Positions 1-64,000 of a stretch of DNA of 64,000 nt are shown here, in pieces. The position numbers were made by a program, and so were the translations under genes. This DNA is from an uncultured bacterium. Its GTDB lineage: Bacteria; Acidobacteriota; Thermoanaerobaculia; Multivoradales; JAHZIX01. The notes under the pieces are model-generated. The model had not been told where the DNA came from, made no database searches, and worked only from the letters and a program-made list of their open reading frames with translations. The stretch spans positions 85,999 to 149,998 of the forward strand of contig CBDUPA010000018.1 of assembly GCA_965368975.1 (NCBI GenBank), given 5' to 3'. Positions within the stretch are counted from its first letter, which is position 1. Every line of letters starts with the position of its first letter.

Positions 1-207
1 GTAACCCTGTCGCAGATTTTCGAGTGGTTCGCCGAAGACTTCCTCACCGATGAGCAGAATCAAGGCGCGGACGAACCGTCTGTCCTCTCCTACATCAACC
101 GCTACCGCGACGGCGCGGGACCGATCCCTGAAGACTATGCGGTGCGCTACTCTGAGTACGACAAGCGCATCAACAGCGTGGGTGTCGGAGCGCCAGCCGG
201 CCCCTGA
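1..207 (+). CDS. 3' end of a partial CDS, DUF547-like protein
   Basis: Frame 1 is open from base 1 to TGA at 205-207: VTLSQIFEWFAEDF...SYINRY...VRYSEYDKRIN. This resembles the DUF547 C-terminal pattern SxIFxWxxxDF...YDWxLN. Not in the ORF track because the start lies outside the window. Confidence 0.6.
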   Translation, partial: VTLSQIFEWFAEDFLTDEQNQGADEPSVLSYINRYRDGAGPIPEDYAVRYSEYDKRINSVGVGAPAGP

Positions 208-244
208 TCTATCCGATCGGCTGCCTACCCCTTAGAGTTTCCCC

Positions 245-2779
245 ATGATCGTTCAGAAATTCGGTGGTTCCTCCGTCGCCACACCGGACCGCATCCGCCG
301 CGTCGTCCAGATCGTCGCGAATGCCAGCACGCGTGGCCCCGTAGCGATCGTGGTCTCGGCACTCGGCGGCGCAACCGATGCTTTGCTCGACGCTGCCGCG
401 ACAGCGGCGCGCGGCGAGGCCGGCTGGCGCAGAGGGTTGAGTGACCTGGCACTGCGCCATCGCGACGCAGCGACCGAGTTGGCGCTGCCCGAAGAGTTGA
501 AGAACCTGCGCCTGCAACAAGAGGCCGCTTTCAGTGAGCTTGGCGACTTGTTGCACGGCATCGAGCTGGTGCGCGAGGCCAGCGCCCGCACACGCGACAG
601 TCTGAGCAGCTATGGCGAGCGGTTGTCCGCACCGCTGGTGGCAGCCGCGCTGCGCCGGCACGGCCTCGATGCCCGAGCCTGCGACGCCCGCGAGCTACTC
701 GTCACCGACGCCAGCTTCGGTCAGGCACGCGTCGACATCGAGCAAAGCTACCAACGGGTGCGCCAGCACTTCGAGTCTGCGGCGTCAAGAGCCGCCGGGG
801 CACCGATCCAGGTGGTGACCGGGTACATCGCGGCCACACCGCAGGGGGAAACGACGACGCTGGGTCGCGGCGGTTCGGACTACAGCGCGTCGCTGCTGGG
901 CGCGGCGCTCGCTGCCGAGGCGGTGGAACTGTGGACCGACGTCGACGGTGTGATGAGCGCCGACCCGCGCCTGGTCGGGGACGCACGCTCTTTGCCACAC
1001 TTGACGTACCCCGAGCTGATGGAGCTGTCGCACTTCGGCGCCAAAGTCGTGTATCCGCCGAGCGTCCACCCGACGCGCCAGGCGGGCGTACCGTTGCTGA
1101 TCCGCAACACGCTCAACCCAGATTTCGAGGGCACGCGCGTCACGGCTGAGCCACCAGCCGACACAGCACCGGACGGCACACCGCTGCCAGATGCCTGCGG
1201 AATCTCGGCCATTCGCAGTATCTCGCTCCTGCGCCTGGAAGGCGACGGCATGGTCGGGGTTCCGGGTATTGCCATGCGCCTCTTTGGGTCTCTGGCGCGG
1301 CGGGAAATCAACGTCATCCTGATCAGCCAGGCGTCCTCGGAACACTCGATCTGCTTCGCGGTGGCACCGGAAGCCGCGCAGGCGGCAGTCGACGCTCTGG
1401 ACGCCGAGTTCCAGCTCGAACAGCAAGTTGGCCTGATCGATCCGCCGCTGGTCGAAACGGGCCTGTCGGTGGTCGCCGTCGTCGGTGCGCGACTGCGTAG
1501 GCACGCGGGCGTTGCCGGCAAGATCTTTGCCGTCCTGGGTGACAACGGCGTCAACGTACGCGCCATCGCCCAGGGCTCCTCAGAGCTGAACGTATCGCTG
1601 GTGGTCTCCGAGACACGCCTGAAGGCGGCGCTCAACGCCCTGCATCGAGCCTTCTTCACCCCGCGACGCTGCGTCGAGGTCGCTCTCGCAGGCGTCGGTC
1701 GGGTCGGCGCCGCGCTACTGCAACAGTTGACGGAACAGGCACCTCGGCTGGTACAAGAGCTTGGCATCGAGCTGCGGCTGGTGGCCCTGGCCGGTCGGGC
1801 TGGCGTCCTGCGCGCCGCCGAAGGCGAATCCCTGGATTTCAGCACGGCGCTGGGTCAGCTGCGCCAAGCAGCCTCGGCCGGGCAACCCGCGCTGGACTCC
1901 TTGGAGGATCTGCGCCTGAGCTGGACACAGGACCCGCGACCAGGCCGAGTCTTCGTCGACTGCACCGCCTCCGCAGCCGTCGCCGCCGAACACGCAACGC
2001 TGCTGGCGGCGGGCGTCCATGTCGTCACCGCCAACAAGCTGAGAGTTGCCGGCAGCCTGGCCGACTACCGGCCGCTGATCTGGCCACGACGCCAAGCCCC
2101 CGGCCCTGCTGCCGGGCGTCTGTACTATGAAGCCACGGTGGGTGCAGGCTTGCCTGTGGTACGCACGCTGCAGGATCTGCGCCGTACGGGCGACCGTATT
2201 CAGCGCATCGAGGGCCTGTTCTCGGGCACCCTGAGCTTCCTCATGGATCGCTTGCACAGCGGGCTGAGCTTCAGCGCCGCGGTGCGCGAGGCACACGAGG
2301 CCGGCTACACCGAGCCCGATCCGCGCGAGGACCTCTCCGGCCGCGACGTCGCGCGCAAGCTGCTGATCCTCGCCCGCCTGGCCGGCTTCGAGATCGAACC
2401 GGAGGCCGTAGCGGTCGAGCCCTTGCTGCCCCCGGACCCCTGGGCTGCGTATTCTCTGGATGAGTTCTGGCAGCACTTGGATTCGCTCGATGCCGAGTTC
2501 GAGCAGCGACGAGTGGAGGCTGAAGCCGCGGGCCAGCGACTGTGCATCCTCGGCCGTCTGGATGCCGATGGCGCCACCGTCGAGCTGGCCGCTGTCGCCT
2601 CGGATCATCCCGCCGCCGCCGTGCGCGGCAGCGACAATCTGATTGCTTTCAGCACAGACCGGTACGACCCATCACCGCTGGTGGTGCGCGGACCGGGGGC
2701 TGGCCCCGCGGTGACCGCCGGTGGCGTCTTCTCGGACCTACTCCGAGCAGCGATCGAAATCCGCCGGGAAACGCCATGA
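245..2779 (+). CDS. thrA: Bifunctional aspartokinase/homoserine dehydrogenase I
   Basis: VQKFGGSS, TTLGRGGSDYSA and WTDVDGV motifs, two ACT repeats (SQASSE, AQGSSE), GVGRVG Rossmann motif, YEATVGAGLP, GYTEPDPREDLSG. Confidence 0.97.
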   Translation: MIVQKFGGSSVATPDRIRRVVQIVANASTRGPVAIVVSALGGATDALLDAAATAARGEAGWRRGLSDLALRHRDAATELALPEELKNLRLQQEAAFSELGDLLHGIELVREASARTRDSLSSYGERLSAPLVAAALRRHGLDARACDARELLVTDASFGQARVDIEQSYQRVRQHFESAASRAAGAPIQVVTGYIAATPQGETTTLGRGGSDYSASLLGAALAAEAVELWTDVDGVMSADPRLVGDARSLPHLTYPELMELSHFGAKVVYPPSVHPTRQAGVPLLIRNTLNPDFEGTRVTAEPPADTAPDGTPLPDACGISAIRSISLLRLEGDGMVGVPGIAMRLFGSLARREINVILISQASSEHSICFAVAPEAAQAAVDALDAEFQLEQQVGLIDPPLVETGLSVVAVVGARLRRHAGVAGKIFAVLGDNGVNVRAIAQGSSELNVSLVVSETRLKAALNALHRAFFTPRRCVEVALAGVGRVGAALLQQLTEQAPRLVQELGIELRLVALAGRAGVLRAAEGESLDFSTALGQLRQAASAGQPALDSLEDLRLSWTQDPRPGRVFVDCTASAAVAAEHATLLAAGVHVVTANKLRVAGSLADYRPLIWPRRQAPGPAAGRLYYEATVGAGLPVVRTLQDLRRTGDRIQRIEGLFSGTLSFLMDRLHSGLSFSAAVREAHEAGYTEPDPREDLSGRDVARKLLILARLAGFEIEPEAVAVEPLLPPDPWAAYSLDEFWQHLDSLDAEFEQRRVEAEAAGQRLCILGRLDADGATVELAAVASDHPAAAVRGSDNLIAFSTDRYDPSPLVVRGPGAGPAVTAGGVFSDLLRAAIEIRRETP

Positions 2780-3864
2780 GCTTCACGCGCATTCCCGTCG
2801 CCGTTCTCGGCGCCACCGGCAGTGTCGGTCAGCGCTTCGTCTCTCTGCTCGCCAACCACCCGTGGTTCGAGTTGCAGGCCGTCACCGCCTCCGAGCGCTC
2901 CGCGGGCTCGTTGTATGGTGACACGACCCAATGGCTGCAGACCACGCCGCTGCCGGCCTACATCGCGGGGCTGAAGGTCCTACCGACCGAGCCGCGGGCG
3001 GTGCTCGCCTCCGGGGTCCGGCTGGTGTTTTCGGCCCTGGGCAGCGACGTGGCGCGCCAGGTCGAGCGACCGCTGGCTGCGGCCGGTGCTCTGGTGGTGT
3101 CGAATGCTGGAGCTCACCGCATGGATCCGGACGTTCCGCTGGTGGTACCCGAGGTCAACCCCGATCACGTCAACCTGGCCGCCGCCGCTCAGGACAGCCC
3201 CGGAGCGCTGCTCACCAATCCCAACTGCTCCACCATCGGCCTGGTGATGGCGCTGAAACCGCTGGTCGACGCCTTTGGGCTGCGCACGGTCTCGGTGGTC
3301 ACTCTGCAAGCCGTCTCGGGCGCCGGCCTGCCCGGCGTGCCGAGCGTGCAGATCCTCGACAACCTCGTGCCCTACATCGGTGGCGAAGAAGAGAAGGTCG
3401 AGAGCGAGACACGCAAGATCCTCGGCACCCTGAGGAGACAGAGCATCACGCCACACCGCCTGGGGATCAGCGCTCAGTGCACGCGGGTGCCGGTGATCGA
3501 CGGCCACACCGCCTGCGTGTCGGTCGAATTGGACAGCGATGCAGATGCCGTAGAGCCCGCCGATGTCCTCGCTGCCTGGCGCGACTTCACGGCCGCACCG
3601 CAGCAGCTCGGCCTGCCGACAGCTCCACGCCGCCCGGTGCACGTACTCGACGAGGTAGACGCACCGCAACCGCGCCTGCACCGCGATCTCGACGGCGGCA
3701 TGGCCGCCAGCGTCGGCCGCCTGCGTCACTGCCCGCTGCTGCACTACAAGTTCGTCACCCTGTCGCACAACACTCTGCGCGGCGCCGCGGGCGGCTCCTT
3801 GCTGCTCGCCGAACTGGCCGTCGCACGAGGCTTGCTGCAGGGCGTCACGCCACCCCAGAGCTGA
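2776..3864 (+). CDS. asd: Aspartate-semialdehyde dehydrogenase (archaeal/eukaryote-like subtype)
   Basis: VLGATGSVGQRF, NPNCST catalytic Cys, QAVSGAG, RVPVIDGH, HNTLRGAAGG; ATG at 2776 overlaps the thrA stop (ATGA). Confidence 0.95.
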   Translation: MSFTRIPVAVLGATGSVGQRFVSLLANHPWFELQAVTASERSAGSLYGDTTQWLQTTPLPAYIAGLKVLPTEPRAVLASGVRLVFSALGSDVARQVERPLAAAGALVVSNAGAHRMDPDVPLVVPEVNPDHVNLAAAAQDSPGALLTNPNCSTIGLVMALKPLVDAFGLRTVSVVTLQAVSGAGLPGVPSVQILDNLVPYIGGEEEKVESETRKILGTLRRQSITPHRLGISAQCTRVPVIDGHTACVSVELDSDADAVEPADVLAAWRDFTAAPQQLGLPTAPRRPVHVLDEVDAPQPRLHRDLDGGMAASVGRLRHCPLLHYKFVTLSHNTLRGAAGGSLLLAELAVARGLLQGVTPPQS

Positions 3865-3877
3865 GACGGGAGCCACC

Positions 3878-4873
3878 GTGGACCCACACCAGACTGTACG
3901 AGCCTTCGCCCCGGGATCGGTGTCCAACGTCGGTCCCGGCTTCGATGTCTTCGGTTTCGCCGTCGACGGCGTGGGCGACACCGTAGAAGCACGCCGCCGC
4001 GAGCAACCCGGAGTCGTCCTGACCGACATCACCGGTGACGGGGGTCGTCTGCCGCGCGAGGCTGAGCGCAACACCGCCGGCATCGCTGCCCTGCAGCTCT
4101 TGCGGGCCGCCCGCGAGCGGATGCAGCTGGAAGGTGCCAGTAGCGAGCTGCCCGGCGTCGAGCTGACGCTACACAAGGGCATGCCGCTGGCCAGCGGTCT
4201 CGGTTCCAGCGCCGCCAGCGCCGTCGCCGCGGTGGTCGCCGTCGACGCACTGCTCGGTACCACCCTGCCCCAGGAGACACTGCTGCGCTGTGCCGTCGAG
4301 GGCGAGCGCGTGGCCTGCGGCTCGGCGCACGCGGACAACGCCGCACCGTCACTCTACGGCGGCTTCGTGCTGGTGCGCGGCGCGCCCGCGGGCGGTGACG
4401 CTGGCGCTCATGGAGTCACGCAGCTGCCGGTACCAGAAGGACTGACCTGCGCCCTGCTGCATCCGCACGTCGAGGTCGAGACCCGCGCCGCACGCGAGGC
4501 CCTCGGCGACCGCGTGGCGCTGGCCGCCGCGGTGCGCCAGTGGGGCAATGCCGCCGCCCTCGTAGCATCGCTGTTCCGTGGTGATCTCGACTTGCTCGCT
4601 TCGGCGCTCGAAGATAGCGTCGCCGAGCCAGTGCGCGCCCGCTTCGTGCCCGGTTTTGCGGCCGTGCGCGCCGCCGCCCTGGACGCCGGGGCCCTCGGCT
4701 GCGGCCTGTCCGGCTCGGGGCCGACGATCTTCGCCCTGACCCGCGGCCGGGCCGGCGACATCGCGACAGCCATGCGCGAGGCTCTGACCGCTGCCACCGG
4801 CATCGATGGCGATCTCTTCACCTCCGACGTCGACGCCCCAGGTGCGCGCGTGGTCGACATTGAGAACGGGTGA
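3878..4873 (+). CDS. thrB: Homoserine kinase
   Basis: PGSVSNVGPGFD, GHMP motif PLASGLGSSAAS, HADNAAP, LSGSGPT; position in the thr operon. Confidence 0.95.
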   Translation: MDPHQTVRAFAPGSVSNVGPGFDVFGFAVDGVGDTVEARRREQPGVVLTDITGDGGRLPREAERNTAGIAALQLLRAARERMQLEGASSELPGVELTLHKGMPLASGLGSSAASAVAAVVAVDALLGTTLPQETLLRCAVEGERVACGSAHADNAAPSLYGGFVLVRGAPAGGDAGAHGVTQLPVPEGLTCALLHPHVEVETRAAREALGDRVALAAAVRQWGNAAALVASLFRGDLDLLASALEDSVAEPVRARFVPGFAAVRAAALDAGALGCGLSGSGPTIFALTRGRAGDIATAMREALTAATGIDGDLFTSDVDAPGARVVDIENG

Positions 4874-4880
4874 GGCCGCG

Positions 4881-6227
4881 ATGCGCTACCTGAGCACGCA
4901 CGGAAACAGCCCGCCGGCCTCTCTGATCGAGGCCCTGACGCGAGGCCTGGCACCGGACGGCGGTTTGTACGTGCCGGAACACTTTCCGAACCCCGCCTTG
5001 CCGGATGCGGCTTCGCCGGATGCACCCGTTTCTCCAGATGCGCTAGCAGCCGCGGCCAGCGCCACTCTGCTCCAGCCTTTCGTGCAGGAACTCTCGCACG
5101 ACGAACTCCGTGCACTACTCGCCGAGGCCCTCGACTTCCCCATCCCTTTGCTGCAAGTGAGCGAGCGCATCTATGTGCTGGAGCTGTTCCACGGCCCAAC
5201 GCTGGCCTTCAAGGATGTCGGAGCCCGCGTTATGGCACGCCTGCTGGCGCGCCTGGGTGGCACTGCCGAGTCCACAGACAGCAACAACGCAGACTGCCCC
5301 GTGACCATCCTCGCTGCCACCTCCGGAGACACCGGCGGTGCCGTCGCCGATGCTTTCCACGGCGTCGCCGGCACACGCGTCGCGGTGCTCTACCCGCGCG
5401 GCAAGGTCAGTGCACTGCAGGAACGGCAGTTCGCGACGCTGGGCGGCAACGTGCGCGCCTTCGCCGTCGAGGGAACGTTCGATGACTGCCAGCGGCTCGT
5501 CAAGGGGGCCTTCGCCGATGCCGAGTTGCACCGGCGCTTGCGTCTGACCTCGGCCAACTCGATCAACCTCGGTCGCCTGCTGCCGCAGATGCTCTACTAC
5601 TTTCATGCGGTGACCGAACTGCGCCGCCTGGGGAAGCTACCCTTGCGAGCCGAGGCCCTTCGCTTCGCCGTGCCGAGCGGCAACTTCGGCAACTTGACGG
5701 CCGGCCTCTACGCCCGGCAGCTCGGCCTGCCGTGCGGCCGCTTCATCGCCGCCACCAACGCCAACGACGTCGTGCCCGAGTACCTGCAAGCTGGTGTCTA
5801 CACGCCGCGTCCCTCCGTCGCCACCCTGAGCAATGCCATGGACGTCGGCGATCCGAGCAACCTAGCCCGGATCTTGCACCTCTTCGACCGCGACCTCGAC
5901 GCCATCCGCCGGCACGTCGAGGCCCGGCGCTGGGACGACAACGCTACCCGCGACGCCATTCGTCAGCTGACCCGCGAACACGACTACATCGCCGATCCGC
6001 ACACCGCTGTCGGCTGGCTCGGTGCACAAGCGGCACTGCAGGACGACGAGATCGGCATCGTGCTGGCCACAGCCCACCCGGCCAAGTTCCGAGAGGCTGT
6101 GGAGCCCCTCGTCGGCCACCCGCTAGACGTTCCCGACCGCCTCGCCGCCGGACTCGATCGTCCGCTGCTCAGCCAGCCTCTGGTCGCCGACAGCTGCGCC
6201 TTCGAGCAGGCTCTCGTGGCCTGGTAG
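4881..6227 (+). CDS. thrC: Threonine synthase
   Basis: GLAPDGGLY, LELFHGPTLAFKDVG (PLP Lys), ATSGDTG, SANSINLGR, PSGNFGN, TAHPAKF; ATG at 4881. Confidence 0.96.
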   Translation: MRYLSTHGNSPPASLIEALTRGLAPDGGLYVPEHFPNPALPDAASPDAPVSPDALAAAASATLLQPFVQELSHDELRALLAEALDFPIPLLQVSERIYVLELFHGPTLAFKDVGARVMARLLARLGGTAESTDSNNADCPVTILAATSGDTGGAVADAFHGVAGTRVAVLYPRGKVSALQERQFATLGGNVRAFAVEGTFDDCQRLVKGAFADAELHRRLRLTSANSINLGRLLPQMLYYFHAVTELRRLGKLPLRAEALRFAVPSGNFGNLTAGLYARQLGLPCGRFIAATNANDVVPEYLQAGVYTPRPSVATLSNAMDVGDPSNLARILHLFDRDLDAIRRHVEARRWDDNATRDAIRQLTREHDYIADPHTAVGWLGAQAALQDDEIGIVLATAHPAKFREAVEPLVGHPLDVPDRLAAGLDRPLLSQPLVADSCAFEQALVAW

Positions 6228-6305
6228 CCTTCCAGGCTGTCGCGGCTAGTAGCCTTCCAGGCTGTCGCGGCTAGTAGCCTTCAAGGTTCTCGCGGCTAGT
6301 AGCCT
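6225..6305. repeat. 25-bp tandem repeat, three copies plus a partial fourth, starting at the thrC stop codon
   Basis: TAGCCTTCCAGGCTGTCGCGGCTAG twice, then TAGCCTTCAAGGTTCTCGCGGCTAG, then TAGCCT; the unit ends are self-complementary (TAGCC/GGCTA). Confidence 0.9.
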
Positions 6306-6356
6306 CGACCTCTGCTGCCAACCACCGGGTAGGCGGGCCGCACAGCACAAATCCCC

Positions 6357-6385
6357 TGTACAGCAAAAAAGCACTGTGCTAGCCT
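6357..6385 (+). promoter_or_regulatory. Putative sigma70 promoter with extended -10
   Basis: TGTACA (6357-6362), 17-nt spacer, TG-c-TAGCCT (6377-6385), in an AT-richer intergenic patch. Confidence 0.45.
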
Positions 6386-6389
6386 TATG

Positions 6390-6618
6390 CACATGTGATG
6401 ATTTCAGGGCACTCCTCCAGAGTGTCCGTACTGGTGTCTACACCAGTGCACTGCAAACTACAGGGTCCTGAACACAATTCCATGCATCCGGCGCAGTGCG
6501 TCGCGTACGAGCGCTGTCAGCGTCGAACATAAGCCTATCCCCCCAGGGTTATACCCAGGGAAACTCTGAAATCTGTGGAACTGCCTCCGTTCACGATCTG
6601 GACGGAGGCACTTTTTTT
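6390..6618 (+). ncRNA. Candidate structured small RNA of about 190-230 nt, 6S-sized, identity unassigned
   Basis: GATTTCAGGG (6400-6409) pairs with CTCTGAAATC (6564-6573); nested stems AGTGTCCGTAC/GTACGAGCGCT and GCACTGC/GCAGTGC; promoter-like element upstream and intrinsic terminator downstream. Confidence 0.5.
6582..6618 (+). terminator. Rho-independent terminator
   Basis: Stem TGCCTCCGTTC / GGACGGAGGCA with a 7-nt loop, followed by C and T7. Confidence 0.85.
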
Positions 6619-6637
6619 CCCGGCAGAAAGACCCCCA

Positions 6638-8317
6638 TCAAGGCTGGCGGCGGAAGCGTCCGCTCAGGCGCCCCGTCCAAGTGCGCAGTTCCGGCAGGTC
6701 CAGCCACCAGGCCAGCAGCAAATAGCCACTGGCAAAAACTCCCAGGATGACTGGACCGCTGGCCAGGATCGGCCAGGGCGGCAAGAACCACCACAGCAGT
6801 GCCGCCGGCAGCGTCGCGGCGAGCGCCAGCGCCAAGAGCTTGCCGACGACCGCTGTCGGCAGTCGGAATTCCGGTAGCCTGAGGCGCAGCGAGCGACTCA
6901 GCAGCGCGACTTCGAGCCAGGCTCCGACCGCTGAACCCAGGGCCAGCCCGGGGGCCCCCAGGAACAGCATCCGCTCCTCGTCCGCGAGATCGAGGCGCAG
7001 CAAGTCGGCGACGGCGAAGCGGTCGAGCCAGTACATTGCTGCCGCCCCCACAACCGCGGCGACGGCGACGCGCATGCCCGCAATGCGCGCCGGCGTCTTG
7101 GTGTCGCGCAGGGCAAAGAAGAGATTCTGCAGCAGGCGCGACGCCGCGCTGCCGGGCAACCCGAGCGTGTAGGCGCACAGCACCAGATAGACCAGCCAGT
7201 TGTCCTGCAGCCCGAACTGGCCGTGGCGGAACATGACGCCCACGAGCAAGAAACCGAAAGCCAGATAGCCGATAGTCGTCGGCGCCACCAGGAAGGCGAT
7301 CTGGCGCAAACCCACCTGGCTACGCTCGACCAGCTTGCCTCGGGCCTCCGCGTCTCCCGCCCCCTCGCCAGCGCCACGCGCCCGGGACAACTCCGGCAAC
7401 TCGGCCGCCGCGACCGACATGGCGAACAGGCTGATCGGCAGCGCGTAGAGGATCGAGCCCCAACGAATCGCGCCCAGCGCCCCCACTGCCAGCAGAGTCG
7501 CCAGCAAGTGGTCGAGATAGAGTGACAGTTGCACAACCCCCCGCCCCGCCAGCGCCGGCCCGAAGGCGCGCAGCACGCCGCGAACCCCGGCAACTCGAGT
7601 CGAGAAGGAGAGCCGGAAACCGCGCAGCAGGCGTGCCGCTGACGGCACCTGGACGAAGAACTGCAGTCCCCCCCCGATCAGCGCTCCGAAACAGGCAGCG
7701 AACAGCACCCGCGTGCGTGCCGCATCGCCGGCACCGGCCGTCAACCAGGGACCGCCCGCCCACAGCACGGCCGCGATGACCGCGGCGTTCCACAGGACCG
7801 GTGCGAAGTACGGCAGGAAGAAGCGTCGGTGGCTGTTGAGCACACCTAGCGTCCAGGCACTGAGCACCAGCAAGCCGGTCATCGGGAAGATGATGCGCAC
7901 CATCGAGACCGCCAGCTCGAAGCGGTCGACGGTCAGCTCACCAGCGGCTACCGCTTCGGCGTCACCAAGGTAGCCGGCGGCGAAGATCGCCACCAGCGGC
8001 CGCGCCAGCAGAATGCCGAGCAGCGTCAGAAGCGCGGCGAGCGCCAACAGCAGGCCGAAGATGGCGCCGGCCAGCCGGCCTGCCTCTTCCTCCTTGCCCT
8101 CTTCGAGCAGGCGCGCGTACGCTGGGATGAAGGCTGCACTCAGGCTTTGCTCACCGAGCAACACCTGCAGCGCGTTGGGAGCCCGGAAGGCGGTGGTCAG
8201 AACGTCCGCGTGCGGGCTGACACCGAAGCTGAACGCCAGCACCTGCTCGCGGATCAGCCCGGCAATGCGGCTGGAGAAGATGCCAGCAGCGACCTGGACG
8301 GCCCGATTCTGGCTCAC
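6638..8317 (-). CDS. murJ: Lipid II flippase MurJ (MviN)
   Basis: SRIAGLIRE, AFRAPNALQVLLGEQSLSAAFIP, LPISLF, FFALRDTKTP; many TM helices. Confidence 0.93.
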   Translation of the reverse strand: MSQNRAVQVAAGIFSSRIAGLIREQVLAFSFGVSPHADVLTTAFRAPNALQVLLGEQSLSAAFIPAYARLLEEGKEEEAGRLAGAIFGLLLALAALLTLLGILLARPLVAIFAAGYLGDAEAVAAGELTVDRFELAVSMVRIIFPMTGLLVLSAWTLGVLNSHRRFFLPYFAPVLWNAAVIAAVLWAGGPWLTAGAGDAARTRVLFAACFGALIGGGLQFFVQVPSAARLLRGFRLSFSTRVAGVRGVLRAFGPALAGRGVVQLSLYLDHLLATLLAVGALGAIRWGSILYALPISLFAMSVAAAELPELSRARGAGEGAGDAEARGKLVERSQVGLRQIAFLVAPTTIGYLAFGFLLVGVMFRHGQFGLQDNWLVYLVLCAYTLGLPGSAASRLLQNLFFALRDTKTPARIAGMRVAVAAVVGAAAMYWLDRFAVADLLRLDLADEERMLFLGAPGLALGSAVGAWLEVALLSRSLRLRLPEFRLPTAVVGKLLALALAATLPAALLWWFLPPWPILASGPVILGVFASGYLLLAWWLDLPELRTWTGRLSGRFRRQP

Positions 8318-10146
8318 ATCGAGATCGACCCTTTGCGAAAGTCGGTCTTCCCCAAGAGGACATTGACCAGCACCGGGGAGCCTTCCTTCGCCAGCCGCTT
8401 GGCCTCAGCAAGGACGGAGGGTAGCTCGCTCTCGTGCTCAATCTTCAAACCCTTGGCCTCGACACGCTGGCTGGCACCGTCCGACGCGCGCTCGGCGCTG
8501 AACGCCTCGACCACGCGGTGGTAGTCGGTGCGTTCGAGAATGCAGCCGACGTCGTCTTCCAGGATCTCGATCTGCTCGCGCAGGATCTGCATCCAAGCAC
8601 CATCGTTGCCGACCACCGCGATCACCGGGATACCGTGGCGCACGAAGGTGTCGAACTCGGCGATCGTGTAGCCAACGGAGCCGTCACCGTAGAGGATCCA
8701 GGTTTCAGCCTCTGGGCGGCAGAGCTTGGCGCCGAGGGCGAAACCAGCACCAACGCCGAGAGTCCCGAAGGCGCCCGGGTCGAGCCAGCGCAAGGGGCCC
8801 CGCGGCTGGACGATGTAGGCGGCGGTACCAACGAAGTCCCCACCGTCGGCGATCAGCACGCTATCGTCGTCGAGCACGTCTTCGAGCGCTCGGCACACCG
8901 CCAGCGGGTTGCAGTTGTCGTCCGCCCCACCACCCGAGGCGGGCGCGCTCGCCTGTTCGGCGATCTGGGCGTTGCGCTCATCATCGCGCTGGCGCAGACT
9001 GGCCAGCCAGTCGCTCCACTCGTCGCCGTCGCGCTCCACCTGGCCCGCCAGCGTCTCGATGAAGAGACCGGCATCGGCACGGATGCCGAGGGTCGGCTTG
9101 CGGTTGAGCTTGAGATCCTGGGCACTACGGTTGACCGAGATCAAGGCGGCGCGCGCGTTGATGCTGCGGCCGTAGTCGAGCCGGAAGTCGCACGGGAACC
9201 CGGCCAAGATAACGACGTCAGCTTCCTTCAGCGCCAGCTTGCGCTTGTGCCGCAGCTGCAGCGGATGGTCCTTGCCCAGAAGACCGCGGGCCATGCCGGC
9301 CAGGTAGGTGGGCACACCCAGGTCGGTGATCGCGGTGGCCAGACGAGCGGCGGCCTCGGGACCGCCGAGCATGGCCTGGCTGCCGACCACCAGGACCGGT
9401 CGCTCCGCCTTGGCCAGGAAGCCAAAGGCCGATTCGAGGTCGGCCTCGCGCGTCTCGGGACGGTTGACGCATCGCGCTTCGGCATGCGGCACGATGTCGC
9501 AGGCGCCGGCGAAGAGCTTGTTCAAGTGCCGATCGACGTACCATTTCTGCAGTCGCTGCCCCAAGTTCTTGGGCTGCTGCCCTTCGCCCTGGAACGGATA
9601 GAGGCTGCGCACGGCTGGTTCGTCGTAGAGAAGATCGACCGGGCACTCGACGAAGACCGGCCCGGGCACATCGGCTTGGGCGACCAGCAGTGCCCGTTCG
9701 ATGGTGGGGACCAGGTCGCGCACACGACGCACGGAAGTGGCCCACTTGGTGTGCGGCTTGAACAGGGCCAACTGGTCGATGTCCTGCAACGAACCACGCC
9801 CCATCAGCAGGGTCGCGGTGGCCCCTCCCAGCAGCACCACCGGTGACTGCGCCAGCTGCGCATTCTTGATTGCGGTGATGGTGTTGGTGACACCGGGCCC
9901 GGCGGTGACCGCGGCGACGCCCGAACGGCCGGTCAAGCGAGCCACGGCATCGGCGGCGAACACCGCGTTGACTTCGTGACGCACGTCGACGACGCGGATA
10001 CCCAGCCGCTTGGCGGCCACCAAGATCGGCGAGATGTGACCACCGCAGAGAGTGAAGAGAAACTCGGTGCCCTGGTTCTTCAGCACCTGGGCGATCAGCT
10101 CACCACCGTTCGGGCTACCGCCCGCCGCCACCGCATCTTGGCTCAT
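8314..10146 (-). CDS. ThDP-dependent acetolactate-synthase-like enzyme (IlvB-like/ILVBL, 2-hydroxyacyl-CoA lyase-like)
   Basis: [54 protein letters not shown]...GND ThDP motif, C-terminal DFRKGSISM; start at ATG 10146 (the ORF-track extension to 10500 overlaps the thioesterase). Confidence 0.85.
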
Positions 10147-10562
10147 GTGCGTAGCTCCAGGACGTGCTGGTCGAGAACAAAGCACTGAAAACTGCCGCTG
10201 AAAACCTCGTCCTCGCCGCGCCAGACCTTCACGTTGACTTGCCGGCGACGCCCCTCGGCCCGGCCTTCGAGCCGGGCTTCTGCGCGCACGGCCTCCCCCA
10301 CCCGGACCGGCTTCAGGAAGCGAGTTTCCGCGGCTCCGAGAACAACGTAAGGATGATTCACCGCCAGCATGGCGGCATAGTCCGCCAGGCCGAAGAGGAA
10401 GCCACCATGGACCAGCCCGTGGCCATCGACCGTCATCTCGGCATCGGTCTGCAGCTCGACGATAGCGACATCGGTCGCCAAGTCGACAACCCGGCCACAC
10501 AGTCGTGGACTGGTGGCCAGGTGCGTGCGCTGCATCCGGTGATGGCCCGAGTCGCGGATCAC
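10143..10562 (-). CDS. PaaI-family hotdog-fold thioesterase
   Basis: GLVHGGFLFGLADYAAM and FLKPV motifs. Confidence 0.85.
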   Translation of the reverse strand: MIRDSGHHRMQRTHLATSPRLCGRVVDLATDVAIVELQTDAEMTVDGHGLVHGGFLFGLADYAAMLAVNHPYVVLGAAETRFLKPVRVGEAVRAEARLEGRAEGRRRQVNVKVWRGEDEVFSGSFQCFVLDQHVLELRT

Positions 10563-12190
10563 TCCTCCCCCATGTGCGGGTAAGCGATGTCGGTCGGCGG
10601 CACGAAGGTCTCCTTCATCGAGCGCTGGCTGGTCCAGCGCAGCAGGTTGAGCTTCGAACCAGCCTTGTCGTTGGTGCCTGAGGCGCGCGAACCGCCGAAC
10701 GGCTGCTGCCCGACCACCGCGCCGGTGGGCTTGTCATTGAAGTAGAAGTTGCCGGCGGCGTGCCGCAGCGCGTCGGCCATGTAGACCAGGGCAGCGCGAT
10801 CCTGCGCGAAGATGGCGCCGGTGAGCCCATAATCGCTGGTGGTGTCGCACAGACGGAGCGCCTCGTCCAGGTTCGCGTCGTCATAGACGAAGAGAGTCAA
10901 GACCGGGCCGAACAGCTCTTCCTGCATGAGGCGGAACTTCGGATCGGTGGTCACCACGACGGTCGGCTCGACGAAGTAGCCGGTCGAGTCGTCGCAACCG
11001 CCACCGATCACCACTTCTGCGTCGTCCGAGCTGCGCGCGTACTCGATGGCACCGGACAGCTTGTCGAACGAGCCCTGGTCGATGACCGCGGCCATGAAGT
11101 TGCGGAAGTCGAGCGGCGACCCCATCTGGATGGCGCCGACCAGCTCTTTGAGCTCGCTCTCAAGCTGCGGCCACAGCGAGCGCGGGATGTAGCCGCGCGA
11201 GGCTGCCGAGCACTTCTGGCCCTGGTATTCGAAGGCACCACGCGTCAGTGCCACCGCCAGCGCCCGCACGTCGGCCGTGGGATGCGCGAAGACGAAGTCC
11301 TTGCCTCCGGTCTCACCGACAATGCGCGGGTAGGTACGATAGTTGGCGATGTTCTCGCCAATGGTGCGCCACATGCCCTGGAACACCTCGGTGGAACCGG
11401 TGAAGTGGATGCCGGCCAGGTCGGGCTGTGCCAGCACGGGATCGCCCACTTGACTGCCCGAGCCCGGCAGGAAGTTGATGACACCGTCCGGCAGGCCGGC
11501 GGCCTGCAGCAGCTTCATCAAGTAGTAGCCTGAGTACACCGAGGTCGAGGCCGGCTTCCACAGCGCCGTGTTCCCCATCAGGGCTGGCGCCGTCGGGAGA
11601 TTGCCGGCGATCGAGGTGAAGTTGAAAGGCGTGACGGCGAAGACAAAGCCTTCGAGCGCGCGGTACTCGGTGGTGTTCCAGACACCCGGCGACGACAGCG
11701 GCTGCTCCTCGTACATCTCGCGCAAGAAGCCCACGTTGAAGCGCCAGAAGTCGATCAGTTCGCAGGCGGAATCGATCTCGGCCTGGAACACCGTCTTCGA
11801 CTGGTTGAGCATGGTCGCGGCGTTGATCGTGTCGCGCCAGGGCCCCGCCAGCAGGTCGGCCGCCTTGAGGAAGACCGCGGCGCGCGCCTGCCAGGGCATC
11901 TCCGACCATTCCTTCCAGGCCTGGGCAGCAGCAGCGGCGGCTTGACGTACCTCGGTCTCGCCGGCCTTGTGGTACGTCGCGAGGACGTGACCGTGGTCGT
12001 GCGGGCAAACGCTCTGGCCGGTGTTGCCAGTGCGCACTTCCTTGCCGCCGAGGATCAGCGGAATGTCGATCTGCTCGGCCGACATCTCGGCCAGCCGTGC
12101 TTTGAGCGAGGCTTTCTCCGGGCTACCGGGAGCATAGGATCGGATGGGTTCATTGACCGGCGTCGGTACAGACAGGATGGCGTTGGACAT
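10559..12190 (-). CDS. pruA: L-glutamate gamma-semialdehyde (P5C) dehydrogenase
   Basis: NEPIRSYAPGSPE, QAEIDSACELIDF, PFNFTSI, FTGST, GETGGKDF, FEYQGQKCSAASR, QPFGGSRASGTNDKAG. Confidence 0.95.
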   Translation of the reverse strand: MSNAILSVPTPVNEPIRSYAPGSPEKASLKARLAEMSAEQIDIPLILGGKEVRTGNTGQSVCPHDHGHVLATYHKAGETEVRQAAAAAAQAWKEWSEMPWQARAAVFLKAADLLAGPWRDTINAATMLNQSKTVFQAEIDSACELIDFWRFNVGFLREMYEEQPLSSPGVWNTTEYRALEGFVFAVTPFNFTSIAGNLPTAPALMGNTALWKPASTSVYSGYYLMKLLQAAGLPDGVINFLPGSGSQVGDPVLAQPDLAGIHFTGSTEVFQGMWRTIGENIANYRTYPRIVGETGGKDFVFAHPTADVRALAVALTRGAFEYQGQKCSAASRGYIPRSLWPQLESELKELVGAIQMGSPLDFRNFMAAVIDQGSFDKLSGAIEYARSSDDAEVVIGGGCDDSTGYFVEPTVVVTTDPKFRLMQEELFGPVLTLFVYDDANLDEALRLCDTTSDYGLTGAIFAQDRAALVYMADALRHAAGNFYFNDKPTGAVVGQQPFGGSRASGTNDKAGSKLNLLRWTSQRSMKETFVPPTDIAYPHMGEE

Positions 12191-12393
12191 GGTTGGAGCG
12201 TCCTCCTCTGCGTCGGCGAAGCAGCCGCATCTCAGGACACGGCCGCGGGTGGTTCGTGGCTACAAGTGGTTCCGGCGGACAAGTCGTGGCAGTCGTTCCA
12301 CGGCATCGGAGCGGGCTCGCTAGGCGTGCACGCGGAACGCCGAGATGGTAGCAGAAGACGGCCATGCGCGTGGCTTCCGTGGCCACACTACAC

Positions 12394-12420
12394 CTTGGTT
12401 CGCAACACTTGGTTCGCAAC
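12394..12420. repeat. 13-bp perfect direct repeat upstream of pruA, possible operator
   Basis: CTTGGTTCGCAAC-A-CTTGGTTCGCAAC. Confidence 0.7.
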
Positions 12421-12460
12421 GTCGCGACTGCACGCCGGCCCCCCTCAGGGCGAGGCACTA

Positions 12461-14014
12461 CTACTCCGAGGGCGACGGCAGGAAGGGCTTGTAGGTCAAG
12501 AGCCACAGGTCGGCATAGTCTCGCTGCGCGCGCATCCGCAACAACTCCAGCTGCCGCACTTCGGCCAGATCTCCGGCCTGGTCGATCAGGTGGTAGATGT
12601 GGTGCTCGTACTGACTGACGTACGCCCCGGTCAGGCGCAGCGTCTCGCGCGCTCGGGCAAAGGTCGGAGAGTCGCCCGTCACCGAGGTCTCGTCCATCAA
12701 GGTACGGATGTCCTCGGCATCCTGGCACAGGCGCACACGGGCCGAGGCGCCCAAGCGGACCATCAGTTCCAGGTCTGAATCGGTCTCCTGCCCCTCGCGC
12801 CGGAAGGCGATGACTTCGCGCGTCTCCAAGCGAAAGCGGTAGATCTCGGGACTGAGCGTTACCGACTCGACGCTGGCCGCCTCACTGGTCTCCTCCAACG
12901 CCTGCTTGATCTCCTGGTACGCATCGCGCAGGGCCGGAGGAATCGCCAGCGTGCCCGGCCGCTCCAGAACCTGATCGAGTTCCAGCTCGGCCATCCAGCT
13001 GCCGTCGGATAGGGGGGCTGGTTCCGGCTCGACCTCGGTCAGTCTCGGCATCAGCTCGCGCATGCGGTCACGCAACTGGGCCAAGTCCTCCAACCGCACT
13101 TCGGAACGCGACAACCGACGCTCGAAGACCTCGACCTCGCGCTTGAACTCTTTCAGCTCGGCTTCGAGCGCTCGACCAACCGGCTCGGCACGCTCGCGTT
13201 CGAGGTCGAAGATGCGCTGGTACTCGGAGATGATGCGCTGCTCTTCTTCCCCATACAAGCGCTGGATGGTCTCCTTGAAGGCCAGGTTGGTGGCCAGGAT
13301 CGCCAGCTGCAATTCCGGATGAAACACCAGCATGCCGAGAGCCCGTTTGCGCTCCCGGTACTCGTTGACCAGCTGGCGCTCGTGCAACTCGTCGAGACTG
13401 CTGACCTCACGTAAGCCCAAGCGCAGGCTTTCGATCGCCTGCCGCTGCTGTTCGACCTCGTCCGGATTGGGTGCAGGCACCCGCAACAAGGCCCACTGAG
13501 CCTGGAAGATCTCGCGCAGGCGACTGGCTTCTTTGAGGCTTCGCCGGCCGCTGGGCCCCGGCTCATCCTCCCCCAGGCGTGAGAGCAGGAAGTCGACCTT
13601 GTCGAAACGATCTGGGCTCCACAACTTGTCACCGCAGGCGTAGAGGTAGAAGCGCACCAGCTGCGTCAGAATCCGCTCGTCGTAGTTCTTGACCCTTTGG
13701 AAGAACTGCCGCACGAGATTCGGGGAGATTCTGCTATCCTCCTCGAGAAGATACGCGGTCAACTGGCCGAGCTGATCTTCAATGTCCGCCATTCGCTTCT
13801 GAATCTGCTCGGAACCTGCGGTGTTCAAGTTGGCGGACAGATCCTTGAGCTGAGAATAGACGTCTTGGAATCCACGACCTTGCTGCACCTTCTCCTCTTC
13901 GAAGAAGATCTTGCGGATACTCTGGACAAATTGCTGGAACGCCCAGCTTGCCCGGAATCGTCCGGACAGCTCAACGTACCGCTGGTGTGCGGCGGCTAGT
14001 TCGGTGACTGACAT
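12461..14014 (-). CDS. Hypothetical helical/coiled-coil protein (about 517 aa)
   Basis: Long E/R/L/Q-rich ORF; GGGGAG upstream of ATG 14014; the track extension to 14224 overlaps hpt. Confidence 0.8.
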   Translation of the reverse strand: MSVTELAAAHQRYVELSGRFRASWAFQQFVQSIRKIFFEEEKVQQGRGFQDVYSQLKDLSANLNTAGSEQIQKRMADIEDQLGQLTAYLLEEDSRISPNLVRQFFQRVKNYDERILTQLVRFYLYACGDKLWSPDRFDKVDFLLSRLGEDEPGPSGRRSLKEASRLREIFQAQWALLRVPAPNPDEVEQQRQAIESLRLGLREVSSLDELHERQLVNEYRERKRALGMLVFHPELQLAILATNLAFKETIQRLYGEEEQRIISEYQRIFDLERERAEPVGRALEAELKEFKREVEVFERRLSRSEVRLEDLAQLRDRMRELMPRLTEVEPEPAPLSDGSWMAELELDQVLERPGTLAIPPALRDAYQEIKQALEETSEAASVESVTLSPEIYRFRLETREVIAFRREGQETDSDLELMVRLGASARVRLCQDAEDIRTLMDETSVTGDSPTFARARETLRLTGAYVSQYEHHIYHLIDQAGDLAEVRQLELLRMRAQRDYADLWLLTYKPFLPSPSE

Positions 14015-14152
14015 TCTCGGATACTCCCCATCGGCAGGCTCACGGTCAACTGGCTCCCGAGCCTCATCTCGAAGCGACGAATTCAGGTGCTCAGTTTCGA
14101 TGTGTCCAGTCTCAACGCATCTTCGATCCTCTATTCCTTGAGATTCTAGACG

Positions 14153-14689
14153 ATGACTCAAAGCGTACCGCATTCTGAGCCGAAGGTGCTCATTTCTCAG
14201 GAAGAACTTCACCGCCGCGTGCACGAGTTAGCGGCGCAAATCGAGGACGACTACCGGGACTCGAAAGACCTCCTGTGCATCGGCGTCCTGAAGGGTTCGA
14301 TCTTCTTCCTCTCCGACCTGCTGCAGCACGTGCGGCTACCCTGGAAGGTCGATCTGCTGCAAGCCGCCAGCTACGGATCGAGCAAGGTCCCCGGCGAGGT
14401 CCGCATCCGCAAAGACGTGGATATGCACGTACGGGGACGGGACATCCTGCTGGTGGAAGACATCGTCGACACCGGCTACACCCTGGCGACCGTGCTCGAG
14501 TTGATGCGCTTCCGCAAGGCGAACAGTGTCAAACTGTGCACCTTGCTCGAGAAGCCAGAGCGCCGCGAAGTCGAAGTCCCGATCGACTATTGCGGCTTTC
14601 AGATCGAAGACCGCTTTGTCGTCGGCTACGGCCTCGACTACGATGAGCAGTACCGCAACCTACCGTACATCGGCTATCTCGATGACTGA
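14153..14689 (+). CDS. hpt: Hypoxanthine phosphoribosyltransferase
   Basis: GVLKGS, PRPP motif ILLVEDIVDTGYTL, FVVGYGLDYDEQYRNLPYI. Confidence 0.96.
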   Translation: MTQSVPHSEPKVLISQEELHRRVHELAAQIEDDYRDSKDLLCIGVLKGSIFFLSDLLQHVRLPWKVDLLQAASYGSSKVPGEVRIRKDVDMHVRGRDILLVEDIVDTGYTLATVLELMRFRKANSVKLCTLLEKPERREVEVPIDYCGFQIEDRFVVGYGLDYDEQYRNLPYIGYLDD

Positions 14690-14728
14690 ACTCGGACTCT
14701 TGATCCGAGCCGCCAAGGAGGAGCACTC

Positions 14729-15106
14729 ATGAAGTTCCATCACACCGACGACGCCCCCGCCGCCATCGGCCCCTACTCGCAGGCCGTCGAGATCGACGGT
14801 CGTCTCTATACCTCCGGTCAGGTCGCGCTAGTTCCCGGTACAACGGACCTGGTGGGGCGCGACTTCGAGAGCCAGGCCAAGCAGGTGCTGGCCAACCTCG
14901 AAGCCGTGCTGGCGACCGCCGGCTGCACCTTCCAGGACGTCATCAAGTCCACCATCTACGTCACTGACCTGGGTAACTTCACCAAGCTCAACGACCTCTA
15001 CGCCGAGGCGATGGGCGACCACCGCCCGGCCCGCTCGACGGTGCAGGTGGCGGCTCTGCCGAAGAATGCGCTGGTCGAGATCGACCTGATCGCGCGCATT
15101 CCTTGA
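14729..15106 (+). CDS. ridA: RidA-family reactive intermediate deaminase
   Basis: APAAIGPYSQAV, SGQV, PARSTVQVAALPKNALVEID; AGGAGG RBS. Confidence 0.92.
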   Translation: MKFHHTDDAPAAIGPYSQAVEIDGRLYTSGQVALVPGTTDLVGRDFESQAKQVLANLEAVLATAGCTFQDVIKSTIYVTDLGNFTKLNDLYAEAMGDHRPARSTVQVAALPKNALVEIDLIARIP

Positions 15107-15154
15107 CACCGAATCCCCGACCGCGGGCTGGCACGCCCAGGCCACGGGGGTAGC

Positions 15155-17419
15155 TCAAGGGAAAGGCTGCAGCGCGAACCAGAGGTCCAGGTCATAGCGC
15201 GGCTCGAGCGTTTCGGACAGGACGTGCTCGGGAAGCTGTGGCTGGGCGGCGTAGGGTTCCAGGGTCAACTCGACTTCGGAACCCAGCGCCGACTTGGTGA
15301 TCGACAATTCTTCTGCGTCGAGGATCACCCAGTGTACGACGCGCAGTAGCTGCTCATCGTTCGTAGCGCTCGCTTTGCCCTCTCCACCGTCGAGCCAGCG
15401 GAGGACACGGTACTCGTAGATCGCCAGCGCGTCGACATAGGGCGCGATCTCGTCCAGCGTTGGCGTCGCGGACTTGGCGACCAGCTCGGCGACCACACGG
15501 CGGGCTTCGACCGAGGGTCTGCCGGCACGTAGCTGAGCGTAGGTCTCGGCGTGGGCGCGGACCTCGGCCTCGTCGAGCAGACGGCCGTAGATCGCGACGC
15601 CCTCGAGGCTGCCCGGCCATGGACCGAACTGCAGCCAGCCGGGCGCGGACTCTCCGGCCCTCATCGGTTGACGCCAACGGAAGAAGTCGCGCTGGAGTCG
15701 ATCGCTGTTGAGCACAGGTTCACCGTCCAGATAAGCGCGCAGGCGGCCCGGTGTGTAGGTGAAGGCAACGTGATGGACCTGGCCGGGCGTCAACTCGACG
15801 AGCGAAGCGGTCTCGAGATTGGGGCCGAGTTGTAGCCGCAATTCGAGCTGGCGGTCGCGCTGGTGCAAGGCCAGCTTCGTCTGCCCGCCGCGTCCTAGCT
15901 GCACGAGGACTCCCGAGTTTTCCACGTCCTTCGCCGGCTGCCATTCCGCCGGTAGCGGCTGGACTGTCAGCTCGACGCTCAACTCGTTGCGGTCGCGTGC
16001 CCCGGTCAAGACCTGCTGCGCCCACTCGGCACCTGCCGTGAAACGCCCGCCGGTCAGTTGCAGGCGACCTTGTCGGTCCAGGTGCGCCAGGTCACTGGCG
16101 TCCAGATTGACACTGCTCTCCAGGGCCGGTTCACTACCCCGACCGGAAGCGCCGACGGTCAGGGGCACGAGGTTGGACGCACTCGCGCTCTGCCACAGCA
16201 GCAGCAGGTCTCCACGCGTCGTCGGCCAGGCGATCGAAGCATCCTCGTTGACTGTGCCGGGTGTCTCGGAGGCATCGCGTGACGGCGGCGAGCGCGTCCA
16301 GATGTCCGCGTAGTTCTCCCCTGCCGCGGGCGGTGCCAGATGGACGTCCGGGTAGCGATCCGACCCCGGATGCTCGGTGAGCCGCAGCGGCGCGGCGAGT
16401 AGCTGCAAGGTCGAGGGATCGACGGGCGCCACGAAAATGTCGTAGTTGGAGGCGTAATGATCGTGGCCTCCCGGCGAAGCGGCGAAGGCGAGCAGGCGGG
16501 CGTCGCGCGACAGCATCGGGAAGTAGGTGTATCCCTGCCCCGGCAGACGCGAGTCATTCTTACGCAGCAGGGTGGTCGACTCGCGGCTGTCGAGCCTCAT
16601 GGCACGCAGCGGACCGCCAGCACCATGCACCCACAAACCCCAGTGGCCATCACCCGAGAAGTAGGGCTCACAGCCACCCAGTTGCCGACGTTCGGCAATC
16701 CTTCCAGACCGGTTCTCGCCGTCGGCTGCTGGCTGAAAGAGAGAAAAACTCGGCACGCCGGTCGTGGCGTAGCGCAGCGTCGGATCGATCAGCCAGCCCA
16801 ACTCGGCATCCTGCTGGTCGACCAGGATGCGGGCGGCGCTGGGCTGTCCCGCCAAGTGACGCTCGACATCGAGCAGCAAGGTGCGTCCCTGAGCATCGAG
16901 ATAGATCAGTTCGTGCTCGTTGCGCCAAACCGCCGCGCGGTGTCCACGGCCGTAGGTGCGAGCGGCCCTGCTCAGCACGCGCGGCGGGTTGCCTTCGCGC
17001 ACCAGATCAGAGTCGAGATCCAGCAGCAGCAGGGTGCCGGCGACTTCACGCCGGGCATCACGTCCGCGCGGGACGGCGCGGCTGAGATAAACCAAGCGCC
17101 GGCCGCTGGGCGAAAGGTGTGGGCAACAGTGCTGCGCGGGGCCTTGCTGTCGAGTGCCTGGACCGTCGCTCTCCGAGGCACCCTCGTCGGGCGTCAGCTG
17201 ACGCAGGCCGCTACCATCGAGCCGCCGGGTCCAAATTCGCCAGTCGCCACCGCGCGCGGACTCCCAGACAACGAAGCCCGCGCCCAGCTGCTGCGAACCC
17301 ACGGCTTGGCCCGTCGGCTCGGGGTCGTCCACGCCCTGTGGCCCCTGAGTGCAGGCCGGCAATGCAACCAGCCCCAATGCCAGGACCAGGGCCAGCAGCG
17401 CCTCAGTGGTTGCGCTCAC
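15155..17419 (-). CDS. Putative lipoprotein with TolB/PD40-like beta-propeller and LamG-like domain
   Basis: Signal peptide with LPAC lipobox from GTG 17419 (start uncertain); VWES.RGG.W.IW, PHLSPSG, RLTEHPGSDRYPD; HHVAFTY...LRAYLDG...VAIYGRLL. Confidence 0.65.
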   Translation of the reverse strand: MSATTEALLALVLALGLVALPACTQGPQGVDDPEPTGQAVGSQQLGAGFVVWESARGGDWRIWTRRLDGSGLRQLTPDEGASESDGPGTRQQGPAQHCCPHLSPSGRRLVYLSRAVPRGRDARREVAGTLLLLDLDSDLVREGNPPRVLSRAARTYGRGHRAAVWRNEHELIYLDAQGRTLLLDVERHLAGQPSAARILVDQQDAELGWLIDPTLRYATTGVPSFSLFQPAADGENRSGRIAERRQLGGCEPYFSGDGHWGLWVHGAGGPLRAMRLDSRESTTLLRKNDSRLPGQGYTYFPMLSRDARLLAFAASPGGHDHYASNYDIFVAPVDPSTLQLLAAPLRLTEHPGSDRYPDVHLAPPAAGENYADIWTRSPPSRDASETPGTVNEDASIAWPTTRGDLLLLWQSASASNLVPLTVGASGRGSEPALESSVNLDASDLAHLDRQGRLQLTGGRFTAGAEWAQQVLTGARDRNELSVELTVQPLPAEWQPAKDVENSGVLVQLGRGGQTKLALHQRDRQLELRLQLGPNLETASLVELTPGQVHHVAFTYTPGRLRAYLDGEPVLNSDRLQRDFFRWRQPMRAGESAPGWLQFGPWPGSLEGVAIYGRLLDEAEVRAHAETYAQLRAGRPSVEARRVVAELVAKSATPTLDEIAPYVDALAIYEYRVLRWLDGGEGKASATNDEQLLRVVHWVILDAEELSITKSALGSEVELTLEPYAAQPQLPEHVLSETLEPRYDLDLWFALQPFP

Positions 17420-18221
17420 CGACCGGTGGTGCCGCGAACAGGGAACGATCGAAGCCATTACCGAAGCGTACGCCAACGCTGATCTCTTCAGTCCAAGTGG
17501 CGTCGGCCGCCAGGGCACCGTCCCAGCCAGCAGCCGGTGCGTAGCGGCGATAGGTGGGCAGCTGCAAGCCATCGATCTCCTCGTAACGCACCTCCATCAG
17601 CAGCGGATTCTCGAGACCGAAGTCGAGCACGGTAAAGAGGAAGCGGTCGATCAGGTGCGTCTCGGGGTGGATGTAGAGCAGGTAAGTGTCCGAGACGTCA
17701 CCGACCCCGCTCTTGAAGGTCAGCTTGACCAGGTCGTAGGTGGTGCCATCGTGCTCGCGAGTCCCCTCGTAGCTGTAGAGACAACCCGGGTCGAGTAGCT
17801 TGAACATCATGCTGAACCAGTAGTAGTTGGTCTTGCGCAGGAAGTCCGCCATCTTGGAAGCCTGTGGAGCACCGAGGCGATCACCGCCGAGCGCGATCCA
17901 GCTCGACTCGCCGTCGTAGCCCTGGGTGATCTCCAGCGGGCTGTCCTCGATGAATCCCTCGTGCACCGGGTAGGAGGCCCAGGAGAGTTCCCCGTCGAAG
18001 ACATAACGCTCGAGCGAGACGTCGAGCTTGCCGTCGGGGCGGCGATAGAGGTAGGTGTATTCGACATCCTGACGGGCATGCAGAGCACCGGCACCGCCAA
18101 CGGCATCAACGACCCCAGCGATCAGCGCCTCGGGATCCTTGGCAGCCTCGGCGGGGGCAACAAGAACCACTACGGCGAGCACAGCGATCAGGAGAGAGAG
18201 GCAAGCTGAGCGATAGGTCAC
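17403..18221 (-). CDS. Secreted DUF6503-like / lipoprotein-sorting-like protein
   Basis: Signal peptide ending AEA; AVGG, NYYWFSMMFKLLDPG, DTYLLYIHPET. Confidence 0.6.
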   Translation of the reverse strand: MTYRSACLSLLIAVLAVVVLVAPAEAAKDPEALIAGVVDAVGGAGALHARQDVEYTYLYRRPDGKLDVSLERYVFDGELSWASYPVHEGFIEDSPLEITQGYDGESSWIALGGDRLGAPQASKMADFLRKTNYYWFSMMFKLLDPGCLYSYEGTREHDGTTYDLVKLTFKSGVGDVSDTYLLYIHPETHLIDRFLFTVLDFGLENPLLMEVRYEEIDGLQLPTYRRYAPAAGWDGALAADATWTEEISVGVRFGNGFDRSLFAAPPVGERNH

Positions 18222-18434
18222 GATGGAATACTCCTTCCAGGAAGTTCAACGAGTGCATTGCGACAGGTCTAGAACTGCCGTAGTCCTCGAGCAGCATGCT
18301 ATCGCACGCCCCTCGCTTGGTTGACTACGGGTGTCCCGGGAGCGCCGGATGTGCCCGCATGCATCCCGCGCCAAGAAGCCGCCTCCGGCACCTTCAGCGA
18401 GGCGAGCCCGCTCCGACGAGCTGGCGGTTGGCGG

Positions 18435-21400
18435 CTAACCGTAGCCCAGAGCCCGCAGGCGTGCGCGCTCCTCGGTGCTCATCTGCACCCCGGTATCTGC
18501 CTGGGGAACCGTCCCGACCGGCATCCCATCATTCAGCTTGTCAGCTTCGGCAGCGGCTTGCCAGGCGTCGAGCAGGGCCGTGAGGCGTTCGACGACTTCG
18601 GGGTACTCGGCGGCGACGTTGTGCTGCTCGAGTGGGTCTAGGTCCCTGCGGTAGAGTTGAAACTCGGGTACGCCCTCAGCATTCTGCAGGTAGTGGATCA
18701 GGCGCCACCCTTCGTGCGCAACCGCCAGAGCTCCCAGGTCGTGCGGCGGTGGCGCGGCAGGACTGGGATCCACCGGTTTCTCGCTGATTGCTGGCAGGGA
18801 CCGCCAGGGCCTGCCAATGGACGCCGCCAGGGACACGGTCCCGGCCTCGGTCAACCCGCCGGCGGCCGCCAACAACGGAACCGCGCTCCGGCCCTGTACG
18901 GCCTCAGGAACCGGCAGGCCGCTCAACTCCAGCACGGTCGGCAAGACGTCGATCAGTTGTACGGTTTCCGTCACCGTGACGCCCGCCCGCAGCAGCGGCG
19001 AATAGTGCAGAATCCACGGCACCTGTACCAGCTCCGCGTGCACCCCCTGGCCGTGGAAGCTGCGGCCGTGCTCCAGGAATTCTTCGCCGTGATCGCTGGT
19101 CAGCACCACCAAGGTCGACTCCGCCAGGCCCCACTCGTGCAGGCGCTGCCACAGACGCCGCAACTCCTCATCGAGAGCTCGGATCGAGCCGTCATACCAG
19201 GCTTGACGGTGCTGCAACCAGATCTCGGCGTCGACGTCGGCGGCATCTATCTCTTGCTGCCAGGGCATGACGATGCGCGAACGCATGCGGTGGTCGATGT
19301 GCCCTCGGATCTCCTCACTGGCGGCGGCGTGGGCGTCGAATTCGTCGACCGACGCCCACCGGCGGTCGTAGGGGGCCGCTGGACGGTAGGGACTGTGCGG
19401 ATCGAAGATGTGCAGGAAGGCGAAGAACGGGACTTCGCGATGGGCCTCGATCCACGGCAGCAAGCGGTCGACCTGGTCGCGGGCGGTCTTGCTGAAGTCA
19501 GGGTCGAAGGGAGCTTCGGCCAGCACTTCGTAGCCCTGGTGCAACGCGCTGAGGGTGCCGGTGAAGGGCACCGCTGCCTCACCGTAGGTGGCATAGCCTG
19601 CGGCGCGGTAGACCTCGGCCAGCGTCGTGGCTGCATACGGCAGCTTGTCGTTGAGCGTCAGCACACCCAGGCTGGTCGGGTAGAGACCGGTGAACAGCGA
19701 GGGCGCCGACACTTTGGTCCACGAGGCCTGGGCGACGACGTCGCGGAAGTGGACCCCGCCCGCCGCCAGACGCGTGAGGGTCGGTGCGGTCTCCCGCGGC
19801 GAGCCGTAGAGTTCCAGGTGGTCTGGACGCAAGGTGTCGATCAGCACGAAGACGACACCCCGCGGTGGTTCCACGCGCTCGGAAGCGCTGCCTGCTCTGG
19901 CAGCCAGATTCGGACTCTCAGGAAGCCGTCGACGCACCACGGGCGCTCCCCACAAACCTGCCGTCCCGGGCTCCTCCGCGATCAGCTCCAGACGCAGCTC
20001 GACGCGTTCGCCCGCCCAAGGCGCCAGGTCCAGCTGCCACGGGTGCCAGCGCTCGCGACGCGTGACCGTTCGCTCAGCGAGCAGCTGAAAGCTCGGCTTC
20101 CCGTCCTCGGGCACCTCCAACCGGTGCAGACTCAGCCGGAAGGTGACGGGAGACTCGTCGAGGGTACCGACTGCGACCTCGAACCCTGCCCGCGAGGGCA
20201 AGGTCAGCGGCCAGGTCACGACCTCCGGCGCGCGAGTCACCAGCGTCTCGCGGTAGATTCCCTCCAAGCTGCGCCAGACGACGCCGGACTTGGCGCTTTC
20301 GTCTGTGGCGCTTGCGTCTGAGCCAGTGGGTTCCTCTTGCGCGACAGAGCGGGTGCTCGACCAGGCGAGTTGGTAGACGTCGATCAACCGCTGGCTGCTC
20401 GCCGACTCGTCGATTCCACGGTGTCGGGGTGCATCCTGCCGGCAACCTGCGCCGGCAACGCTGGCCAGCAGGGTCAGCCAGAGCAGCCAGGACCGCAACT
20501 TGGGCGGCGGCACTGTAGGCAGGACTGGGGACGGCACTGGGGTCGGCGCTGGGGGCGACCCGGTCGCAGCCGCCAACTCGGGTTCCTGGGCGCTCCCGGT
20601 TGGTTCTGAGACAGGGTGCTGGTCGATACGCTCGAGCACCGTACCGACGCGCTCCGTGCGGCGCCCGGCCTCGGCCAGTTGCTTGTGGGCGTTGTCCAGA
20701 TGATGCGACAGCTTGCGGAAGGTGTCCTGCAGTTGCCCGACTTCTTGACGCAGACGCGCCAGATCGTCGAGCACGCGCTGTGCCGAGCGTTCCAGGCGCA
20801 GACCGCGCAGACCGAAGAGCACGGTCTGCAAGTAGGCGTAGAAACCGCCTGGCGACACCGGTACGACGCGCTTGTGCAGGGCGTGCCGTAGGAGCTGCGA
20901 GCCCTCGTCGAGGAAGGCCGCATGGTAGACACCCTCGGCCGCCACGTACATGAGCGCGAAGTCGAACGTTCCCTCGTCCGGCCGAACGTAGCGCTCGGCG
21001 ATGGCATCGATGTGCTGGCGCACGTCGCGCTCGAACTGACGTTGTGCCGACGCCCGTTCGCGTGCTTCCTCGGCCTCACTGGCGCGGCGGAAGTTGTCGA
21101 GCGGAAACTTGGCGTCCACCGGCACAAGTCCGGTGCGCAGCCTGACGACAGCGTCGACGATGACGCCGTCGCGGAAGCGGTACTGGAATGTGTAGGCATC
21201 CACCGGCAGGATGCCGGCCAACAGCTCCTCGAGCACCAACTCACCGAGGCGTCCGCGCGCCTTGGGAGCGCGCAGCAGGCGTTGCAACCGATCCACTTCC
21301 TGACCCACCTGCAGAATACTGCGCGCCGACTCGTCCAGGCGCCCGAGCTGCTCGCCCAGCTGATGGAACATCCGGCCAGTCCCATCGAGTCGCTGGTCAA

Positions 21401-21641
21401 GAGTCTGGCGGGTACTGCCGAGGGTCTGCAACATCTGGCCGTGCCCCTGTTGCAGCGCCGCGCGCAAGGCCTCCATCTGCGCCTGTCCCTGCCCCGCCAG
21501 CGCCTCGACCTGCCGCTGCAACAACAACAAGGCAGTATCGTCGACCACGGGGCGCCGCCGCAATACCAGCGTCCACCCCACCACCGCGATCAGGACCGCG
21601 ACGACCGCCAGCCAGAAGACGGGGTCAGCTAGCACGCTCAA
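18435..21641 (-). CDS. rmuC: In-frame fusion of DNA recombination protein RmuC (N-terminal) and a sulfatase-like hydrolase/transferase (C-terminal)
   Basis: N-terminal TM, coiled coil, RGRLGELVLE, VDAKFP, FDFALMYV (RmuC); Pro-rich linker and hydrophobic segment with AGAGC; then IDTLRPDH, SWTKVSAPSLFTG, DPHSPY, SDHGEEF.EHG, RLRALGY. Confidence 0.8.
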   Translation of the reverse strand: MSVLADPVFWLAVVAVLIAVVGWTLVLRRRPVVDDTALLLLQRQVEALAGQGQAQMEALRAALQQGHGQMLQTLGSTRQTLDQRLDGTGRMFHQLGEQLGRLDESARSILQVGQEVDRLQRLLRAPKARGRLGELVLEELLAGILPVDAYTFQYRFRDGVIVDAVVRLRTGLVPVDAKFPLDNFRRASEAEEARERASAQRQFERDVRQHIDAIAERYVRPDEGTFDFALMYVAAEGVYHAAFLDEGSQLLRHALHKRVVPVSPGGFYAYLQTVLFGLRGLRLERSAQRVLDDLARLRQEVGQLQDTFRKLSHHLDNAHKQLAEAGRRTERVGTVLERIDQHPVSEPTGSAQEPELAAATGSPPAPTPVPSPVLPTVPPPKLRSWLLWLTLLASVAGAGCRQDAPRHRGIDESASSQRLIDVYQLAWSSTRSVAQEEPTGSDASATDESAKSGVVWRSLEGIYRETLVTRAPEVVTWPLTLPSRAGFEVAVGTLDESPVTFRLSLHRLEVPEDGKPSFQLLAERTVTRRERWHPWQLDLAPWAGERVELRLELIAEEPGTAGLWGAPVVRRRLPESPNLAARAGSASERVEPPRGVVFVLIDTLRPDHLELYGSPRETAPTLTRLAAGGVHFRDVVAQASWTKVSAPSLFTGLYPTSLGVLTLNDKLPYAATTLAEVYRAAGYATYGEAAVPFTGTLSALHQGYEVLAEAPFDPDFSKTARDQVDRLLPWIEAHREVPFFAFLHIFDPHSPYRPAAPYDRRWASVDEFDAHAAASEEIRGHIDHRMRSRIVMPWQQEIDAADVDAEIWLQHRQAWYDGSIRALDEELRRLWQRLHEWGLAESTLVVLTSDHGEEFLEHGRSFHGQGVHAELVQVPWILHYSPLLRAGVTVTETVQLIDVLPTVLELSGLPVPEAVQGRSAVPLLAAAGGLTEAGTVSLAASIGRPWRSLPAISEKPVDPSPAAPPPHDLGALAVAHEGWRLIHYLQNAEGVPEFQLYRRDLDPLEQHNVAAEYPEVVERLTALLDAWQAAAEADKLNDGMPVGTVPQADTGVQMSTEERARLRALGYG

Positions 21642-21670
21642 GGATCGGGTAGCCTCCGGGTCGGGCGGGC

Positions 21671-22939
21671 TCAGGAAGTTCGTAGCAGGTCACGCAACCA
21701 GCGCAGCGGCGCGGTCAGCGCGCGGCCGAGCTGGAAGCTAGCACTGGCCTCGACGCCTTGGAGCACCTCGCGCACCCGGCGAGCCGTCTGCTGCCACTGT
21801 TGCTTCTGGCGTCGCTCGTCGTCGCGTTCCGAAAGGGCCAGCAGCTTGCGCCGGCGCTCGTCCTCGGCTTGCTGCCGCACTTCCTGCAGCGAGGCACCGA
21901 GGTTGTGGATCTGCTCGACCAGGGCGTCGCGGTCGCGCTGCCGGCGCAGCTCTTCGGTCGAGAACAAGACCGGCAACACTAGCCCGAGGTCCGTAGTCTC
22001 GTCCTCGATCTCGCGATCCTCGGCCTGCAGGTCGGGCAGAGCCAACTCGGCGTAAATGCCTTCCAGAGCCAGGTCCATCACCGCCGGCGTCGCGTCGGCG
22101 CCCAGTTCGCCGATCATGCGCCGATAGTACTCGGGCAGCACGATCAGGTTGCGATCACGTTCCAGGCGCAGGTTGAGCAACAGCAGACCAGCCGCCCGCG
22201 CTGCCTCCAGAAAGTCGGCCAACCGCATGCGGTTGAGGGAAATCTCACGGTGCAGGTAGCTGTCCAGGTCGTGCTTGTGCAGGCAATGGTCCGCAGGCAG
22301 CTGGTGATCCAGCAGGCGCTGGCGCATCGCCGTCTCGTCTCCCCACAAGTGCTCCCACGGTTCCAGCGGCAGGTGCGACCCAGTCGAGGAGTAGTACAGC
22401 GGGTCGGTGAAGATCGCCAGGCGTCCACGGTCCGGCTCCAGGAGCTGCGCGCAGGCCTGGAAGGCATCTTCCAGGCGCGGCAGATGCTCGAAGACATTGT
22501 TCGACAACAAGAGATCGAAGCGCCGACCGAGACTCGGGGCATCTTCGATCGGCATCTGGCGCATCTCAAACGGGATGTCCGGATCGACGCCAGCGTGGAC
22601 CACCGCCCGCTGCAAGGCTCCGGGGTCCTGCGCCAGGATGTCGATCCCCAGCACCTCCTTGGCACCGTTGCGCAGACACCACAACATCTCAGTGCCAGCA
22701 CCCGCCCCCAGCACCAACACCGATTTCCCAGCCGGGTCGGCGATGTGGCGAAGAAAATGGTCGCAGTGGCGCTGCGCTTGCAGGATGAAGCGCAGGCGCT
22801 GCTCCTCGCCATGCTCGTCGGGTCGGATGTTGCGCTTGCCGCTCAGCAGGCTCGAAGGCTGGCGTGGTCCCTTGCTGGCGCGAGACCCGGGGGCCTCCCG
22901 GTCTTCCAGCTTGGGTGACGGCACGATCTCCACTCGCAT
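21671..22939 (-). CDS. Class I SAM-dependent methyltransferase with C-terminal coiled coil
   Basis: VLVLGAGAG, FDLLLSNNVFEHL; coiled coil ending SASFQLGRALTAPLRWLR. Confidence 0.8.
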   Translation of the reverse strand: MRVEIVPSPKLEDREAPGSRASKGPRQPSSLLSGKRNIRPDEHGEEQRLRFILQAQRHCDHFLRHIADPAGKSVLVLGAGAGTEMLWCLRNGAKEVLGIDILAQDPGALQRAVVHAGVDPDIPFEMRQMPIEDAPSLGRRFDLLLSNNVFEHLPRLEDAFQACAQLLEPDRGRLAIFTDPLYYSSTGSHLPLEPWEHLWGDETAMRQRLLDHQLPADHCLHKHDLDSYLHREISLNRMRLADFLEAARAAGLLLLNLRLERDRNLIVLPEYYRRMIGELGADATPAVMDLALEGIYAELALPDLQAEDREIEDETTDLGLVLPVLFSTEELRRQRDRDALVEQIHNLGASLQEVRQQAEDERRRKLLALSERDDERRQKQQWQQTARRVREVLQGVEASASFQLGRALTAPLRWLRDLLRTS

Positions 22940-23138
22940 GGTGGCTCCTTGGCGGCAGACGATGGGGTCCGGGAACAGGTAGCGTGGTGGGGGGTGACAC
23001 CGGGGGCCTGTGCTACGCTACAGCGCAGACGTCCACCAGCGTATCACGCCTATACACTTGGCTCGTCTAATCTTCCTGCCTCTCAACTCTGAGTCGCCCC
23101 GCCAGCATCGAACCGCCTCGACCATCGGACCAGCAACC

Positions 23139-25151
23139 ATGATTCTAGCCGCGGCCACTCTTCCGTTTCTCGACGACTTCGTGGTCATCTTCGGCGCCGC
23201 GCTGCTGGTCATCGCCGCCAGCCACCGCCTGAAGCTACCACCGCTGGTCGGCTTCTTGATCACTGGCATGCTGGTAGGCCCCAGCGGCCTGGCCTTGGTG
23301 TCGCAGCCTGAGCACGTCGAGACGTTGGCAGAACTCGGCGTCGTCTTTCTCCTGTTCACCATCGGGCTCGAGATCTCGATCGACCGCCTGCGCAAGCTGG
23401 GCCGCTCGATCCTCACTGGCGGCGGCATCCAGGTCGGCCTGACCGCACTCGCCGGCACCGGTACCGCCCTGCTGCTGGGCGCGGCCCCGGCGGCGGCCGT
23501 GTTCGCCGGCTTCGTGGTCGCACTCTCGAGCACCGCGATCGTCCTCAAGCTGTACCAGGAACGACGCGAACTCGAAGCTCCAAACGGACGCACCGCGCTG
23601 GGCATCCTGCTGTTCCAGGACTTCCTGGTCGTGCCCCTGCTGCTGGTGGTTCCCATCCTGGCCGGTCGTGGCGGCGGACTCGGCGCCCTGGTGCTGCGCT
23701 TCGGCGGCGGCCTCCTGCTGGTGGCCCTGGCGTTCGTGCTTGGTCGCTACCTGCTACCCGTGGTCCTGGGCGGCATCGTGCGTACCCGGGTGCGAGAGCT
23801 GTTCGTCATTGGTTCACTGTTCGCCTGCCTCGGCTCCGCCTGGCTGATGGAGGCCCTCGGCTTCTCGTTGGCACTGGGCGCCTTCCTGGCTGGCATCCTG
23901 ATCGCCGAATCCGACTATCATCACCAGGCGCTGGCCGAGATCGCACCGTTCCGCGACGTCTTCAACAGCCTGTTCTTCATCTCGGTGGGCATGCTGCTCC
24001 ATCTCGGCACCGTCGCCGAGCACTTGACGACCGTGCTGCTCCTCACCGCCGCCGTCCTCGCCGTCAAGATCCCGGCCGTCGCCTTGGCGGCACGCGGTCT
24101 CGGCTTCCCGTTGCGGGTCGGCCTGATCGCCGGCCTCGGCCTGGCACAGATCGGCGAGTTCTCGCTGGTGTTGCTGAAGGCCGGCCACCGCGACGAGTTG
24201 GTGCCGACGACCTGGTACCAGATCGCCATCGCTACCTCCGTCCTGACCATGCTGCTGACGCCGCTGTGGATCGCGCTGGCACCCCGCATCGCGACCCGCG
24301 TCACGACGTGGCTGGGCGACCGATCGGCAAGCTCCGGCGGCACTACCCTGGACAGCGAGGAGGGAGGGGAAGCTCGGCGCCGCGACCATGTGATCGTCGC
24401 CGGCCTCGGCCTCAACGGCCGCAACTTGATGCGCGTGCTGCGCCAGGGCAACATCCCGCATCTCGGCGTCGACCTCAGCGCCAATGCAATTCGCAAGGCC
24501 ACGGAACGCGGCGACAAGGTGATCTACGGCGACATCACGCGGCGCGACATCCAGGAGGGCTGCGGCATGGCCGAGGCACGCATCGCGGTGTTTGTGCTCT
24601 CCGACCCGATCGCCCTGCGGCAAGCTCTGCCGCTAGCCCGTCAACTCAACCCCAACCTGTATATTCTGGCGCGTACCCGCCAGCTGTCCGAGATCGAAGA
24701 ACTCCAGAAGTGCGGAGCCGACGAAGTCGTGGCCGAGGAGTTCGAGACCTCGATCGAACTGGTCACTCACGTGCTCGGCCGCCTGCATCTGCCCGGCAAC
24801 GTGATCCGCGCGCAGGCGCGGCTGCTGCGCGAGGATGGCTACCAGATGCTGCGCTCCCCCACCACCAGCGGCCTCTCCGAGCGTATGGTGCGGGCGCTGG
24901 CGTCAGGAACGACCGACACCTTCCAGCTCTTGCCCGAGCACGCTGCCTGCGGCCAGAGCCTGCGCCAGCTCGACCTACGCAAGCGCTCCGGCGCCTCGGT
25001 GCTGGCGGTGGTGCGCAACGACAAGCCACACAGCAATCCGGACGCCAAGCTGATCCTCGCAGCCGACGACACGCTCGTACTGATGGGTAGCCACGCGGAG
25101 ATCGAGGCAGCGTTCGCACAGTTACAGAAGCGCAAGACCCAGACCACCTGA
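23139..25151 (+). CDS. CPA2-family monovalent cation:proton antiporter with TrkA-N and TrkA-C domains
   Basis: AELGVVFLLFTIGLE, LSSTAIV, FQD, LAQIGEFS, HVIVAGLGLNG, IYGDIT, LDLRKRSGASVLAV. Confidence 0.92.
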   Translation: MILAAATLPFLDDFVVIFGAALLVIAASHRLKLPPLVGFLITGMLVGPSGLALVSQPEHVETLAELGVVFLLFTIGLEISIDRLRKLGRSILTGGGIQVGLTALAGTGTALLLGAAPAAAVFAGFVVALSSTAIVLKLYQERRELEAPNGRTALGILLFQDFLVVPLLLVVPILAGRGGGLGALVLRFGGGLLLVALAFVLGRYLLPVVLGGIVRTRVRELFVIGSLFACLGSAWLMEALGFSLALGAFLAGILIAESDYHHQALAEIAPFRDVFNSLFFISVGMLLHLGTVAEHLTTVLLLTAAVLAVKIPAVALAARGLGFPLRVGLIAGLGLAQIGEFSLVLLKAGHRDELVPTTWYQIAIATSVLTMLLTPLWIALAPRIATRVTTWLGDRSASSGGTTLDSEEGGEARRRDHVIVAGLGLNGRNLMRVLRQGNIPHLGVDLSANAIRKATERGDKVIYGDITRRDIQEGCGMAEARIAVFVLSDPIALRQALPLARQLNPNLYILARTRQLSEIEELQKCGADEVVAEEFETSIELVTHVLGRLHLPGNVIRAQARLLREDGYQMLRSPTTSGLSERMVRALASGTTDTFQLLPEHAACGQSLRQLDLRKRSGASVLAVVRNDKPHSNPDAKLILAADDTLVLMGSHAEIEAAFAQLQKRKTQTT

Positions 25152-25284
25152 GGGGCGTTCTTTGACGCTGTGCCGAAGAATCTGGTAGAAAGCTGCTCTA
25201 CCCGTCGCGGCTCCCGAGACCCACCCGCCGCGGCCTGATCCGAGCATTCGACGAAATCCAACTCCATCCAAGGAAGGAAAAGGC

Positions 25285-25914
25285 ATGAACCGTTTCTTCG
25301 CTGTCGTGTTGAGCTTCCTTGTGCTCATCCCGGCTGCCCTTGCGGCCCAGACGCCCGAAACCCAAGCAGGCGAACAGGAGGCTCACGTGTCCGACCCCAA
25401 CAAGCTCTACACGATCATCCATACCGAGCGCGGCACCATCAAGCTCGAGATGTTCCCCGAAGGTGCGCCCCTGACCGTGGCCAACTTCGTCAACCTGGCC
25501 GACCGTGGCTACTACGATGGCATCCGCTTCCACCGCGTGGTCGCCAACTTCGTCATCCAGGGCGGTGATCCGACCGGCAGTGGCTCCGGGGGCCCTGGCT
25601 ACCGCTTCGGCGACGAGTTCGATCCGACCCTACGCCACGACAAGCCGGGCATCCTGTCCATGGCCAACGCCGGTCCGGGCACCAACGGTAGCCAGTTCTT
25701 CGTCACCCACACAGCTACCCCGCACCTGGACGACCGTCACTCGGTGTTCGGCGTCGTCGTCGAGGGCATGGATGTGGTCAACGCCATCCGCCAGGGCGAC
25801 ACGATGACCAAGGTCGAGGTCGAGGGCGACTGGTCAGCCCTACGCGAGCAAGTCAAGGATCAGCTGGCCGAGTGGAACGCCATCCTCGACAAGGAGCACC
25901 CGCGCAAGCGCTGA
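25285..25914 (+). CDS. Cyclophilin-type peptidyl-prolyl isomerase, secreted
   Basis: Signal peptide; FHRVVANFVIQGGDPTG, LSMANAGPGTNGSQFF, HLDDRHSVFG. Confidence 0.95.
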   Translation: MNRFFAVVLSFLVLIPAALAAQTPETQAGEQEAHVSDPNKLYTIIHTERGTIKLEMFPEGAPLTVANFVNLADRGYYDGIRFHRVVANFVIQGGDPTGSGSGGPGYRFGDEFDPTLRHDKPGILSMANAGPGTNGSQFFVTHTATPHLDDRHSVFGVVVEGMDVVNAIRQGDTMTKVEVEGDWSALREQVKDQLAEWNAILDKEHPRKR

Positions 25915-25945
25915 GGTGTTTCGGGCCTTTGGCCCTGCTGATATC

Positions 25946-25986
25946 AAGAACGCCGGAGCCTCACCCGCTCCGGCGTTCTTGTATTT
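25946..25986. terminator. Intrinsic terminator between convergent genes, probably bidirectional
   Basis: 14-bp perfect stem AAGAACGCCGGAGC / GCTCCGGCGTTCTT, 7-nt loop, followed by GTATTT. Confidence 0.8.
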
Positions 25987-27116
25987 CAGCGAGGCTCGGC
26001 ATCCGGGCCGTAGAAGTAGCCCTGGCGCCCCTGGACGTCGAGACCGGGATCGGCCATCTCGACCTTGACGCGTTGGTAGCCGCGCTGCCCCGCCGGCTGG
26101 CGGCTACGGAAACTGACCAGATAGTAGCCATGCAGCTGCTGTGTCACGCGGCGCAACGGCTTGTGGAAGTGATCGATGTGGTGGTAATAGCGGCCGCCGG
26201 TGTCCGCCGCCAGTTCGTGCAGCACCGGTGCCAGCATGTGGTTGGCTCGCGGCGGCGTCAGGTCCATGGTGTAGACCGCGATGTCGGCGCCGTTGAGCGT
26301 CGCGACCAGCGGCGCGTCGTCGCCGTTGCCACCCCACAGCGGCATCTCCCCGCCGCCCAGGCCTGTACCGATACTGAAGAACAACAGTCGCTTGCGTCCC
26401 GGTACCTCGGCGGCAGCGCGGCCGATCACTTGCAGCGCGTCGTACGTGGTCGGCGTGGCATCGACGATCGCCTCACCCAACGGCATGTGCCGCGCCAGCG
26501 ACGGCCCATCCGCCTTGATCCGCGATGGCCAGATACGCCCCGGGTCCTTGCGCTGCACCGCACGGTCGATGGCATCGACGACCGTGCGGCGGTCGTTGCT
26601 GAAGTCGAGATAGAGCTTGAGGCTGAAGTCGTAGCGTAGTACCGCCACGAAGTCGTCCGGCCCCAACTCCTCGCGGACCCACTCCTTGGCCCCCTGCGCC
26701 GCGCGCATCTGCTGACTCAGCACGCCGCGGGTCTCACGGTCGGTCTTGCGGATGTCGTGAAAGAAGACAATGAAGTAGCGCCTCTGCGCTTCGGCTTCGA
26801 CGTCGATACCCTGCGCCCGCAAGCGCTCCAGCTCCGCCGGGTCGCCACCAAAGGGCCGGTAACTCTCATAGGCAACCGAAGTCACCTCGACCGGTTCGCC
26901 GTCCTCGGTGATCTCGAAGTCTTCCGGCTGGAGACCGAGAATCGGATGGCCGTCGCGGTCGGTGACCTCGAGCTGCAACAAGACCTCGACAACGTCGAGT
27001 TCCTCGCCGAAAGTCTCGGCCGGCTCCTGCGCGGTCGCTGACGACAAGGCCAGCGTCCAAACCAGCACCAGCGCGCTCGAGGCCATCCACCGAATCCGCA
27101 CACTCTTGGTTTTCAT
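25986..27116 (-). CDS. Secreted VWA-domain protein (acidobacterial VWFA-related type)
   Basis: Signal peptide; VTDRDGHPILGLQPEDFEITEDGEP, VPGRKRLLFFS, LAADTGG, YYLVSF, RQGY. Confidence 0.85.
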   Translation of the reverse strand: MKTKSVRIRWMASSALVLVWTLALSSATAQEPAETFGEELDVVEVLLQLEVTDRDGHPILGLQPEDFEITEDGEPVEVTSVAYESYRPFGGDPAELERLRAQGIDVEAEAQRRYFIVFFHDIRKTDRETRGVLSQQMRAAQGAKEWVREELGPDDFVAVLRYDFSLKLYLDFSNDRRTVVDAIDRAVQRKDPGRIWPSRIKADGPSLARHMPLGEAIVDATPTTYDALQVIGRAAAEVPGRKRLLFFSIGTGLGGGEMPLWGGNGDDAPLVATLNGADIAVYTMDLTPPRANHMLAPVLHELAADTGGRYYHHIDHFHKPLRRVTQQLHGYYLVSFRSRQPAGQRGYQRVKVEMADPGLDVQGRQGYFYGPDAEPR

Positions 27117-27235
27117 CGTCCGTGATAACCCCTGGGCGCTTGGAGAGAATTCCTTGCACGCGCTACCAAAGTACAGTCACAATTGGCATCAGGTCGACAG
27201 AAGCCAACTTTGTTATCCTACGGTTGGAGGTCGTC

Positions 27236-27466
27236 ATGTCACTGAGCGTAGAACAACTCGAAGAGGAAGCCCTCAAGCTCGATGCCAAGCAACGTGGGAT
27301 CCTCGCGACACGGTTGCTGCAGAGTCTGGCGGCAGCTTCTGCCGAAGAAATCGAGGCCGCCTGGGCTCAGGAGTCCCTGAGACGGATTGCTGAGCTGGAC
27401 TCTGGGCACGTACAAGCTGAACCCATCGAAGTCGTGTTCGACGAAGCCCGAGCCCAGTTGCGGTGA
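27236..27466 (+). CDS. Addiction-module antitoxin (TIGR02574-like)
   Basis: EALKL...RGILATRLLQSL...IEAAWAQESLRRIAELDSG; GGAGG RBS; stop overlaps the toxin start. Confidence 0.85.
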   Translation: MSLSVEQLEEEALKLDAKQRGILATRLLQSLAAASAEEIEAAWAQESLRRIAELDSGHVQAEPIEVVFDEARAQLR

Positions 27467-27756
27467 TACCGGCGCGTATGCATCCTGCCGCCAAGCAGGA
27501 ATTGATCGATGCCAGCCAATACTACCAAGAACAAGTCGACGGACTGGGACATTCGTTCCTAGATGCGGCGCTCGAAGCCGTTGATCGCATCCGCGCGTTC
27601 CCTCAACTAGCAGAGGAGATTCGGCCAGGAGTGCGGCGTCTTCCTTTGCAGCGCTTCCCCTATTCTCTCCACTACCGAGTCCTCGCCAACAGCGTCGAGA
27701 TCGTTTCGGTCGCCCACCAGAAACGCAAACCTGGGTATTGGTCCGATCGACTCTAG
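27463..27756 (+). CDS. RelE/ParE-family type II toxin
   Basis: HPAAKQEL..A..YY.....GLG..F, RRLPLQRFPYSLHY, VAHQKRKPGYW. Confidence 0.9.
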   Translation: MIPARMHPAAKQELIDASQYYQEQVDGLGHSFLDAALEAVDRIRAFPQLAEEIRPGVRRLPLQRFPYSLHYRVLANSVEIVSVAHQKRKPGYWSDRL

Positions 27757-29904
27757 TCAGCGCGGCGTGGCTCCCAGCTCGCGTAGCAACTGTTGTGCCA
27801 TCGCCGGATCGATGCGTCGAAGCAGCTCGATCTGAGCTTCCGCGGCCTGACGGTCGCCACTCTGCAGGTAACCGAGGGCTAGAAAGAAGTGCGGCTCGGG
27901 GCGTTGCGGTTCGAGACGTGTCGCCTCCTTGAGGTAGCGCAGGGCTCCCTGCAGATCGCCGCGATCAGCGAGGACAGTCGCCAGGTTGACGTGCGCCTCG
28001 ACGTGCCGTGAATCCAGCTCCAGGGCGCGACGGTAGCGCGCTTCGGCCTCTTCCAGCCGGCCGGCCTGCACCAGCACGTTGGCCAGGTTGGCGTGTGCGT
28101 TGGCGTAATTCGGGCGTAGCGCCAGCGCTGCCTCATAGGCCTCCAGGGCCTCGTCCAGCCGCCCCTGCGATGCCAGCGTATTGGCCAGGTTGTTGTGTGC
28201 TTCGGCGAGCCTGGAATCCGCGCGCAGGGCCGCCCGAAACTCAGTGACTGCCTCGTTCGGCCGTCCCTGGGCGGCGTAGAGATTCCCCAGATTCAGGTAC
28301 GCTTCAGCGAAGCCGGAATCGATCTCCAGGGTTCGCCGGAAGTGGTGCTCGGCACGGCTGGCCTCGCCGCGCCGGCTGAGGACCAAGCCGAGGTTGTTGT
28401 GTGCTTGCGTGTACAGGGGCCGCAGCTCCAGCGCCGTCTCCAAGTGCCCGATGGCTTCGCCATAGCGCCCCTGGTCGAGCAACTCGGCACCGAGGTTGTT
28501 GTGCATCAAGTAGTTGCCCTCGGTGACCGCGAGCGAGTGGGTGAAGATCGTCTCACTGTTGCGCCAGTGCATCGCTTGCCGGTGGGTCAGCCAGGCCAGC
28601 ACCACCGTCAGGACGAGCGCGGTCACCACGCCGGTCCACCGTAGCCATGAGGGCAGGCCCGGCTCCCTCGTGGCCGCATCCTCTCCGGCCTTGCCATCGA
28701 CGCGTGTCGCAGCCCAACGCGTCGGCAAATCCGCCAACCCCCAGGCTAGGGCTAGCGTCAAGCCGATGAAGGGAACATAGGTGTAGCGGTCGGCCATCGC
28801 CTGCGCACCGACCTGGACCAGGCCGATCACCGGCACCAACGTGCCGAGATACCAGAGCCACCCCACTATCAGGTACGGCCGCGACGTCCGCAGACGCAGC
28901 GCCAGCACCGTCACCGCCACCAGCAGCACCAGGGCTCCAGCAATCTGCCAGGCTGGTGGCATGCCGGGGTGCGGGTAGAAGAGGGACAGGTTCGACGGCC
29001 ACAGGAGCTTGCCCAGGTAGGCGACATAGGTGACGGCAGCATTGGCGATGCGCTCACCGAGGCCGACGCGGTCGACCGCCACGACCGCTCCGCCGGCCTG
29101 CTGCGCCAGCACCGTCACGATGCTGGACACCAGCGTCAAGGCGAACAAGGGCCCCTTCTCCAGCACCCGGGGCAAGAGCTCCTTGAACTCCGTCCAGCGC
29201 TCGATGCGCAGCCGTCCGAGTGGCCACACATCGAGCAACAGCAGCACGAAGGGCAGAGTCACCAGCATCGGCTTGGCTAGCAGGCCGAGCACAAAGCTGG
29301 TGACCAAGAACGCGTAGTGGCGCGCCCCGGGCTTTTCCGTCCAGCGCACGTAGGCGAGCAGCGTCACCATCCAAAACAGGGTGCTCAGCACGTCCTTGCG
29401 CTCGGCCACCCAGGCCACCGACTCGACATGCGTCGGGTGCAGCGCGAACAGCAATGCCACCAGCGTGCTGGGCCACCAAGCAGCCGTCAGCCGCAGCAAC
29501 AGCCACAGCAACACGAGCGCCGAGGCCAAGTGCAGGAGCACATTGGTCAGGTGGTGTCCGCTGGCGTCGAGGCCCCAGATCTCGATATCCAGCATGTGCG
29601 ACAGCCAGGTCAGTGGATGGTAGTTCGAAGCATGAAAACTGGAGAACGCCCAGGCCACACCATCAGCCGTCAAACCACGCTGCACGATGTCGTTCTGGCT
29701 TACGTAGACGGTGTCGTCGAAGGCGATGAAGTCGCCTTCCAGCGCCGGACGATAGGCCAGGAAGGTCACGGCCAGCAGGACCAGCGCGGTGAGCCAGAAA
29801 CGGCGACCGGCCCTGGAAGGCTGGTCCACCGAGGCGGTACCAGAGGTGGTGCGTGGTGTCTGGGTGCGGGAACCGGACTTCTTGGAGGACTTCTTCTTGG
29901 CCAT
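27757..29904 (-). CDS. TMTC-like GT-C glycosyltransferase with C-terminal TPR repeats
   Basis: FDD luminal motif, YHPLT, HPTHVESVAWVAERKDVL, MADRYTYVP, W.NSETIF, about 7 TPRs (AHNNLG/AHNNLA). Confidence 0.85.
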   Translation of the reverse strand: MAKKKSSKKSGSRTQTPRTTSGTASVDQPSRAGRRFWLTALVLLAVTFLAYRPALEGDFIAFDDTVYVSQNDIVQRGLTADGVAWAFSSFHASNYHPLTWLSHMLDIEIWGLDASGHHLTNVLLHLASALVLLWLLLRLTAAWWPSTLVALLFALHPTHVESVAWVAERKDVLSTLFWMVTLLAYVRWTEKPGARHYAFLVTSFVLGLLAKPMLVTLPFVLLLLDVWPLGRLRIERWTEFKELLPRVLEKGPLFALTLVSSIVTVLAQQAGGAVVAVDRVGLGERIANAAVTYVAYLGKLLWPSNLSLFYPHPGMPPAWQIAGALVLLVAVTVLALRLRTSRPYLIVGWLWYLGTLVPVIGLVQVGAQAMADRYTYVPFIGLTLALAWGLADLPTRWAATRVDGKAGEDAATREPGLPSWLRWTGVVTALVLTVVLAWLTHRQAMHWRNSETIFTHSLAVTEGNYLMHNNLGAELLDQGRYGEAIGHLETALELRPLYTQAHNNLGLVLSRRGEASRAEHHFRRTLEIDSGFAEAYLNLGNLYAAQGRPNEAVTEFRAALRADSRLAEAHNNLANTLASQGRLDEALEAYEAALALRPNYANAHANLANVLVQAGRLEEAEARYRRALELDSRHVEAHVNLATVLADRGDLQGALRYLKEATRLEPQRPEPHFFLALGYLQSGDRQAAEAQIELLRRIDPAMAQQLLRELGATPR

Positions 29905-30011
29905 GGGGCGCCATTGTATATCGACGTCCCGTAGATCGACGCCCTGGCCTTCCGGCCACGGCCGACGCTAGAATGACGCAACACATCAACATCTCATGGG
30001 GAGGAAACCTT

Positions 30012-30221
30012 ATGAAGAAACGGAATCGCAAGCTCGCCCTCCACTCCGAGACCTTGCACCACATGAGCGGCCAGCAGCTGCGCGACGCCCAAGGCGCCGT
30101 GGTGCAGATCGGCAACCCGCGGCCGATTTCGGATCCGAAGGTGAGCTGTCTGTGCATGACCACCCCGGAAACCGAGTGCCTATGCGGCGGCAATGAGACC
30201 GTAGTCATCGGAGTCGGCTGA
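30012..30221 (+). CDS. Putative RiPP precursor peptide A (69 aa)
   Basis: GGGGAGG RBS, then MKKRNRKLALHSETLHHMSGQQLRDAQGA-VVQIGNPRPISDPKVSCLCMTTPETECLCGGNETVVIGVG; the track shows this only as the tail of ORF 29853..30221. Confidence 0.75.
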   Translation: MKKRNRKLALHSETLHHMSGQQLRDAQGAVVQIGNPRPISDPKVSCLCMTTPETECLCGGNETVVIGVG

Positions 30222-30222
30222 C

Positions 30223-30810
30223 ATGCCGAGCCACGGTGCAGACCTGACCGCGACGGGCGACACTCTCGCCGACGCCCGGCGACAAGCCTCCTTGAGTGCC
30301 GGTCTCGGCTACCCTTGGCTGCTCGCCTTCGGCTTCACCGTTTCGGTCTGCGCCGTGGCCTCGTTCTTCGTCTCGACACGTCTCGCCGCCTTGATGTTCG
30401 TCTTCCAGGGCGGTGTCGCGTTACCACTCGCCTTCGGCCTGGAACGGGTCTTCGGACTACCGCGCATGGCGCCGGACAATCCGGTCAAACCCCTGATCAT
30501 CCAGGTGGCCAACATCCAGACGCCAGCGCTCCTGGCAGTGCTTTTCTTCTTCTCGCTCGGCCGCCCCGACCTGGTTCCCGCCGCCTTTGCCGCGGTGGCC
30601 GCTGGCCACTTCCTGCCCTACACCTGGCTGCACGAGACGAAGGTCTACATCGCCCTGACTGTAGCGGCTGCATGCCTGCCCTGGGCCCTTACCGTTTGGG
30701 GTGGTGACGGCGGCTACCGCCTGGGCATCGTCGCCCTGGCGATCGTCTACTTACTCACCGCCCTGGTGCTCTACTTCCAGTACCGGCAGCGCAGCCGGCA
30801 AGTCGACTGA
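30223..30810 (+). CDS. Integral membrane protein (about 6 TM, DUF7010-like)
   Basis: Hydrophobic throughout; DNPVKPL and GHFLPYTWLHET motifs; starts 1 nt after the peptide A stop. Confidence 0.7.
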   Translation: MPSHGADLTATGDTLADARRQASLSAGLGYPWLLAFGFTVSVCAVASFFVSTRLAALMFVFQGGVALPLAFGLERVFGLPRMAPDNPVKPLIIQVANIQTPALLAVLFFFSLGRPDLVPAAFAAVAAGHFLPYTWLHETKVYIALTVAAACLPWALTVWGGDGGYRLGIVALAIVYLLTALVLYFQYRQRSRQVD

Positions 30811-30829
30811 TCCAGTCACGAGGCCCATC

Positions 30830-31822
30830 ATGAAGATTCACTGCTCCCTTTGGCTGCACCGTCTCCTCCTCCTCGGACTCGTCGCCGGGATGCTCGGCAC
30901 CAACGCTTGCGGATCCGAGGCCCCAGAAGCCGAGTCTCCGGAGAGCACTGAGTCTCCGGAGAGCACCGAGTCGATACCCAGTACCGAACAACCACCCGAG
31001 ACAGCCCGCACCGAGACGGGCGCCCACCTGACCCAGGCCGCCGACGGACTGCCGATCGCTTTCGAAGACCGTGGCGAGGGCGACACCACTCTGGTCTTCG
31101 TTCACTGCTGGGCCTGCAGCCGCCACATCTGGGATGCTCAGATGGACGCCTTCGACGGCGACTACCGTGTCGTCGCCATCGACCTGGGGGGTCACGGGGA
31201 GTCCGGCCGCGACCGCGAGACCTGGACCCTCGACAGTCTGGCCGGCGACGTCGAGGCGGTGGTCGAGCACCTCGGCCTGGAACGCGTGATCTTGGTCGGC
31301 CACTCGATGGGCGGACCGGTGGCCCTGGCTTCGATTCCGCGCCTCGACGCCGAAGTCATCGGCCTGATCCCCGTCGATACCCTGCAGAATGTCGAATCGC
31401 AGTGGCCACCGGAAGCCGCGCGGCAACTGGTCGGTCAGTTCGAAGCCGACTACGAGGGCACGATGCGTCGGATGATGCCGGCCATGTTCCCCGCCTCCGC
31501 GGATCCCGAAATCGTCGAAGGCATCGTCCAGCAAGCCCTCGCCGCCGATCATGCTGCAGCCATGGCCCTGCTGCTGGACTTCCCACGGTTGGAGCTGCCA
31601 GCCATGATGCAAGCGGCCGGCGTCAGGGTCCGGGCGATCAACGCCGAACCGTATTCCGAAGCCAGCCTGGTGACGGCGGTCGAGGTGAACCAGAGGTACG
31701 CTGACTACGACGTCCGCATGATGGACGGTGTCGGGCACTTCCTGCAGGTGGAATCCCCCGACACCTTCAATGAGCGGCTACGCGAGACGCTGGCGGAGTT
31801 GACGTCGAGCCAAGAGCCCTGA
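30830..31822 (+). CDS. Alpha/beta-hydrolase lipoprotein
   Basis: Signal peptide with TNAC lipobox, ESPEST linker repeats, DLGGHGES, GHSMGG nucleophile elbow, GVGHF. Confidence 0.88.
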   Translation: MKIHCSLWLHRLLLLGLVAGMLGTNACGSEAPEAESPESTESPESTESIPSTEQPPETARTETGAHLTQAADGLPIAFEDRGEGDTTLVFVHCWACSRHIWDAQMDAFDGDYRVVAIDLGGHGESGRDRETWTLDSLAGDVEAVVEHLGLERVILVGHSMGGPVALASIPRLDAEVIGLIPVDTLQNVESQWPPEAARQLVGQFEADYEGTMRRMMPAMFPASADPEIVEGIVQQALAADHAAAMALLLDFPRLELPAMMQAAGVRVRAINAEPYSEASLVTAVEVNQRYADYDVRMMDGVGHFLQVESPDTFNERLRETLAELTSSQEP

Positions 31823-31885
31823 AGCCTTCTTCGCCAACAGTCAGGCGATTACTTCATCTCCAAGAACGAAACAGACGTCCTCCGC

Positions 31886-32041
31886 TCAGAATCCGATGTC
31901 GTCTTGGATAACGACACAGGTAACGCAAGTGTTACACCCAGACAGCGGGGTGCTCTCGTCACCACCACCTGCGTGGCGTAGAGCCTTGTCTTCTAGAAGG
32001 ACCAGTGTTTCCCGATGCAGCTTCAGTTTGCGAGCCTTCAT
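31886..32041 (-). CDS. Putative RiPP precursor peptide B (51 aa, below the ORF-track cutoff)
   Basis: AAAGGAG RBS; translated by hand as MKARKLKLHRETLVLLEDKALRHAGGG-DESTPLSGCNTCVTCVVIQDDIGF*; leader homologous to peptide A. Confidence 0.8.
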   Translation of the reverse strand: MKARKLKLHRETLVLLEDKALRHAGGGDESTPLSGCNTCVTCVVIQDDIGF

Positions 32042-32066
32042 CTCAACTCTCCTTTGACTTCCTAGC

Positions 32067-32108
32067 GACAGAATTATAACGCTTGCTCAAGAACAGCTCA
32101 ATTCTGTC
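32067..32108 (-). promoter_or_regulatory. Sigma70 promoter of peptide B enclosed by a 9-bp inverted repeat
   Basis: Minus strand TTGAGC (32101-32096), 17 nt, TATAAT (32078-32073); flanked by GACAGAATT (32067-32075) and AATTCTGTC (32100-32108). Confidence 0.7.
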
Positions 32109-33087
32109 ACATCAATAGTTTCAGCGCACCCGCCAGCACCTCGACCTCGACATCGCCCGCCAGCACGGCTTCGCCATCGACTTCGAGGGGTGGAAACGGG
32201 ATTCGTGGCTGCAACCGTACCCTAGTCGCCTTGGCGAAACGAACGCCGGGCACACCGAGGTGGGTCCCGAAGTAGAGGCGCGGCAAGTACAGCGGCAGTT
32301 TCCAGCGCGGGATCGCGGGCACCAGCACGACATCCATGAGGCCATCGTCCAGCTCGGCATCGGGAGCGATCTTCATGCCATTGCCGAAATAGCGACCGTT
32401 GGCCATGGCCAGCAGCAGCAGATCGCCGTCGTACCAAGGCTCGCCTGCTGCCGGGTCCAGGCCCGGCCCCTCGACGTCGACGCGGCACGGCAGCGGTCCA
32501 AAGCGCCACAGCGCACTCAACGTCGCCCGCAAGAAGACGTCCGGACCCCGGCGCGGTTGCGCGTTGACGGCACCGCAGACCAGGCCCGAGAGGCCGGCGG
32601 AAGCGGTGTTGACGGCGTGCTCGACGAGGGTGCTTCCTGTGCCATCCTGTGCGGTGATGCGCAGCAGGTCGACGGCCCGCGGCTGAGCGCGCATGACGTG
32701 AGCCAGGGCATCCAGCGGCCGCTTGGGCAATCCGAGAAACCGCGCCAGATCGCTGCCCGTGCCGGCAGGGATCAGCCCAAGCGCAATGTCCGTGGCACGG
32801 CCGCTGCGCAGCAGCTCGTTGACCACCAGGTGCAAGGTGCCATCGCCACCGACGGAAAGCACACGCTCGACTCTCGGTGTGCTCTCGGATGGGGTCAGCG
32901 CGGCGTCGAGGAGCTGGCGCGCTTCGGCTTCGTCCTTGGCGAAGATCACGTGTGCGGCTTTGAGCGCCGGCTGCGCCAGCTGCAGCTCATGCCACAGCTT
33001 GGCGGCCCGTCCGCCACCCGCGGCGGGATTGGCGAAGACGACCGTCGACCGGAAGTCAGAAGGCGAGTTCACGTCGACGCTACCCAA
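32107..33087 (-). CDS. Diacylglycerol/lipid kinase family protein (YegS/DgkB-like)
   Basis: NPAAGGG, VGGDGT, IPAGTGSDLAR, NGRYFGNG, DDGLMDV, EVDGE. Confidence 0.9.
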   Translation of the reverse strand: MGSVDVNSPSDFRSTVVFANPAAGGGRAAKLWHELQLAQPALKAAHVIFAKDEAEARQLLDAALTPSESTPRVERVLSVGGDGTLHLVVNELLRSGRATDIALGLIPAGTGSDLARFLGLPKRPLDALAHVMRAQPRAVDLLRITAQDGTGSTLVEHAVNTASAGLSGLVCGAVNAQPRRGPDVFLRATLSALWRFGPLPCRVDVEGPGLDPAAGEPWYDGDLLLLAMANGRYFGNGMKIAPDAELDDGLMDVVLVPAIPRWKLPLYLPRLYFGTHLGVPGVRFAKATRVRLQPRIPFPPLEVDGEAVLAGDVEVEVLAGALKLLM

Positions 33088-33096
33088 CGATGGCCC

Positions 33097-33438
33097 TCAG
33101 AGGTAGCGCACGAAGCGGTTGTACTCATCAACCAGGATGGCGGTCGGCTCGATCGGCTTGTCGGTCAGCTCGAAGCCGATGATGATGATTTCTTCGCCCG
33201 CCCTGATCAGGTGCGCCGCGGCCCCGTTCATGCAGATCTTGCCCGAGCCACGCTCACCGAGGATGACGTAGGTTTCGAGCCGGGAACCGGAAGTGTTGCT
33301 CACCACCAGCACGCGCTCGCCCTCCCAGAGACCCGACTTCTCCACCAGCTCTGCATCGATGGTGATGCTGCCAATGTAGTTCAGGTCCGCCTCGGTGACG
33401 GTGGCTTTGTGAATTTTCGATCGATACAACCAGCGCAT
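33097..33438 (-). CDS. panD: Aspartate 1-decarboxylase
   Basis: SKIHKATVT, YIGSITID (G-S cleavage site), RLETYVI, NGAAAH. Confidence 0.96.
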   Translation of the reverse strand: MRWLYRSKIHKATVTEADLNYIGSITIDAELVEKSGLWEGERVLVVSNTSGSRLETYVILGERGSGKICMNGAAAHLIRAGEEIIIIGFELTDKPIEPTAILVDEYNRFVRYL

Positions 33439-33444
33439 GAAGGG

Positions 33445-34392
33445 CTACGGCTCCTCCGTCGGACCTGTCGTGTCAGCGGCTCCGCTCTCTTCGCCCGACC
33501 CGCTGTCTTCGGCCGAGAGGGAGTTCTCCGCCGGCAGATCGAGGACCAAGAGGTTATCAATCAAGCGGGTCGAACCGAAGTAGGCGGCCATCGACAGCAG
33601 CGCTCCACCGTTGCCGACGTGCTCCAGCTCCCGCAACGTGCGCGGATCGGCAACGCTGGCGTAGTCGAGCTGAGCTAGAGGTTCGTCCTCGATAGGCGTG
33701 CTCAGCCGCCGGCGCAGCGAGTCTCCCTCGCGCTCGCCGGCACGCAGCGCACCCGCGGTGGCCACCAGCGCCTGGTGAATCACCGGCGCCGCGGCTCGCT
33801 GTGCAGGCGTCAGCAAGGCGTTGCGTGAACTCATCGCCAGACCATCGCTCTCGCGGATCGTCGGACAGACCACGATCTCCAGCGGCAGCCCCAGGTCCTC
33901 GACCACGGTACTGACCACCACACACTGCTGTGCGTCCTTCTGCCCGAAGTACGCGCGATCCGGCTGCAGGACCATGAACAGCTTGGTCACGACGGTCGCG
34001 ACCCCCCGGAAGTGCCCAGGGCGCGACGCGCCCTCAAGCGGCACCGATGCGTCCTCGACCTCGACCCAGGTCTGGTAGCCCGGTGGATACATGCTCTCCG
34101 GCGTCGGCGTGAATACCAGGTCGACACCAGCATCGCGCAGCTTGTCGAGATCGCGATCGAGATCGCGGGGGTAGCTATCGAGGTCTTCCGGCCGATTGAA
34201 TTGCGCCGGGTTGACGAAGATGCTCACCGCGACACGGTCGTTCTCGGCGCACGCGCGGGCCACCAGCGCCAGGTGACCTTCGTGCAGGAAGCCCATGGTC
34301 GGGATGAGTCCCCAGGTTTCGCCGCCGGTACGGCGGCGGTGGACGATCCCCAGGTGACGGTGAATCTCGGCGATGTCAGCGCTGACCAACAT
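33445..34392 (-). CDS. panC: Pantoate--beta-alanine ligase
   Basis: PTMGFLHEGH, SIFVNPAQF, RPGHFRGV, YFGQKDAQQ, DGLAMSSRN, RLIDN. Confidence 0.96.
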   Translation of the reverse strand: MLVSADIAEIHRHLGIVHRRRTGGETWGLIPTMGFLHEGHLALVARACAENDRVAVSIFVNPAQFNRPEDLDSYPRDLDRDLDKLRDAGVDLVFTPTPESMYPPGYQTWVEVEDASVPLEGASRPGHFRGVATVVTKLFMVLQPDRAYFGQKDAQQCVVVSTVVEDLGLPLEIVVCPTIRESDGLAMSSRNALLTPAQRAAAPVIHQALVATAGALRAGEREGDSLRRRLSTPIEDEPLAQLDYASVADPRTLRELEHVGNGGALLSMAAYFGSTRLIDNLLVLDLPAENSLSAEDSGSGEESGAADTTGPTEEP

Positions 34393-34495
34393 GGCGTCGT
34401 GCGGTCCTTTCCGGCTCAGGTCGAGTTTCTTGGCTGCAGCGTGCCGAGGGCGGCCGCGCAGCTACGGAGCCACGGTATCGAGTGCAGGGCCGAGT

Positions 34496-35590
34496 CTACC
34501 CTGCCCGCAGCTCCAGCTGTCGACGCAACCAGTGCAGATCCTCGACGCCCTGGCTCCAAGCCGTCGCCGCCTGCAACGCTTCTTGCCAGGCAGATACCGC
34601 CACAGGCTCGCCAGCCTCGGCGGCCCGCATCAGTCGTGTCAGCAGTTCGTTGAGCGGCGCGCGCACCCCATGGCGCGATGCTTCCAGGGCAACTGCACCG
34701 TTGATCACGTCGACCTCCGTCTGCCGGCCTGCGGTCAAGTCCTGCAGCATCGACCCTCGGTTGCCCGCAGTCGCGCGACAGACCTCGACCGCCCGCTCGA
34801 CCCCGTCGAAAGGCAGCTCGACGCCCACCGCGGCCGCCACCACCTCGACCTCCCACGCAACCCGGCGCAGCAAGCGTTCAGCGGGTGCTGTGGCCAACAG
34901 CACCCCGTTCGGCCGGCCGAGCAGCGCCGCCAGCGGATTGATCGCCGCATTCACCGCCAGCTTGCCCCACAACAATCCATCCGCGTTGTCGACACAGGCG
35001 GTCGGCAAGCCGGCACGGTTGAACACCTCGGCGACCTGCCGCAGTTGCGGTGCCAGAGCACCCGGCCCCGCCAGCTGCGTCAACCCTTCGCCAGCATGCC
35101 GCACTATCCCCGGCTCGACGACGTGTGCCCCTTGCGTGGTCACGCCGAGCGCCGCTCGCGAAGCGCCCACGGCCTCGGCCAGGTGTGCCAGGTTTCCCAG
35201 GCCATTCTGCAGCGTCACTGCTACCGCGGCGCCTTCCGTTGGATCTAGATAGTGGTGCACCCAGCGCACCGCGGCGGCCGTGCCGGCGCTCTTGACCGCG
35301 ACCAATACCAGCTGCGCCGGTGCCAGGGTCTCCCCCGGGGCCGCGACGCTCAGGCCTGTGACACCAGACTCTGATCCCAGCTCCACCAGGGGTTGCACGT
35401 CGCGCCCACCCGCCGGATCGATCAGCGTCAAGCCCGAGCGCCGCAGCGCGATCACTTGCTGCGGCCAGCGCCCGACCAGGGTCACCGGCAGGTAGCATGC
35501 CAGCTTGCCGCCGAAGAGACACGCCAGCGAACCGACGCCGACGATCACGACGCGTTGGATGCGGAAGGGCTCCTCGGCGTCCGCGCTCAC
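34496..35590 (-). CDS. panE: 2-dehydropantoate 2-reductase
   Basis: GVGSLA, AVKS, LQNGLG, WGKLAVNAAINPL, SMLQD...GRQTEVDVING; lies within the pan operon. Confidence 0.9.
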   Translation of the reverse strand: MSADAEEPFRIQRVVIVGVGSLACLFGGKLACYLPVTLVGRWPQQVIALRRSGLTLIDPAGGRDVQPLVELGSESGVTGLSVAAPGETLAPAQLVLVAVKSAGTAAAVRWVHHYLDPTEGAAVAVTLQNGLGNLAHLAEAVGASRAALGVTTQGAHVVEPGIVRHAGEGLTQLAGPGALAPQLRQVAEVFNRAGLPTACVDNADGLLWGKLAVNAAINPLAALLGRPNGVLLATAPAERLLRRVAWEVEVVAAAVGVELPFDGVERAVEVCRATAGNRGSMLQDLTAGRQTEVDVINGAVALEASRHGVRAPLNELLTRLMRAAEAGEPVAVSAWQEALQAATAWSQGVEDLHWLRRQLELRAG

Positions 35591-36528
35591 GAGTCGGTAG
35601 CGATACCCAGTGCCGCCGCCACTGCCGCGGGATCCTGAGCCTCGACCTCCTCCAGGTGGCGCTGGAAATCTTCCAGCTCAGCCTGGGCCATCGGGTAGGT
35701 GTGCTCCGAGGCCGGGAACCGCCGCTGCTCGACATCTTCCCGGTACTGCCCCAGCGCCTCGACCACCGTCTGCGCCAAGTTCGCGTAGCGTTTCAGGAAG
35801 CGGGGCGTGAACTCGTCCTGCAAACCCAGCAGGTCGTGATAGACCAGGACCTGACCATCACAGCCGGCGCCGGCGCCGATACCGATGGTCGGGATCGCCA
35901 ACCGCTGACTGATCGCCGCTGCCACCGGTGACGGCACCATTTCCAGAACCACCGCGAAGCAACCCGCCCGCTCCAACGCCAGCGCGTCGCGTAGCAGGAT
36001 CCGTGCTTCCTCCGCCGTGCGTCCCTGGACACGATTGCCACCCAGCTTGGACACCGCCTGCGGTGTGAAACCGATGTGCCCCATCACCGCGATACCCGCG
36101 TCTGCCACAGCACGCACCGTGGGTACCATCGCTCGCCCGCCTTCCAGCTTCACCGCTTCCATGCCGCCCTCCTTGAGCAGCCGGCCGGCGTTGCGCACGG
36201 CCTCAGCATGGTCCGTCTGGTAGCTCAGGAACGGCAGGTCACCGACGCGAAAGGCGAAGCGCGCGCCCAGGCTCACCGCTCGGCAATGGTGCACCATCTC
36301 ATCCATGGTCACACCGACCGTCGACGTCCGCCCCAGCACCACTTGCCCGAGCGAGTCACCGACCAGAAGCAGGTCGATGCCGGCTCGGTCAGCGAGTTGC
36401 GCCGAACTGACGTCATAGGCGGTGACGGCACTGATCGGCTGCTGCCGCTGCTTCTTGCGTTGCAGCGTCAGGATGCTCGTCTTGCGGCGGCCGGCGGGGT
36501 CACTCTCGGGGGCTTGGTGGGCAGACAT
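35587..36528 (-). CDS. panB: 3-methyl-2-oxobutanoate hydroxymethyltransferase
   Basis: TAYD, LLVGDSLG, DLPFLSY, VKLEGG, GHIGFTPQ, TIGIGAG..CDGQVLV. Confidence 0.97.
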   Translation of the reverse strand: MSAHQAPESDPAGRRKTSILTLQRKKQRQQPISAVTAYDVSSAQLADRAGIDLLLVGDSLGQVVLGRTSTVGVTMDEMVHHCRAVSLGARFAFRVGDLPFLSYQTDHAEAVRNAGRLLKEGGMEAVKLEGGRAMVPTVRAVADAGIAVMGHIGFTPQAVSKLGGNRVQGRTAEEARILLRDALALERAGCFAVVLEMVPSPVAAAISQRLAIPTIGIGAGAGCDGQVLVYHDLLGLQDEFTPRFLKRYANLAQTVVEALGQYREDVEQRRFPASEHTYPMAQAELEDFQRHLEEVEAQDPAAVAAALGIATDS

Positions 36529-36612
36529 GGGTTTCTCCGCAGCGAGTATACCCCCTCCAGAACCTCTACGTTCGCCCTGCCGGAGTCAATGCGAAGGAGC
36601 CGGCTCGTACCC

Positions 36613-38688
36613 CTACGAGGTACCGATCATGACCCTGCGCGGAATGGTGAAGGTAATCGACGTCCCCTCTTCCGTCACGGACTCGATCCAGATCCGGCCG
36701 CGCATTCGCAGAATCAAGGCACGGGCGAAGAAGAGGTTCCCCTCGCCGTCCAGCACCACCTCCAGAGGATGGAAGGCGCGGTCGCGCGCTTCCCGTGCCA
36801 CCGCGCAGCCGCTGGTCCAGATGCGAAACTGGAACTCCAGGTGTTTTTCCTCAGCCTGCACGCGTACCAGTCCCGGAGCCTCACCATCAATCGCTTGGAG
36901 GGCGAACAAGAACAGACATTCAAAGGCCTTTCGCAGCAAGGTCGCATCCATGATCACGCTTGGCAGCGGTTGAACACGGATCTCACAGTCAGGGGGACGG
37001 TGGTCCAAGGACAGCGAGGCCAAGACTTCCTGGACCAAGTCGTTGAGATCGAGTTGGACAGGCTCGGGCTGGAGATCGTTGATGCGGTTGAAGTCGCGGA
37101 AGGCATCCGACAGCGAAGCCACGTCCTTGGCCGCTTGTTCGATGAAGAGCAACGCTTCTTGGACCTCGGCTCGATCAGCAGCCGGCTCATCAACGGGCCC
37201 GGACAGAGAGGACCGCAGCTCGGCGACAAAACCGCTCAGGGTGAGAATCGGCGTCCGCAACTGGTGGGCTGCAACGTGCAGAAAGACCTTTAGCTGCTCA
37301 TTGGCCGAGGTCAAAGCATCTTCCATTTGCTTGGTGACCGTCAGATCTCGCGAGACACTCAGAATGGCTTTATCGCGTCCGTGCTGCAGAGGGGTTGCCG
37401 CTGTTTCGAGATATCGCAACTCGCCGTGGCTATCGATCAAGGTGTGCTCGAACAGATACATCCCATGCTCTTCGACGGCCCTGGCGATGTAGCGCCAGTC
37501 CTGAGCGGTCTGGGTCGAGAACTGGGCCAGAGATTTGCTGCTCAGCTGCCGAAAGGGCAAACCGAGCAAGTCCGCAGCCTGCTGATTGGCTTCCAGGACC
37601 CGCTGGTCGCTGGCGCGCCAGATGAAAATGCAGTCCGCGACCTGGTCGAACAACGCCCGATATTCCTCGAGGTAGTCCCACTCTCTCCGCAGGGTCAAGC
37701 TCTGCAGGAGTGCCAGGGTGCCTAGCACAGCCAGCGTCGCGAGCACGAGAACTTCCCGTGATTGCCGCTCGGCGTCAGAAAGACCGCCCATCAAATAGAG
37801 GCTGAAATGGAGTATCGGCAAGGCGACGGAATAGACCGGCAAGAGGAAGCCCGGACCGCTGCGCGCAGCCGCGAGTCGCTCCAAGAAGTTGGTAGATTCT
37901 CCGCCATCTCTTTCTCGAAACGAGAAATGACGAATGCGGGCAGCCGCAAGAATCGGCAGGAAAGGCAGAAACCAAAGCGCGGCGATCGGAACGTTGTCGT
38001 CGAAGTCGAACTGCCAGACAGGGAACAGAGCCTGCGCTCCATCCGTCAGGAGCCACAGGAAAGCGGTACACGACAAGCAGGCGAAGAGCGCTTGCCAACG
38101 TCTGGACACAGAGGTCAACGCGAACTGCAGCGTCCGCAACGCCAAAAAGAGGTCGAACGTGATCAGTAGGTAGAGCGTTCTGGGCAAGGGCTCAGGCGAC
38201 GACGTGAACAAGGGCAAGATCAGAAAGTAGACCATCAGGGCGATCGCAAAGAAAGCCAGGCCCACGCGCTCCAGACGCGGCGTCAGGCGCCCGGGACGTA
38301 ACCCTCGAGGCAAGTCCGGCCTCGACTCGACGGCGGCAAAGAAACATATGAAGAGTGCAAAGTAGAGCAACTCGAGCAGATATGCGGCGACGACGGAAAA
38401 GGTCTCCTCGGGGATGGCCAGCAGCAGTACAGAACGCACCAGCCAAGCGCTGAAACCCGCGATCAAGAGGAACCAGAAACGTTGCTCACGCCGTTCGATC
38501 TGGGCCAATTGGTACTGCAAGAACCACAGGGTCACTAGCAGCGAGGGAATCGTCCAGTGATTCCATAGGAGGTCCCAAGCTGGCTCCAGGCGGAGCACTG
38601 GCACAAGGTAAGGTACGACTAGGAGAGCAAACACAAAGAGGCCGGCTCGTAGCGGCCGGTCAAACCGAAGCTCAGTCCACAAAATCAA
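36613..38688 (-). CDS. Membrane PAS-domain histidine-kinase-like protein with degenerate ATP-binding domain
   Basis: About 9-10 TM, YRALFDQVADCIF..EANQQA PAS, H-box AHQLRTPI, GRIWIES...GTSITFTIP; N-box and DxG motifs are missing. Confidence 0.8.
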   Translation of the reverse strand: MILWTELRFDRPLRAGLFVFALLVVPYLVPVLRLEPAWDLLWNHWTIPSLLVTLWFLQYQLAQIERREQRFWFLLIAGFSAWLVRSVLLLAIPEETFSVVAAYLLELLYFALFICFFAAVESRPDLPRGLRPGRLTPRLERVGLAFFAIALMVYFLILPLFTSSPEPLPRTLYLLITFDLFLALRTLQFALTSVSRRWQALFACLSCTAFLWLLTDGAQALFPVWQFDFDDNVPIAALWFLPFLPILAAARIRHFSFRERDGGESTNFLERLAAARSGPGFLLPVYSVALPILHFSLYLMGGLSDAERQSREVLVLATLAVLGTLALLQSLTLRREWDYLEEYRALFDQVADCIFIWRASDQRVLEANQQAADLLGLPFRQLSSKSLAQFSTQTAQDWRYIARAVEEHGMYLFEHTLIDSHGELRYLETAATPLQHGRDKAILSVSRDLTVTKQMEDALTSANEQLKVFLHVAAHQLRTPILTLSGFVAELRSSLSGPVDEPAADRAEVQEALLFIEQAAKDVASLSDAFRDFNRINDLQPEPVQLDLNDLVQEVLASLSLDHRPPDCEIRVQPLPSVIMDATLLRKAFECLFLFALQAIDGEAPGLVRVQAEEKHLEFQFRIWTSGCAVAREARDRAFHPLEVVLDGEGNLFFARALILRMRGRIWIESVTEEGTSITFTIPRRVMIGTS

Positions 38689-38762
38689 GCTCCCGAAAGT
38701 TCGGAGAAGATTTTCGTTCGAGGGAAATCAGTTCAAACGAAAGTATAGCAAAACAACCCTGC

Positions 38763-40208
38763 CTACTCCTGTGCTGCCGTCAACAGTCCCGCTGGCAAGA
38801 CCCCATCCGGGGCTTCGAAGTCGTCAAGACCAAGCAACGCCGCGACAATCGGAGCGATGTCTTCCAGGTGGAGTTCCTGTGCCACCGCCCCCTCACGCAC
38901 CGCGGCACCCCATAGCACCAGGCCGGTGTGAATCTGCGGAAAGTCCGGAACATAGCCGTGAGTTGCGCCCTGGGAAGGCCGGACGGCGGGAGCTTCCGCG
39001 GAACTCGTAAAGTGGACACCGGGAGCAGGATTGAGCGCGAAGGCGGCTTCCGGGGAGGCTCCGAGACGGTCGAGTTCTTCTCGGTCCACGATGCGAAAGA
39101 GCCGACGAAGGCCAGCAGGCAGGGCCTCGAGAGCGGTACGCGCGGCAGTGACGGCCTCCCTATCAGCAGGATCGCGCAACATCAGGAAGGCAGAGGCCGC
39201 ACTGGTGTGGAAGGTTGCGCGCCACCTGCCGCGCTCGCCCTCTCCAGGCTGCTCCAGCAGACCGGCGGCTGTCAGCCAGACGTTGGGGGCGAGCAGGGTG
39301 TGCAGGTCGACATGCCCATGATCGCCGGTGACCACGAAAGTGGTCTGCTCGAGAATGCCTTCACGTTCAGCAGCCTCGACCATCTGCGCCAGAGCACGGT
39401 CGACGGCGGCGACTGCTCGGCGAACAAGCCAATCTTCGCGGCCCCTCTCGTGCTGCCAGTGGTCGGTTTCGATCAGGTGCACGGCGAGCAGCGAAGGCCG
39501 CTTCTTGGCCAGCAGATAAGCGGCGATGTCACCGGCACGATCGTCTCGGGTCAGAAAGTCGATGTGGAAGGTCTCACCGTTGAGCGGTCCAGCTGCCTCG
39601 CGTTCGAGTTCTTGCCACAAACCGCTGGGCCGCGTTGCGTCCCGCATGGCCGCCAACGGTGCAGCCGTAGGGTCGAGCGACCAGATCTCGGGCAGGTTGT
39701 AGTCGATCTCGGCACCAGCGCTGACCGGCCAGGAGACGGCGGCACTGGTGCCTCCAGCGCGATGCACGGCCTGCCACAGAGTGTCGACGCGGATGGCGTC
39801 GGCATACCAGTACCAGGCGCCCGTGGCTCCCTCTGGCTCGAACGGTGAGTTGTAGTAGATCCCGTGGCGGGCGGGCCGAGCACCGGTGACGAGGGTGGTG
39901 TGCGACGGATAGGTGACACTCGGAAAAACGCCGCGCACCGCTTCAGCGTGCGCACCCTCGGCGACCATCTGCTGCATCATCGGCGCCGGCCAAGTCGGAT
40001 CGAGGTAGAACTCGGGACGCAGACCATCGATCGACACCAGCACGACGTGACGCATCGGCATCGGGTGGGCTTCTGCCGCGTCGGCGGCACCAGCCACGTC
40101 GGCAGCACCAGCCAGCACAGGCGCGTGCACCGCCAGGAACGTCAGAAACACCGTGGTGAGGGCGAATTCCAAGGTCAGCCACGGCATCGAACGGGAACGC
40201 AAGCACAT
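38763..40208 (-). CDS. Alkaline phosphatase superfamily nucleotide pyrophosphatase/phosphodiesterase, secreted
   Basis: LVSIDGLR, PSVTYPSHTTLVTG (Thr nucleophile), DHWQH, TGDHG, ATHGY. Confidence 0.9.
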   Translation of the reverse strand: MCLRSRSMPWLTLEFALTTVFLTFLAVHAPVLAGAADVAGAADAAEAHPMPMRHVVLVSIDGLRPEFYLDPTWPAPMMQQMVAEGAHAEAVRGVFPSVTYPSHTTLVTGARPARHGIYYNSPFEPEGATGAWYWYADAIRVDTLWQAVHRAGGTSAAVSWPVSAGAEIDYNLPEIWSLDPTAAPLAAMRDATRPSGLWQELEREAAGPLNGETFHIDFLTRDDRAGDIAAYLLAKKRPSLLAVHLIETDHWQHERGREDWLVRRAVAAVDRALAQMVEAAEREGILEQTTFVVTGDHGHVDLHTLLAPNVWLTAAGLLEQPGEGERGRWRATFHTSAASAFLMLRDPADREAVTAARTALEALPAGLRRLFRIVDREELDRLGASPEAAFALNPAPGVHFTSSAEAPAVRPSQGATHGYVPDFPQIHTGLVLWGAAVREGAVAQELHLEDIAPIVAALLGLDDFEAPDGVLPAGLLTAAQE

Positions 40209-40427
40209 GGGTGGCAGTCCTCACAGAGCGATTATGGACGGGGTCGGGCGGTTGCCTGACGATAGCAAATCCACTAGTCTCTGGTCAGGTTGCTCTCTTC
40301 AGAGTTATGCTGAAACGGCGTAACGAGTATGGCCACGCACAGCGCCTGTGCATCGAGCCACGACAGCAGTTAGCAGCCAGCAGCGGGTAGCAGCAAGCAG
40401 CGAGACGGGTACTCAGGAGAATCTAAG

Positions 40428-42050
40428 GTGGCGGAGCCCCTGGAGCACATCGACGGCAAGTACGAGATCCTCGAGAAGCTCAGGGAGGGTGGCATGGGTG
40501 CCATCTACAAGGTGCGCCACCGGCTGCTCGAAGAAGTCCGCGTCATCAAGGTCATGCGCCCGACCTTGCGCGACGACGAAGAGCTGTACGCTCGCTTTCT
40601 GCGCGAGGCAAGAATGGCGATCCAGCTGCGCCATCCCAACATCGCCCAGCTCTACGACTTCACCATCGACGACGACGGCAACGCCTTTATCGTCATGGAG
40701 TTCATAGGCGGCCTCAACTTCGGTGACCTGATCGATCAGGCAGGACCACCACCGCTCGGCCTGACGCTGGAGATGGCGGTGCAGTCGCTCAAGGCGCTCG
40801 ACTACCTGCACCGCCAGGGCTTCGTTCACCGCGATATCTCGCCCGATAACCTGATGCTGAGTCAGGACTTCGACGAGCGGCCACTGATCAAGCTGATCGA
40901 CCTTGGCATCGCAAAGGCCCTGGAGGGAAATTCCGACCTGACGGCGACCGGCCACTTCCTCGGCAAGGTGCGCTACTGCTCACCCGAGCAGCTCGAAAGC
41001 ACCAGCAGCATCACGCCGTGCAGCGACCTCTACTCTTTCGGCCTGGTGCTCTACGAACTGCTGACCGGCCAGTGCCCGATCGCCGGCGAAACGCCGTCGG
41101 CTCTGATCGCCGGGCACCTGATGCATCCACCGACGGGTTTCGAGAAGACCGACCCCAAGGGTCGCGTGCCGGCGATGCTGCGTTCGGCGGTGCTGCGCTC
41201 GCTCGAGAAGAAGCCGGAAGATCGATTCGCCAGCGCAGAAGAATTCCAGCAACTCTTGGAGCAAATACAGCAGCAGCATCCGTTTACCCACGAGCTGTCC
41301 CAACATGCCCACACCCTCCTCGACCGGGACCACTTCGAAGTCTCGGACCAGATCGAACCCGGGAGCACGCAGCAGCGGCTGAACCAGGAATTCGGCCTGA
41401 GGGCGACACCGCAGCCAGAAGCACGCACGGATCGACTACCTGAAAAGCCGTTGCCGTCGACCCATCCCCTGGTCGAACCACCACCGCCGCCGCCTCTGCC
41501 TCTCGTATCGCCGGCAGCGCCCGCAGCTCCAGCCTCCCCGACGCCCGCTGCCGCGCAGCGCGCCACCTCCGCGACCCATGCGCTGCGCTCGGCGGGTAGC
41601 GCGGCAAGTAGTTCAGAGAGCAGAGCACCCGCCGGTGCACCGTCCAGGCAACCGGGCACCGGCCAGAGCGGCCGTCGCTGGCTCGGTGTCGTGGTACTGC
41701 TCCTGCTGCTGGGTGTGACGGGCACAGCCGCGTGGTACTTCCTCGGCCGCGGCGAGACCGGCCCCGTCGACGCACCGGCGGCAGCGTCCGGCCGCCTGAT
41801 CCTCAACGCCGTCCCCTGGGCCCAGGTGACCGCTATCGTCGACGCCGACGGCCAGGCCATGACCATCGCTCCCGGCACCTATACTCCGACCGCCCTCGAC
41901 CTGGCTGCGGGTCGCTACACCGTCACGCTGCGCCGAGACAGCGCAACCCGCGACATCGAAGCCGAAGTGGTCGCCGGAGAGGTGACCCGACTCCAGACTA
42001 CCCTGCAGGAGATCTCCGCAGATGACTTGCTGCAACAGCTCGGCTGGTAG
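40428..42050 (+). CDS. Hanks-type Ser/Thr protein kinase with TM and PEGA-like C-terminus
   Basis: EGGMGAIY, VIK, HPNI, HRDISPDN, DLGIAK, YCSPEQ, DLYSFG; Pro/Ala linker, TM, NAVPWAQV. Confidence 0.93.
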   Translation: MAEPLEHIDGKYEILEKLREGGMGAIYKVRHRLLEEVRVIKVMRPTLRDDEELYARFLREARMAIQLRHPNIAQLYDFTIDDDGNAFIVMEFIGGLNFGDLIDQAGPPPLGLTLEMAVQSLKALDYLHRQGFVHRDISPDNLMLSQDFDERPLIKLIDLGIAKALEGNSDLTATGHFLGKVRYCSPEQLESTSSITPCSDLYSFGLVLYELLTGQCPIAGETPSALIAGHLMHPPTGFEKTDPKGRVPAMLRSAVLRSLEKKPEDRFASAEEFQQLLEQIQQQHPFTHELSQHAHTLLDRDHFEVSDQIEPGSTQQRLNQEFGLRATPQPEARTDRLPEKPLPSTHPLVEPPPPPPLPLVSPAAPAAPASPTPAAAQRATSATHALRSAGSAASSSESRAPAGAPSRQPGTGQSGRRWLGVVVLLLLLGVTGTAAWYFLGRGETGPVDAPAAASGRLILNAVPWAQVTAIVDADGQAMTIAPGTYTPTALDLAAGRYTVTLRRDSATRDIEAEVVAGEVTRLQTTLQEISADDLLQQLGW

Positions 42051-43302
42051 GACGGCCAACGCGGCCCGCTACCTGGCAGGTTGGCTGGTGATCCTGTCCC
42101 TAGGCTCCGCGATCCCAGTGCGTGCCGACTACCGGGACGACTACCGGCAGGCACTCGAAGCGATCGAACGCCTGGAGTGGTCCGAGGCCCAGAGCCTTTT
42201 GCTGCGGGCGATCCGGGAGAAGCCGGAACCGGGACAGTTCAACATGTTCCAGCGTCTGGACTTCACACCTTACCTGCCCTACTACTACCTGGGCTTGGTG
42301 CTCTACGAGCAAGGCGACTGTGAAGGCGCCTTGCTGCAGTGGACCATCTCCGAGGAAAAAGGACGCGTTCGAGGACCGCGAGAGAGTGCGATGCGGCGCA
42401 TGACCCGGACCTGCAACGAGCGGCTGGCCGAAGAGGCCGCCCGCGCCGAGAGCGCTCCTCCCCCGCCGCTATCAGCGACAGCCACCCTCAACGACGGTGC
42501 CGGCCCCGATGACCTGCCCGCGGTGCCTCCCGGCGGCACGACGACACCGTCCGTGGAAGCCGCTCCACCGTCGGGTTCCAATCCGGGATCGACGGAACCT
42601 GGCAGGGGAGCCCCCTCTCGCAGACCCCTCGCGGGCAGCAGTGGACCCGGCATCTCTCCACGAACCAGCGACAGAACGACCACGCCGCTGGCTCGACAAA
42701 GACTGGAAAATTTACGCACTCGCGTGCAGCGATTGGTCCGCGACGTGCAAGCCACCCTGGACGGCAGCGCGGACCTCGAGCTGCCGGCTGAAGCGGCCAA
42801 CCGTCGGCAAGCACTCGAGAGCGAGCTGACGCGATTGCGCGAGCTGGCACGACAGCGACCGGTGGCTTTCCGCTCGACCGAGCAAGCGGCGGACCGGGTG
42901 AGTTCACTCCACGCCGGCTACCAGGCGGCACTCAACATCCTGGCACGCCCGGCCCGTGGCAGCGCTGACAGCACACCGCCGACCGCGCTCATCCTGGCCG
43001 CGGATGCCTACTTGCGGGCCGACTATCAGCGCGTCCTCGACGATCTGACGCCACTGCTGACGTCCGGCGAACTCGACACCAAGAGTCTCTCGACCGCTCA
43101 GCTGCTGTGCGCAGCCGCCGCCTACTCTCTGTACCTCGAGAATGGCGGTGAGGACCCCACCTTCCTGACCCGAGCACAGGAAGCGCGCACGGCCTCGCGG
43201 GACTTGTCTTCCGCCGACGGCGCTGCAGCTCGTGGCGAGCGGCGGTTGGCGCTATTCTCTCCTCCAGTGCGGGCTTTCCTGACCGCCGAGCTCCAACCCT
43301 GA
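42022..43302 (+). CDS. Secreted TPR-like hypothetical protein
   Basis: Signal-like segment ending VRA, YLPYYYLGLVLYEQGDC TPR-like helix pair, Pro-rich linker; overlaps the kinase stop; start uncertain. Confidence 0.7.
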   Translation: MTCCNSSAGRTANAARYLAGWLVILSLGSAIPVRADYRDDYRQALEAIERLEWSEAQSLLLRAIREKPEPGQFNMFQRLDFTPYLPYYYLGLVLYEQGDCEGALLQWTISEEKGRVRGPRESAMRRMTRTCNERLAEEAARAESAPPPPLSATATLNDGAGPDDLPAVPPGGTTTPSVEAAPPSGSNPGSTEPGRGAPSRRPLAGSSGPGISPRTSDRTTTPLARQRLENLRTRVQRLVRDVQATLDGSADLELPAEAANRRQALESELTRLRELARQRPVAFRSTEQAADRVSSLHAGYQAALNILARPARGSADSTPPTALILAADAYLRADYQRVLDDLTPLLTSGELDTKSLSTAQLLCAAAAYSLYLENGGEDPTFLTRAQEARTASRDLSSADGAAARGERRLALFSPPVRAFLTAELQP

Positions 43303-43324
43303 CTCCCCCCGTTCCCAGGATCCC

Positions 43325-46033
43325 ATGAACCCCCATTTGCGCGAGATCACCCACCGTTACGAGCTACAGCGTTTGCTGCGCTCCAGCCCCGCGGCGAGCG
43401 TCTTCGCCGCCGTCGACACCGAGACCGGTGACGAGGTCGCGGTCAAGCTGATCACCACCGATGGTTCGCCGGACGAAACGCTGGTGCGCGAGCCGGTGCT
43501 GGCCAGGATCGCCGCGCTGCAAGAGATCGATACGCCGAGCCTGCCGCGGGTACGCGACGGCGGCTACACCACGACTGGCAGCGCGTTCCTGGTCCTCGAA
43601 TCGGTTGACATCGAAGAAGCGGATGCCATCCGCGGCCTGCCTCGCCCTCAGCGCCTCGACTTGCTCGCGGGCGTGGTTGACGCCCTGGCCGAGATGGCAC
43701 GACGCGGCCTGCACCATGGCAGGCTCAGTCCGGACAACGTCCGGCTGACGTGTACCCAACCCCGCCGTCTGGTCTTGTTGGGACTCAACATCCGCACCCT
43801 GCAACCGGATGTCGACGCTGCGAAAGAGCCGCGCCACAGCCTGCGTCAGCTCGCCGTGCTGGCCAGCAATCTGCTGGAGCTGCCCCTCGGCGACAACGGT
43901 ATCGAGCTGAGCGCGGAGAGCCGACAGGAGTTGCCGCAAGCCACCATCCTCAAGCTGCTGCTCGACCGCTGCTTGCAGGACGAAGGCACACCGCCTCCGT
44001 TCTCGGAACTGGCGCGCGGCCTGCGCCTGGTCGCGCGTACCACGCAGCCGCCGCAAGCCCGTGTGCGCGACTCGACCGTCGCCCCCCCAGACCTAGACGC
44101 GACCATCGACGTCAACGGCGTCCAACCGCTGCCACTCAACCTGGACAGCACGCTACCCGTCTTTCCGGCGGCAGACTCCGCGCCAGATACCCCTACTTCA
44201 ACTACGTCCGGCACGTCGGAGCCGGCACCCCGCCATCCGATGTCCGACATGCCACCGCGGCCGGCCGAGACACCCCGCACTCCTGAAGTCCACGAACTTC
44301 ACCCGGCCGCCGCGACGCCGCCGGAGACCGAGTTCCCCGGGTTGCCCGAACTGCCGCCGCCCCCACCTCTGCCGGCACACCGTGCCAACGCTCCGACGGC
44401 AGCGATGCCGTCCCCCGTGCCTCAGCCGCAACCCACTCCTGCCCCTGCCCCCCGACCCACGACGCCGCCGCCGGTATCGCCCCCCATGTCGCCCCCAGTG
44501 TCGCCCCCCATGTCGCCCCCAGTGTCGCCCCCCGCGGCGCGGCCGACTCCGGCTGCGGTACCGCTACCGAACTTCCTGGACTCGACACCCGCGGCACCCA
44601 TTCCTCCGCCCCGGCCCGTCGCTGGACACCAACAGTCCGCCGCTGGACACCAACCAGCCATTGCGAAACAACAACCGGCCGTCGCGGGGAAGCCTGCATC
44701 CCCCGTCGCCGCCGGGCCGGGCTCACGCACCAAGCTCCTGTGGGGCAGCGCCGCGGCTGTGGTCCTGGCACTGGCCGCCGTGGCACTCTGGTGGTTCTGG
44801 TTGCGCTCGACGGGCACACCGGCGCCGGCCACCACCCACACTCCGCAACCCCCCGCTCCCGAAGCGCCGTTGACGCTGCCGACCCCCGCCGAGCCTGGGC
44901 GTCCAGCGGAACCCGCCCTGCCGACGCTGCTGCTGCAAGCCAGCGACGCACTCGACGCTGGGGACGTCGACAGCGCCGAAACGCTGCTCGCCGACTTCAG
45001 CGACCAGCAGGAAGGCCTGCTCACCGAACGCGGCTGCGCCTTCTACGACGCACTGCGTTTGGCCGTGGCCGACGCGATCGATCAGCGGGATGTCGCCCGG
45101 TCGCGCACGCTGCGCGCCGTCGAGCGAGCCTTGGACCAGCAGGACTTCGACCGTCTACGCCGGCTGATCGACACGGCGGACAGGCGTGGCCTGGAGGAGC
45201 GTCAGGGTGGAGTGTTGCAGCGTGCCCGCGCGGCACTCGAAGCCTACGACTCGATGTGGGAAGAACACCGCCAGCGCAACCACCTCGGCATCTTGCGCAA
45301 TGCGAGTTCGTTGCTGCGCCACGCTCCTGGCTTCCGGCGCGCCGAAGAGCTGCGAGATCAAGCCGCCACCACCCTGGAAGCCGAGGCCGAGCAATTGGCA
45401 GGGCAGGGACGCTACCCAGAAGCTGTCTATCGCCTGGACGCTCTGCGCGAGCACTGGCCGGACCGTCCCGGCCTCGGCGAGTTGGAAGCTCGCATGGATC
45501 AGCAGCAGCTGCGTGAAACGCGGATCGAGAACCTGATCACCGAGGCGCTGGCGGCCGCCGCCCGCGGCCGACCGACCGAGGGTATGGATATCCTCAACCG
45601 TGTCGATCCGACGCCGCGCTTCCGCCAGCGCTACCAGCAGGCAGCGCAGCAGTTGCTCGACCGACTGGAAGAACTCGACGGTGCTGCCCCGATGCTGCGT
45701 CTACGCGGCGGCGAGGAAGCGCTCTACTTCGACCGCAACCAGACTGCTGTCGTCGAGCTGACCGTGACCGACGACTACGAGGTCCGCGCCGTGCAATTCC
45801 TCGCCCGGCAGCGCGGCGAGGGCGGTGCATTCCGCTCGGTGCCGCTACGACCGCAGGGACCGGAAGGGCAATTCCGAGCCGAAATCCCGGCCTCGATGCA
45901 CAACAACGCCACGGTCGAATTCTATGTTCTTGCCGAGGACAGCTCGGGGCACCAGTCGCGCATCGGCAGCGCCAGTGAACCGGTCGAGCTGCGGCGCAAG
46001 AACTGGCTGCGTCGTTTGCGCGACGGCGACTAG
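43325..46033 (+). CDS. Membrane protein with N-terminal pseudokinase domain, Pro-rich linker, TM, TPR-like region and Ig-like C-terminus
   Basis: RYELQRLL..VAVK..FLVLE..HGRLSPDNV (no HRD, no DFG); TM at LLWGSAAAVVLALAAVALWWFW; VTDDYEV..F...VEFYVLAEDSSGH. Confidence 0.8.
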   Translation: MNPHLREITHRYELQRLLRSSPAASVFAAVDTETGDEVAVKLITTDGSPDETLVREPVLARIAALQEIDTPSLPRVRDGGYTTTGSAFLVLESVDIEEADAIRGLPRPQRLDLLAGVVDALAEMARRGLHHGRLSPDNVRLTCTQPRRLVLLGLNIRTLQPDVDAAKEPRHSLRQLAVLASNLLELPLGDNGIELSAESRQELPQATILKLLLDRCLQDEGTPPPFSELARGLRLVARTTQPPQARVRDSTVAPPDLDATIDVNGVQPLPLNLDSTLPVFPAADSAPDTPTSTTSGTSEPAPRHPMSDMPPRPAETPRTPEVHELHPAAATPPETEFPGLPELPPPPPLPAHRANAPTAAMPSPVPQPQPTPAPAPRPTTPPPVSPPMSPPVSPPMSPPVSPPAARPTPAAVPLPNFLDSTPAAPIPPPRPVAGHQQSAAGHQPAIAKQQPAVAGKPASPVAAGPGSRTKLLWGSAAAVVLALAAVALWWFWLRSTGTPAPATTHTPQPPAPEAPLTLPTPAEPGRPAEPALPTLLLQASDALDAGDVDSAETLLADFSDQQEGLLTERGCAFYDALRLAVADAIDQRDVARSRTLRAVERALDQQDFDRLRRLIDTADRRGLEERQGGVLQRARAALEAYDSMWEEHRQRNHLGILRNASSLLRHAPGFRRAEELRDQAATTLEAEAEQLAGQGRYPEAVYRLDALREHWPDRPGLGELEARMDQQQLRETRIENLITEALAAAARGRPTEGMDILNRVDPTPRFRQRYQQAAQQLLDRLEELDGAAPMLRLRGGEEALYFDRNQTAVVELTVTDDYEVRAVQFLARQRGEGGAFRSVPLRPQGPEGQFRAEIPASMHNNATVEFYVLAEDSSGHQSRIGSASEPVELRRKNWLRRLRDGD
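44474..44533 (+). repeat. In-frame 12-bp tandem repeat, five copies, encoding (V/M)SPP
   Basis: GTATCGCCCCCC-ATGTCGCCCCCA-GTGTCGCCCCCC-ATGTCGCCCCCA-GTGTCGCCCCCC. Confidence 0.9.
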
Positions 46034-47103
46034 ACGCGCATCAGCACCGAGCCCCAGTGCAGACCCGCGCCGAGTGCGGTCAGCGCGACCAGGGAGCCTT
46101 CCGGCGCCTTGCCGGCTTGGCGCGCTTCGAAGAAGGCAAGCGGCAGGGTAGCCGAGGTCGTGTTGCCGTACTTCTGGATGTTATTGAACACCTTCTCCTC
46201 GGGCAGACCGAGAGCCTTGCGTGCGGCCTCGTTGATGCGTAGGTTGGCCTGGTGCATCACCAGCAGGTCGAGATCGTCGGTGCTCAGACCCTGGCGATCG
46301 AGCACTTCCTTGGTCACTTCCGGCATGCGCGTGACAGCCAGCTTGAATACCGCGCGGCCATCCATCACCGGCACCGTCTCTCCCTTCTCCACCATCTCGC
46401 AGGTCACCCACGGCCGCTGCGCCGAACCACCACCAGGCACGTAGAGGATGTCCTTGCTCTCGCCATCGCCATACATCTGACTGTCCAGGATACCGCGACC
46501 ATCGTCGGCATCATGGGAGCGAAAGACCATCGCTCCAGCGGCGTCGCCGAACAGCACCAAGAGGTGGCGAAACTGGGAGTTCCACTCGAATTCCTCGGCT
46601 TCCAGAGGTTCAGCGTCGGCGTCGTAGAGCACCTCCCAGGTGCGATCGGAGAAGGGCATCAGAGCCGTGTGCACATCACAACCGACCAGCAGGACAGTCC
46701 GTGCCGTGCCACTGCGGATCAGCATGTCGACCACCTGCAGGCCGTAGGCGAAGCCGGCGCACTGCTGACGCAAGTCGAGCGCCGGAACCGGTCGCAGGCC
46801 CAGACGCTGCTGGATCAGCGTTCCACTCCCCGGAAAGTAGTGGTCCGGCGTCATGGTGGCGCAGACAATGTAGTCCACCTCCGCACCGTCGACACCCGCG
46901 TCGTCCAGCGCTGCCTTGGCCGCGGCAGCCCCCAGGTCGGCCGAGCCGGTTCCGGGGTCGACGTAGTAGCGTGTCTCGATACCTGAACGTTCCCGGATCC
47001 ACGCGTCATCCGTCTTGACGATGCGCGACACCATGTGGTTGTCGACTTTGTGCGGCGGCACGGCAATGCCGGCTCCAGCCAGCAAGGCACGGGGTTGCGT
47101 CAT
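46030..47103 (-). CDS. fabH: Beta-ketoacyl-ACP synthase III
   Basis: WIRERSGI, QQCAGF (Cys), LFGDAAGA, MDGRAVFK, HQANLRI (His), YGNTTSA (Asn), GAGLHWG. Confidence 0.92.
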   Translation of the reverse strand: MTQPRALLAGAGIAVPPHKVDNHMVSRIVKTDDAWIRERSGIETRYYVDPGTGSADLGAAAAKAALDDAGVDGAEVDYIVCATMTPDHYFPGSGTLIQQRLGLRPVPALDLRQQCAGFAYGLQVVDMLIRSGTARTVLLVGCDVHTALMPFSDRTWEVLYDADAEPLEAEEFEWNSQFRHLLVLFGDAAGAMVFRSHDADDGRGILDSQMYGDGESKDILYVPGGGSAQRPWVTCEMVEKGETVPVMDGRAVFKLAVTRMPEVTKEVLDRQGLSTDDLDLLVMHQANLRINEAARKALGLPEEKVFNNIQKYGNTTSATLPLAFFEARQAGKAPEGSLVALTALGAGLHWGSVLMRV

Positions 47104-47127
47104 GGGCCTCGATCCTCGGCTTGGGGG

Positions 47128-47802
47128 TCAGTCTTGAGGCAGCTCGGACGGCCACAATTGGGGCCGCTGGCGCCGGGGTTGATTGCTCTTGAAGAAGGTG
47201 GTCAGGTCGCCTTCACGGATGAAGTCGTACTTGCGCTTGGGTTCCTCACCGTCCAGGCCTTCCTCCGCATTTCGATCGTAGCGCCAGATGATCAGCGGCG
47301 GTCCGCCGCGGTACGGCGCGATGTCGAAGTCTTCTTCGGAGGGGTCGCCATAGAGTACGTATACGGTACCACGATCGGTGCGGCAGCCCTGGTAGGCAGC
47401 CTCAGTGTAGCGCTCGTCGGCTTCAGCGCAACGCTCGTCGAAGGTACGCTTCAGTGCGTCGTCGCGCCGGCTCCAGAACGCCTCGACGAACTCTGCCGCC
47501 GCCGTGTCGTCAGCGAGTTGCAGGAACGCCTCGACCTCGTCACGATCGGCGATACGGGCGATCGGGCCGACCAGCCACTGTGCATACTCGGGGCCGAGCA
47601 GCGGATTGAGCAGCACTGCCGGGTCGTAGTCGCGCCACTTGCGCGCTGCTTCGACGGAGGATGCGCTGCTCAGCACAAGCGTCACCACGACCAGCAACAC
47701 CTGCAGCGGACCTGCCCGGAAGCCTAACCGGCACCGCCACAACGGGGGGCCGTCAGGGACGACGCAGTAGATCGAGGAACTCTTCGCGCACGGGTCGATC
47801 AT
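47128..47802 (-). CDS. GWxTD-domain protein (variant GCRTD)
   Basis: FVEAFWSRRD, R..EADERY, GCRTDRGTVYVLYGDP; start uncertain. Confidence 0.8.
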   Translation of the reverse strand: MIDPCAKSSSIYCVVPDGPPLWRCRLGFRAGPLQVLLVVVTLVLSSASSVEAARKWRDYDPAVLLNPLLGPEYAQWLVGPIARIADRDEVEAFLQLADDTAAAEFVEAFWSRRDDALKRTFDERCAEADERYTEAAYQGCRTDRGTVYVLYGDPSEEDFDIAPYRGGPPLIIWRYDRNAEEGLDGEEPKRKYDFIREGDLTTFFKSNQPRRQRPQLWPSELPQD

Positions 47803-48466
47803 GGAACACTCCTCGGATCGCAGAGGTGACAGTCACCGCTCCCGGCTTCTTGATGCCCCGCATCTCGACACACAAGTGGCGTGCCTCGATCACCACCATC
47901 GCACCTTGCGGCCGCAGTTTCTCCTCCAGGTACTTGACGACCTGCTCGGTCATGCGCTCCTGCAGCTGTGGACGCTTGGCATAGAACTCGACGATGCGGG
48001 CCAGCTTCGACAGGCCAACAATCCGCTCGCCGGGAATGTAGGCCAGGTGGGCGTGGCCGTAGAACGGCACGAGGTGGTGCGAACACATCGAATAGAACGG
48101 AATTTGCTTCTCCATCACCATCGACGAGTACTCCTCGTCGTTGGGGAAGGTCGTGACCTGGGGCTCGGCGCCCTCCCGCAGCCCCCGGAACATCTCCAGG
48201 TACATCTTGGCAACACGCAGGTCGGTCTCGATCAAGTGTGGCTCTTCGAGATCGAGCTGCAGTTCCTCGAGCAGCGCCCGCACGTGTCCTGCGAGGCGCT
48301 GGACCTGGCGTGGGTCCACGTCGTTGAACGCCTCCCGCCCCTTCAATCTGCGGCTTATGGCTTCCAGTGAGTGCGTCTCCGCCGGGCCGGCGATCGGTGC
48401 ATCCACCTGATCTCTCGCTGCCCGATCTTCGGAGGTGCGGTCTTCAGTATCGCGGTCTGCTGCCAT
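47753..48466 (-). CDS. folE: GTP cyclohydrolase I
   Basis: FYSMCSHHLVPFYG, GLSKLARIV, QLQERMT, HLCVEMRG; GAAGGAG RBS before ATG 48466. Confidence 0.95.
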   Translation of the reverse strand: MAADRDTEDRTSEDRAARDQVDAPIAGPAETHSLEAISRRLKGREAFNDVDPRQVQRLAGHVRALLEELQLDLEEPHLIETDLRVAKMYLEMFRGLREGAEPQVTTFPNDEEYSSMVMEKQIPFYSMCSHHLVPFYGHAHLAYIPGERIVGLSKLARIVEFYAKRPQLQERMTEQVVKYLEEKLRPQGAMVVIEARHLCVEMRGIKKPGAVTVTSAIRGVFHDRPVREEFLDLLRRP

Positions 48467-48704
48467 CGTTTGACTACTCCTTCGCCGCGCTGCCCGCGGC
48501 GGCGTGCGGATCATATCCCAAGGCTCTTGCCGACTCGCTACTCCCGGCAGCAACGAGACCCGACGACGCGCCGGGTATACTACGTGAGCTACGGATGCGC
48601 GGGCCCCGCGGACCCTTCGACCCCGCCCCACACTGGCGGAGCGAAGCCTCTCGAGGTGCCGCGTCATCGCAACGCTCATACATTCGTCAACAGGAGGTAA
48701 CCCG

Positions 48705-48947
48705 ATGAGCCACCGTCTCACGATCGAATACTGCGTCCAGTGAAACTACCTTCCTAGAGCCGCCGGTCTGGCGGACGAGGTTCAGAAGCAATTCGGTATC
48801 CAAGCGGAGTTGATCAAGGGACGCAACGGCGTCTTCGAAGTCCATCTCGACGATCAGCCCGTGTACTCCAAGAAGCAGCAAGGCCGCTTCCCCAATGCGG
48901 GCGAAGTCGAAGGGCTGCTGCGCGATCGACTCCCTGCCGCGAGCTGA
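48705..48947 (+). CDS. SelW/SelT/SelH (Rdx) family selenoprotein, 80 aa, with in-frame UGA (Sec) at 48741-48743
   Basis: AGGAGG RBS; MSHRLTIEYCVQ(U)NYLPRAAGLADEVQKQFGIQAELIKGRNGVFEVHLDDQPVYSKKQQGRFPNAGEVEGLLRDRLPAAS*; family motifs IEYCxxU, GxFEV and GRFP lie on both sides of the UGA. Confidence 0.9.
48753..48780 (+). promoter_or_regulatory. Bacterial SECIS-like stem-loop
   Basis: CCGCC-GGTCT-GGCGG hairpin (48760-48774) beginning 16 nt after the UGA, with G in the apical loop; lower stem CCT/AGG. Confidence 0.7.
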
Positions 48948-49032
48948 CAAGCTCGCAGCGCGGTCGCCTCGGGCACGGTCCTGCGCGGCCGTGCCCCCTT
49001 TCCCCTCTCCTACTCAGGTGGTGCCCCGTCGC

Positions 49033-49572
49033 TCAAGAGCCGTCGCTCGAGAGGAACGGCCTCAAGTACCGGCACCCCTGCCCCGCCGTCTCCCCGACAT
49101 CGATCCCCAACCAACTGAGTCGCTCCATCGCCGTCGGCTGCTCCTGGCGCAGACTGTCGGCCACGCGCTGCCACAACCAGGTGGCGAGTTCCTCCACCGA
49201 GGTGTTGACCAGCGGCAGTAGCAGAACATCGGCAGCTGGGAAGCAATAACGTCGCCGGTCGAAGCGCACCTCGACCTCGTCACCCTCACGGCGCAAATCC
49301 AGCTGCGCACACCGCTCCGGCAACAGCATTCGGCTATCCAGCTCGTCGCACAGCGCGCGGATCGTGCGCTTGAGCTGCTCGAAGTCGCACAGCAAACCGA
49401 GCTCATCGAGCCGGTCGCCGGACACTTCCAGCTGCACCTGGTAGTTGTGCCCGTGCAGCAGTTCGGCGCTACCATCCGGAAAGAGGGTGAAGTGGGCGCT
49501 CGAGAACTTGAAGTCCTCTTTCGCCAAGGAAACGCGGTAACGCGGGGGGTACGACGGCGCTGACGGTTGCAT
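49033..49572 (-). CDS. queD: 6-pyruvoyl-/6-carboxy-tetrahydropterin synthase family protein (QueD-like)
   Basis: FKFSSAHF, LHGHNYQV, DFEQLK, NTSVEELA, VGET; ATG at 49572. Confidence 0.8.
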   Translation of the reverse strand: MQPSAPSYPPRYRVSLAKEDFKFSSAHFTLFPDGSAELLHGHNYQVQLEVSGDRLDELGLLCDFEQLKRTIRALCDELDSRMLLPERCAQLDLRREGDEVEVRFDRRRYCFPAADVLLLPLVNTSVEELATWLWQRVADSLRQEQPTAMERLSWLGIDVGETAGQGCRYLRPFLSSDGS

Positions 49573-49574
49573 CT

Positions 49575-50021
49575 TCAGACTCTGCGCCCCCCCTTGAGCT
49601 TGGCCTGCAGTGCCTCCAACTCGTCCCACTTGCCGGACGCGGCCAGTCCTGCCTGCTCGGGCCAGGTCGCAGGAAAACCGATTCGGATGCCTGCGTCATC
49701 GAGGATCTGACTCACCGCCTCAGGGGTCGAGATCGCAAGGTCAGCGAAGCTGTAGATACCCGCGGCCTGCAGCGTCGAGGCGATCTTGGGGCCGATTCCT
49801 TCGATCTTGCGCAGGTCGTCCGCCGAGGAAGCTTTCTTCGACCTCTTCTCTTGCGGCAGCCTCTGGGGGGACGGCTTCTGAGCCGCTGCATTCGACGAGC
49901 CTGCCAAGGGCGCTACGGTAGTGCCCACAGCCGCCCTGGTGCAGCCGGAGAAAGCCATTGGCAACCAGCGTAGCAGCGTGAGGGGTAAGAAGAACAAGCT
50001 GAGGAGCAAGAGCCGGAACAT
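49575..50021 (-). CDS. Membrane-anchored helix-hairpin-helix protein (DUF4332-like)
   Basis: DDLRKIEGIGPKIASTLQAAGIYSFADLA...WPEQAGLAASGKW...LKGGR. Confidence 0.8.
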   Translation of the reverse strand: MFRLLLLSLFFLPLTLLRWLPMAFSGCTRAAVGTTVAPLAGSSNAAAQKPSPQRLPQEKRSKKASSADDLRKIEGIGPKIASTLQAAGIYSFADLAISTPEAVSQILDDAGIRIGFPATWPEQAGLAASGKWDELEALQAKLKGGRRV

Positions 50022-50129
50022 GGGGGACTCCTTTCGCGTCGAGCAGAATTCGCGCGTAGAACGTCTGACTTCATCGCAACCAGTCGACGGCATCGTAGCA
50101 GGTCACACGGGCTGCGGTAGCATCTCCAG

Positions 50130-51533
50130 ATGGACGCACGCACGACCACCTCGACACTGACTCCGTTGACCTTGGCCCAGCTGCGACTCTGGCTGCAGGA
50201 ACAGGAGTGCCCGGGGCACCCAGTCTTGCTGATCCCACTCACCTGGAAGTTGCGCGGCGTGGTCCGAGCCGACCGCCTGGCAGCTGGCTTCGAGGCTCTG
50301 ACGAGACGTCACGAGGTGCTGCGCACCGGTTTCACCGAGCTGGCGAGAGAGCGCCCGGACGGCCCTACCGCCGAGCCTCGCCAGCGGGTCGCACCCAAGG
50401 CTGTGATCAGCTTGACGTGCATCGACCTCCAGCGCTTGACGCCCGCGGCACGCCAGCGCCAGAGCCGGCGTCTTGGCCTGGTGTTCTCGCGCCAGCCATT
50501 CGAGCTCGCGCATCCGCCACTGCTGCGGGCCTTGCTCCTACGCCTGGAACCGACCGAAGTATTCTTGCTGCTGAGCGCGCACCACCTCGTGGTGGACAAC
50601 GGTTCGTCGGGCATCTTGTTCGAGGAGCTCTCCACGCTCTACGGGAACCCATCGCAGGAACTACCCGTCCCGCCCTCGACGTACCCCGACTTTGCGCACG
50701 AGCAACGCCAGCGCCTGACCAGCGTCGAGATCGACCGCCAGCTCGACGCCTGGCAGCGGCAGCTCGATGGAATCGACGAGCTCGCCCTGGCCACCGACCG
50801 TCCCCGCCCAACACTGCTTCCTGGCGTTCCCGCCGTGCGCGACGGTGCGCGCCTGCACGTCACCATGCCGGGCCACGCTGCAGGCGGCGTGCTGGCCCTG
50901 GCGCGCGCGCAGGCGGTGACCCCGTTCACCGTATTGCTGGCCGGGCTCGGACTCTGGCTGTCACGCTACTGCGGCCAGGCCAAGATCCCGATCGTGTCGT
51001 CGATCGTCCACCGCCACGATGCACGCTTGGCCAGCGTGGTCGGGCTGTTCACGCATCCGCTGCTGATCCTGCTCGATGTCGAAGCTGCCCTTCCCTTCAG
51101 CCAACTCGTGCGCCAGGCACAGTTGGCCTTCCTGGACGCGCTGCAGGCCGACGTTCCGGTGGACCTCCTATGGCGGCGGCGCGACGAGCCGCTGCTGCGC
51201 CATCCACTGGCACGCGTCGGCTTCACGCAGCGTCCAGCTCCCGCTCGTCCAAGAGCAGCCCCTCCGGGAATGGCCGGTCCGGAAGTGGAGACGGGAACGT
51301 CGAGAACGGTGGCTCCCTGGCAGGCGCAGACGGCCGAGCTCACCGTCCAGGCTCCTCGCTTCGATCTGGAGACGCAGCTATGGGTCGACGGCGAGCGGAT
51401 CGAAGGCAGCGCTTACTTCGACGCCGACCTCTTCGACGCAGCAACCGTCGAAAGGCTGCACGACGCCTGGTGGCGGCTGCTGGCGCGGGCATGTGCCGCC
51501 CCGGACTGCCCCGTTTCGTCCCTCGACGACTGA
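50130..51533 (+). CDS. Stand-alone NRPS condensation-domain protein
   Basis: PLTLAQLRLW, RHEVLRTGF, PFELAHPPLLRA, HHLVVDNGS, TDRPRP, VGLF, RFDL, FDADLFD; no A or T domain. Confidence 0.85.
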   Translation: MDARTTTSTLTPLTLAQLRLWLQEQECPGHPVLLIPLTWKLRGVVRADRLAAGFEALTRRHEVLRTGFTELARERPDGPTAEPRQRVAPKAVISLTCIDLQRLTPAARQRQSRRLGLVFSRQPFELAHPPLLRALLLRLEPTEVFLLLSAHHLVVDNGSSGILFEELSTLYGNPSQELPVPPSTYPDFAHEQRQRLTSVEIDRQLDAWQRQLDGIDELALATDRPRPTLLPGVPAVRDGARLHVTMPGHAAGGVLALARAQAVTPFTVLLAGLGLWLSRYCGQAKIPIVSSIVHRHDARLASVVGLFTHPLLILLDVEAALPFSQLVRQAQLAFLDALQADVPVDLLWRRRDEPLLRHPLARVGFTQRPAPARPRAAPPGMAGPEVETGTSRTVAPWQAQTAELTVQAPRFDLETQLWVDGERIEGSAYFDADLFDAATVERLHDAWWRLLARACAAPDCPVSSLDD

Positions 51534-51613
51534 CGCGCGAACACCCTTGGGGGCGGATTGGCTTCTTGTGCCGGAGCCCCGCGATGGGATTGGGCGATCG
51601 TCGAAACATCCTT

Positions 51614-51644
51614 CACCTGACCACCTGAGACCACCTGACAGGTG
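51614..51644. promoter_or_regulatory. CACCTGA triple direct repeat ending in the palindrome CACCTG-A-CAGGTG, upstream of the NRPS
   Basis: CACCTGA at 51614, 51622 and 51632; CAGGTG at 51639-51644; AT-rich tract follows. Confidence 0.5.
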
Positions 51645-51890
51645 ACCCGGCAAGCTCGATATGAGATCATAGAAGTTCGATAGCCGAATCTTCCACTCGG
51701 CCATTCTTATCTGATTTGCATCTTGTATTGATTTCTTTCTCTGGAGGACTATGAGCACCCGCATCACCTAGTGCATCTTGGGGGTCGCCCGCGTCGACCC
51801 GCCGAGGTTTGTGGTTTCCGCACGGAATCCATCGGGGTCCGCCCTGGGTTGGGCGGGGCTGCTGCATGGTCCCAGGAGGGGAGCAGTCCC

Positions 51891-54800
51891 ATGAAAGTCA
51901 AAGACCTGTACAAGCGCATCGCGTCGCTTGCACCGGAGCAGCGTGCGCTGCTGAGCCGCCGCCTGGAAGGCCACGATGAGGTTGCGCTGCCCGGAGAGGG
52001 CCCAGAACCGCCGATCCAGCACAGCGCTGACGGCGAGATCCTCGCTCCGCTGTCACTCATGCAGGAGCGGCTCTGGGTGCTGGACGAGATGGAGCCGGGC
52101 AACCTGGCTTTCAGCTTGCCGATCATGAGCTACGCCATTGAGGGCAAGTTCTATCGCCGTGCCATGGAGCGGGCCTTCACGCTGCTTGAGGAGCGCCACG
52201 ATTCCTTGCGCACGACCTTCCGCAACATCGATGGCACCGGCTACCAGGTGATCCACCCACCGCGCCAGCGCGTGCCGATGCCGATCATCGACTTCGCCGC
52301 CCTCGACGACGACACCTCCTACGCCACCTGGATGAAGATTGCCGAGCGCGCCGGCCGCATCCCCTTCGACCTGCGCAACGGCCCGGTGTGGCGCTGCTTC
52401 CTGTTTCGTGCCGCGCCGGACCAGCATGTGCTGATCATCCTCATGCACCACATCATCTCGGATGGCTGGTCGATGGGCGTGATGTACAAGGACTTGACCG
52501 CCGCCTATGGCGCCCTCAGCACCTCTGCCTCCGCCGATGGCAGCGAGGTGAGCTTGCCACCGCTGCGCTTCCAGTACCGCGAGTTCGCTCGCTGGCAGCG
52601 CGAGCGCTTCCGCGGCGAACGACTGCAGAAAGAGCTCGATTTCTGGCGCCAGGAGGTGGCAGGTGCTCCGATGGTGCTCGAGCTGCCGACCGACCGGCCG
52701 CGACCGGCCAAGCAGACTTTCGTTGGCTTCCGCGAGACGCGCCGCTTCCCCGGTGCATTGATCGACAAGATCCATCAGCGCATGAGCGCCGAGAACGCCA
52801 CCAACTTCATCTTCATGCTGGCGGTGTGGAACCTCTTGCTGTTCCGCCACAGCGGCCGCCGTGAGCTGCTCACCGGCTCACCGATGGCCGGCCGCAAGCT
52901 GCCGGGCACGGAGGACCTGATCGGCTTCTTCGTCAACACCCTGGTGTTCCGCGCCAGCCTGCACCCCCGCATGAGCTTCAGCGAGCTGGTGCAACAACTG
53001 CGCAACCGGGTGATGCAGGTCTACGAGCACCACGAGATGCCCTTCCACGTCCTGGTCAAGGAGCTGCAGCCCCACCGCGACCCCAGCTATCCACCACTGG
53101 TGCAAGCGATGTTCACGGTGCAGAACATCCCGACGCCGAACCTCGAGCTGGGCGACAGCCGAGTGACGTCGCGCCACGTGCAGAACCACGCGTCGCAAGT
53201 CGACGTCATCCTGTTCATCGGTGAGGATGAAGACAAGCGCGTCAGCTACGCGCACCTGGAGTACAACACGGATCTGTTCGATCAGGTCAGCATGATTCGC
53301 TGGTTCCGCCAGTACGAATTGCTGGCCGAAGCCGTCGCCGACGCCCCGGACACGGCGTTGGCGGACTTCGAACTGCTGCCTCCGTCGCAACGCCACCAGT
53401 TGTTGGTCGAGTGGGGCCACGAGCGACGCCTGCAACCGCGGGCCCGGTTGCTGCACCAACTCGGCACACCGTGGGCCGAACACACACCCGACGCCGTGGC
53501 GGTGGTCTTGGGCGACCCCGGCGGCTCCGCATCCGCGGTCCTCACCTACGGCGAGCTCTACCGCCGCGCGGGGCGGCTGGCGCACCTGCTGCAAACGCGC
53601 GACCTGGGCGCCGAAGACCTGGTGGGCGTATACCTCGACCGCCGGCTGCACGTGCCGGTGGCGCTGCTGGGCGTACTGCACGCCGGAGCCGCCTACCTGC
53701 CGCTCGACCCGACCCATCCACACGGCCGTCTGGAACTGCTGCTGCGCGACGCCGGCGTCAAGCTGCTGATCACCGAACGGTCGCGGCAAGACGACCTGCA
53801 GCTGCCCGAAGGCTTGGAGATCCTGTGCCTGGACGCCCCCGAGGTCGAGCAGCAGCTGAACTCGGCGACCAGCCCGTTGCCGGCAACGCCACCTCCATGC
53901 CGCGCCGACCCGGCCAATCTCGCGTACCTGATCTACACGTCCGGCTCAACCGGCAAACCCAAGGGCGTCCTGATCCAGCACCAGCACGTCACGCGCATGC
54001 TACGCGCGGTCGAAGAGTGGTTCGACTTCTCCGCCGCCGACGCCTGGAGCGTCTTTCACTCTTTCGCCTTCGACTTCACCGTCTGGGAGCTGTGGGGCGC
54101 CCTCGCCTTCGGTGGCCGCGCGGTGATCGTGCCGTACAAGGTCAGCCGCTCGCCAGAAGCGTTCTACGCCCTGATCCGCAACACTCGCATCACGGTGATC
54201 AACCAGACGCCCTCGGCCTTCCGGCAGCTGATCCCGGCCGAGGCCAGCGTCGACCCGAGCGGCCGCACGCCGCTACGCCACGTCATGATCGGCGGCGAGG
54301 CGCTGGAGCTGCAGACGCTGCGACCCTGGATCGCCCGCCATCCGGTGCGACCGAGGCTGTACAACATCTATGGCATCACCGAGACCACCGTATTCTTGAC
54401 GCGGCGGCCCCTGCGCACCCGCGAGATCACCGCCGGCGGCGTCGGCTTGCTCGGCTGGCCGATGGTCGACGTACCGCAGTATGTGGTCGACCCGTTCTTG
54501 CGCCTGAGCCCAGCCGGCATCCCAGGTGAGCTGTGCGTCGGTGGTCCCAGTAACGCGCGAGGCTACCAGGGACAGCCAGCGATGACCGCCGGCCGCTTCG
54601 TGCCCGATCCCTTCACGCCAACCTGGCGCTCGCCCAGCGTCGGCGGCGACGGCCGACGACTGTTCAGCACGGGTGCTGCCGGTGAGCGCATGTACCGCTC
54701 CGGCGACCTCGTACGGCGCTGCCACGATGGCGACCTCGAGTACCTCGGGCGGATCGACCACCAGGTGCAGCTGCGCGGCTTCCGCGTCGAGCTCGGGGAG

Positions 54801-57800
54801 ATCGAGGCGCAGCTCAACCGGCACCCAGCGGTCCTAGAAAGCATCGTCCAGGTGCGCGGACAGGGCGAACGCGAACGCCTGGTCGCTTACCTGGTGCTGG
54901 CCCACGCTTCCGACGGCTCCAAGAGCGATCTCGATGTCGAGGCGTTGCAGAGCTTTCTGAGCGAGACCCTGCCCTATTACATGGTGCCGGCCTCTTTTGT
55001 CGTGCTCGACGTGCTGCCACTCAACGCCAACGGCAAAGTCGACCGCGCTGCCCTGCCCGACCCGGACACCGCCGAGGGCCTGCAACGCCAGAACTACGTG
55101 GCGCCGCGCTCACCCGCCGAGACCGAGATGGCAGCCATCTGGGGCAAGGCGCTGGGGCTGGAGCAGGTCAGCGTCGAGGCCAACTTCTTCGAGCTCGGTG
55201 GCCACTCGCTGCTGGCAACGCAGGTGACGGCCCAGATCCGCAAGGCCTTCGAGGTCGACCTACCGCTGCGGGCGCTGTTCGACGATCCGACGATCGCGCG
55301 CCTGGTCGAACGCATGCACGAAGGCGAAGATACCTCAATGCCGCCGCTGCGCCGCTACCCGCGTCCCGAGCCGCTGCCGGCGTCCTTCGCCCAGCGCCGT
55401 CTTTGGTTCCTCGACCGCCTGATGCCCGGCAACGCTTTCTACCTGGTGCCCGAGGCCTGGCAGTTGCGCGGACCGCTGGAGGTCTCGCGGCTGGCCCAGG
55501 CTTTCCGCCTGGTGGTCGAACGCCACGAAGTGCTGCGGACGGTGTTCCCAGAGATCGACGGCGAGCCGGCGCAAGACGTCTTGCCGGTCCCCAAGCTCTG
55601 GCCCTTGCCGGCGATCGACCTGTCGAGACTGCGCCACGACCACGGCGACACCGAAGCCGAACGGCTGGCGACGCTGGAACCGACGCGTCCCCTATCGCTG
55701 ACCCGCGACCTGCCGATCCGCACCTTCTTGCTGCGCCAGGCGCCGTGGATGCACACGCTGCTGATCACCCAGCACCACATCGTCACCGACGGCTGGTCGA
55801 TCGGCGTGTTGCACGAAGATCTCGATGTCGCCTACCGCTTCCTGGGTGGCTCCTTGCCCAAAGACAAGAGCAAGGCGCTCCGCCCACTCGACTTGCAATA
55901 CGCCGACTTCACGCTCTGGCAGCGTGACTGGCTGAGCGGTCGTGCGCTCGACGAGCAACTCGATTGGTGGCGCGAACGACTGACCACCGAGGAAGGGCGG
56001 CCGGTACCGACCCTGGAACTGCCGACCGACCGACCGCGGCCGCCCATGCAGCGCTTCCGCGGCGCCTACCTGACGGCCGAGATCCCGGGACCGGTGCGCG
56101 ATCGCATCGACGAGCTGGCGCGGCGCCACAACGGCACGATGTTCATGGCACTGGTCTCCGGCTTCGCGGTGCTGCTGAGCCGCTATAGCGGCCAGACCGA
56201 CTTGCTGATCGGCTCGCCGATCGCCGGCCGTGACCACCAGGAGCTCGACGAGTTGATCGGCTTCTTCGTCAACACGCTGGCGCTGCGCTGCCGGCTGGAG
56301 GGCGACCCCAGCTTCGAAGAGCTGCTCGACCGCGTGCGCGAGAAGGCCCTCGGAGCCTTCAAGCATCAGGACATCCCGTTCGAGAAGCTGGTCGAGGAAC
56401 TGGCCCCCGAACGCGACCTGTCGCGCAACCCGCTGTTCCAGGTCAGTCTGGCCTACCAGAACACACCGGAAGCCGGCTCACACTTGGGACCGCTGGAGAT
56501 TGACACGCTGAAGGTCACCCTCGACACCACGCGCTTCGACCTCGAGATGCACGTGCGCCAGGAGCGCGACGGGCGCTTCAACGCCGATCTCTTCTTCGCT
56601 TCCGACATCTTCGACGCCAGCACGGCCGGCCGCATGGTGCGGCAGTTCGCGCGCCTGCTGGAACGCGCGGCGGCGACGCCGGACGTGCCGATCACCCACC
56701 TATCGATGCTCAGCGACGCCGAGATCCACCAGTTGCACCGCGAATGGAACCACGCCTCACTGCGTGGCACCGATCCGCTGGCCCGGCAGCACGTCGCCCT
56801 CAGTTTCCAAACACAGCTGGAGACGCAGCCCAACGCTATCGCGGTGGTCGAGGACCGCGGCGATGGACCGCACCTGCACCTCAGCTACGACCAGCTCGCT
56901 CGTCGTGCCGGCTGGCTGGCCAACGCCATACGGCGGCGCGCCGGTGAGTTGGGCGTACGCCTGGGGCCGGACGTGCCGGTCGGCGTCTGTCTGCCGCGCG
57001 GTCCCGAGCTGATCGCCACACTCTTGGCGGTGGTCGAGACCGGCGCCGCTTACCTGCCGCTCGACCCCGACTACCCTGCTGCCCGCCTGGCTCACATGGT
57101 CGAGGACAGCGCCGCACCACTGGTGATCCGGCGTACGTCGGCGGACACGGCCCAGCTGCCGACGATCTGGCCACTGCTCGACCTCGACGACGTGCTGGCC
57201 ACGGCGGCACCGGCACCGGCGCACGCGCTCCCCGCGGCACCGCCGGCCTTCACCGACCCGGACCAGTTGCTCTACGTCATGTACACCTCGGGTTCGACCG
57301 GCAGGCCGAAGGGTACCAGCATCCCGCACCGCGCTGTCCAGCGCCTGGTGCGCCACGCTGGCTTCGTACCGCTCGACGCTTCGGACCGCCTGGCCCAGGT
57401 GGCCAACGCCTCCTTCGACGCCGCGACCTTCGAGATCTGGGGTGCCCTGCTCAACGGCGGCTGCGTCGTGGTGCTGCCCAAAGACACCGTGCTGCTTTCC
57501 GAGCGCTTGACCACCGCCCTGGCGGCCCAGCGCGTGAGTGCCATGTTCCTCACCTGCGCCCTGTTCAACCAGATCGCGTCGCAGGCTCCCGAACGGCTCT
57601 CCGGTGTGCGCAACCTGCTGGTCGGCGGCGAGGCCCTGGACCCGGCGTCGATCCGACGCGTGCTCGAATCGGGCTCACCGCCACAGCGGCTGCTCAACGG
57701 CTACGGGCCGACCGAGAACACGACCTTCAGCGTCGTCGAGCACATCACACGGGTGCCCGAGCACGCCGCGACGGTACCGATCGGCCGCCCCCTCGACCGC

Positions 57801-60800
57801 TCGGGCGCCCACGTCGTCGGTCGCCGCGGCAGCCTGCTGCCGCTGGGTGCGGCCGGCGAGCTGTGGGTCAGTGGCGACGGCCTGGCACGCGGGTATCACC
57901 AGCGGCCGGGACTCACCGCCGACCGTTTCGCACCCCACCCGCTGGCCGGCCACGGCGCGGTGCCTGCGGGCGCCCGGGCCTACCGCACCGGCGACCTGGC
58001 GCGCTATCTCGCCGATGGTCGCGTCGACTGCCTCGGCCGCATCGATCGCCAAGTGAAAATTCGCGGCTTCCGCATCGAACTAGGCGAGATCGAGACCGCA
58101 CTCAACGAGCTACCACAGGTCGCGCAAGGCGCAGTGGCCGTCCACGACGACGGCACGGGGGCGGGCAACAAGCGCCTGGTCGCCTACCTGGTGCCGCGCG
58201 AGCACGCCGACACCGACGACCTCGAGGTCAGCACGCTGCGCGCGGCCCTGCAGAAACGCCTGCCCGACTACATGGTGCCGGCCCTCTTCATGCTGCTCGA
58301 CACCATGCCGCTGACCGCCAACGGCAAGCTCGACCGGCAGGCGCTGCCGGCTCCGAGCGAGGAGGGAGCGCTGCTCAGTCAGGCCTACGTGGCACCCGCG
58401 ACGCCGTTGGAAGCACAGCTGGTCGAGATCTGGGAGCAGGTCCTGCGCCTGCCGCGCATCAGCGTCAAGGACGACTTTTTCGACCTGGGCGGCCACTCGC
58501 TGCTGGCCACCCAGTTAGCAGCACGCATCCGCCGTCTGCTCGACGTCGAGCTGCCACTGCAGGATCTGTTCGAGGCACCCACCGTACGCCAGCTGGCGCC
58601 GCGCGTCGAAGCCGCCGGCCGCCGTTCACGGCCCCCCTTGACCGCCTGGCCCCGCCCACTGCCGGAGACGGTGCCGGCATCCTTCGCGCAGCAGCGCATG
58701 TGGTTCCTCGACCGCCTGACACCCGACAACCCCTTCTACCTGGTGCCACTAGCCTGGGAACTACGCGGTGAGCTGGCACCCAAGCGACTGGCCGCGGCAC
58801 TGACGGCCCTGGTCGAGCGCCACGAAGTGCTGCGCACCGAGTTCCCGGCGGTCGGCGGCGAGCCGGCCCAGCGCGTCCGGCCACCGCACCGCTGCGAGTT
58901 GCCCGCGATCGACCTGAGTGGCCTACCGGCCTCGGTGGCCGAATGTGAGATCGCGCGCTTGTCGGAGCGTGAAGCGCTACGCCCCTTGGCCTTGCTCGAC
59001 GCCCCGCCGCTGCGCACCTGCCTGCTGCGTCTGCATGACGAGCGGCACACGCTGCTCCTGACGCAGCACCACATCGCCACCGACGGCTGGTCGGTCGGCA
59101 TCCTGAGCCGCGACCTCGGCGCTCTCTACGAGGGACACACGCTGCCGCCACTGGCCGTGCAATACGCCGACTTCGCGCTCTGGCAACGCAGTTGGCTGCA
59201 AGGCGCCGCGCTCGAACAGCAGATCAGCTGGTGGCGCCGAACCCTCACCGTCGACGGTCATCAGCTACCGCGCCAGATGGAGCTACCCACCGATCGACCG
59301 CGGCCACCGATTCCGCGCTTCCGTGGCGCTCACCTGGGCTTCCACATCGGCGCCGACCTGCACGAGACCCTGCGTCGACTCGGTCAGAGCGAAGGCGGTG
59401 CGACACCGTTCATGGTCCTGCTCGCCGGCTTCGGTGCCACCCTCGGCCGCCTGGCGGGTCAAGATGACCTGATTCTCGGTTCACCGATCGCCGGCCGTGA
59501 CCAGGCAGAGCTCGAAGAGCTGATCGGCTTCTTCGTCAACACCCTGTCTCTCCGTTGCCGCCTGCGCGCGAACGATGGCAGCGCGCTCAGCTTCCGGCAG
59601 CTGGTCCGGCAGCTGCGCGAGACGGCGCTGGGGGCCTATAGCCACCAAGACCTGCCTTTCGAGAAACTGGTCGAAGAGCTGGCCCCGGAGCGTGACCTGT
59701 CGCGCAACCCATTGTTCCAGGTCAGCTTCGCACTGCAGAACGCCCCCACCGCCGGCAGCCAGCTGACCACCGGGCTGCAGCTCCACAGCCTGCCGGTCGA
59801 GCTGCACAGCACCCACTTCGATCTCGAAATCCACTTGCAGAACAGCCCCGAGGGCGCCCTCATGGGCTCGGTCGCCTACGACGCCGACCTCTTCGACCAC
59901 ACCACCATCAACCGCCTACTGCGCGACTATCTGCGCCTGCTGATAGCGGTTGGCGTCCAGCCGGAAGAGCCGCTATCGCGGCTGCCGTGGTTCGACGCCG
60001 CCCAGCGTCACCAGCTGTGCCTGGAATGGGCACAGAGCCCGCCGCTGGCGGACGATGCCGACCAGGAACAGAGCGTCGGCGTACGCTTCCGGCTGCAGGC
60101 CGACCGCGCGCCCGACGCCATCGCCATCGTCGAGAATCGCGACGAGGCGGGCGGCGACCTGCACCTGAGTTACCGTGAGCTCGATCGCCGCGCCCGCCAT
60201 GTGGCGCACGCGCTGCGTCAGCGTGCGACCGAAGCCAGTGTCGCCCTGGGTGCGGATGTCGCGGTCGGCGTCTGCCTGCCGCGTAGCGCCGACCTCTTGG
60301 CCGCCTTCCTGGGCGTCGTCGAAACCGGCGCTGCCTACTTGCCGCTCGACCCCGACTACCCGGCCGCTCGACTGGCCGACATGGTCGGCGACTCCTGCAT
60401 GGCTTTGGCTCTGCATCGCGGCGCCGCTGGCGGTGCGCAGTTGCCGGCCGTCCTGCCGGCGCTCGATCTCGACACCGTGCTGGGCGCCGGCCGCGCAGCG
60501 CCCACGCCTGCACCCCCGCGCCGCGAGCTGACCAGCAGCGCCGACGACCTGCTCTACATCATGTACACCTCGGGCTCCACCGGCCGTCCCAAGGGCACAG
60601 GGATCCCGCACCGCGCCGTGCGGCGCCTGGTACGTCACGCCAGCTTCGCCCCCCTGGGCCCGGACGACCGGCTGGCGCAGGTCGCCAACGCATCCTTCGA
60701 TGCCGCCACGCTGGAGATCTGGGGGGCACTGCTCAACGGCGGCTGCGTCGTCGTGATACCCCGCGAAACGGTGCTGGCGTCCGAAGAGCTGGTCCGCACC

Positions 60801-62117
60801 CTGGGCGCCCAGCGCATCACTACCATGTTCCTCACCTGCTCGCTGTTCAACCAGATCTCGGCACGCGAGCCGGGAAGCCTCAGCGGCTTGAAGCACCTGC
60901 TGGTCGGTGGCGAAGCGCTCGACCCGGCCTCGATCCGCCGGGTCCTCGAGAGCGGCTCTCCACCGCTACGACTGCTCAACGGCTATGGTCCTACCGAGAA
61001 CACCACCTTTAGTGTCGTCGAGCACATCACTCACGTGCCGACCGACGCGCGTAGCGTGCCCATCGGACGCCCGCTGTCGCGCTCCAGCGCCTACGTGCTC
61101 GACCCGCGCTTCTTCAGCCTGCGGCCGGTCGGCGCCATCGGCGAGCTGTGCGTCGGCGGCGACGGCGTGGCGCGTGGCTACCACCGGCGTCCGGGCCTGA
61201 CCGCCGACCGCTTCATCCCCCACCCGTTCGCCGGTCAACTCGGCCCCGACGGCCAGCCCGTCGCGGCCGGCGCTCGCCTCTATCGCACCGGCGACCTGGC
61301 ACGCGTGCTGGCCGACGGCCGCATCGACTGCCTGGGCCGCATCGACCGGCAGGTCAAGATCCGCGGCTTCCGCATCGAGCCGGGCGAGGTCGAGGCGGCG
61401 CTCAGCGAGCTGCCACAGATCGCCCAGGGCGCCGTGCTGGTTCTCGACGATCCGGCGGCCTCCGCCGCCCAAGGCAAGAAGGTCAAGCGCCTGGTCGCCT
61501 ACTTCGTGCCCGCGGACGACGCCGCTGAGGACGACCTCACCGTCAGTGCACTGCGCCTCGGCTTGCAAGGCACCCTACCCGACTACATGACCCCGTCCGC
61601 CTTTGTACGCCTCGAGCGCATGCCGCTGACCCCCAACGGCAAGCTCGACCACAAGGCCTTGCCAGCCCCCGAAGAGGGCGAACTGGCCGCCGTCGGTGCC
61701 ACCTATGTGGCGCCGACCGGAGTGCTGCAAAAGCAGGTGGCCGAGGTCTGGCAACTGGTCCTGGGCGTCGAGCAGACCGGCATTCACGACAACTTCTTCG
61801 ACCTCGGCGGTACGTCCTTGCTGATGGCGCGCTTGCAGAGCCGGTTGCAGGACATCCTGGGGCGACCGCTGACCATCGTCAAACTGTTCGAGCATCCGAC
61901 CATTCACAGCCTGTGCCAGTACCTGCAGAGCTTGGACGGCGACAACGGCGCAGCCCAGCCACGGGAAAGCGTGCAGGAAGTCCGCCGCGGCGTCGACGAG
62001 CGGCGCCAGCAGAGGCAACAACAACGGCAGAAGCAACGAGAGCGCATGCGCCGCCTGCAGGGAGGTGGCCCGGACGGCGGCACACGGCCGCGCTTCGGCC
62101 CCGGGAACCGTTCATGA
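51891..62117 (+). CDS. Three-module NRPS (C-A-T)x3, no E or TE domain
   Basis: Three HHxxxDGWS, three YTSGSTGxPKG, and three T-domain motifs (GGHSLL, GGHSLL, GGTSLL); GGAGGGGAG RBS before ATG 51891. Confidence 0.95.
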
Positions 62118-63979
62118 GCGTCAGGGACCTGTACAAGCGGATCGCCTCGCTGACGCCGGAGCAGCGAGCGCTGCTCGAACGCAAGCGCGAACGGCAAGAG
62201 AGCGAGAGCAGCCGGGCGACCCCTCGCCCCGGCGGGGCGCACCCCCTGGAAGGGCGGATACCCGGGCCTCGGGCCTCGACACCGACCCCCGAGGAAATTG
62301 GCCCGGACGGCAAGATCCTGGCACCGCTGTCGCTGATGCAGCAGCGGCTGTGGCTACTGGATCAACTGGAGCCGGGCAACCTCGCCTTCAGTCTACCCAT
62401 TCTCGCCTTCAAGGTCGTCGGCCGCCCCAACCTGCGCGCGCTGCAGGAGGTCTTCACCGCCATCGAGACCCGCCACGAATCCCTGCGCACCACCTTCCGT
62501 AACGTCGATGGCCAGGGTCGCCAAGTCATCCATCCACCGCGGCGTTGGATGCCCTTGCCAGTGATCGACATCAGTGGCATGCCGATCCATATGCACCAGG
62601 GGCTCACCCAGGCGCTGGCGATCCACGACGGGCGCACTCCCTTCGATCTGGTCCACGACCGCCTGTGGCGGGCGACGCTGCTGCGCCTGAGCCCGCACTA
62701 CTTCGTGCTCGTGGTGATCATGCACCACATCATTTCGGACGGCTGGTCGATGGGCGTGATCTACCGCGAGATCAACAGCCTCTACTATGCCTTCGCCGAC
62801 GGCCAGTCATCGCCGCTGGAACCGCTGCATTTCCAGTACCGGGACTTTGCACGCTGGCAGTCCGAGCGCTTCCGCGACGATCGGCTGCAGCGCGAAATCG
62901 ACTTCTGGAAAGACCAGCTGACCGGCGCCGAGCTGGTGCTCGAGTTGCCAACGGACCGACCGCGGCCAGCACAGCAGACCTACAGCGGCTACCGTGAGTT
63001 CCTCGACTTCAAGCCGCCGCTGATCGACGCGCTGGAAGCGCGTCACAACGCCGAGGGCGTCACCGGCTTCATTTTCATGCTCGGCGTCTGGAGCACCCTC
63101 TTGTTCCGGCTTACCGGCCAGCGCGACATTCTTTCCGGTTCACCGATCGCTGGTCGCCACCTGCCGGGCACCGAAGACCTGGTCGGCTTCTTCGTCAACA
63201 CGCTGGTCTTCCGGGCCCACCTCCAACCCGACCTCACCTTCCGCCAGTTACTGGCCGAGCTGCGCGAACGCGTGATGCAGGTCTACGAGCACAACGAGCT
63301 GCCCTTCGATCTGCTGGTCAAGGAAGTCCAGCCCAAGCGCGACCCGTCCTACCCGCCGATCTTTCAGGTGATGTTCACGGTGCAGAACATCCCGATCCCG
63401 CCGCTGCAGCTGCGTGAAACCAAGGTCGAGCAACTGTTCGTCCAGAACCACACCTCGCAGGTCGACCTGATCCTCTTCGCTGGCCTCGGTGATGAGCCTG
63501 AGACCAGCAAGCAGGTGTGCTATGCGCACCTGGAGTACAACACAGACCTGTTCGACGCTACGACCATGCGTCGCTGGCTGGGCTACCTGGAGACCGTCAC
63601 CGAGGCGGTGGTTGCCGACCCGAACCTGCGCCTGCGCGAGATCCCGCTGCTGCCACGGCGCGAGCGCCATCAGCTACTCGTCGAGTGGGGCCACCGCCGG
63701 GACGTGCAACCGCGTGCCGCTCGGCTGCACGAGCTGGGGCAACCGTGGGCCACGTCGACGCCCGACGCCATCGCCCTGGTGCTGCCCAGCCACCACGCGG
63801 ACGGCCGTGCCGACGCCCTGCTGAGCTATGGCGAGCTCTACCGCCGTGCCCGGCGTCTCGGTGCTCTGCTGCGGCAGCGTGGGCGAACAATGAGGGCCGA
63901 GTACGCAGCGTCTGCATTGAACCAAAATGCCCATTGCCAAGATTCGGCTTGTAGTGCCATGAATCGTTTTGCTTGGTGA
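62114..63979 (+). CDS. Second NRPS: C domain plus start of an A domain, truncated at about 63883
   Basis: ATGA overlap with the first NRPS; HHIISDGWS; A1 motif [10 protein letters not shown]; NRPS similarity is lost after LRQRG and the frame stops at 63979. Confidence 0.85.
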
Positions 63980-64000
63980 GGATGCCGGAGAGACCTTCAC
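63880..64000 (-). other. Lower-GC coding fragment resembling a Tc toxin B-subunit (TcdB/TcaC/SpvB-type) repeat region
   Basis: Minus frame from 63998 reads [37 protein letters not shown], matching my recollection of the TcB motif [22 protein letters not shown]. Confidence 0.55.

Follow-up and report, generated by a model that had tools for sequence, protein, structure and literature searches.

We propose that the two small peptides encoded in this stretch of DNA, peptides A and B, belong to a dispersed class I lanthipeptide library whose precursors are modified in trans, and we consider this reading probable. At the level of the genome, it can be hypothesised that the system parallels the prochlorosins within class I (LanB/LanC): one dehydratase and three intact cyclases would serve about 55 scattered and hypervariable precursors, individual genes, each with its promoter on a cassette of about 300 bp, would be acquired or lost, and these Acidobacteriota would share the whole arrangement as a trait of their lineage; for this wider proposal we see the arguments as evenly balanced. 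The first-pass annotation had left two options, either modification in trans as part of a dispersed peptide library or unmodified disulfide peptides. The former is consistent with the 55 family members, with the LanB and LanC genes on another contig and with the co-occurrence of the leader and LanB in relatives.

Two precursor genes within a scattered leader family

The gene for peptide A (69 aa) occupies 30012..30221 on the plus strand, with its ATG at 30012 and its stop codon at 30219-30221, and a Shine-Dalgarno sequence, GGAGG, can be read at 30000..30004 (plus strand), 7 nt 5' of the ATG. The gene for peptide B (51 aa) runs on the minus strand at 31886..32041, from an ATG at 32041 to a stop codon at 31886-31888; it has a Shine-Dalgarno reading of AGGAG at 32049..32053 (minus strand) and a sigma-70-like promoter at 32073..32101 (minus strand; TTGAGC-17-TATAAT, 10/12 positions). 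This promoter is the sole sigma-70-like match in 29850-32250, where shuffled sequences would be expected to yield 0.2. The leader of peptide A comprises residues 1-29 and ends in QGA, and that of peptide B residues 1-27, ending in AGGG; a manual count gives 12 identities over 24 ungapped positions. The core of peptide A (40 aa) holds 4 Cys and 6 Ser/Thr and that of peptide B (24 aa, after GGG) 3 Cys and 5 Ser/Thr, so that in both Ser/Thr are at least as numerous as Cys, as expected of a LanA core. The gene layout given in the first-pass annotation, namely two ORFs with strong ribosome-binding sites, a shared leader and Cys/Ser/Thr-rich cores, with a promoter of its own for peptide B, is confirmed.

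The relation of the two leaders to a described family is best seen through the paralogs in the same genome. The NCBIfam model NF038153 has 45 matches there at E<=10, of which 16 exceed its curated cut-off of 22 bits; peptide B stays below this cut-off (13.3 bits, E 0.069), and peptide A gives no match at E<=10. A profile was built from 20 NF038153-matching paralogs (9 over the cut-off and 11 just below it), A and B being excluded. It recovered peptide A with 30.8 bits (E 1.3e-6) and peptide B with 33.2 bits (E 2.5e-7) among 133,041 frames, which points to homology of both with accepted NF038153 paralogs. In total 55 frames reached E<=0.11; the next frame had E 2.7 and the best reversed-sequence control E 0.58. 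The scan of all frames for additional bearers of the leader, which had been put forward as a check, came out in favour of a family. The resemblance of the A and B leaders is far beyond chance, and on sequence grounds the two peptides are independent members of a scattered family of about 55 precursor genes. Judged by its motif, the leader is of the class I lanthipeptide type (NF038153; LxLxKx5L motif of Walker et al. 2020); the suggestion of an LxLx(K/R)x5L class I leader is borne out by the sub-threshold NF038153 match of B and by the matches of both peptides to the family profile.

The 55 genes are distributed over 37 loci on 20 contigs, and just 4 of them have a LanB or LanC gene at a distance of 2 kb or less. 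Their leaders, of about 27-32 residues, follow the pattern MKK..KLxLxRETL....GG/GA and precede highly variable cores with many Cys, Ser and Thr residues; 52 of 54 cores contain one Cys or more and no fewer Ser+Thr than Cys. The strongest conservation falls on the N-terminal KLxLxRETL segment, not on the GG-proximal part alone. All 54 members with a start codon have a Shine-Dalgarno core at -4..-18, against 189 of 1369 random ATGs (13.8%). The GC content upstream of these 54 genes is 55%, compared with 65% for the genome, and inspection of the upstream regions by eye shows no shared motif besides the Shine-Dalgarno sequence.

It might be argued that A and B give no product, being silent or decaying remnants of a lanthipeptide system that was formerly clustered. 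Both are far from any enzyme, the leader of A does not fully follow the consensus (it has S in place of R before ETL, and M in place of L), and a close relative has no peptide B. We regard this reading as extremely improbable, since both genes keep an ATG, a strong Shine-Dalgarno sequence and an intact frame, and the promoter of B is near-consensus. In a relative of about 92% identity, peptide A shows 19 changes, of which 15 are at third codon positions; 14 codons changed synonymously and 4 non-synonymously (P 6e-5), a pattern that places peptide A under purifying selection there. A second ortholog, P0010, is by its 77% identity more distant than the copy of this relative, and it retains 22 consecutive core residues unchanged. 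The core motif of peptide B recurs in P0041, from a Thermoanaerobaculia MAG.

The variation at peptide B takes the form of a cassette. The whole B gene and its promoter are contained in 302 nt (31823..32124), in place of which a related strain or species has 20 nt. The B-less joint, from 31822 to 32125, is found on one contig in each of three sequencing runs of one study. The repeats that flank the cassette are matches of just 10-14 nt, possibly due to chance, and indicate no mechanism of mobility.

Candidate modifying enzymes and the proposed route in trans

The window, that is, the whole stretch of 64 kb analysed here (C18:85999-149998), contains no match to LanB, LanC, LanM, C39 peptidase, SPASM radical SAM or YcaO, in agreement with what had first been noted about RiPP enzymes and exporters. 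On contig C18 as a whole there is no LanB match, and the nearest LanC-domain gene is that of a LanM (1191 aa, C18:1247-3760), located about 112 kb upstream of A. A and B are accordingly not clustered with LanB and LanC. The enzymes that the first-pass annotation had proposed to locate elsewhere in the genome are present. Contig C13 encodes one full-length LanB (1158 aa, with N and C domains) together with two LanC and two family precursors, and an intact LanC is found on contig C1, 70 nt past a family precursor, on a contig with no Lant_dehydr_N match anywhere. Three LanC copies keep GxAHG, WCxG and CHG, which we take to be the LanC motifs; the LanC at C13:186394-187704, next to the closest paralog of peptide B, is devoid of the Zn-ligand motifs. 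The genome therefore holds a full-length LanB and intact LanC that could be cognate to the family. It also has three C39-peptidase ABC transporters (PCAT), on C8 and C13 and none on C18, as well as several LanB-like paralogs (C9, C12), six SPASM radical SAM genes and one YcaO gene.

We propose the following route. The KLxLxRETL segment would dock on the LanB of contig C13, the only full-length one, at its N-terminal leader-binding region; this LanB would dehydrate Ser and Thr of the core via glutamyl-tRNA. The LanC cyclases, two beside LanB and the intact one on C1, would then add Cys thiols to form thioether rings, and one of the three C39-peptidase ABC exporters would cut after GG/GA and export the product. 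We infer the dehydration, cyclisation, cleavage and export of A and B from established class I chemistry, and their modification in trans from a window without any modifying enzyme. The first step was addressed by a structure model of LanB residues 1-800 with peptide B, which scored 0.64 against 0.05 for the best control; the docking mark is reached by 58/80 solved complexes and 2/110 mismatched pairs, and proteins closely related to a true partner reach it as well. At least 38% of the contacts are shared between runs, and the pLDDT of the partner is at least 41. The modelled contacts involve residues 4-6 and 8-18 of peptide B, which correspond to the conserved motif, and may echo a likeness to solved LanB-leader complexes. 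The model thus favours binding, possibly through this likeness, and the leader of peptide B may bind LanB.

The distribution of the leader among genomes is consistent with this assignment. The sample comprised 41 genomes, the source genome and 40 relatives, which are related and hence not independent. Eight of the 41 are leader-positive, and Lant_dehydr_N is found at E<=1e-105 in 8/8 of these against 1/33 leader-negative genomes, a line that was set after inspection of the data; at any strength, 9/33 leader-negative genomes have it. The same leader family directly adjoins LanB in 7 of the 12 LanB loci that were fetched, including Pedobacter and Saprospiraceae records. In the 301-genome sample of the phylum, 25 of the 52 first-look candidates of G000 were scored, and the count of 13 is a lower bound. 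The scattered layout of the precursors is also seen in G011, G039 and G030 (another family, same order), and G011 and G039, with 11 and 6 leader matches respectively, have none of them on the LanB contig. Since these genomes share the layout, it would be a lineage trait and not the oddity of one genome.

Modification in trans by another enzyme can also be envisaged, namely by the LanM of contig C18, by the LanB-like paralogs of C9 and C12 or by a SPASM radical SAM protein. The LanM shares a contig with A and B, dispersed LanM libraries are known (prochlorosins, mentioned in Walker et al. 2020), and the LanB-like ORFs and the six SPASM genes offer further candidates. We nevertheless judge this reading distinctly improbable. 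LanM occurs in 4/8 leader-positive genomes, being absent from G011 and G039 despite their leader matches, and in 9/33 leader-negative ones, and the adjacency in 7 of 12 loci is to a full-length LanB. In the source genome no family member adjoins a SPASM or YcaO gene, the nearest case being a YcaO about 7 kb from C27:37553.

A different fate would be that of double-glycine-leader peptides, bacteriocin-like or used in signalling, which would be cut by a C39 peptidase and exported, either unmodified or with disulfides and without lanthionine. Both leaders end in GG or GA, the peptides are small, the genome encodes three C39-peptidase transporters, there is no enzyme in the vicinity, and the 4 Cys of peptide A could pair. 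This reading seems unlikely to us in view of five observations. No NCBIfam or Pfam double-glycine bacteriocin model matches A or B at E<=10. The family leader has an additional conserved recognition motif at its N-terminus, KLxLxRETL, which is the best conserved part and which the structure model places on LanB. The numbers of Cys in the 54 cores show no excess of even values (28 even and 26 odd), and peptide B has 3, so that the option of unmodified disulfide peptides gains nothing from them. The leader family is confined to strong-LanB genomes (8/8). Finally, none of the family members in the genome has an adjacent PCAT, and A and B have no adjacent immunity gene.

Genes between the two peptides

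For the two genes enclosed by A and B, a role with the peptides had been suggested. The first, at 30223..30810 on the plus strand, encodes a multi-pass membrane protein of 195 aa of the DUF7010 family (Pfam PF22765; 95 bits against a gathering cut-off of 27 bits, E 6.3e-27, covering positions 2-171 of the 172 in the profile), with about 5 to 6 hydrophobic segments in a crude hydropathy scan. Its start is one base past the stop codon of peptide A, and GGAG stands 10 nt ahead of it; this arrangement suggests co-transcription, perhaps with coupled translation, and the gene probably shares a transcript with peptide A. The second gene, at 30830..31822 on the plus strand, encodes an alpha/beta hydrolase of 330 aa from an ATG at 30830 (Pfam Abhydrolase_6 and Abhydrolase_1, E ~3e-21), with an N-terminal signal-like segment and an ESPEST-rich linker. 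A lipoprotein signal, for which the lone match is to NCBIfam PG1828_fam_lipo (E 0.011), is plausible but weak. Of the initial description of a 6-TM protein followed by a lipoprotein hydrolase, the 1-nt gap and the hydrolase family hold, while the lipoprotein call is weakened and the number of segments becomes about 5 to 6.

It could be supposed from this arrangement, in which peptide B has its own promoter and is oriented towards the operon, that A, the DUF7010 gene, the hydrolase and B form a local module whose enclosed genes provide immunity, sensing or processing. The comparative data make this very unlikely. A query with the DUF7010 protein gave no match in the 40 relatives, and the family model detects DUF7010 in 18 of 300 further genomes from the phylum. 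At none of these 18 loci does a family peptide or the alpha/beta hydrolase lie beside DUF7010, within flanks of about 1.5 kb, some of them shorter; the synteny on which a functional link had been made to depend is consequently not observed. The genome has a single copy of DUF7010 for 55 family peptides. The relative of about 92% identity keeps peptide A without B, and there 574 nt, most of DUF7010, are exchanged for 201 nt; in the leftover 5' part of DUF7010, 5 of 13 changes are at third positions, which is no excess, and the hydrolase is retained from 30952 onward. No partner family dominates among the 246 genes that lie up to 4 kb from the 55 peptides, the largest groups having 4 members, a result that is coarse because the gene caller was crude (4462 genes, with many small genes missed and starts over-extended). 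On these grounds the idea of a unit made up of the peptides, the membrane protein and the hydrolase does not hold: the two enclosed genes are neighbours of the peptides by position only, and a functional link is not supported.

Relation to known lanthipeptide systems

Prochlorosin-type libraries of marine cyanobacteria (ProcM/ProcA, SyncM/SyncA) combine one synthetase with dozens of precursors that have a conserved leader and hypervariable cores. They are class II systems with a single LanM and leaders of the Nif11/NHLP type, and many of the precursors are encoded far from the enzyme. The family described here resembles them in having many precursor genes, most of which lie far from the synthetase, and in joining one conserved leader to diverse cores. 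It differs in that the leader is of the NF038153 type and tracks LanB (8/8) and not LanM (4/8), which sets it apart from class II. Prochlorosin-type libraries are mentioned in Walker et al. 2020 (BMC Genomics 21:387) and in PMC9872173. In the literature searched, subscription journals and supplementary tables aside, we found no account of a class I library dispersed in this way. If one LanB/LanC set indeed serves this many unrelated cores, this would be evidence that RiPP production by libraries arose beyond cyanobacteria and beyond class II as well.

Such an organisation would have practical consequences. If one LanB/LanC set processes so many unrelated cores, it would represent a naturally substrate-tolerant class I system, useful for peptide engineering. 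Genome mining restricted to the vicinity of the enzymes would overlook some 50 of the 55 precursors, A and B among them, because mining tools search just a few genes around the enzyme; Walker et al. 2020 (BMC Genomics 21:387) give a limit of seven genes.

The closest described counterparts are the class I LanA with an LxLxKx5L/GG leader (NF038153), known from Bacteroidetes (Walker et al. 2020, BMC Genomics 21:387). A and B have in common with them the motif, the GG-type leader end and a core of Cys, Ser and Thr, in a genome with full-length LanB and LanC; the LanB loci of relatives carry the same leader adjacent to the enzyme, and a C39 protease is expected to remove the leader, as we propose for A and B. 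The differences are that A and B fall below the curated cut-off and lie on another contig than LanB/LanC, that their host is probably a member of the Acidobacteriota and not of the Bacteroidota, and that the family here numbers about 55 genes, most of them far from the enzymes. One database relative, P0028, bears the NCBI name 'class I lanthipeptide'. Pfam PF28317 is assigned to some of the database relatives.

Peptides A and B and a leader family dispersed over the genome

The small genes A (ATG 30012, stop 30219-30221, + strand, 69 aa) and B (ATG 32041, stop 31886-31888, - strand, 51 aa) are present with ribosome-binding sites as the first-pass annotation described them, namely GGAGG 7 bases 5' of the ATG of A and AGGAG 8 bases 5' of that of B, and their 24-residue leader stretches are confirmed from the sequence to be identical at 12 of 24 positions (ungapped). 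B has a sigma-70-like promoter, TTGAGC-17-TATAAT, matching at 10 of 12 positions, which is the sole match in 29850-32250 (0.2 in shuffles). Upstream of A and divergent from it, 27757-29904 (- strand) encodes a 715-aa protein with a multi-pass membrane N-terminal part and TPR-like C-terminal repeats. The NCBIfam model NF038153 (lant_leader_L1a, 'class I lanthipeptide') scores 13.3 bits on B, below its cut-off of 22, and gives no match on A. Over the whole 7.13-Mb genome, where the window occupies C18:85999-149998, it matches 45 places at E ≤ 10, 16 of them above cut-off, and it exceeds the cut-off in none of 14 control genomes. The pattern common to these places is MKK, a basic stretch, KLxLxRETL, about 10 variable residues, GG/GA/AG and a Cys/Ser/Thr-rich tail. 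The first-pass annotation had suggested scanning the genome with a leader profile. A family profile built from 20 NF038153 places chosen by coordinates, with A and B left out, was searched against 133,041 stop-to-stop frames of at least 25 aa and found 55 family members at E ≤ 0.11, the next frame lying at E 2.7 and the best match among reversed frames at E 0.58; B (33.2 bits, E 2.5e-7) and A (30.8 bits, E 1.3e-6) are both recovered. A and B are not the only genes with this leader. In all, 55 genes are spread over 20 contigs at 37 loci (24 singletons, 9 pairs, 3 triples and 1 quadruple), A and B forming one of the pairs.

The family members look like real genes by their sequence features: 54 have a start codon (53 ATG, 1 GTG), a Shine-Dalgarno core stands at -4 to -18 in all 54, as against 189 of 1369 (13.8%) random ATGs of the genome, and the mean GC content of the upstream 130 bases is 55% compared with 65% for the genome. 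The one remaining frame, C3:373052-373207, has no ATG, GTG or TTG ahead of the leader motif and may be a decayed copy or use another start. The 54 cores have a median length of 28 aa and are composed of 11.8% Cys, 11.4% Thr and 8.4% Ser; 52 of them contain Cys, with Ser plus Thr together no fewer than Cys. It had been proposed that A and B might act as unmodified disulfide peptides; the number of Cys is even in 28 cores and odd in 26, so that nothing points to obligatory disulfide pairing. Conservation of A can be followed in a relative that is syntenic with the window and about 92% identical to it, represented by contigs from three sludge-metagenome runs of one study. The A reading frame differs there by 19 changes, 15 at third codon positions (P(≥15/19) = 6e-5), with 14 synonymous and 4 non-synonymous codon changes (H17R, V30A, G60R, I66V), and every core Cys, Ser and Thr is unchanged. 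A more distant ortholog of A from the protein database, P0010 (69 aa, 77% identity), shares 22 consecutive identical core residues, RPISDPKVSCLCMTTPETECLC, and the second half of its leader drifts. For B, the database relative P0041, from a Thermoanaerobaculia MAG according to its source, has 23 of 45 residues in common, including the core motif C-x2-C-x-T-C-V-V-I.

Candidate modifying enzymes and their co-occurrence with the leader

The enzymes whose location had been proposed as a check (LanB/LanC, LanM, SPASM radical SAM and C39-peptidase transporter genes) are all present in the genome, outside the window. A full-length LanB of 1158 aa, with N and C domains (E 2.4e-167 and 7.5e-66), is encoded on contig C13 as the single strong Lant_dehydr_N match, with two family precursors and two LanC genes immediately after it in a block flanked by housekeeping genes. 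Weaker Lant_dehydr_N matches are found in LanB-like frames on contigs C12 and C9; several of the latter (open frames of 878, 944 and 1698 aa) are grouped at C9:118735-128334, a block with no family precursor close by, which may belong to a different RiPP or peptide-aminoacyl pathway. Two more LanC genes, at C1:561598 and C13:186394, each stand just downstream of a family precursor; no dehydratase is found among their neighbours, and contig C1 has no Lant_dehydr_N match at all. The C1 LanC and both copies of the C13 cluster keep GxAHG, WCxG and CHG, the motifs of the NisC active site and zinc site. That one intact cyclase has a precursor of its own yet no dehydratase already implies that LanB acts in trans in this genome. 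The fourth copy (C13:186394-187704; 5395-6705 of locus L014) keeps GxAHG and is without the Cys and Cys-His zinc ligands of the other three; it could represent a cyclase without activity or a protein that binds leaders, and the precursor directly before it is the family member closest to B (47% identity). Of the 55 precursors, just 4 have a LanB or LanC within 2 kb, and a fifth is 17 kb from a LanC. The search also returned three C39-peptidase ABC transporters (on C8 and C13), six SPASM radical SAM genes, one YcaO and one class II LanM of 1191 aa with DUF4135 and LanC domains (C18:1247-3760, about 83 kb before the window start), none of them within the window or beside any family member. Two of the transporters and two of the SPASM genes lie at C13:97342-122692, where a small frame (C13:106802-106846) carries a GG leader of another, acidic type; the region is probably a radical-SAM RiPP cluster of its own.

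The association of the leader with LanB was examined in 41 genomes, this genome together with 5 from its family and 35 from its order. At E ≤ 0.01 the leader model matches in 8 of the 41 (17 matches in genome G030, 11 in G011, 7 in G007 and 6 in G039), and in no other genome of the same family. Lant_dehydr_N reaches E ≤ 1e-105 in all 8 leader-positive genomes, and among the 33 leader-negative ones in one (G009), with 8 weaker and 24 without a match, a pattern rather than a statistic, since related genomes are not independent and the 1e-105 line was chosen after the table had been seen. LanM occurs in 4 of 8 leader-positive and 9 of 33 leader-negative genomes. Twelve LanB loci (five named records and seven from relatives) were scanned with the family profile: precursors adjoin LanB in 7, including a Pedobacter chromosome, a Saprospiraceae MAG and an Acidobacteria MAG, and none appears at E ≤ 1 in the other 5, including those of G011 and G039. 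Taken together, the co-occurrence and the locus counts indicate that LanB enzymes of this clade have the leader family as their cognate substrate type. In G011 and G039 no leader match lies on the LanB contig, so that a scattered layout is seen again in a second family of the order. The closest relatives of the C13 LanB (44-55% identity) and the database peptides carry the names Acidobacteriota and Thermoanaerobaculia. Among 300 other genomes of the phylum, 11, including the unpublished G189, reach E ≤ 0.001, none with more than 6 matches; the corresponding figure here is at least 13, a lower bound as 25 of 52 first-look candidates were scored.

A structural model is consistent with recognition of the leader by the N-terminal domain of LanB. 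Residues 1-800 of LanB (12-row alignment) were folded together with B (alignment of 15 family members), giving a score of 0.64 against 0.05 for the best of three controls, on a scale whose mark 58 of 80 solved complexes attain, as do 2 of 110 mismatched pairs. At least 38% of contacts are common to the runs, the pLDDT of the partner is at least 41, and the confident contacts join B residues 4-6 and 8-18 (the KLKLHRETLVLLED stretch) to LanB residues 243-313. Resemblance to solved LanB-leader complexes may account for the score, and the test is also passed by close cousins of a true partner; the model presents the B leader as compatible with LanB, which is not the occurrence of binding.

Walker et al. 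(2020, BMC Genomics 21:387) describe Bacteroidetes class I LanAs with an LxLxKx5L leader, often GG-ended, and a C39 protease in the cluster; the mining reported there was restricted to seven genes around the LanC domain and hence missed remote prochlorosin precursors. Given these LanAs and the NCBI name 'class I lanthipeptide' of P0028, a database relative of the family, the leader type and chemistry are already known. In the main texts of the journals searched, no class I system was found described whose precursors number in the dozens and lie apart from the enzymes, and a prior description may exist. The first-pass reading of A and B as RiPP precursors, and its option that they are modified in trans as a dispersed library, are supported by the genome-wide and comparative evidence, while the modification itself is what we infer. 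As genes, A and B are unremarkable additions to a leader family already known; it is the layout across the genome of which they form part that is of interest.

The genes enclosed by A and B

The first-pass annotation had also tentatively linked the peptides to the membrane protein and hydrolase genes between them, a link that finds no support here. The membrane protein (+ strand, 195 aa, Pfam DUF7010, E 6.3e-27), with about five to six hydrophobic segments in a crude hydropathy scan, begins 1 base after the stop of A; given this 1-nt gap and a GGAG ahead of its start, A may be co-transcribed with it in this genome. It is followed by an alpha/beta hydrolase (30830-31822, + strand; Abhydrolase_6 and Abhydrolase_1, E ~3e-21). 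As a protein query, DUF7010 was found in 0 of 40 relatives; the Pfam model found it in 18 of 300 other genomes of the phylum, and in these 18 loci, taken with about 1.5 kb on either side, neither a family peptide (E ≤ 10) nor a relative of the hydrolase occurs. This genome has one DUF7010 gene as against 55 family peptides. In the ~92% relative, 201 nt stand in place of 30377-30952 (574 nt), a segment taking in most of DUF7010 and the initial 122 nt of the hydrolase gene, which is retained from 30952 on; the residual 5' part of DUF7010 has 13 changes, only 5 of them at third positions, with 7 non-synonymous against 4 synonymous codons. It follows that A has been kept where DUF7010 is not intact. 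Likewise, 20 nt replace the 302 nt containing the entire B gene, so that B comes and goes on its own.

When the 246 called genes lying no more than 4 kb from any of the 55 peptides are grouped by similarity, no group exceeds four members; the groups of that size are LanC, ABC ATPases, Ser/Thr kinases with TPR repeats, and the precursors. In raw counts, TPR Ser/Thr protein kinases, ABC ATPases, MacB/FtsX permeases, S9 prolyl oligopeptidases and M12-like/PKD proteins each turn up two to four times in this 4-kb range (for example at C11:206110-208683, C12:166804-169119 and C5:73302-75650). The hydrolase carries a repeated ESPESTESPESTES linker behind a signal-like N-terminus (30890-30990), and this N-terminal part lies inside the stretch that differs in the ~92% relative.
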